A stretch of DNA of 32,000 nt from Halomicronema hongdechloris C2206 (lineage in GTDB: Bacteria > Cyanobacteriota > Cyanobacteriia > Phormidesmidales > Phormidesmidaceae), in assembly GCF_002075285.3 (NCBI RefSeq), contig NZ_CP021983.2, positions 1,920,001-1,952,000 of the forward strand, written 5' to 3'. Below the pieces are notes generated by a model. The model made no database searches. It was not told the origin of the DNA and saw only the letters and a list, made by a program, of their open reading frames with translations. Shown here in pieces: positions 1-32,000 of this stretch; positions within the stretch are counted from its first letter, which is position 1; each line of letters begins with the position of its first letter. Both the position numbers and the translations under genes were made by a program.

Positions 1-1
1 G

Positions 2-640
2 TTTATCGGCGATGCTCTGATGGCAGTGTTTGGAGCCCCCCTGCCGTTACAGAACCACGCCTGGGCCGCTGTGCAATCAGCCCTGGATATGCGGCAGCGG
101 TTGGCGGCCTTTAATTGCGATCGCATCCGGCAGCAACAGCCCAAGATCCACATTGGCATCGGCATTAGCTCTGGGGAAGTGGTCTCTGGCAACATTGGCT
201 CTCACCGCAAGATGGAATATACCGTCATCGGCGACGGAGTCAACCTCAGCGCCCGCCTGGAAGGGGCCACCAAAGAATACGGTTGTGATATCGTCCTCAG
301 TGAGCACACCTACGAACTCTGCAAGGACCAAATCTGGGTACGGGAGCTCGATCGCACCCGAGTCAAGGGCAAAATGCGACCGGTCAACCTCTACGAATTG
401 ATCGCCCATCGCGATGATCCCCTGGATGCTACCACCCGAGAGTTTCTAGACATTTACCGTCAGGCTCGGCGGGCCTACACTGATATGTGCTTCCCAGAGG
501 CCATCCAGCTCTTTCAAGCGGCCGCCCAACTGAGACCAACAGATCGGGCCGTGGCCGTTCACCTGAATCGGGCCCAAGCCTACCTGCGCACCCCACCCCC
601 CGAGGGTTGGGATGGTGTCCATGTGATGACCAGCAAGTAG
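2..640 (+). CDS. Class III adenylate/guanylate cyclase catalytic domain, C-terminal part; the 5' end lies outside the window
   Basis: The frame is open from position 2 (FIGDALMAVFGAP...). Typical class III cyclase strings are present (GIGISSGEVVSGNIGS, YTVIGDGVNLSARLEG, RVKGK). A short helical tail follows, with the stop at 638-640. Confidence 0.85.
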   Translation, partial: FIGDALMAVFGAPLPLQNHAWAAVQSALDMRQRLAAFNCDRIRQQQPKIHIGIGISSGEVVSGNIGSHRKMEYTVIGDGVNLSARLEGATKEYGCDIVLSEHTYELCKDQIWVRELDRTRVKGKMRPVNLYELIAHRDDPLDATTREFLDIYRQARRAYTDMCFPEAIQLFQAAAQLRPTDRAVAVHLNRAQAYLRTPPPEGWDGVHVMTSK

Positions 641-669
641 ATAAGATGGGGGATACGTTTGGAGGCCCT

Positions 670-1404
670 ATGTCTACCCGTCAAGCCCGCTATGAGGGCA
701 AGGCTAAAATTCTCTACGCCACCGATGACCCCACCGTCTTTATCAGCCATTTCAAGGATGACGCCACGGCCTTCAATGCCCAAAAACGGGGCACGATTCT
801 CGATAAAGGCCATGTCAACTGTGCGGTGTCGACGCGGCTGTTTCAGTGGTTAGAGGCCCATGGCATCGCCACCCACTGGATTGAAACCATTTCAGAGCGG
901 GACATGCGGGTACGGGCCGTGACCATCGTGCCGCTAGAGGTGGTGGTGCGCAATCGGGCCGCCGGTAGCCTCTGTAAACAGACGGGGCTGCCCCTAGGCA
1001 GCGAGTTGGTGCCGCCATTGGTGGAGTTTTATCTAAAAAACGATGCCCTCGGCGATCCGTTGCTGACGCCGGATCGGTTGCGGCTACTGACAGTTGCCTC
1101 CGAGGACCAGGTGCAGGAACTGCGGCGATTGGCCCTAGCTGTCAATAGCTTGCTGCTTGAGTTCTTCCGACGGTGCGACATTCTGTTGGTAGATTTTAAG
1201 TTGGAGTTTGGCCTGGATCCGCAGCAGCGGTTGGTACTGGCCGATGAGATCAGTCCTGATACCTGTCGGCTGTGGGATTGTCGGGTGACTGACCCCTGCG
1301 ATCGCATCCTGGACAAAGATCGCTTCCGCCAAGATCTCGCTCAGGTAGAGGCTGCCTATCAACAGGTGCTAGATCGGGTACTGGCACAGTCGATCGAACG
1401 TTGA
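670..1404 (+). CDS. purC: Phosphoribosylaminoimidazole-succinocarboxamide (SAICAR) synthase
   Basis: MSTRQARYEGKAKILYATDDP... is a typical PurC N-terminus, and LVDFKLEFG and DEISPDTCRLWD motifs are present. GGAGG at 661-665 precedes the ATG at 670. An in-frame ATG at 646 is an alternative start. The long ORF from 487 overlaps the upstream gene and is not credible. Confidence 0.9.
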   Translation: MSTRQARYEGKAKILYATDDPTVFISHFKDDATAFNAQKRGTILDKGHVNCAVSTRLFQWLEAHGIATHWIETISERDMRVRAVTIVPLEVVVRNRAAGSLCKQTGLPLGSELVPPLVEFYLKNDALGDPLLTPDRLRLLTVASEDQVQELRRLALAVNSLLLEFFRRCDILLVDFKLEFGLDPQQRLVLADEISPDTCRLWDCRVTDPCDRILDKDRFRQDLAQVEAAYQQVLDRVLAQSIER

Positions 1405-1631
1405 CTGCGGCGATGGGGTAGAATTTGTCCGTTTAGTACCCAATTTATCCGTTTGTTAAGACTACGGGGTTTCCCGGTATACCACATTGGCCCCATAGCT
1501 GAAACCGCGTGGACTGGTTTGCAGTCGATGCGCTGGGAGCTATCTGGCGGTCAATCGCCTCAAGCTTGATGGCGGTTACTCTCGTGGCGGGAAGTCTTGG
1601 GTGGTGTGGACATATAGGCAGGTTTTAGAGG

Positions 1632-3935
1632 ATGCGCCTTTCCCCAACGCTTTTAGCAGTATTAACCGTATCAGCCGCCTGGGGGATCGCTCCCGAGGCC
1701 AATGGGCAGAGTTCATCCCCGTCGATGCGAGACAGAGACTCTGTTGTCAACATGGTAAAGTCGGTCCCGCGGGCAGCGGCCAATGCTGCTGAGACAGTAC
1801 ATCCCTCAACTAGGGCAACCATGCCGGAGATCTTAGCGGCATCTGCCCCGGTAGCCCAACGGATCCCTCCCGAGGAGGTCGAGGACTCGCTACCCACCGA
1901 CGATACCCCGGAGCCAGAGCCAGAAGTGGAGCCAGAACCAGGGCCTGTCCCGGAGCCAGAACCTTTCCCGGAGCCAGAACCTGTCCCGGACCCAAGGCCT
2001 GTCCCGGACCCAAGGCCTGTCCCGGACCCAAGGCCTGTCCCGGATCCAGAGCCTGTCCCGGACCCAGAACCTGCCCCAGAACCAGAACCAGAGCCCACCC
2101 CCCAACCACCAGGTGCGCCCGAATCGGACCCCGAAGACGAGCAGCCGGCAGAAGCTCCGGCGGAACCACGAGTATTGGTAGCTGAGCTACAGGTGGAAAG
2201 CACTGGGCAGCCGCTAACGGATGAGCTAGAGCAGGCGGTGTATGGTGCCATCTCTACTCGCCCGGGGCGCACCACCACCCGCACCCAACTGCAGCAAGAT
2301 ATCAACGATATTTTTGCCACCGGGTTCTTCGCCAATGTTCAAGCCGAACCGGAAGATACTCCCTTAGGGGTGCGAGTTACCTTCCTGGTTGAACCGAACC
2401 CAGTGCTGACCGACGTGCGGGTAGTGGGCAGCGAGGTACTACCAGAAGACGTCGTGGATGAGATTTTCAGCCCTCAGTACGGCGATATCCTCAACCTGAT
2501 TGATTTCCAAGACGGCATTCTGGAGCTGAACCAGTGGTATCAAGACAACGGGTATGTCTTGGCCCAGGTGGTCTCGGCGCCTAGGGTAAACCCCAATGGC
2601 GTCGTTACCCTGGAGGTGGCTGAGGGCGTCATCGAAGATATTCAGGTGCGCTTCCGAAATTCCGAAGGGCAGTTGCGAGATGAGGAGGGCAATCCCATCG
2701 ACGGTCGCACCCACGACTACATCATTCTGCGGGAGATGGAGACAGAGCCTGGGGATGTGTTTCGTCAGGACCAGGTGCGAGAAGATCTTAGCAATGTCTT
2801 TGGCTTAGGCATCTTCGACGATGTGCGCCTGGCCTTAAACCCCGGCCAAGAAGATCCCCGTAAGGTGACGGTCATTGTTGATATTACCGAGCGGGCTACT
2901 GGCTCCGTCGCCGCCGGGGCTGGCTTCAACTTCCGCGGCGATATCTTTGGCACGGTCAGCTACCGTCAGGACAACTTCGGCGGCAATAATCAAAAGTTTT
3001 CTGCTGAAGCCCAGCTTAGCTTCGACGATTTACTGTTTGACCTAAGCTTTACTGACCCTTGGATTGCTGGGGATCCCCATCGCACTTCTTATACCGTGAA
3101 TGGCTTTGCCCGCCGCTCCACATCCTTGGTCTTCGATGGCGGCGACAATGAGATCGACCTAGCCAACGGTGACGACGTGCGCATTCGTCGCCTAGGCAGT
3201 GGTATTAGCTTTAGCCGTCCTTTGGGAAATGGCTGGCGAGCCTCCCTGGGCACAGAGTATCAACGGGTCTCTAGTCGCGATGAAGATGGCAACCGGGTCA
3301 CCGAAGATGCCGCCGGCAATCCCTTGACCATCAGTGATAGTGGCGCCGACGATCTCTGGACGGTACAGCTAGGCGCTGTTCAGGACCGCCGTAACAATGC
3401 GCAGAACCCGACCCAGGGCAGCATTTTGCGGTTATCAGGGGAGCAATCTATTCCCATCGGTTCAGGTAGCATTTTCTCGACCCGACTGCAGGCCAGTTAT
3501 AGCTACTACGTTCCTGTCAGTTTTACCAATTTCACCGATGGCCCCGAGGCCTTGGCCTTTAATGTGCAAACGGGCACCTTCTTGGGGGATGTCCCGCCCT
3601 ATGATGCCTTTACCCTGGGGGGCACCAATTCGGTCCGGGGCTATGATGAGGGAGACTTGGGGTCTGGTAGTCGGTTCCTGCAGGCCAGTGTAGAATATCG
3701 GTTCCCGGTCTTTTCCTTCATCGGCGGGGCATTATTTGTCGATGCCGGCACCGATCTGGGCAGTTCAGACAATGTACCCGGAGATCCGGCGGGCGATCGG
3801 GGCAAGCCTGGCAACGGTTTTGGCTATGGGGCTGGAGTGCGGGTGCAGACGCCCATCGGTCCCATTCGGATCGACTATGGCATTAATGATGAGGGCGATA
3901 CTCGTATCCACTTTGGTATCGGAGAGCGTTTCTAA
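1632..3935 (+). CDS. bamA: Outer-membrane protein assembly factor, Omp85/BamA (Toc75-like) family, with an N-terminal proline-rich region
   Basis: A signal peptide ([25 protein letters not shown]) is followed by a Pro/Glu/Asp-rich linker and POTRA-like segments. The C-terminal beta-barrel ends in ...GIGERF, an aromatic terminal residue. It sits immediately upstream of lpxC-fabZ-lpxA-lpxB, the arrangement known in cyanobacteria. Confidence 0.88.
1944..2069 (+). repeat. In-frame tandem array of seven 18-nt units (cctgtcccggacccaagg and variants) encoding (P-V-P-D/E-P-x)n inside bamA
   Basis: The units at 1980-1997, 1998-2015 and 2016-2033 are identical. The flanking units at 1944-1961, 1962-1979, 2034-2051 and 2052-2069 differ at a few positions. 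Confidence 0.95.
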
Positions 3936-4828
3936 TGCTAGGGTCACCGGCCTCATTCCTATCCCCAGGGTCCCCTGGGGCCCTGTTAAGGCCCCAGGGG
4001 ACCCTGGCAACTTCCTTTGAACGCACCGGCATTGGCCTCCACTCGGGACAGCAAACTACAGTGCGGGTGATGCCGGCCCCAGTCAATAGCGGTCGGTGGT
4101 TTGTGCGGCGGGATCTGCCCCAGGTGGCTGAGATTCCGGCAACGGTAGCAGCGGTGCAGCAGACCCAGCTCTCCACCGAGTTAGGTGGCGGGGGGGCTGC
4201 AATCCGCACCGTGGAGCATCTGCTGGCTGCGCTGACGGCCATGGGCATCGACAATGGGCGCATCGAGATGGATGGGCCAGAGGTGCCTTTATTAGATGGC
4301 TCGGCTCGAGAGTGGGTGCTGGCCATTGAGGCGGCCGGTCGGATCTCTCAGGGAGACCCGCGGGCAATCCTACGAGTAACTCACCCTACCTGGATTCATC
4401 GGGGCGATGCCTTTGTGGCGGCCTTGCCAGCAGAAACCCCGCGGTTTACCTATGGCATCGACTTCGATCTGGCAGCCATTGGTAATCAGTGGCACAGTTG
4501 GGCGCCAGGAGCAGGAGAGGCTTTTCAAGATGCGATCGCACCGGCCCGCACCTTTGGTCTAGCCGATCAAATCGAGCAGCTGCGGGCTATGGGCCTGATT
4601 CAAGGAGGCAGCCTAGACAATGCGCTGGTCTGCGGTTCGGAAGGCTGGCTGAACCCGCCCTTGCGCTTTGCCAACGAACCAGTGCGCCATAAGTTGCTAG
4701 ATTTAATTGGCGATTTGAGCCTATTGGGAACGCTACCCCAGGCCCATGTTGTAGCCTACAAAGCAAGTCATCAATTGCATGTGCAATTGGTAAAGACACT
4801 AGTTGATCAGGGGATAGCTGGTTCCTAG
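3935..4828 (+). CDS. lpxC: UDP-3-O-acyl-N-acetylglucosamine deacetylase
   Basis: [29 protein letters not shown] aligns in pattern with the E. coli LpxC N-terminus (QRTL...GVGLHTG...). TVEHLLAAL and the C-terminal [10 protein letters not shown] motifs are present. The ATG overlaps the bamA stop (TAATG). Confidence 0.9.
3965..4007. repeat. Perfect 18-bp GC-rich inverted repeat (arms 3965-3982 and 3990-4007, 7-nt loop CTGTTAA) just inside the lpxC 5' end
   Basis: ccagggtcccctggggcc / ggccccaggggaccctgg are exact reverse complements, read directly from the sequence. Confidence 0.95.
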
Positions 4829-4893
4829 CGCCGTCTAGTGGGAGAATCAGGTAAGCCAGAAGAGCCCCTCCTGGCCTTATTGAAGCGGATGGT

Positions 4894-5412
4894 ATGACAA
4901 CGGTGGTTAACGTTAATTCGTCTCATCAGACAATTTCGGCAGACTTAGCTGGCCAGCCCTGTGCCCAGGAGCCAGAACAGCAGCAGATGTTTACTCTGGA
5001 AGATATCCAGGCGATTCTGCCCCATCGCTATCCCTTCGCCCTGGTGGATCGCATTATCGAATATGTGCCCGGCCAGCGAGCCGTGGGCATCAAAAATGTT
5101 ACCTTCAATGAGCCTCACTTTCAGGGCCATTTTCCCGGTCGGCCAATTATGCCGGGAGTCTTGATTGTGGAAGCGATGGCTCAAGTAGGCGGCATTATTC
5201 TGACCCAAATGCCGGACGTGACGGGATTATGCATGTTTGCCGGTATCGATAAGGTGCGGTTTCGGCGACCGGTTGTGCCTGGGGATCAGCTGGTGATGAC
5301 CACTGAGCTCACCCACATTAAGGGAAAGCGCTTTGGCAAAATGCGGGCCCGGGCCGTGGTAGATGGACAGTTAGTCTGTGAAGGAGATCTAATGTTTTCC
5401 GTGGTGGACTGA
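4894..5412 (+). CDS. fabZ: 3-hydroxyacyl-[ACP] dehydratase
   Basis: The [40 protein letters not shown] and GKMRA..VDG hot-dog fold motifs are present. An alternative start at ATG 4987 (MFTLEDIQ) is possible. Confidence 0.9.
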
Positions 5413-5481
5413 ACCAGGCCTGATGGGGCTGCTATCCTGCTATTTCATGCATCCTAGCGAACTTCTCTGGTCTCCGGAGGC

Positions 5482-6318
5482 ATGTCTTTGACTACGCTGA
5501 TTCATCCAACGGCTGTAATTTATCCCGGGGCAGACCTACACCCGAGTGTTAAGGTCGGACCCTATGCCGTCATTGGTGAAAAAGTCAAGATCGGAGCCGA
5601 GACCGAAATCGGAGCCCACGTCATCCTCGATGGCCACACCGAAATTGGCAGCCATAACCGTATCTTTCCAGGGGCTGCCATTGGCCTAGAGACTCAGGAT
5701 TTGAAATACGACGGCTCCATGAGCCAAGTCAAGATTGGCAATAACAATCGCATTCGGGAATATGTCACCATCAACCGGGCGACACACGCCGGAGAAGCCA
5801 CCCTAATCGGTGACAACAACTTGCTGATGGCCTACGTGCATGTAGCCCATAACTGCGTCATTGGTGACCAGGTGATCATTGCCAATTCTGTGGCTCTAGC
5901 GGGCCATGTCGAGGTGGAGTCCAACGCCGTGATCGGGGGCATGCTGGGGGTGCATCAGTTTGTCCATATTGGCTGCTACGCCATGGTGGGGGGGATGAGC
6001 CGGGTAGATCGCGATGTGCCTCCTTACATGGTGGTGGAGGGCCATCCCTGCCGGGTGCGAGGGCTGAATAAGGTGGGGCTGCGGCGCTCGGGCATTGCCG
6101 AAATAGGCAATGGTAAGGTACTGCGAGAGCTGAAGCAGGCCTACCGCCTGCTCTACCGCTCCCAGGAATCCTTCGAGATAGCCCTGGCCAAATTGGATCA
6201 GTTCACCAGTGAACAAACCTGCCATCTGCGGGACTTTCTACACGCCTCCCAGCAGCCAGGGCGTCGAGGTAGTTTGCCGGGGCATCGGGGGGGCACGGCG
6301 GACTCCCCTGAGGATTGA
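5482..6318 (+). CDS. lpxA: Acyl-[ACP]--UDP-N-acetylglucosamine O-acyltransferase
   Basis: Left-handed beta-helix hexapeptide repeats begin at IHPTAVI and a C-terminal helical domain is present. GGAGG lies upstream of the ATG. The gene sits between fabZ and lpxB. Confidence 0.9.
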   Translation: MSLTTLIHPTAVIYPGADLHPSVKVGPYAVIGEKVKIGAETEIGAHVILDGHTEIGSHNRIFPGAAIGLETQDLKYDGSMSQVKIGNNNRIREYVTINRATHAGEATLIGDNNLLMAYVHVAHNCVIGDQVIIANSVALAGHVEVESNAVIGGMLGVHQFVHIGCYAMVGGMSRVDRDVPPYMVVEGHPCRVRGLNKVGLRRSGIAEIGNGKVLRELKQAYRLLYRSQESFEIALAKLDQFTSEQTCHLRDFLHASQQPGRRGSLPGHRGGTADSPED

Positions 6319-6321
6319 CCC

Positions 6322-7539
6322 TTGACGGCCCCGTTTGCTGATAGGACACCGCCCCGGCCACTCCGGATTCTGATCAGTACTGGCGAAGTCTCGGGGGATT
6401 TGCAGGGAGCGACGCTGGTGGCCGCCCTACATCGTCAGGCAGCAGTCCGGGGACAGGCTCTAGACATCGTGGCCCTGGGAGGAGAGCGCATGGCCCAGGC
6501 TGGAGCTACCCTCTGGGGCGATACCACTAACATCGGGTCAGTGGGCATTTTCGAGGCTCTCCCCTATCTGCTGCCCATTTTGGCTCTGCAACGGCAGGTG
6601 AAGCGGCGGTTGCAGGCTTATCCACCTGATCTGGCCATCCTAATCGACTACATGAGTCCCAATTTGGTGCTGAGTGACTATCTGCATCGCACTTTTCCGG
6701 AGATGCCGGTGGCCTACTATATTGCTCCCCAGCAGTGGGTCTGGACTTTCAAAGTCAGTGATACCCACCGCATTGTCCGTAATGTCGATCGAGTGGTGGC
6801 CATTTTCCCGGAGGAAGCCCGCTACTACGAGAAATTTGGGGCCAGTGTCGATTGGGTCGGCCATCCCCTGTTGGATAGCATCCCTGCCCCCGCCAATACC
6901 AAAGCCGCCCGCCAGCGACTAGGCATCTCCCGGGAGGCGACCGTTGTCACCCTCTTGCCAGCCTCCCGCCACCAGGAAATCACCTATCTGCTGCCGGTGA
7001 TGTTTACGGCGGCTCAACAGTTGCAACGGCGATTGCCGGTGCAATACCTGGTGCCTATTGCCTCGGAGGCCTTGCGCCCCGCCATTGAACGGGCCGTCTG
7101 TGACTATGGTCTGCGGGCTCGCATCGTCGATGGCAAGTCTCGGGATGCCATCGCTGCTGCGGATGTGGCCTTGACTAAGTCGGGCACCGTCAATTTAGAG
7201 ATCGCTCTGTTGAATGTGCCCCAGGTAGTGGTTTATCGCCTCAATCCCCTCTCGGCCTGGATTGCTTATCACATCCTGCGATTTCACCCCCGCTATGTGT
7301 CCCCGGTTAATCTGGTGGAGATGACACCGGTGGTGCCGGAATTCATTCAGTGGCAGGCCCGGCCTGAGGTGATTGGGGAGGCCGTTTTTCATCTGTTGCA
7401 AGATCCGCAGCGGCGGCGACAGATGCTGGCAGGTTATGCCAATATGCGCCAGGCCCTGGGAAAACCTGGGGTGTGCGATCGCGCCGCCCATACCCTGCTC
7501 GATCTGATGCAACCGGCGGCACCACCTGAGGACAACTGA
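6322..7539 (+). CDS. lpxB: Lipid-A-disaccharide synthase
   Basis: ILISTGEVSGDLQG is the LpxB N-terminal signature, and YYIAPQQWVW and LTKSGTVNLE are also present. The start is TTG at 6322, 3 nt after the lpxA stop, with no in-frame ATG nearby. Confidence 0.88.
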   Translation: MTAPFADRTPPRPLRILISTGEVSGDLQGATLVAALHRQAAVRGQALDIVALGGERMAQAGATLWGDTTNIGSVGIFEALPYLLPILALQRQVKRRLQAYPPDLAILIDYMSPNLVLSDYLHRTFPEMPVAYYIAPQQWVWTFKVSDTHRIVRNVDRVVAIFPEEARYYEKFGASVDWVGHPLLDSIPAPANTKAARQRLGISREATVVTLLPASRHQEITYLLPVMFTAAQQLQRRLPVQYLVPIASEALRPAIERAVCDYGLRARIVDGKSRDAIAAADVALTKSGTVNLEIALLNVPQVVVYRLNPLSAWIAYHILRFHPRYVSPVNLVEMTPVVPEFIQWQARPEVIGEAVFHLLQDPQRRRQMLAGYANMRQALGKPGVCDRAAHTLLDLMQPAAPPEDN

Positions 7540-7721
7540 TGGTACTTCATCGAGACTTAGCCAAGGTTATCGTTCCAGTTTCCGTTCCCTGCTATACGAT
7601 TGGTCTGAGAATCCCTACAATTGAAATGCTTTACAGCGGCTAATGGATAGGGTGATGGTGCCCTCCCTAGAGAGGCACGCCAATCCCGATCCGATAATGA
7701 TGGGCTAACGAGGAGGCAGAC

Positions 7722-8399
7722 GTGAATATTCCTGAGTTGTTTGCGCGGGGCGGCATTGCCATGTGGCCATTGCTGCTCCTCTCCATTTTGGCCCTAGGCA
7801 CGATCATTGAGCGTATTTGGTTCTGGTCCAAAATTCTCACCCGAGAGCGGGAAGTGGCCGGTCGAGTGCTAGAGGCGGCCCGGCGAGACTGGTCGGCCGC
7901 CAGTGATATTGCCCAACGGGCCAATCCTCTGCCGATGGGACGGTTCCTCTCGGCTGCACTGCAGTTGCAGACCCCTGAGCCGGAGGTCTTTCGCTTGGCC
8001 CTAGAAACCGCTGCCAACGAAGAGCTGGCTACGATGCGCCGAGGCGAGAAGGTGCTGGAAGCGGTGATTGCCCTGTCTCCTCTGCTGGGTCTATTTGGCA
8101 CCGTGGTGGGCCTGATCAATTCCTTGGGCTCGATTCAGCTGAGCCAGTTGGGTAGTGACGCCACCGCTGGCACTGCCCTAGGAATCGGAGAAGCCCTGAT
8201 TAGCACGGCCACGGGCCTGGTCATCGCCATCGTCAGCCTGGCCTTTTACCGGTTATTTCAGGGATTTGTCTATGGTCAGGCCAAGGTCTTTCGGCAATCC
8301 GGGAGTGAATTAGAGCTGCTCTATCGGCAGGCCTGGGCGAAGCAGCAGCCCTCTGCCCGTAGCCTGAAGCGCCCTAATTCTGAGGTGACGCAAGCATGA
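7722..8399 (+). CDS. exbB: MotA/TolQ/ExbB proton-channel family protein
   Basis: There are three TM segments and an [15 protein letters not shown] motif. The GTG start is preceded by GAGGAGG (7709-7715). Confidence 0.85.
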
Positions 8400-9034
8400 A
8401 AGTTGATTTTCTAGAGAATCCCGGGGATGAGGTGCGCCTGGAGATCGTGCCCCTGATCGATGTCATTTTCTGCATCCTCACCTTCTTCATCTTGGCGGCA
8501 GTCAGCCTCACCCGGCAGCAGGCGCTGGATCTAGACTTGCCGGCAGCTAATACCGGTGCTCCCCTGCCCTCGGCGGCCCAGAGTGAGCGGCTCTATGTCA
8601 GTGTCGATGCCATTGGCCAGGTCTATCTAGATCAGCAGCCAGTTAGTCTGGCCCTACTGCGGGATGTGCTGCTACAGCACCGGGAGACGGCTCCCAACGG
8701 CTTGATTGTGCTCTATGCGTCCCGTGATGCCCGTTACGAGGATGTGGTCAATGTCTTGGATTTACTGCGGTCGGTGGGTGGCAATCGGGTGGCCCTGGCT
8801 ACCCTACCGGGTCAAGATCCCTCGCAAACCCCGACCACTCAAGACTCTGACAGCGATACCTTTGGCGATGGCACCACCCCCGTACCCTCGCCGGAAGACT
8901 TCCCGACGCCGGAAGAGGGGTTTCCGTTAGATCCCAGCTTAGAGGGACTCCAGGAGCCTAATACGCCGTTTCCCTCGGACCCTACCCGGCAGGATGAGCC
9001 CACCGCTCCGGCGACACCGGCAGAGCCTAACTAG
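8396..9034 (+). CDS. exbD: ExbD/TolR biopolymer transport protein with a Pro/Thr/Asp-rich C-terminal extension
   Basis: The [20 protein letters not shown] helix is followed by an ExbD periplasmic domain. The start overlaps the exbB stop (ATGA at 8396-8399). Confidence 0.85.
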
Positions 9035-9045
9035 CAGCTTAGACC

Positions 9046-10515
9046 ATGGCTAGGGGGCTGCAGCAAACCGATACCCCGCTGTTAACGGCCTTGGCTGAAC
9101 AGGCGGGCCGAGCTCATGCCCGGTTCTATGCCCCGGGCCACAAGGGGGGGCAGGGAATTCCTACCGCCCTGAAAACCCTGCTGGGCCCGGCGGTGTTTCG
9201 GGCCGACCTACCGGAACTACCGGAACTGGACAATCTGTTCGCTCCTGAGGGGGTGATTGCCGCGGCTCAGACCCTGGCGGCTGAGGCGTTTGGGGCCGAG
9301 CGCAGCTGGTTTTTGGCCAATGGCTCTACCGGCGGTATCGAGGCGGCGGTGTTGGCCGCTTGCGGGCCGGGGGATCTGATTCTAGTGCCTCGCAATGCCC
9401 ATCGCTCGGTGATTTCAGCCTTAATTCTCAGTGGGGCCAGGCCGGTGTGGGTGCAGCCTGATTACGATGCCGATTGGGATTTAGTGCACGGGGTGTTGCC
9501 TCAGACAATACAGCGGGGACTGCAGCAATTTCCTGAGACTCGGGCCGTGTTGCTCACGTCTCCGACGTATCATGGCGTCTGCTCGCCGGTGGCGGCCATT
9601 GCTGAGGTGGTCCATGGGCGAGGGCTGCCACTGCTGGTGGATGAGGCCCATGGAGCCCATTTTGCCTTTCATCCGGCCCTGCCTCCGAGTGCCTTGGCAG
9701 CGGGGGCCGATGTGGTGGTGCAGTCTACCCACAAGGTGCTCTCAGCCATGACCCAGGCCTCGATGCTGCACGGCCAGGGAAATCGCATCGACTGGCGGCG
9801 CCTGCAGCAGGCCTTAGCCCTGACCCAATCCACCAGCCCCAACTACGTGCTGTTGGCTTCCTTGGATGCGGCCCGCCAGCAGATGGCGTTGCAGGGACAA
9901 CAGTACCTGCAGCAGACCCTGGCCCTAGCCGAGCGGGTGCGCGGTCAGATAGCGGCTCTGCCAGGGCTGCGCCCCTTGCAGACCACGGATTTGCCGCGGA
10001 TAGGCGCTTGGACCCTGGATACAACGCGTCTGACGGTGGAGGTGGCTGGCTTGGGGCTATCTGGGTTTGAGGCGGATATGTATCTGCATCGGGAATTGGG
10101 GGTGACGGCGGAACTGCCGACCCTACGGCATCTGACCTTCATTCTCAGTCTGGGGAATACGGAGGCTGAGGGAACCCGCTTAGTGCAGGCCTTCGGTACC
10201 CTGGCAGCTAGTTCGGGCGCGGCGGCGCCAATGCCCACGGGGACTCTGACCATGTCGGAGCCGGTCTCTGTGCCTCCCTATTCACCGCGTCAGGCTTTCT
10301 TTGCCCCCAACCAGGCTTGCCCCATTGAGGCCGCCCAGGGCCATCTCAGTGCCGAGTGTGTTTGCCCCTATCCGCCGGGAATTCCTACACTGCTACCAGG
10401 GGAAATGATCAGCCGTGATGCGATCGCAACCTTGCAAGTTATCCACCGCAGTGGCGGCATCATCACCGGCTGCAGCGACCCTAGCCTCACCACTCTGCGA
10501 GTGATTCACCCCTGA
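9046..10515 (+). CDS. PLP-dependent Orn/Lys/Arg decarboxylase family protein (fold type I)
   Basis: The FYAPGHKGG, NGSTGGIEAAVLA, LVDEAHGAHF and QSTHKVL (PLP lysine) strings are present. Substrate cannot be assigned from sequence alone. Confidence 0.85.
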   Translation: MARGLQQTDTPLLTALAEQAGRAHARFYAPGHKGGQGIPTALKTLLGPAVFRADLPELPELDNLFAPEGVIAAAQTLAAEAFGAERSWFLANGSTGGIEAAVLAACGPGDLILVPRNAHRSVISALILSGARPVWVQPDYDADWDLVHGVLPQTIQRGLQQFPETRAVLLTSPTYHGVCSPVAAIAEVVHGRGLPLLVDEAHGAHFAFHPALPPSALAAGADVVVQSTHKVLSAMTQASMLHGQGNRIDWRRLQQALALTQSTSPNYVLLASLDAARQQMALQGQQYLQQTLALAERVRGQIAALPGLRPLQTTDLPRIGAWTLDTTRLTVEVAGLGLSGFEADMYLHRELGVTAELPTLRHLTFILSLGNTEAEGTRLVQAFGTLAASSGAAAPMPTGTLTMSEPVSVPPYSPRQAFFAPNQACPIEAAQGHLSAECVCPYPPGIPTLLPGEMISRDAIATLQVIHRSGGIITGCSDPSLTTLRVIHP

Positions 10516-10718
10516 GTAGCCCCCGCCCACATGAAGCCGATCGTAATTAGACAGCCCCCTGCCCCCCTGGGCAGCTCTTTGGCGCCCTTGGCTTTAAATC
10601 CATGACAACCGAATGCAACCGTGAACCGCTAATGACCCGTATGAACCTTTGAGTCAATCCCGATACCCTAAGCTACCAGATAAAGACGAGCTGCCTAACC
10701 TTGACACGTTACCCCACC

Positions 10719-11318
10719 ATGTCTTCCCTGTGGCCCTACTGCACCCCTGGCATTCCTGACCACTTGTTCCAGCAATTGCCGGGGATTCCCATGAGCAAAC
10801 GGGAAGTGCGCCTGCTACTGCTGGGCTATCTACGGCTCACCCCCGATGCCGTGCTGTGGGATATCGGCGCCGGCACCGGCACCATCGCTGTCGAGGTAGG
10901 GCTCCTCTGTCCCCGGGGTCGCATCGTAGCAGTAGAGCGGGATGCCGAGGTGGCCGATTTGATCCGCAAGAACTGCCAGCGTTTCGGCGTCACCAACGTC
11001 GATGTGGTGGAAGGTCAGGCCCCTGCCTGTTTGGCCAACCTACCCCATGCCCCCGATTGTGTGTTTGTCGAGGGGGGGCGCCCCCTGAAAGAGACCCTCA
11101 AAGCTGCCTGGAAACACCTGCCCGTCTCGGGCCGCCTGGTGGTGACCGCCAGCAACTTCGAGCATCTCTACACCACCTCAGAAACCTTTGCCGAACTGCG
11201 CATGGGCAATGTAGAAACCGCCCAACCCGCCGTCAACTGCCTAGAAACCCGGGGCAACCACCAGGTATTTGTGGCCATGGACCCGATCTTCATCATCAGT
11301 GGCGAAAAACTGGAGTGA
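10719..11318 (+). CDS. cbiT: Precorrin-6Y C5,15-methyltransferase (decarboxylating) subunit CbiT
   Basis: GIPDHLFQQLPGIPMSKREVRLLLLGYL is followed by the SAM motif LWDIGAGTGTIAVE. ATG 10719 is preferred over the upstream TTG at 10701 given in the ORF track. Confidence 0.8.
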   Translation: MSSLWPYCTPGIPDHLFQQLPGIPMSKREVRLLLLGYLRLTPDAVLWDIGAGTGTIAVEVGLLCPRGRIVAVERDAEVADLIRKNCQRFGVTNVDVVEGQAPACLANLPHAPDCVFVEGGRPLKETLKAAWKHLPVSGRLVVTASNFEHLYTTSETFAELRMGNVETAQPAVNCLETRGNHQVFVAMDPIFIISGEKLE

Positions 11319-11394
11319 GTGCCAAGCATTGACTGCGAATAGTGTTATCGCCACCTCCAAATGGCGGCTGTAACCCCTACCGACATCTTTGGCA

Positions 11395-14300
11395 CTATTG
11401 GGGCAGCTGCTGGTGCAGATATTGAGTGGCGTCTTCTGCAGACATGGCCCCTCGAAATAAATGGCCTTGACCTAGTTCACAGCCAAGGGCTGCTAACCAC
11501 TGCAGTTGTTGCGGGGTTTCAATCCCTTCGGCAATGGCTTTTAGATCTAATAAATTACTCAACGTGATGATGGACTCGGCAATGGTTTGGTTACGGCCAT
11601 CGACTTGGTCTGAGCTAACAAAGGTGCGATCAATTTTGAGATAGTCTACCGGCAGACGGTGTAAGTAACTCAGGGATGAATACCCCGTGCCGAAGTCATC
11701 GATGCTGAGCCGAACGCTCTGGGCCTTAATTTGCGCTAGTAGCTGGTAGGTAACATCGATATTTTCCATCAGCATACTTTCTGTAATTTCTAAGGCCAAG
11801 GAATTTTTCTGCAGATTACTGGCTGCCAGAGCCGTGGCTACATGCTTGAGAATAGGTCCTTGCAGTTGTTTGACTGACAAATTGACACTGATCTCTAGGA
11901 CCTGGCTGGGAAATACCGCTTGCCACTGGGTTAATTGCTGACAGGTTGTCTGCAAAATCCACTCACCAATGGGAATAATCAATCCCGTTTCTTCTGCCAC
12001 CCGAATAAATTCACCGGGCAGCATCAGCCCCTTTTGCGGATGTTGCCACCTCAACAATGCTTCAAAGCCTCGAACCTGCTGCGTTTTAAGGCAGACAATG
12101 GGCTGATAATGAAGCAAGAATTCTTGATTGCCTAGGGCTTTTCGCAAATCGTTCTCTATCTGAAGGCGCTGCATCATTTGCTGATGCATTTCTGGATCAA
12201 AGATGGCGTATTGTCCCCGTCCCTGTTGCTTAGCCTGGTACATGGCTAAATCTGAATTACGCACCAGTTCTTCGGCATTCTGATAGACAGCACTGCCCAC
12301 GACGATGCCGATGCTCGTATCTGTGAACACTTCATGGTCTGCTATCGGCAGGGGTAATTGCAAGATAGCCAAGATGCGCTCGGCAACGTCTACGGCTTGC
12401 GCAACATCGGTGATATCTTCTAACAGCAGCACAAATTCATCCCCGCCTAACCGCACGGCGAGGTCAGTATCACGAATCACCCTGCGCAAAATCGCGGCGA
12501 CCGAAATCAGCAACTCATCCCCGGCTAGATGCCCCAGACTATCGTTGATGACCTTGAAGTGATCCAGGTCTAAAAACATGACGGCAAACTGCGAGTGGCC
12601 ATGTCGTTTCGCTCGCTTCAAAGCCAAATCTAACCGTTCCATCAGCAGAGTACGGTTGGGCAGCCCCGTCAGGCGATCGTGTAGGGCATCATGCTTCAGC
12701 TGCTGTTCCATCTGCACCCGATCGCTGATTTCCCGGGAAGTGCTCTGCAGGTGAATCACCTGTCCTGCTGCATTCAGAATCGGCTGGGCAATCGTTTCTA
12801 GCCAGATATACTCCCCATTTTTTTGGCGGATGCGATAGGTGATAGATGTGGAGTGTCCTGCCAGGGCGACGGTGTGGCTGCTCCGGCGAATCAGCTCGCG
12901 ATCATCTGGGTGAAACAAGTCATAGGGATCTTGGCCAATCAAGTCTTCAGGAGGATACCCGAGTAAGGCTTGGCTGGATGGCGTGACGTAGAGATAGCGA
13001 CCATCAGGGGCGTGGAGACACACCAAATCGCTCATGTTTTCGGTGACGAGTCGTAGGGTTTCTTCGCTATCGCGTAGGGCCTGCTCCGCTTGCTTCAGCT
13101 TGGTAATATCGCGCCCGACGGATTGAATCTCAATCAACTGTCCAGAGTCATCGAAAATAGCTTCGTTGAGCCATTGGGTCCATCCCACCTGGCCATCGGC
13201 CCGAATATCTCGATTTTCCACGAAGCAACGGGGATTGTCGGGACTGAGCTTGCTGAGTGCTTGGAAAGCACCTTGCTCTAGGTCATCTACGTTGGCAAAG
13301 TCGTTCCATGGCTTGCCGACGATCTTATCCAGGGACACCCCAAGTGCCTTACACAGGGCAGGGTTGGCAAAGGTAATGGTGGTGTCGGGGCGCGATCGCA
13401 AAATAAAGTCGGTTTGGGCTTCGACCACTTTGCGATAGCGGACCTCGCTGTCTCGTAGTGCCCTTTCCGAGGCCTTGCGATCGCTGATGTCGCGCACCAT
13501 TAACAGGACTTCATCCTCATCGCTTTTAACCACCCGCACCTCCTCATGCCGCGGATGATCGTCCACGACAAGGGTTTGCTCGTACACTTGAATTTCTCCG
13601 GTGGCTAGCGCCTGCTGCAAATAGTGCATCTGGCGTTCAGCAATATCAGCCGGTAGCAGCTCTGCCATGGTGTGACCGGCAATGTCTCTGTCTGGAACCA
13701 GGGTTGACTCTCGATGGGGGACAACGAAACCGCGATAGACACCATCGGCCCCGACCCGAAACATGAAATCAGGCACAGCAGCTAAGATGGCCCGGTTTTG
13801 AGCATCTTGTTGCTGGAGTTGCCATTCAATCTCCTTTCGGCGCCTGACTTCTCGCCGTAGGGCCCGGTTCCACAGGGCAAAGCAGAGCAAGCCAATGATT
13901 GGGGTATAGACCGCAATGTGCGTCAGATGATGGCGCACCACCTGCTGCCACCCCACTCCCCTCTCTGGCTGCAGCCATCGCTCCAGAGCCCGATAGTAGA
14001 CGGAATTTGAGTCTCTAGTTAGTACCTGCAGCTGGTTGTCAATCGCGGCCAGGAGGTGGGAATTGTCTCCCTTCGCCGTAATAAAGTGCACCCTGGTCGG
14101 GCTAATCAAAATATTGGTGCGTTTGACCTGGTACTCGGCGCTGGCCATTTCGCCAAAAAAGCGGTTGACAACCCCAGCATCGACGGCTCGTTGCTGCAGC
14201 AACTCAAACATGGCCTCAAAGCTAGCCACTTCGACGAACTGGGGTTGGATGTCGAAGGACTCAGCCTGGGTTGCCAAAGCCTCATATTGAATACTGTCGC

Positions 14301-14727
14301 GCAGTACGGCTACCCGTTTCTGGTCCAAATCGAGAATCGATTCGATCTCAACATCAGGGTGAGTATAGACGGCAGACCAACTGGCAAAGACGACTTCTTG
14401 GTTGAAGTCGAAGCGCTGGTCGCGACTCTCGGAATAGGCCACGTCCACCATTAGATCTAAATGCCCTTGGTCTACTGCCTCCAGGCAAGCGTCCCAATCA
14501 CAGGGCACATATTCCACCGTCCACTCTTCTGACTGGGCCATGGCATCCAGCAGGTCTACCCAAAAGCCCTGGGGATTGCCAGTGCCATCAATGAACACCT
14601 TGGGCGGATTTTGATAGATCCCTACCTCGACTGTCTCAGTCTCAGCCGCTGGGGCTGCTGGGATAACTCTTGTTCCCAACACCACTAGCCCGGCTAGATA
14701 ACCGCCATGGGTAACTGTAAGATGCAT
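11395..14727 (-). CDS. Membrane-anchored sensor: periplasmic solute-binding (SBP family 3-like) domain, TM helix, multiple PAS domains, GGDEF and EAL
   Basis: The N-terminal SBP-like region (VEVGIYQNPPKVFID...) is followed by a TM helix (IAVYTPIIGLLCFALW) and several PAS-like blocks. GGDEF is intact (RLGGDEFVLLL) with an RxxD I-site (RDTD) 5 residues upstream. EAL is intact (FEALLRW, DDFGTGYSSL, KIDRTFV, EGIET). Confidence 0.9.
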   Translation of the reverse strand: MHLTVTHGGYLAGLVVLGTRVIPAAPAAETETVEVGIYQNPPKVFIDGTGNPQGFWVDLLDAMAQSEEWTVEYVPCDWDACLEAVDQGHLDLMVDVAYSESRDQRFDFNQEVVFASWSAVYTHPDVEIESILDLDQKRVAVLRDSIQYEALATQAESFDIQPQFVEVASFEAMFELLQQRAVDAGVVNRFFGEMASAEYQVKRTNILISPTRVHFITAKGDNSHLLAAIDNQLQVLTRDSNSVYYRALERWLQPERGVGWQQVVRHHLTHIAVYTPIIGLLCFALWNRALRREVRRRKEIEWQLQQQDAQNRAILAAVPDFMFRVGADGVYRGFVVPHRESTLVPDRDIAGHTMAELLPADIAERQMHYLQQALATGEIQVYEQTLVVDDHPRHEEVRVVKSDEDEVLLMVRDISDRKASERALRDSEVRYRKVVEAQTDFILRSRPDTTITFANPALCKALGVSLDKIVGKPWNDFANVDDLEQGAFQALSKLSPDNPRCFVENRDIRADGQVGWTQWLNEAIFDDSGQLIEIQSVGRDITKLKQAEQALRDSEETLRLVTENMSDLVCLHAPDGRYLYVTPSSQALLGYPPEDLIGQDPYDLFHPDDRELIRRSSHTVALAGHSTSITYRIRQKNGEYIWLETIAQPILNAAGQVIHLQSTSREISDRVQMEQQLKHDALHDRLTGLPNRTLLMERLDLALKRAKRHGHSQFAVMFLDLDHFKVINDSLGHLAGDELLISVAAILRRVIRDTDLAVRLGGDEFVLLLEDITDVAQAVDVAERILAILQLPLPIADHEVFTDTSIGIVVGSAVYQNAEELVRNSDLAMYQAKQQGRGQYAIFDPEMHQQMMQRLQIENDLRKALGNQEFLLHYQPIVCLKTQQVRGFEALLRWQHPQKGLMLPGEFIRVAEETGLIIPIGEWILQTTCQQLTQWQAVFPSQVLEISVNLSVKQLQGPILKHVATALAASNLQKNSLALEITESMLMENIDVTYQLLAQIKAQSVRLSIDDFGTGYSSLSYLHRLPVDYLKIDRTFVSSDQVDGRNQTIAESIITLSNLLDLKAIAEGIETPQQLQWLAALGCELGQGHLFRGAMSAEDATQYLHQQLPQ

Positions 14728-15042
14728 AGTCTATACAGGGTTAGCCTTGGCGAAAGAACGCCTCGGACTAGGCAGCCGGGAGCATGCAACTACCCGTTGC
14801 GGAGTCGACAGCACCCAGATTTGATTGCATCTAGTTGTCATGGGCAGGGAAACTAGGAAGCCATAAAACTGGCAAGGGTCGCGGCTATCACCAGGTCCTC
14901 GGGAACTATCTAGCGCCTGATTGTCTCAAGCTCAATATTAATTGCTATGGTAAAGCCTAACCTCAGATCAATCATCTCATTGTTTGCGGGTCGACCTCGG
15001 CCCACGGGGTGGTGCTGAGCTTGAGGTCTCCCCTTATTTCAT

Positions 15043-15480
15043 TTATTTCATAATCAACGTGATGCCAGCCAGGAGCAGGCCCAGCCCCACTGCCTTCATG
15101 GCGGTGAGGGGGCGCACCTCGGCTCCGAACCAACCCTGAGCGTCGATCAATAGGCCCAAAATAAATTGAGAGGAGACGATCAGGGTAAAGCCGGTGACTA
15201 GACCCAGGCGGGGAATCACATAGCCAATGGTGCCGACGACGACAATGCCCAACACGCCACTGGTGAGCACATACCAGGGCACCGTATGCCAGGCCTGCAG
15301 GTTGCCCCAGCGGCTGGCCAGCATAATGGCCGCCATGATGCCGCCGCCGCCCACGTAGGTGATAAAAATGCTTTCGCGAGTGCCGATGGTCTGGTCCATG
15401 ACGCCCATGAACTGCCCTTGGATGGCCACGGCGATGCCCCCTGCGATCGCAACGATTATCAGCAGTAAAGTGGTGACCAT
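15043..15480 (-). CDS. Small DMT-superfamily membrane protein (YdcZ/DUF606-like)
   Basis: It is a 145-aa, very hydrophobic protein with about 5 TM helices, and its glycine-rich helices resemble YdcZ-type half transporters. It starts 19 nt downstream of hisA on the same strand. Confidence 0.7.
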   Translation of the reverse strand: MVTTLLLIIVAIAGGIAVAIQGQFMGVMDQTIGTRESIFITYVGGGGIMAAIMLASRWGNLQAWHTVPWYVLTSGVLGIVVVGTIGYVIPRLGLVTGFTLIVSSQFILGLLIDAQGWFGAEVRPLTAMKAVGLGLLLAGITLIMK

Positions 15481-15499
15481 AGTCTAACCAGAAGATGGA

Positions 15500-16270
15500 T
15501 CAGCCAAAGGTGGACCCAGAGATGGGGGGCACGTCTTGCCAGCGCCCTGGCCCAATAGCCCGCACCGCTTCTTTCAGGGAAATGTCGCCGGTATAGAGGG
15601 CTTTGCCGATGATCACCCCGGCCACGCCGGAGGGCTCTAGGGTCAGCAACTTCAAGAGATCTCGCAGGGAACTGACGCCGCCGGAGGCAATCACCGGAAT
15701 CGCCACGGCAGTGGCTACGGCCCTGAGGGCCTCCAGGTTGGGCCCTTGCAGGGTGCCATCCCGTTGAATGTCGGTGTAGATGATGGCGGCGGCTCCCTGG
15801 GTGGTCATTTGCTGGGCCAGCTCCAGGGCATCGATTTCTGAGGTTTCCAGCCAGCCGCGGGTGGCCACTTTGCCGTTGCGGGCATCGATGCCGACGATGA
15901 TGCGATCGCAAAACTCCCGGCTCAATTCACCCACCAACTGAGGCTGTTCCACCGCCACCGTGCCCAAAATGGCATAGCGAACCCCCAACTCAAACAGGTC
16001 CGCCACCTGCTGGCGATGGCGTAGGCCCCCACCCACCTGCACCGGCACCTCGACGGCCTCGACGATGGCTTCGAGGGCTCGCCAGTTCTGGGGCTGCCCT
16101 AGCTTGGCCCCGTCTAGATCGACCAAGTGCAGCCGGGTCGCCCCTTGCTCCACCCACTGCTTGGCCACCGCCACCGGATCCTCGTTGAATACCTGAGACC
16201 GGTCATAGTCTCCCTGGTAGAGGCGAACGCAGCGGCCATCCAGTAAATCAATTGCAGGAATCACATCCAT
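15500..16270 (-). CDS. hisA: 1-(5-phosphoribosyl)-5-[(5-phosphoribosylamino)methylideneamino]imidazole-4-carboxamide isomerase
   Basis: [22 protein letters not shown] is a canonical HisA N-terminus, and IQVGGGLR and ASGGVSSL motifs are present. ATG 16270 is preferred over the GTG at 16291. Confidence 0.9.
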
Positions 16271-16299
16271 AGCACGGGCCCGATTAACCACCGTTTATT

Positions 16300-17484
16300 C
16301 TAAACCACGGTTTCCGCCTGCTGCCGCATCAACCGCTGCACCGCCGCTAAAGCAGAATTCAGCTCCGGCCCCTGGGCCTGGGGATCGGCCCAAAACGCCT
16401 GTTGTTCCTGCTCTAGCATCACCACATCTTGCGCCACCAAGCCATCTAACAGCGGCTGGGCGGCACCAAACAGGCGGGTTTTGAGCCAGCGGCGGAACGT
16501 CACTGGCAGCTTATGGAGTCGGTGAAAGGCATGCAGCGAGGTGAAATGGAGCAAGTAGGCCCGGGTATGGGCCAGATCCACCGGACAGAACAGGCAGCAG
16601 ATCTTGAAATCTTGCCCCAGGGTGGCCACCCAATTGGGATAGACGTAGCTGACATCGAGGGGCTCTGGATGCAACTGCCGCAGGGCCGGAATGAATAGCT
16701 GCGAGACCGACCAAATCTTATCGATGCGGTAGTAACTCTGGGCCTGATAGTGGGCATCTACCCGCTCTGAGGTTGCCTGCAGGTGCTTGAGAATCGGATC
16801 TTTCCAGGCCTGATAGTCGTCGTGGAGATGACCATGGTACATGTCCATCAGGTTCTCGATCAGAAACGAATAGTGGGCGTTCACATCAATCACCGAGACG
16901 GTGACGATGTAATTCAGGTGATCCCATTCCGGCAACGGCAATGGTGCCACCCCTCGAGACGCCATGGCGTCCGTGTTCCCCGGAAAGATCCAGATGAAGC
17001 CGTCTTGTTCCCGCACCGGATAGGGCCGCACCCCACAGTTGGGTAGCCGTTGCTTCTCGCCCAGGTAGGGAATATGGACACAGGCGCCGGCGGCATCAAA
17101 CTGCCAGCCGTGGTAAGCGCAGACGAGCCGATCGCCATTCACTTGCCCCTGGCTCAGGCGCACCTGCCGATGAGGACAGCGATCTGCCAGGGCCTGCACC
17201 TGTCCCTGGCTATCGCGATAGAGCACCACGGGTTGCTGCCAGAGCACCACCCCATGGGGACGCTGACCCACCTCATCGCTGCGGGCAACGGCGTACCAGT
17301 GGTTGGGATTGATCGATAACTGCCGCAGTTGATTGCGCTTGGAGACAGCCTCAGTTGACGGCGATGGACCTCGCCGCCCTGAGTCGGATGCGCCATGATG
17401 CTTAATCTCTTGGATACCGTCCATTGCCATCTCCTGCCCCAACTGCATGGTCTGACGTTTGCCTTGCCGTACTAGGTTCGTCAC
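16300..17484 (-). CDS. Rieske [2Fe-2S] non-haem iron oxygenase, PAO/Tic55-like family
   Basis: The Rieske motif is CPHRQVRLSQGQVNGDRLVCAYHGWQF. The mononuclear iron motif is ENLMDMYHGHLHDD. The start is uncertain: GTG 17484, or ATG 17448 or 17430. Confidence 0.85.
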   Translation of the reverse strand: MTNLVRQGKRQTMQLGQEMAMDGIQEIKHHGASDSGRRGPSPSTEAVSKRNQLRQLSINPNHWYAVARSDEVGQRPHGVVLWQQPVVLYRDSQGQVQALADRCPHRQVRLSQGQVNGDRLVCAYHGWQFDAAGACVHIPYLGEKQRLPNCGVRPYPVREQDGFIWIFPGNTDAMASRGVAPLPLPEWDHLNYIVTVSVIDVNAHYSFLIENLMDMYHGHLHDDYQAWKDPILKHLQATSERVDAHYQAQSYYRIDKIWSVSQLFIPALRQLHPEPLDVSYVYPNWVATLGQDFKICCLFCPVDLAHTRAYLLHFTSLHAFHRLHKLPVTFRRWLKTRLFGAAQPLLDGLVAQDVVMLEQEQQAFWADPQAQGPELNSALAAVQRLMRQQAETVV

Positions 17485-17491
17485 TTACAGC

Positions 17492-17953
17492 CTAGATTTT
17501 CAAGATCCCTTCCGGGTTCACCGACAACAGCGGTCGCCGCTGCACCCCCTGCCGCTGCAGGATCGTATTGGCTGCCAGCAGGCCACTGCTGACGGCCCGC
17601 TCCATCAGGCCGCAAGGGAATGGCATTTTCACCCAATCCCCGGCAAAAATCAGGTTGGGGACTGCGGTGCTGGTCTCTGGTCGCTGGGCGAAGCTTCCCG
17701 GCGGGAAGCCGGCGAAGTTTTTCTGGTTGACCAATTGCCGATGCAACATCTGGGCCTGGCGCAACGACGGCACAATCTCATAGAGTTCGGCTTCGAAGGT
17801 GGCTAACAGATCAGCCTGGGTGGGGAATTCGGTTTCTTTGTAGCAATAGGCATGCAGTTCCACCACACTGCCGCCGGTCTTGTCTGCCCAGGCGATGTAA
17901 TCGTCCTGGATGCGGTGGTAGAGGGTAATGCTGTCGGTGAGCGTCAGCCACAT
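17492..17953 (-). CDS. C-terminal fragment of an FAD-dependent (amine oxidase / phytoene desaturase-like) oxidoreductase, continuing 17962-19440 in another frame
   Basis: NLIFAGDWVKMPFPCGLMERAVSSGLLAANTIL is the typical C-terminal FAD-binding segment of this fold. There is no N-terminal Rossmann motif of its own. It begins 8 nt after the stop of the upstream fragment. Confidence 0.7.
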   Translation of the reverse strand: MWLTLTDSITLYHRIQDDYIAWADKTGGSVVELHAYCYKETEFPTQADLLATFEAELYEIVPSLRQAQMLHRQLVNQKNFAGFPPGSFAQRPETSTAVPNLIFAGDWVKMPFPCGLMERAVSSGLLAANTILQRQGVQRRPLLSVNPEGILKI

Positions 17954-17961
17954 CGAGGGCC

Positions 17962-19440
17962 TTACAGCTGTGCTCCCACTCGAAGTCGCGATCGAACAAA
18001 GCGAGCCACGGCGAAGGGATCGGCCACTTGCAGTTGCGCCACTTGGGCGGCCACGGTGGGATTGACGGTGCCCGCCGATAGGGCAAACAGGTGCTGAATC
18101 CCAGGAATATCGGCGGCCAGCACGTAGTAATCAGCGGTGAGGGGGTCACTGGTCGTCGTTGGGGGCGCTGCGATCGCAACCAGTTGGATGCGATCCCCCT
18201 GTCGTTGCACCACCCGATAGCGGCCCAAGTTTTCCCGGGCTGGCCCCTGCAGCACCTGGCCCTGGCCATTGTAGGTGGCACCATGGCAGGGACAAGTAAA
18301 GCCGGTGTCCAGGGTGGCTCCCTGCTGCTGCACACTGCACCCCTGATGGGTACAGGTGAGAGACAGGGCCGTATCGCTGTCAGCGGCCAGGGCAAAGAGT
18401 TGATCACCAGCCCCAAAGTACTCAACCCCTTCCGCTTGCAGCAGTGGATTGCGGTCCAGCCAAAACGGCACCGCCGTCGCGGCCGGGTTGCCCTGTTCAT
18501 AGGTCAGCCCCGCCAGCTGTCCGTCTTGCCACCGCAGTTGGCTGACAGTGACGCTAGTCAACACGCGACCACCGTTGGCCTCAATCGCGGCCACCATGGG
18601 ATCGACCAGGCTGCGACCCATGTCTTGACAAGTGCCGTTAAAGGCCAACCCCTCAGGATTGCCGAAGAAGTAGAAATGGAAGAATTGCATCAACTCCCCA
18701 GCACTGAGGCGATCGGGGGCGTTGAGACTGGACTTGGCAAAGGGCAAAAAGTAGAGCTCGTAGAGCCCTTGGGGAAAGTCTTGGGCCACCCAGTCAGCCA
18801 CCGACAGATCATCGAGGCGCTGGTAGCTCTGGGGGTTACGGAAACCCGTGATCTCTCGAAAGACTTGCAGGTGCTTGATGTTGACCAAGTTAATGCCCCA
18901 GCTAAACCGATTTGGCGATGAGATCGCCAGGTCGATGACATTCCAGGGAAAGGCGGAATGGCTAGGGCGAAACACCTCAGGATCATAGTGGTCTTTGTAG
19001 ACCACAGAATAGAAATTCAGCGATTTGAAATTCTGGCGAATATTGAGTTCATCCACCAGATTGAACAGGTTGTAGTACTGGGGAAAGAAGCCATGGAAGC
19101 CATGTTCCATCATGAAGTGCTCGTCCCCTACCTGGATTGGCCAGCTGGCAATCTTGCCCCCCAGCTGCGGGGAGCGCTCTAGCAGCGTGACGGCGACGCC
19201 CCGTTGGCTGAGTTCATAGGCCGTGGCCAATCCAGCCAGGCCACCGCCGACAATAACAGCGGTCACGGGCGGTTGCACCTGCTGGGGTAAGGACAGGCGA
19301 TCTTGCTGGAACACCGTAGGCTGCGGCTTTTTCAGACGGGAATAGCCGATTAAACCAGCCGCGCCGCTAATCCCAAAGAGTTTAAGAACCGTTCGACGAG
19401 TCAGTGCTTGCGAGAAGAAGGAGTCTAAGGATTGGCTCAT
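17962..19440 (-). CDS. N-terminal fragment of a Tat-signal FAD-dependent oxidoreductase with an inserted Rieske [2Fe-2S] domain
   Basis: The twin-arginine motif is TRRTVLKLFGISGAAGL. The dinucleotide fold is VIVGGGLAGLATAYELSQRGVAVTLLERSPQLGGK. The Rieske ligands are CTHQGC...CPCHG. ATG 19440 is preferred to GTG 19455. The fragment ends at a stop at 17962-17964, before the expected C-terminal FAD segment. Confidence 0.75.
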   Translation of the reverse strand: MSQSLDSFFSQALTRRTVLKLFGISGAAGLIGYSRLKKPQPTVFQQDRLSLPQQVQPPVTAVIVGGGLAGLATAYELSQRGVAVTLLERSPQLGGKIASWPIQVGDEHFMMEHGFHGFFPQYYNLFNLVDELNIRQNFKSLNFYSVVYKDHYDPEVFRPSHSAFPWNVIDLAISSPNRFSWGINLVNIKHLQVFREITGFRNPQSYQRLDDLSVADWVAQDFPQGLYELYFLPFAKSSLNAPDRLSAGELMQFFHFYFFGNPEGLAFNGTCQDMGRSLVDPMVAAIEANGGRVLTSVTVSQLRWQDGQLAGLTYEQGNPAATAVPFWLDRNPLLQAEGVEYFGAGDQLFALAADSDTALSLTCTHQGCSVQQQGATLDTGFTCPCHGATYNGQGQVLQGPARENLGRYRVVQRQGDRIQLVAIAAPPTTTSDPLTADYYVLAADIPGIQHLFALSAGTVNPTVAAQVAQLQVADPFAVARFVRSRLRVGAQL

Positions 19441-19712
19441 TGACACACACACCACACATAAAGGCCAGTCGGCAGCAGCCGTTCAGTTACCTGTGCTGGC
19501 AACTGGGGCATGGGCTACCAGACCCGAGGGAAATGGCTACAGGGCAGCCCTTCCGCAGGGTCCAGGGCGGTAGTTCGACAGCCTGTCCTGAGCAATGCCG
19601 AAGGGCTCACCACAAGCAGTTCGGCGGGCTCACCACAAGCAATATGCCCCGTAAAAAAACTAAGAAGCGACATTTCCCCAAGTTGCTTGGCTAGCAAGAT
19701 GGAGCACCGGCA

Positions 19713-20639
19713 TCAATTCTGAAAATCATCCGGACCGCTGTAGCCTGAAAGCCTCGCCAAGGCCTCTAAAGGCTGTACTCCTGGATAGAACTTGCCATTA
19801 ATTTCCCAGGTGGGGAAGCCGGTGACGGCATCCTGGGACCGACACAGTGCCGTTTGGGGGGTCACGCCTTCTGGGTCACATTCGACGTAGGGAATCTCCT
19901 TAGCGGCTGTTTGGCCAAAGAGCTGTTTTTGATCATGGCAATGGGAACACCACCAGGCGCCATACATCTTGGCACCGGTGTCGTCTAGGTGCTGGGCCAA
20001 CGCCATCTCCGCCGCACCAGAGGTTGTGGTGATGGGTGGTCCCGTTTCGCCAGCAGCAGAGGTGGTTGGGGCAGATCCGCCGCCAGTGATGGGGGCATAG
20101 ACGGCTAGGGTGCCGACCAGGGCGATGATGGCAACGATCAGGCCAATGAATAGTAACTGCCCCATGTCTTTCCAGCGGCGGCCCAGCAGGGTGAGGCTGA
20201 GCATGGTCAGGGTAAATAGGGCCGAGCCAATGCAGTAGACGCACACAGCTTGGATCTCAAAGGCCATGACATACATCAGGTAGCCACTGAAGACCACCAT
20301 GGTCAACGAGACCACAAACAATAACCACCAGCTGGTGGTTTCAAGCTGTTGGCGACGGTCTTTATGACCCTCTGATCGGATTCCTAGAGGACCTAGGGCC
20401 AGTACAGCCATGGCCCCATAGGCCAAAAACCCAAACAGGGGAAGGGGTAAGCCGAACACGGTGGCATAGGCGCTGGCGAGGACGCGATCGCATCCCTCCG
20501 TCGGACAAGCTGCCCCATCTCCCATGAATTTGATGACCGTTAAGTAAGCGGTTTCAGCAGCTCCAATCAGAGCAATCGCCCCAATCAACCAGCGAGACCA
20601 GCGATGAATCCAGAGCGTTTCCTGACGGCGACGTCCCAT
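19713..20639 (-). CDS. Vitamin K epoxide reductase (VKOR) homologue fused to a thioredoxin-like domain
   Basis: The TM domain carries CPTEGCDRV and CVYC motifs. The C-terminal Trx-like domain carries WCSHCHDQK. ATG 20639 is preceded by GAGGAG; the ORF-track start at 20654 is TTG. Confidence 0.85.
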   Translation of the reverse strand: MGRRRQETLWIHRWSRWLIGAIALIGAAETAYLTVIKFMGDGAACPTEGCDRVLASAYATVFGLPLPLFGFLAYGAMAVLALGPLGIRSEGHKDRRQQLETTSWWLLFVVSLTMVVFSGYLMYVMAFEIQAVCVYCIGSALFTLTMLSLTLLGRRWKDMGQLLFIGLIVAIIALVGTLAVYAPITGGGSAPTTSAAGETGPPITTTSGAAEMALAQHLDDTGAKMYGAWWCSHCHDQKQLFGQTAAKEIPYVECDPEGVTPQTALCRSQDAVTGFPTWEINGKFYPGVQPLEALARLSGYSGPDDFQN

Positions 20640-20736
20640 ATATCTCCTCGGCAAAGATGACAGACTCCGATCGAAACCTAGCTCCTATTTTGCCCCATCA
20701 GGTTCATTGCCAAGGCTAGGCCATTCCCCTGAGTGC

Positions 20737-21582
20737 TTAGGACAGAGCCATGGACGCCACTGCGGCCATAGATTCTTGGCTCGATAGGCTGCGTTGCATG
20801 GCTTCTACAAACTGACTGACTCGAATTGGATCAATGGGTTGACTGATATCTCCCCGCCGTTTCAGGGAACTGGCCACAATCACACCATCCGCCGCCTGCA
20901 TCAATTTGGCAATATTTTCCCAGGTAGCCCCACTGCCAATGAAGACAGGATGATCCTGGGCCGCGGCTCGGGCTAGCTCCAGATCCTCCAAACTAGGAGG
21001 GCTGCCTGTGGCCCAGCCAGAGAGAATAATGCCATCGGCCAATCCCCGCTCTAGGGTTTCCTGCACCGCCGTAGTCAAATTTGGCGATCCCAAGGGGCGG
21101 GCGTGCTTCACTAGCACATCGGCGATGATCTTGACATCGCTGCCCAACTCCCGGCGATAGCGCATCAGGTCATGGGCATTGCCTTCGATCAGCCCTTGAT
21201 CCGTTGCCATCACCCCGGTTAATACATTGACTCGAATGAATTGCGCCCCCACACAGGATGCGATCGCAAGGGCACTGTGGCCATCATTGCGCAGCACATT
21301 GATGCCGATGGGAAGCGTCACCAATTGCTGTAAACGCTGCACGATCAGCGTCATGGCACTCACTACAGCTGGATCAACCCGATCCTTAGCAAAAGGTGCA
21401 TCAAAGAAGTTCTCAACCACAATGCCATTTACCCCTCCCGACGCTAGTGCCGTCGCCTCCTGCTCAGCCCGATCGATAACCAGCTGTAAATCACCCTGCC
21501 AGCGAGGTGATGTGGGTAGGGGCAATAGATGAACGACGCCAATGACAGGGTTGGGAGTGCGAAAAATTTGTGTTAAGTCCAC
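20737..21582 (-). CDS. btpA: BtpA/SgcQ family protein (photosystem I biogenesis protein BtpA)
   Basis: PVIGVVHLLPLPTSPRW, GVNGIVVENFFDAPF and NVLRND are characteristic BtpA strings. The start is GTG at 21582. Confidence 0.85.
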   Translation of the reverse strand: MDLTQIFRTPNPVIGVVHLLPLPTSPRWQGDLQLVIDRAEQEATALASGGVNGIVVENFFDAPFAKDRVDPAVVSAMTLIVQRLQQLVTLPIGINVLRNDGHSALAIASCVGAQFIRVNVLTGVMATDQGLIEGNAHDLMRYRRELGSDVKIIADVLVKHARPLGSPNLTTAVQETLERGLADGIILSGWATGSPPSLEDLELARAAAQDHPVFIGSGATWENIAKLMQAADGVIVASSLKRRGDISQPIDPIRVSQFVEAMQRSLSSQESMAAVASMALS

Positions 21583-22005
21583 GGGGGTTATTGTCTCGGG
21601 CTAGACCTCAACCAGGGGAACATCGGCGGCAATGATGCCGCTGTCCTCACCCAGTTTACTTTAACAAGCTCACTCCCCCAGACACCATCTCTGCGCTGAG
21701 GTGACGTGTCCTGAATCAACGGAGGCGATCGGAACGGCCTATAAATCGCGTCCCCGACTCATTACAGGACTCGAAATGGTCACTATTTGTATAGTTATGT
21801 TATGATGACGCCCTAGGGTTTTTGCGATTTGAGACAAATTTTCCCTTATCTCCAGGTGCTACTGTTAACAACGGTTACAGGCGCTATGGTCAATAGGGGC
21901 TGAGTCATCCGTCGAGTATCGCTACACCCTCACGGTCAGATTCAGATCAGCTGTCTTGCTCCTTAGCATTAGCAGTCATTGTCAGACGACACTCAACAGC
22001 ACCTT

Positions 22006-23325
22006 ATGGATCACAAGCCAACGATTGCCTTTACTCACCTTGGCTGTGAGAAAAATCGAGTCGATACAGAGCACATGCTGGGATTACTCGTGCAGGCAGG
22101 GTATCCCGTCGATGCCAATGAAGCACTGGCCGATTATGTCATTGTTAACACCTGCAGTTTCATCGAAGCTGCCCGCGAAGAGTCCGTCCGGACCCTAGTG
22201 GAGCTAGCCGAAGCCAATAAGAAGCTTGTCGTCACCGGTTGCCTAGCTCAGCATTTTCAATCGGAGCTACTAGAAGAGTTACCTGAAGCCGTTGCCCTAG
22301 TGGGCACTGGTGATTACCACCAAATCGTGCAAGTCATTGAACAGACTGAAGCCGGAGAACGGGTCAAGGCAATTTCTGCTAAGCCCACCTATATTGCCGA
22401 CGAAACGGTTCCCCGCTATCGCACCACTACCGAGAGTGTTGCCTACCTGCGCATCGCTGAAGGCTGTAACTATCGCTGTGCCTTTTGCATCATTCCCCAT
22501 TTGAGGGGAGATCAGCGCTCTCGCCCGATCGAGTCCATCGTCGCTGAGGCCCACCAACTAGCAGCGGAAGGAGTAAAGGAAATCTGCCTGATCTCCCAGA
22601 TTACGACCCACTATGGCGTCGATATCTACGGTCGTCCTCGCTTAGCCGATCTGCTGCGGGCGCTGGGCGACGTCGATGTTCCCTGGATTCGCATTCATTA
22701 CGCCTATCCTACCGGGTTAACAGAGGAGGTCATTGCTGCCATTCAAGCAACTCCCAACGTATTGCCCTACCTAGATCTACCCTTACAACACTCCCACCCC
22801 GACATCTTGCGGGCCATGCATCGGCCTTGGCAAGGCCATGTCAACGACACTGTGATTGAACGGCTCCAAACTGCTCTGCCAGAAGCTGTCCTCAGAACCA
22901 CATTTATCGTCGGATTCCCTGGGGAAACCGACACCCATTTCCAACACCTGATGGACTTCGTTCACCGCCATGAGTTCGATCACGTGGGCGTATTTACCTT
23001 TTCCCCCGAGGTTGGCACCGTTGCCCATGACCTTCCCAATCAGGTGCCCGAAGCGATTAAGGCAGCGCGACGAGAACAATTAATGTTGCTGCAGCAACCG
23101 ATTTCCTGCCGCCGTAATCAAGCCCAAATTAATCAAATTGTTGAGGTTCTAATCGAGCAGCAAAACCCTGCCACGGGCAAATCTATCGGTCGTTCTCCTC
23201 GATTTGCCCCTGATGTGGATGGCTTAGTCTATGTGAGCGGACCGACCTGCCTGGGACAACAGGTGCCCGTCCATATAGAAGCCGCCGATACCTACGATCT
23301 ATTCGGCACTGTGGTGATGTCCTGA
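22006..23325 (+). CDS. rimO: Ribosomal protein S12 methylthiotransferase (radical SAM)
   Basis: [16 protein letters not shown] is the UPF0004 domain, [11 protein letters not shown] is the radical-SAM CxxxCxxC motif, and a C-terminal TRAM-like domain is present. ATG 22006 is preferred to TTG 21979. Confidence 0.88.
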
Positions 23326-23440
23326 TCAGCAGGCTAGACCGCGAGCAGCTTGGGCAAGACCTCCTGTCTCCGAGCTAAGTTTTCTGGTCTAGCGGTAGAA
23401 ACGATTGGTTACGACCGAGATTACTTTCCAAGGAGACTCT

Positions 23441-24874
23441 ATGACACTGTCATTTACTGGTTTGGGTCTGTCAGCAGACAAAGTTCACCATTTAGAAAAG
23501 CTAGGCTTTCGAGAGCCGACGCCGATTCAGGCCCAAGCCGTTCCCCATCTGCTTTCAGGACGGGATGTCGTGGGCCAAGCCCAGACAGGCACTGGCAAAA
23601 CGGCCGCCTTCGCCCTACCGTTACTGGAACAAATTGATCCCCGTATACCGGTTCTACAATCGCTGATTTTAACGCCTACCCGGGAGCTGGCCATTCAGGT
23701 CTGCCAGGCCATGCGCGATTTAAATACAGATCGTTCCCTGAAAATTTTGGCGGTATATGGAGGCCAATCCATCGATCAGCAGATGCGGCGGTTGCGCCGG
23801 GGCAGCCAAGTCGTTGTCGGCACCCCAGGGCGAGTCTTGGACTTGATCAACCGAGGCGCCCTCAACCTTGACCAGGTCAATTGGCTAGTGCTGGACGAGG
23901 CCGATGAAATGCTGAATATGGGCTTCATTCAGGACGTCGAGACCATTCTCAACTGTACCCCAGCCGAGCGTCAGACTGCCTTTTTCTCCGCCACTATGGC
24001 TCCGACTATTCGTGAACTGGCCACCAAGTTTTTGCGATCTCCGGTCACAGTCACCGTGGAAGCGGCTAAATCAGCCCCCACTCGTATTGAGCAACGGGTC
24101 TATGTCGTTCCTAGAGGCTGGAGCAAGAGCCGAGCGTTGCAACCGATTCTGGAGATGGAGAATCCAGAGTCAGCCTTGATCTTCGTCCGCACTCGTCGCA
24201 CTGCCGCCGAACTCACCCGACAACTACAGGCCGCTGGGCACAGCGTCGATGAGTACCATGGTGATCTAACCCAGTCCCAGCGTGAGCGGTTGATCTTACG
24301 CTTTCGTCAGCAACAAGTGCGATGGGTCGTGGCTACTGACATTGCTGCCCGTGGCCTTGATGTTGATAATCTCACCCATGTGATCAACTACGAACTTCCC
24401 GATTCGGTGGAAAGCTATGTTCATCGCATTGGTCGCACCGGCCGGGCAGGAAAAGAAGGGATGGCGATCTCCCTAGTGCATCCTCTGGAAAAATATAAGC
24501 TGCGCCAGATTGAGCGCCACATCCAGCAGAAGCTGGCCTTCGCTAAAATTCCCACTCGGGCTGAGATCGCAGCTCGTCATCTAGAGCGGCTACAGGCTCA
24601 GGTGGAAGATGCCATTACCAGTGAACGGTTAGCATCTTTCCTGCCCATCGTGTCTCAGCTGACTGAATCCTATGATTTACGTACTATTGCCGCGGCGGCC
24701 TTGCAAATGGCCTACGACCAGATGAGCCCATCCTGGCAACGGCATGAAATTCATACTGAGATCACCGAGACAGAACGCCACGGGCAGAGATCGCCCTCTA
24801 AGCAGGGACGCGGTAAGTCCTCATCTAAGCAACGCCGCACGATTCAACCCTCGGCATCCTCAAGTCAAGATTAA
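23441..24874 (+). CDS. crhR: DEAD-box ATP-dependent RNA helicase (CrhR-like)
   Basis: The Q motif (F..PTPIQ), AQTGTGKT, PTRELA, DEAD (VLDEADEM), SAT, ARGLD and HRIGRTGRAG motifs are all present. AAGGAGA at 23430-23436 precedes ATG 23441. The gene lies directly downstream of rimO, as in Synechocystis. Confidence 0.9.
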   Translation: MTLSFTGLGLSADKVHHLEKLGFREPTPIQAQAVPHLLSGRDVVGQAQTGTGKTAAFALPLLEQIDPRIPVLQSLILTPTRELAIQVCQAMRDLNTDRSLKILAVYGGQSIDQQMRRLRRGSQVVVGTPGRVLDLINRGALNLDQVNWLVLDEADEMLNMGFIQDVETILNCTPAERQTAFFSATMAPTIRELATKFLRSPVTVTVEAAKSAPTRIEQRVYVVPRGWSKSRALQPILEMENPESALIFVRTRRTAAELTRQLQAAGHSVDEYHGDLTQSQRERLILRFRQQQVRWVVATDIAARGLDVDNLTHVINYELPDSVESYVHRIGRTGRAGKEGMAISLVHPLEKYKLRQIERHIQQKLAFAKIPTRAEIAARHLERLQAQVEDAITSERLASFLPIVSQLTESYDLRTIAAAALQMAYDQMSPSWQRHEIHTEITETERHGQRSPSKQGRGKSSSKQRRTIQPSASSSQD

Positions 24875-25106
24875 CCTCTGTCTCAGGCCAGCCCATGACG
24901 ATCTACCAAGGGGAAAATGACCCATTGGAAAGCATCTTAGCGCCACCTACTCAGGACGGTAGGCAGGCTAGGAGTTATTGAGGCTGGCCGTCAAACTAGG
25001 CTTGGTAAAGGTGTGTATGAAATCGCACATCGGCTCGGATGGACTGAAATAGAATAGGGACAGCCTTCAGTGCCGATGCAAACGATTTGGGAGGTGTTGG
25101 TTCAGT

Positions 25107-25304
25107 ATGTTGGTCGTCCTAATGGAAAATCAACTCCTGTCCCCTAGTGCAGTCTGTCAAAGTTGTCTCATGGCTGATCAGCACGGCCGACCCCGCTGGC
25201 ACCATGGTGAGTTGCGCTGCGGTCGCTTACTGGCCAGGATGTCAGAGGCTCAACCTGAGCAATACGAGTGTCAGATGGGGTTCCGCATTGCCAACATCGA
25301 GTAA
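25107..25304 (+). CDS. Hypothetical small Cys-containing protein (65 aa; 60 aa if translated from ATG 25122)
   Basis: GGGAGG at 25089-25094 lies upstream. There are four Cys residues (CQSC...C...C), which may form a zinc ribbon. I recognise no homology. Confidence 0.35.
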   Translation: MLVVLMENQLLSPSAVCQSCLMADQHGRPRWHHGELRCGRLLARMSEAQPEQYECQMGFRIANIE

Positions 25305-25607
25305 CCCTGAGAGGGCCTACAGTTATGACTCATGCTCCCGACTGTCGCCCCTTAGCTGCCAAGTGCGATCGCACCCTTGACAGCGTTTACAAGGCCCTGA
25401 AGCAGCCGCGCAGCAATGGGCGAAAGACCGAGAAAAGGCTCCAGCTAACTCACTGGAGCCCCTCGGTGCAGCAGATGATTGATCCACCCAAGGAGCCTGC
25501 ACCAAGTTTATGCAGCACAATCGCCCCTCAGCCATAACCAAGGGGCAACTGTACAAACCTTCTGCCTCAAAGCACCGACGAAGAGGATGACCTCAGGCCA
25601 AGGTTAA

Positions 25608-25976
25608 TTATTCAACGGTAGCGATGGCATCCTTCTCCAGATTTTCCCGCCGCAGCTGATCGAAATCGACGGCATCTTTATCCAGGTTTTCCCGACGCAG
25701 CTGGTCGAAATCAACCTTGCTAGACTTCTCTAGGTTTTCCTGGCGGATCTCGTCGAAGTCGACGGCATCCTTTTCCAGATTTTCCCGACGCAGTTGATCG
25801 AAGTCAACTTTACCGGACTTGTCGAGATTTTCCTGGCGGATCTCGTCGAAGTTAACCGCATCCTTGTCTAGGTTTTCCCGGCGTAGCTGGTCAAAGTCAG
25901 GGGCGGCGTAGCTAGCGGGGGCAACCACAATGCCGAGGGTGGCAACGGTGAGGAGAGAAAGGGCGATGCGTTGCAT
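25608..25976 (-). CDS. Secreted protein made of six tandem 15-16-aa repeats (DFDQLRRENL[DE]KDAV / [ND]FDEIRQENL[DE]KS[GS]KV)
   Basis: AAGGAG lies 7 nt upstream of the ATG. The signal peptide is MQRIALSLLTVATLGIVVAPASYA. The remainder of the protein is in-frame repeats. Confidence 0.75.
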   Translation of the reverse strand: MQRIALSLLTVATLGIVVAPASYAAPDFDQLRRENLDKDAVNFDEIRQENLDKSGKVDFDQLRRENLEKDAVDFDEIRQENLEKSSKVDFDQLRRENLDKDAVDFDQLRRENLEKDAIATVE

Positions 25977-26629
25977 AATGAATAGCTCCTTCAGGTGTGT
26001 TCAACGAATCAATCATCTTGATTCCTATAGTGAAGGGGATGCCTGAGGGCTCTCTGACCGCCACCTAAGCGGTGAATAAGGGCTTTCTGAGAAAGCTGAA
26101 TCAGGACTGTGAGTAGGCTGATAGTCTGGGGCCTTTGAGATACTAGACCTGATCAAGACATCAATTTGGCTTGACGGGCACATCCTGGAGGTATGAACAA
26201 ACACCCCATTAACGTGAGTCGAGGCTACGAGACCCACAGGATGCCAATACGCTCACGATGGCTAAGCCCGTGGGTCCCCCTCCGGCTGATCCACGCTACG
26301 CATGAAAAACTGTACTAAAGTCTAGTACTCTGCTCTCAATAATCACCAAGGATGGCTATATATCTACAATGTGAATGTATTGCTAACCTATTGTGTCCTT
26401 CCGGTTGGCAGTTCTTAAAGTATTCTAAAAGTTTACTTAAAGATGCAATCTAGAGAAAGTTTAGTTCTGATTATGCTTGGACATTCTGTAAATAATTGAA
26501 GAAGACCTATAGGGCTTATATGTATATATGTAACTGACGAAGTTGCCTCAGAGTGTACAGGCCTAGTTTTTACAGCATAGTTGCACGCCATGCAAATTCT
26601 TTTAGGAAATTTAGTATAGAGGACTATCA

Positions 26630-27280
26630 ATGGCTTTAAGGAATAACGATATCAACCATGCTCAGACTCGCTTTCTTCTAGCCCTGTGGGCTTTGGGAGG
26701 AAACGATGTTAAAAAAGGCGACCTAATGCCGTTTGCAACACGTGGAGATGAGAAATCTAGTGATTTTCAGCCAATCATCGATAAGTTAGATGCGAAAGAC
26801 GTGATCAAAATCACCAATAATAAGTTTTCTATCACTACCTCTGGATTGAACTTATTGCATCAGTGCTTGCAGAACCAAGCCTTTGAATATGACGGCAACG
26901 TGGGCGCTAGAACCGTCAATGCCTTGTTACGCTGGATACGGGCGCAGGGGCAGCCCAGCCTTGCGATGAATGGCAACGGCAGAGCTACGGAGCCAATTAG
27001 CTCTTATGAAGAGTTTACCGAAGTTGCGTCAGAAATATTCGACCAGCTCAATCGCGACTACAACTTAGATAACTTTGTGCCTATCTATCGAATTCGTCGG
27101 CACATCGGTGAGCGCGTTTCCCGTTCCCAGTTTAACGACTGGATGCTAGAGATGCAGGCCAATGATATGTTTGAATTCTTGGAAGGGAGTGTAGAAGATA
27201 GCGCCCCTGACAAAATTGAAGACTCTATTACCACTAAGTTTGGTAAGCTTCGCTGCTACGCCAAGCGCCTCAAAAGATAA
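26630..27280 (+). CDS. Island gene 1: hypothetical protein, predicted tandem winged-helix (DNA-binding) domains
   Basis: AGAGGA at 18-23 of the 266xx decade (26618-26623) lies 6 nt upstream of the ATG. The N-terminal pattern is FLLALWALGG..KKGDL....IIDKLDAKDVIKITNNKFSITTSGLNLL (helix-turn-helix plus beta-wing). The second pattern is VPIYRIRRHIGERVSRSQFNDWMLEMQANDMFEFLEGS. No catalytic motif was seen. Confidence 0.7.
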   Translation: MALRNNDINHAQTRFLLALWALGGNDVKKGDLMPFATRGDEKSSDFQPIIDKLDAKDVIKITNNKFSITTSGLNLLHQCLQNQAFEYDGNVGARTVNALLRWIRAQGQPSLAMNGNGRATEPISSYEEFTEVASEIFDQLNRDYNLDNFVPIYRIRRHIGERVSRSQFNDWMLEMQANDMFEFLEGSVEDSAPDKIEDSITTKFGKLRCYAKRLKR

Positions 27281-27339
27281 TCCACTTAGCATCTTAAAGC
27301 TGACCCCTGAAAACACTATGCAGCCCCTGTGAGATCCCT

Positions 27340-29220
27340 ATGCCTGCTTTCACTTCTCTAGATGAAATCAACCGTGCTATTCAAACTCACAACCCCTTCG
27401 ATCGACATTTTGTGGTCAAGACCCAGCAGATCTGGGCCAATGAACTTCCTGATATTCCTTCTATCAATAGTCATGCCTCTAAAGCTATTTTAGACGCAGC
27501 TAAGAAAATCGAGGAAAGTAGAATTGCTACCCTAGGTATTGCCCTGCTTGCTCCAAAGGGAAGGGGTAAAACCCATATCCTGAGCCGAATCCGTCATCGC
27601 TTACAGGAGCAGGGCAACGGCGTATTTGTGTATTTGAGTGAGTACGGTAACCTCAGTTCAATTAAACATCAGTTTCTACAGGGCCTCGTACTGAGCCTGA
27701 GAAAACCTGGTAGCCAAGAAGTCATGCAATGCCAAGAGGTTGTTACGGCCTTATTGAACCATGCGCTAGAGAAGGACTTCACGCCTCATCACCTGATTGC
27801 CCAATTTCCTAGAGCCGTGGCTAAGAATCCTCAGCTTATTGAAAAAATCATTGCCAAAGTGTTCCAGCTAAACCTTGGCGTTGAAGATCCTTATATCATT
27901 AGAGCTTTACTTTGGACTTTATCGGCTGTTCATGCTCCCTATGCGCTCAACTGGCTGGCCGGCAAGGAAATTACAGAATCTCAAGCTAATAGATTAGGAC
28001 TCCCTGAAGTTAGCGAAAGGGATCAGGAAATTTATGCGTTTAGTAGCGCGATGCAACTCTTAAATCTGATTAGCCACTACAAAACACCGATTATTTGCTT
28101 TGATGAATTAGATGGTGCTGAATGCGGTGATGAAGATGTCGTAGACGTGAGTGGATTCACAAGAGCTATGGTTGTTGCCAGCCTTGGCAAAGATATCTAC
28201 AACAGCTTAAGATGTGGGATCTTGGTGACCACTATGTATCCTCAAACTTGGCAAACAGAAGTCAAAATATTGCCTCAAAATGAGGCTATCGAGGATAGAA
28301 TAGCCGAGCAAAAAATCGAGCTTAGACCACTCAATGAAGATACTACGGTTGAGCTAGTAAAGTGCTGGCTTCAGCGATTCTACCAACAACACGATTTGGA
28401 GCCCCCCCATGAGCTTTATCCTTTCGATGAAAGCGAACTCAGAGATATTGGTAGAGGAAAACCTACTGTTCGTGAATTTCTCAAGCTATGTGCGGAGAGG
28501 TTTTCAGTTGTGCCTATTGATTCGGTAGAGGAAGTTAGCCGAGTTTATGACGAGATTGAGTCAAGCTTGGAAGACATACTTGACGATAATCAAAAGATTG
28601 CCAATGCACTCGCCTTTGCCTTTACTCGACTCAGTGGTCAAACCCTTGAAGGTGTCACTATTGAATCGGTAGATAGAGAGGTTGCCCCGAAGTATAAAAG
28701 CAGTGGATATATGCAGTTTCGCATTATCGGTCGTGAAAATGGCAATGAGGTAAAAATTGGAGTTGGAGTCTTGCAGAACTCTCATGGGAAAAGTGTAGGA
28801 GCAGGTATAAAGCGTTTGACTTGGTATAGAGACTTTGATTTAACACGGGGGTGTCTGGTGCGCTCTAAGACAATTGCCCCGCACTGGCGCACTGCCAATG
28901 ACTGTCTGAGAAGATTAACTCAAGAGCTGGGTGGAGAATGGGCAGGCTTTCAGCCAGAAGAGATGAGGCCACTGATTGCACTTCGAGAGGTTGCCAGATC
29001 GCTTGAGGATTATGATTTAAGCCAAGATGCATTTGAAAAATTCCTCAATCAACGCAAAGATCTAATTCTGGAGAATCTCTTGATTCGCGAGATTTTAAGC
29101 GACCCATCTGGCGAGGCTCCAGTCGAAGTTACCGACGAGGATGAAGAGTTTGAGCGTGCCATCGCCGAGGCAGCTGAATCAGATGATGATGTTGCTGAAG
29201 AACTCTTGCTAGCCAGTTAA
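27340..29220 (+). CDS. Island gene 2: P-loop NTPase (AAA+/STAND-like) with an acidic C-terminal tail
   Basis: Walker A is APKGRGKT (nt 27550-27573). Walker B is IICFDELD (nt 28090-28113). A lid-like segment IELRPLNEDTTVELVKCWL follows, then a ~290-aa C-terminal region ending in DEDEEFERAIAEAAESDDDVAEE. Confidence 0.8.
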   Translation: MPAFTSLDEINRAIQTHNPFDRHFVVKTQQIWANELPDIPSINSHASKAILDAAKKIEESRIATLGIALLAPKGRGKTHILSRIRHRLQEQGNGVFVYLSEYGNLSSIKHQFLQGLVLSLRKPGSQEVMQCQEVVTALLNHALEKDFTPHHLIAQFPRAVAKNPQLIEKIIAKVFQLNLGVEDPYIIRALLWTLSAVHAPYALNWLAGKEITESQANRLGLPEVSERDQEIYAFSSAMQLLNLISHYKTPIICFDELDGAECGDEDVVDVSGFTRAMVVASLGKDIYNSLRCGILVTTMYPQTWQTEVKILPQNEAIEDRIAEQKIELRPLNEDTTVELVKCWLQRFYQQHDLEPPHELYPFDESELRDIGRGKPTVREFLKLCAERFSVVPIDSVEEVSRVYDEIESSLEDILDDNQKIANALAFAFTRLSGQTLEGVTIESVDREVAPKYKSSGYMQFRIIGRENGNEVKIGVGVLQNSHGKSVGAGIKRLTWYRDFDLTRGCLVRSKTIAPHWRTANDCLRRLTQELGGEWAGFQPEEMRPLIALREVARSLEDYDLSQDAFEKFLNQRKDLILENLLIREILSDPSGEAPVEVTDEDEEFERAIAEAAESDDDVAEELLLAS

Positions 29221-29227
29221 ACCGGCA

Positions 29228-30691
29228 ATGAGTGATACCTTTCTAGTTTCTACAGCTCTTTGTGTGCCTGTTCTCGATCTGGAAGCCTTAATGCAGGGAC
29301 GCACAGTTGTCGCCATGTCCAAGGCATTTCGATGTGCGCCTTATTTCTTGCTGTGTCCAGTTGAACTTCCAGAGCTAAATTCCCATGCCAAGCAGCTTTA
29401 TCGATCAGGCTTTCTCTCAAGCGTGCCTCTACAGCAGCCTGTAATAGGTGGTCAAACACCACCTATTACAGCTTGGGCAAAATTTGAAGACTGCAAAATC
29501 TACAGCGAGGTTGAAGAACTGCGGGCACTCTCTCGTCTGACTGTTTGGACCACCGAAGGACTACAGGCTATTATAACTGAAAGAAATAGAATATTTCTAG
29601 CGTCTCTGCGAGTCTTCCAACTGCATCAACCAATTGAGACTAGGGAAGCTTGGGTCAGTCCAGATAAGGCGGGTCGATTCATTCAATTACCGAATCATTT
29701 CCCAGTCGATGATACTTTGCCAGTTCTAAGCGATCAAAAATTTGCTCGTCAACATCAACGTTTAGAGCAATTCGCCCCACCACCTCATCCAGAATTAGAA
29801 AAGTTAGAGGCTGCCTTCGCCTTCCGTTCGCAGTCATCTCTTACCGATGAAGTGCTAAGGTACGAAACTAGAAATCTTTTAGGCTGGCACAGCCATAGAC
29901 CTGCTACTCCAATCGATCCCAATCTGGACTGGATTCACAAGGTAGCAGCTCTAGGCAACCGCAGCATGGAGGAAGATGAAGGTAAGAGCAACTATCAGGC
30001 CGGTGCGGATTTCGAAATTGCTGTGCGAGATAGCCTGCAATATTTAGGCTTCAAAATTGAACTTTCTCACAGAGGGGGCGCAGGTGGTTTAGACTTAGCC
30101 TGTTCCGAACCTTACGCTCTTATTGGTGAGTGCAAGTCTGGCAAGAGAATTCCCAACGACACCGCTGTTCAGCTTCTCAATCTCGGTACCTTAAGACTAA
30201 CTGATAAAGAAACCTATAGGACTGCTGCTAAGTTAATTATTGGCCCTGGTGAACCCACATCTCAGCTAGAAAAAGCTGCAAAGGTACACGGTATGGCAAT
30301 CATCAATCCGACAACTCTCGAAAATCTAGTACAACTTCATCACCAGCATCCAGGCTCCATTGATCTCTTGCAACTGAAAGAGTACCTAGCCGATGGTCGC
30401 GCCGATGACGAGGTTGACAAGTATATTCAAAAAGTGAAAGCGCAGCTAGCATTACGCGCTTACATTGTTGACCAGATTCGACATTATTTGGAAGATGCTA
30501 AAGCAGATGATGCCAATGTCGATTCCCTCCATGCCGTATATGTCGTCTCGAAGCGCGCTCCCTCTCTAAGTCGAGAAGAGTTCCATGAAATTTTGATCGA
30601 GTTGTCTTCGCCGCTAGCAGGCTATCTTGGGCGCAGAAAAGACTCAGATGGCAAAGATCATTTTTATTTCCTGCGAGAGCTTCATGTCTAG
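29228..30691 (+). CDS. Island gene 3: PD-(D/E)xK (Mrr-like restriction endonuclease fold) nuclease with unknown N- and C-terminal domains
   Basis: The core is GADFEIAVRDSLQYLGFKIELSHRGGAGGLDLACSEPYALIGECKSGK. It matches the Mrr-cat pattern FE...G-[FY]......GGxD...(hydrophobic)x-E/Q-C-K. D289 is at nt 30092-30094, E301 at 30128-30130 and K303 at 30134-30136. The start is 7 nt after the gene 2 stop. Confidence 0.75.
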   Translation: MSDTFLVSTALCVPVLDLEALMQGRTVVAMSKAFRCAPYFLLCPVELPELNSHAKQLYRSGFLSSVPLQQPVIGGQTPPITAWAKFEDCKIYSEVEELRALSRLTVWTTEGLQAIITERNRIFLASLRVFQLHQPIETREAWVSPDKAGRFIQLPNHFPVDDTLPVLSDQKFARQHQRLEQFAPPPHPELEKLEAAFAFRSQSSLTDEVLRYETRNLLGWHSHRPATPIDPNLDWIHKVAALGNRSMEEDEGKSNYQAGADFEIAVRDSLQYLGFKIELSHRGGAGGLDLACSEPYALIGECKSGKRIPNDTAVQLLNLGTLRLTDKETYRTAAKLIIGPGEPTSQLEKAAKVHGMAIINPTTLENLVQLHHQHPGSIDLLQLKEYLADGRADDEVDKYIQKVKAQLALRAYIVDQIRHYLEDAKADDANVDSLHAVYVVSKRAPSLSREEFHEILIELSSPLAGYLGRRKDSDGKDHFYFLRELHV

Positions 30692-31112
30692 TGAAACCTC
30701 ATCCATGATCACGGTTGCCATGACCAAAGGGCTAGGGTTGCTTCATTGGGTGAAGTGGCTGTCTCTGGTTTTTCTGGGGTTAATCATTGCAGGGCTGCTG
30801 GTCAAGGAGCGGGCCAATGTGGGGAGTTTCTTTTTGCAGGTGGGGTGGATGATGTTGGCGTTGATGGTGCTCACCATGGCGTTGGGATATACGATCGCAA
30901 CCCTGGCAAGCCTAGATAATCGCAGCGCGACGGCGATTACCATCGAAGTGGGCATCCACAATGGAACCTTAGCCATTGCGATCGCAAGTGCACCTGCCTT
31001 CCTCAACACACCAGCGATGGCGATTCCTGCCGCGATTTACTCGCTGCTGATGTTTGCCGTCAGTGGGGCATTTGCCTGGTGGGCTCAGCGGCAAGCGACC
31101 ATAAGCACCTAG
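30684..31112 (+). CDS. Bile acid:Na+ symporter (BASS) family protein, C-terminal ~140 aa only; likely a 5'-truncated remnant
   Basis: TIEVGIHNGTLAIAIASAPAF resembles the conserved EVGMQNSGLAAALA helix near the C-terminus of ~300-aa BASS transporters. Only about 4 TM helices are present. The first in-frame ATGs (30684, 30705) lie at the island edge. The ORF-track start at 30627 is inside island gene 3. Confidence 0.5.
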   Translation: MSSETSSMITVAMTKGLGLLHWVKWLSLVFLGLIIAGLLVKERANVGSFFLQVGWMMLALMVLTMALGYTIATLASLDNRSATAITIEVGIHNGTLAIAIASAPAFLNTPAMAIPAAIYSLLMFAVSGAFAWWAQRQATIST

Positions 31113-31353
31113 ACAATAGCATTGGCCAATCAACTGAGGACATGACCGATCGGTTCATGGTGCAGTCCAAGGGGTTCGAACAAAACAGCACCGCCGCCGC
31201 GCCGCATGCACTAAGAGCTGAGCTACTAGCTAGGGCCAAGTTCGGGAGCCGTTGAGGATGCGGACTGCATCCCAACAGTTAACTGCTCAGCAGGCTGTGT
31301 GCATGGGCATTGTTGGGCGGTAAATCACCTAAGGTCGCAAACTTCCCACAAAA

Positions 31354-32000
31354 TCATGATTTTGTTGCTGTAATGATGTGAACTGGTACTCGAAACTCTA
31401 CTGCGCCGCTATCAGTCTGAAACGCCTCCAGCACAGTTTCAGCCTCTTCGACAACGGCTTCAATTGTATCCTCGTTTAGATGGATGCCCGCAAACGGGAA
31501 CCATCCCTTCACGTCCGCAAGCACCATATTCCTAACGCTTGAAAAGCGAGCCATGCCCTCCTCCATTCTGATTGCCGCGGAAGTAATCCCTGCACTAGCG
31601 AACACCGATGCAAGTGTGTCCGGATCACCCATCGAGAAGGGCATACGAAGCGCATCGCCTACCGCCTTACCGACCTGGTGCTCGTAAACATTAGCGATAG
31701 CACCATAGGCGGGCAAATCTTCCAGAGAGCCAAACACCGCTACTGCCAAATGACCACCGGGCTTTAGTACGCGCCTCATTTCTTGTAGGGCGATTATGGG
31801 GGCTGCAAAGAGCATCAACCCGAACTGGCTAAGGACGGCATCAAAGCTGTCGTTTGCATAAAGCAACGATTCAGCGTCTCCTTCACGCCACTCAACCGCT
31901 GGGGCGATGCGGTTCGCGACGGCTAGCATACCCGGATTAACATCCACCCCCGACACCGATCCATTACGACCAACCCGCTCGGCAACGACTCGTGCCAGCA
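31354..32000 (-). CDS. Class I SAM-dependent methyltransferase; the N-terminus lies outside the window
   Basis: The frame stays open to the window end (..LARVVAERVGRNGSVSGVDVNPGML). FDAVLSQFGLM and RVLKPGGHLAVAVF are Methyltransf_11-type motifs. Confidence 0.8.
   Translation of the reverse strand, partial: LARVVAERVGRNGSVSGVDVNPGMLAVANRIAPAVEWREGDAESLLYANDSFDAVLSQFGLMLFAAPIIALQEMRRVLKPGGHLAVAVFGSLEDLPAYGAIANVYEHQVGKAVGDALRMPFSMGDPDTLASVFASAGITSAAIRMEEGMARFSSVRNMVLADVKGWFPFAGIHLNEDTIEAVVEEAETVLEAFQTDSGAVEFRVPVHIITATKS

What the first reader, a model, noticed from the sequence alone, without database searches (positions are those of the whole stretch)
26300..30700. Low-GC, HIP1-free three-gene cassette (winged-helix protein + P-loop NTPase + PD-(D/E)xK nuclease): candidate uncharacterised defence system
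Several things are seen directly in the sequence. (1) Composition breaks sharply: single-line GC counts fall from 63% at 26221-26280 to 33-35% at 26341-26460, stay at 40-45% in the genes, and return to >50% after ~30720. (2) The host-specific HIP1 octamer GCGATCGC occurs 14 times in the other ~27.6 kb and never in the island. (3) The three co-oriented ORFs are separated by 59 nt and 7 nt, so they form one operon. (4) Gene 2 has clear Walker A (APKGRGKT) and Walker B (IICFDELD) motifs. (5) Gene 3 has an Mrr-like FE...GGLD...ECK nuclease core. From established knowledge, an NTPase paired with a PD-(D/E)xK nuclease, often with a DNA-binding specificity or regulatory partner, is the operating logic of McrBC-type and many more recently found anti-phage systems, and such systems sit in compositionally foreign islands. 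By inference, this trio is an NTP-driven, DNA-targeting immunity module. I cannot match the domain order (double wHTH; NTPase with ~180 aa between Walker A and B; nuclease flanked by two unknown domains) to any named system from memory.
Basis: partly seen in the sequence, partly recalled or inferred. Interest (0 to 1): 0.85.

Follow-up and report, generated by a model that had tools for sequence, protein, structure and literature searches.

The report
Cyanobacterial ORC-like ATPase–nuclease defence operon
A low-GC three-gene operon in Halomicronema hongdechloris encodes a DNA-binding protein, an ORC/Cdc6-like ATPase and an ASCH–Mrr nuclease; the trio is conserved in hundreds of cyanobacterial species, its alleles are unusually variable, and it is most likely an untested ATP-driven DNA-restriction (immunity) system whose layout one 2024 comparative-genomics paper has already described.

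Summary
Three co-oriented ORFs lie at 26630-27280, 27340-29220 and 29228-30691 (XM38_018460-018480). They sit in a 44.9% GC stretch of a 56.7% GC window, and the Walker A/B and E-D-ExK motifs are intact. Absence of HIP1 is not significant by itself (P=0.107).

With tools the parts are:
- g1: a weakly supported winged-helix protein.
- g3: ASCH (DUF1802), then an Mrr-like PD-(D/E)xK nuclease, then a winged helix.

The trio keeps its order in 77 of 80 genome loci examined. A g2 profile found 392 species-level hits, essentially all cyanobacterial. No homologue was found on plasmids, phages or viral contigs, and PADLOC has no match.

In Nostocales the trio occupies a fixed locus among housekeeping genes. 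Strains with 97-99% identical pgi nevertheless carry g2 alleles 50-52% identical and mosaic g3 alleles down to 37%. Natural g2–nuclease fusions also exist. This pattern fits an immunity locus.

Krishnan et al. 2024 (PMC10853773) described this same architecture in one sentence as a predicted counter-invader system. It is therefore a member of a predicted, unnamed and untested kind, not a new one.

The parts
26300..26629 (+). AT-rich leader upstream of g1, 32-40% GC over 26341-26640. It holds a CTTAAAG direct repeat (26414-26420 and 26436-26442) and a block at about 26464-26505 that is conserved with the Nodosilinea locus. It is a probable promoter/operator.
   Evidence: GC per line. Alignment with L001/L002. 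The repeat occurs only in those two loci. No Rfam family and no consensus promoter above background.
26630..27280 (+). g1 (XM38_018460), 216 aa. A variable N-terminal winged-helix region (residues 1-110) and a variable linker are followed by a highly conserved C-terminal domain (125-216). Presumed DNA-binding or target-recognition subunit.
   Evidence: HTH_45 E=0.011. SelB-wing_2 in 13/32 and HTH_45 in 9/32 homologues. Domain conservation 49% versus 73%. Present upstream of g2 in 77/80 loci. No structure model was made.
27340..29220 (+). g2 (XM38_018470), 626 aa. ORC/Cdc6-clade AAA+ ATPase with a helical insert (residues ~105-245), a lid, a C-terminal alpha/beta domain, a helical end and an acidic tail.
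   Evidence: AF2 pLDDT 88.8. Foldseek top hits are archaeal Cdc6/Orc1 (1fnn, 2qby, 2v1u, 1w5s) and ORC subunits, prob 1.00. AAA_22 E=3e-5.
27550..27573 (+). g2 Walker A, APKGRGKT (residues 71-78).
   Evidence: G74 and K77 are kept in all 80 aligned homologues and G76 in 79.
28090..28113 (+). g2 Walker B, IICFDELD (residues 251-258). The candidate arginine finger R320 lies at 28297-28299.
   Evidence: D255 in 80/81, E256 in 76/81 (Q in 5), R320 in 81/81.
28588..28944 (+). g2 residues 417-535. An alpha-beta-beta-beta-alpha-beta domain with the invariant motifs R503-G-C-L-x-R508-x-K510 and G-E533-W534. It lacks a conserved D...ExK, so it may be an inactive restriction-endonuclease-like domain.
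   Evidence: Secondary-structure order in the model. Invariant columns. The inactive-REase reading comes from PMC10853773. It was not confirmed here: hhalign against the g3 nuclease was negative.
29228..29767 (+). g3 (XM38_018480) residues 1-180: DUF1802, an ASCH/PUA-like beta-barrel domain.
   Evidence: Pfam DUF1802 E=2.7e-20. Foldseek hits ZmASCH, TRIP4 ASCH and TTHA0113 with prob 0.97-0.99, and a phage ASCH protein with E=7e-4, prob 1.0.
29963..30247 (+). g3 residues 246-340: Mrr-like PD-(D/E)xK nuclease core with E263, D289, E301 and K303.
   Evidence: Catalytic residues are kept in 73-74 of 75 ungapped homologues. Weak Mrr_cat match in 22/32 homologues. Foldseek hits 1y88 and viral 'Restriction endonuclease type IV Mrr' proteins. 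UniRef names it an Mrr-domain protein.
30518..30670 (+). g3 residues 431-481: C-terminal winged helix, preceded by a long helix (393-424).
   Evidence: Foldseek hits Fur/Zur DNA-binding domains with prob 1.00 over 70-84 columns. Secondary structure.

Best explanation
The three genes form one ATP-dependent DNA-restriction (immunity) module.

**Shown:**
- g2 is an intact ORC/Cdc6-type AAA+ ATPase.
- g3 carries an intact Mrr-type PD-(D/E)xK nuclease flanked by an ASCH domain and a winged helix.
- g1 is the constant upstream partner of g2.
- The three are inherited together.
- g2 and the nuclease half of g3 occur as a single polypeptide in some organisms.

**Inferred:**
- g1 and g2 assemble on DNA, as ORC/Cdc6-type ATPases do. 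g1 provides DNA recognition, and ATP binding or hydrolysis acts as the licensing switch or motor.
- g3 is recruited through its ASCH domain. That domain either reads a modified base in the target DNA, docks g3 onto the g1-g2 complex, or does both.
- The Mrr-type nuclease, positioned by its own C-terminal winged helix, then cuts the DNA.

In logic this resembles McrBC-type (type IV-like) restriction, but the parts are different. In this genome the operon is an isolated low-GC insertion between housekeeping genes.
For: 1. **Fold and motifs.** g2 matches Cdc6/Orc1 with prob 1.00, and Walker A, Walker B and R320 are invariant. g3 has ASCH, Mrr-like and winged-helix folds, and E263/D289/E301/K303 are kept in 73-74 of 75 ungapped homologues.
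2. **Operon conservation.** g1 lies upstream in 77/80 loci and g3 downstream in 77/80 loci, in the same order. The misses are contig ends apart from one locus.
3. **Rosetta-stone fusions.** P0469 (895 aa) is 42% identical to g2 over residues 8-589, followed by the REase and C-terminal part of g3.
4. **Conflict-type evolution.** In Nostoc pairs with pgi 97-99% and mutM 92-96% identical, g2 can be 50-52% and g3 58-60% identical at the same syntenic locus; the lowest g3 value, 37%, is in pairs with pgi 93-95%. g3 is mosaic, with breakpoints between the ASCH and nuclease parts. The nuclease and C-terminal module is below 65% identity in 56-61% of pairs with pgi >=95%. The trio is persistently below flank GC in 71/71 loci.
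5. **Swappable N-terminal module.** ParB_N or TPR replaces ASCH on the same nuclease.
6. **Literature.** The same architecture is predicted as a counter-invader system in PMC10853773.
Against: - There is no experimental evidence anywhere for this family. A full-text search for DUF1802 found one unrelated paper.
- PADLOC has no model that matches.
- Neighbours are mostly housekeeping genes. Only a minority of 105 neighbours in non-syntenic loci hit defence models, and none flank the island here.
- In Nostocales the locus is fixed between mutM and pgi. It is absent from 72,556 plasmids, 50,697 phage records and IMG/VR, which is unusual for a mobile defence system.
- The ligand of the ASCH domain is unknown. 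Fusions that drop ASCH, and its co-variation with g2 (Spearman 0.61-0.70) and above all with the g1 C-domain (0.89), fit a docking role as well as a base-reading role.
- From general knowledge, cyanobacterial DNA is heavily methylated, so a nuclease triggered by common methyl marks would harm the cell.
- g1 was not modelled.
Confidence: 0.6

Rival explanations
1. The operon is a domesticated genome-maintenance system. It would be a resident cyanobacterial function, such as processing of methylated or damaged DNA, control of chromosome copies in polyploid filaments, or a repair nuclease loaded by an ORC-like clamp or loader. It would not be an anti-invader system.
For: The locus is fixed and syntenic among housekeeping genes (mutM about 4 kb upstream, mraY, pgi) in about 30-35 Nostocales loci. 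A g2 profile found 392 species-level hits, and in the 80 loci examined the trio was restricted to cyanobacteria. It is absent from plasmids, phages and viral contigs. Divergence of the g1 N-terminal domain tracks host divergence (Spearman 0.79 with pgi). Catalytic residues are under purifying selection.
Against: Housekeeping genes do not show 50% allelic divergence between strains whose pgi is 97-99% identical, nor mosaic module exchange. The trio evolves much faster than mutM and pgi (median identity 58-69% versus 83-85%). It stays below host GC everywhere. In the window it is a compositionally foreign insertion.
Confidence: 0.17
2. The operon is a selfish or addictive module, or the remnant of a mobile element. 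The ORC/Cdc6-clade ATPase (the same clade as TnsC, TniB and IstB) and a nuclease (TnsA-like logic) would come from a transposon-like element, or would act as a post-segregational killing cassette that maintains itself.
For: g2 matches AAA_22, the Pfam family that also covers TniB/TnsC-type ATPases (with general knowledge). The island in the window is a tight low-GC insertion ending at the g3 stop codon, next to a possibly truncated membrane ORF. PMC10853773 places the ORC/Cdc6 family among transposase ATPase subunits.
Against: No transposase, integrase or recombinase lies in or next to the island. There are no terminal inverted or flanking direct repeats and no tRNA target. The position is fixed in Nostocales. 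No copies were found on plasmids or viral contigs.
Confidence: 0.08
3. The ATPase is an ORC-like replication initiator or regulator. g1 and g2 would act at a chromosomal site as an initiator in cyanobacteria that can replicate without DnaA, with g3 as an accessory nuclease.
For: The fold is closest to archaeal Orc1/Cdc6. There are weak Hda and helicase-loader sequence hits. From general knowledge, DnaA-independent replication is reported for some cyanobacteria.
Against: An essential initiator would not exist as 50%-divergent alleles in sister strains. It would not be a foreign insertion in this genome. It would not be fused to an active Mrr nuclease. Its distribution is patchy, and one genome pairs the ATPase with GTPases instead.
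Confidence: 0.03

Closest known systems
Unnamed Orc/Cdc6 + REase-ASCH + DndG-like multi-wHTH operons predicted by Krishnan, Burroughs, Iyer and Aravind, NAR 2024 (PMC10853773)
   Same: [quoted passage not shown] An extra alpha/beta domain lies after the ATPase core, in the position where that paper places an inactive REase.
   Different: The paper gives one sentence and no name, experiment or accession that I could check; the held supplement does not mention it. It calls these mobile gene neighbourhoods. Here the family is chromosomal, restricted to cyanobacteria, and at a fixed syntenic locus in Nostocales. Neither the triple-wHTH nature of g1 nor the inactive-REase nature of the g2 domain was confirmed here.
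McrBC (type IV modification-dependent restriction)
   Same: The operating logic is the same: an AAA+ NTPase coupled to a PD-(D/E)xK nuclease subunit, with a DNA or modification-reading domain attached. The locus type is also similar, being hypervariable within a conserved chromosomal context, as at the E. coli immigration control region (general knowledge).
   Different: The ATPase belongs to the ORC/Cdc6 clade, not the McrB (AAA_5, GTP-specific) family. The nuclease is Mrr-like, not McrC. The reader domain sits on the nuclease subunit rather than the NTPase. A third winged-helix subunit is present. No McrB or McrC model matched.
Mrr and PUA-superfamily-nuclease fusions (single-chain modification-dependent restriction endonucleases; PMC6765204, PMC7641849)
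   Same: A PUA-like reader domain (here ASCH) is fused to a PD-(D/E)xK nuclease of the Mrr type.
   Different: Those enzymes act alone. g3 is always paired with an AAA+ ATPase and a wHTH protein. The Mrr_cat match stays below Pfam's cut-off. The N-terminus is ASCH, not Mrr_N.
SspB-SspC of SspABCD-SspE, and BrxC of BREX
   Same: An ORC/Cdc6-clade ATPase works with a multi-wHTH DNA-recognition partner in a defence context (PMC10853773 and PMC12839542).
   Different: There are no phosphorothioation genes, methyltransferase or PglZ nearby. No Ssp or Brx model in PADLOC matched.

Membership tests
Orc/Cdc6 + REase-ASCH + multi-wHTH operon (PMC10853773) | ORC/Cdc6-clade AAA+ ATPase with intact Walker A and B | tested here: met
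   Foldseek hits 1fnn, 2qby, 2v1u, 1w5s and ORC subunits with prob 1.00. G74/K77 are invariant, D255 is kept in 80/81 and R320 in 81/81.
Orc/Cdc6 + REase-ASCH + multi-wHTH operon (PMC10853773) | Active REase domain fused to an ASCH domain in one protein | tested here: met
   ASCH: plus DUF1802. REase: E263/D289/E301/K303 conserved, Mrr_cat in 22/32, 1y88.
Orc/Cdc6 + REase-ASCH + multi-wHTH operon (PMC10853773) | Separate DndG/SspB-like protein with 2-4 winged helices | tested here: inconclusive
   Only weak winged-helix matches were found (HTH_45 E=0.011; SelB-wing_2 in 13/32). Similarity to DndG, SspB or FokI was not tested.
Orc/Cdc6 + REase-ASCH + multi-wHTH operon (PMC10853773) | Inactive REase domain inserted between the AAA+ core and the C-terminal wHTH of the ATPase | tested here: inconclusive
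   Residues 417-535 have an alpha-beta-beta-beta-alpha-beta order and no conserved catalytic triad. hhalign against the g3 nuclease was negative, and no Foldseek search on the isolated domain was possible.
Orc/Cdc6 + REase-ASCH + multi-wHTH operon (PMC10853773) | The three genes are linked in one operon across genomes | tested here: met
   g1 in 77/80 and g3 in 77/80 loci, in the same order and strand. Gaps of 59 and 7 nt here.
McrBC | McrB-type AAA+ (AAA_5) GTPase and McrC nuclease | tested here: not met
   No AAA_5, McrB or McrC match in Pfam or PADLOC. The fold is ORC/Cdc6.
Mrr (type IV restriction enzyme) | Mrr_N winged helix plus Mrr_cat at family threshold, acting as a stand-alone enzyme | tested here: not met
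   Mrr_cat matches only below the cut-off (best E=5.8e-4). The N-terminus is DUF1802/ASCH. g3 is always in a three-gene operon.
Any system in PADLOC-DB v2.0.0 | A significant hit of any of the three proteins to a defence-system model | tested here: not met
   The best hits were WH_III-A at E=0.016 and PDC-S49 at E=0.044. g3 had none.
Tn7-like or IS21-like transposon | Transposase or recombinase gene and element ends next to the AAA+ ATPase | tested here: not met
   No such ORF lies in or beside the island. There are no terminal repeats and no tRNA.
Defence-island resident | Neighbours enriched in known defence genes | tested here: inconclusive
   Among 105 neighbours in 33 non-syntenic loci there were a few PADLOC hits (mad3 6, PDC-S03 4, AriA 3, HEC-02 2), but the Pfam content is mostly transporters, TPR proteins and dehydrogenases. 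No background rate was computed. The window flanks and the Nostocales flanks are housekeeping genes.

The most novel reading that the evidence does not exclude
The trio may be the core of a hypervariable immunity locus fixed in the chromosome of filamentous cyanobacteria, comparable to the immigration control region of E. coli. It would work by a mechanism not yet described. An ORC-like ATPase, together with a winged-helix partner, would license a modular nuclease. The ASCH domain would serve as the docking or sensing adaptor: it co-varies with the ATPase and is dispensable when the nuclease is fused to the ATPase. The nuclease-winged-helix cassette would be exchanged between strains to change specificity or to escape phage inhibitors. 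If true, this would be one of the most widespread uncharacterised defence systems of cyanobacteria.
Probability: 0.4. Interest if true: 0.7.

Novelty: new member of a known kind. Interest (0 to 1): 0.55.

Why it matters
If it is a restriction system, it is a barrier to cyanophage infection and to genetic transformation in many filamentous cyanobacteria, including Nostoc, Calothrix, Microcoleus, Moorena and Leptolyngbya. These groups matter for nitrogen fixation, harmful blooms and natural products, and they are hard to engineer.

Mechanistically it would show how an ORC/Cdc6-type ATPase, best known from replication initiation, controls a nuclease. It would also show whether ASCH domains read DNA modifications or act as protein adaptors.

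The pattern of a fixed locus with hypervariable alleles gives a ready natural experiment. Allele swaps between near-identical Nostoc strains could map which module sets specificity.

Tried and rejected
- **YTH domain in g2.** A profile search against PDB gave YTHDF1 at E=2.5e-4 for residues 189-270. I rejected it because that stretch is all-helical in a confident model and runs into Walker B.
- **ParB/Noc in the g3 N-terminus.** E=0.13 is not significant, and Foldseek gives ASCH.
- **Profile-profile comparison of the trio's own domains.** This covered the g2 alpha/beta domain against the g3 nuclease and all winged-helix candidates against each other. There was no signal.
- **Library searches.** NCBIfam, PHROGs and single-sequence PDB searches gave nothing significant. 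The g1 profile against PDB gave nothing.
- **Features of the island itself.** Rfam found no family on 25000-32000. There are no tRNAs and no flanking direct or terminal inverted repeats. Promoter and terminator consensus scans were at background level.
- **Mobility.** tblastn of g2 and g3 against PLSDB plasmids, tblastn of g3 against INPHARED phages, and a g2 profile against IMG/VR all found nothing.
- **HIP1 absence as evidence of foreignness.** On its own it is not significant (P=0.107).
- **Literature.** Searches for an experimental description of the family (DUF1802; cyanobacterial defence surveys) found none.
- **Supplement of PMC10853773.** The held supplement does not list the ASCH-type operons, so I could not confirm that their examples are this family.


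Full report
**What is in the sequence.** The window comes from Halomicronema hongdechloris C2206. g1, g2 and g3 are identical to XM38_018460, XM38_018470 and XM38_018480. The three ORFs lie at 26630-27280, 27340-29220 and 29228-30691 on the + strand, 59 and 7 nt apart.

The stretch 26300-30700 is 44.9% GC against 56.7% for the rest of the window. No equally long window upstream falls below 53.4%.

HIP1 occurs 14 times in the window and never in the island. Only 2.2 copies are expected there, so P(0)=0.107 and this point adds little.

The island ends within a few bases of the g3 stop codon. It has no tRNA, no flanking repeats and no Rfam match. The genes around it are ordinary: VKOR, BtpA, a MiaB-like radical-SAM enzyme and a DEAD-box helicase upstream, and a methyltransferase downstream.

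**What the proteins are: g2.** The model is confident (pLDDT 88.8). Its best structural matches are archaeal Cdc6/Orc1 and eukaryotic ORC subunits, with probability 1.00.
- G74, K77 and R320 are kept in every aligned homologue, G76 in 79/80, D255 in 80/81 and E256 in 76/81.
- After the lid comes an alpha-beta-beta-beta-alpha-beta domain (417-535). It has invariant RGCLxRxK and GEW motifs but no acidic catalytic set. A helical end and an acidic tail follow.

**What the proteins are: g3.** The model has pLDDT 81.5 and three parts.
- Residues 1-180 are Pfam DUF1802 (E=2.7e-20). They fold like ASCH domains: ZmASCH, TRIP4 and TTHA0113 at probability 0.97-0.99, and a phage ASCH protein at E=7e-4.
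- Residues ~246-340 are an Mrr-like PD-(D/E)xK core. E263, D289, E301 and K303 are kept in 73-74 of 75 ungapped homologues. 22 of 32 homologues give weak Mrr_cat matches. Structural matches include 1y88 and viral Mrr-type proteins.
- The C-terminus is a winged helix like the Fur DNA-binding domain (probability 1.00).

**What the proteins are: g1.** g1 has only weak winged-helix matches. It has a variable N-terminal half and a strongly conserved C-terminal domain (49% versus 73% median identity).

**Is the trio a unit?** A g2 profile found relatives in 392 species-level genomes. Of the 80 best loci, all are cyanobacterial apart from two MAGs labelled otherwise, one of which is probably mis-binned. 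In 77 of those 80 loci g1 lies directly upstream, and in 77 g3 lies directly downstream. The misses are contig ends, apart from one locus.

An exhaustive profile search with g3 found 454 cluster representatives. Several are ~895-aa proteins. One of them, P0469, is a g2 homologue (42% identity over residues 8-589) fused to the nuclease and C-terminal part of g3, without ASCH. In other proteins the same nuclease carries ParB_N or TPR in place of ASCH. So the ATPase and nuclease work together, and the N-terminal module of the nuclease is exchangeable.

**Where it lives, and how it evolves.** The family is absent from 72,556 plasmids, from phage records and from IMG/VR. In about 30-35 Nostocales loci the flanks are the same housekeeping genes: mutM, a fibrillin-type gene, mraY and pgi. 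So the operon sits at a fixed chromosomal place there, which at first sight argues against a defence role.

The alleles tell a different story.
- Among Nostoc pairs with pgi 97-99% and mutM 92-96% identical, g2 can be 50-52% identical and g3 58-60%. The lowest g3 value, 37%, occurs in pairs with pgi 93-95%.
- g3 is mosaic. Some pairs share a nearly identical ASCH half but differ in the nuclease half (31-52%), and other pairs show the reverse.
- Across 32 loci, the g1 C-domain and g2 co-vary strongly (Spearman 0.86-0.90), as do the g1 C-domain and the g3 ASCH domain (0.89). g2 and the ASCH domain co-vary more moderately (0.61-0.70).
- The nuclease and C-terminal winged helix vary independently of that block. 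They are the most variable parts between close relatives, with 56-61% of pairs below 65% identity.
- The trio also has lower GC than its flanks in all 71 measurable loci (mean -4.8 points).

A fixed locus with deeply divergent, recombining alleles is the pattern of restriction and other immunity loci, not of housekeeping genes. The immediate neighbours in non-syntenic loci are mostly ordinary genes, with a few defence-model hits, so there is no clear defence island.

**Most likely mechanism.** Shown: an intact AAA+ ATPase, an intact Mrr-type nuclease, constant linkage, natural fusion and conflict-type evolution.

Inferred:
- g1 and g2 assemble on DNA as ORC/Cdc6 proteins do, with ATP acting as switch or motor.
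- g3 joins through its ASCH domain and cuts DNA.
- The ASCH domain could read a modified base, as PUA-superfamily domains do in modification-dependent enzymes (PMC6765204, PMC7641849). It could equally be mainly a docking adaptor, which fits its loss in the fusions and its co-variation with the g1 C-domain and g2.

I put 0.6 on an immunity or restriction function. The rivals are a domesticated genome-maintenance role (0.17), a selfish or transposon-derived module (0.08) and an ORC-like replication function (0.03).

**Comparison with what is known.** No named system matches. PADLOC, NCBIfam, PHROGs and PDB sequence searches are negative. McrBC, Mrr, Ssp/BREX and Tn7-like membership each fail a defining feature (see the membership table).

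The architecture is not new to the literature, however. Krishnan et al. [quoted passage not shown] They also state that in a related class of Orc/Cdc6 operons, those coupled to HerA/FtsK, an inactive REase is inserted between the ATPase core and its C-terminal wHTH. They predict an anti-invader role.

Three of the five defining features of that class were met here. Two were inconclusive: the DndG-like nature of g1 and the inactive REase in g2. The paper gives no name and no experiment, and the supplement held does not list the examples.

**Verdict.** It is a member of a kind that has been predicted computationally but never tested.

This analysis adds the following:
- the scale of the family and its restriction to cyanobacteria;
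- the fixed-locus, hypervariable and mosaic allele pattern;
- the family-wide low GC;
- the ATPase-nuclease fusions;
- the co-variation that points to ASCH as a possible adaptor.

Interest is moderate to good (0.55). The system is worth an experiment but is not a categorical novelty.

Noticed in passing
window 25608-25976 (-): A 122-aa ORF with a signal-peptide-like start is built from three 93-nt tandem repeats (DFDQLRRENLDKDAV... units). It has no Pfam match.
   Followed up: no
window 30627-31112 (+): A hydrophobic 161-aa ORF with host-like GC overlaps the last codons of g3 and has no Pfam match. It may be the remnant of a membrane-protein gene cut by the insertion.
   Followed up: partly
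window 29439-29471: A perfect 14-nt inverted repeat with a 5-nt loop lies inside the ASCH-coding part of g3.
   Followed up: no
window 26414-26505: The leader holds CTTAAAG twice, 22 nt apart (26414-26420 and 26436-26442). A further block at about 26464-26505 is conserved with the Nodosilinea-type loci L001/L002, although the proteins are only 75% identical. This is a possible operator or promoter.
   Followed up: partly
25 Nostocales-type loci (e.g. L073, L052, L059, L041), about 86 nt upstream of the g1 ATG: An invariant TTCAGCAATT, followed by CTCGGTTATTTTTT and AAAGATACAGT, lies in the non-coding region upstream of g1. It is a lineage-specific conserved regulatory element.
   Followed up: partly
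L076:9980-19425 (Symploca sp. SIO3C6): This is the only complete locus with a g2 homologue but no g1 or g3. Downstream on the same strand are a dynamin-like GTPase, a Double-GTPase (DO-GTPase1/2) protein and a 1125-aa protein with no Pfam match.
   Followed up: partly
proteins P0469, P0472, P0474 (~895 aa), P0430, P0483: Natural fusions join the g2-type ATPase to the nuclease and C-terminal half of g3 without ASCH; this was confirmed by alignment for P0469 and is inferred for P0472 and P0474 from their length and match position. The same nuclease also occurs behind ParB_N or TPR domains.
   Followed up: yes
L001 (PWXP01000172.1, labelled Planctomycetaceae MAG): The contig is almost identical to the Nodosilinea locus L002 in the leader and has the same gene order, and it carries HIP1 copies. 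It is probably a cyanobacterial contig binned into the wrong genome.
   Followed up: partly
about 25 Nostocales loci, directly downstream of g3 on the opposite strand (e.g. L009:13318-14027): A conserved pair of small genes lies here. One is a ~120-aa protein with a DTG motif resembling a retropepsin-like aspartic protease, and the other is a ~105-aa partner. Their relation to the trio is unknown.
   Followed up: no
g2 homologues P0016, P0017, P0019, P0023, P0029 (742-748 aa): A subset of g2 homologues carries an extra C-terminal HTH_40 (PF14493) domain after the acidic tail.
   Followed up: no
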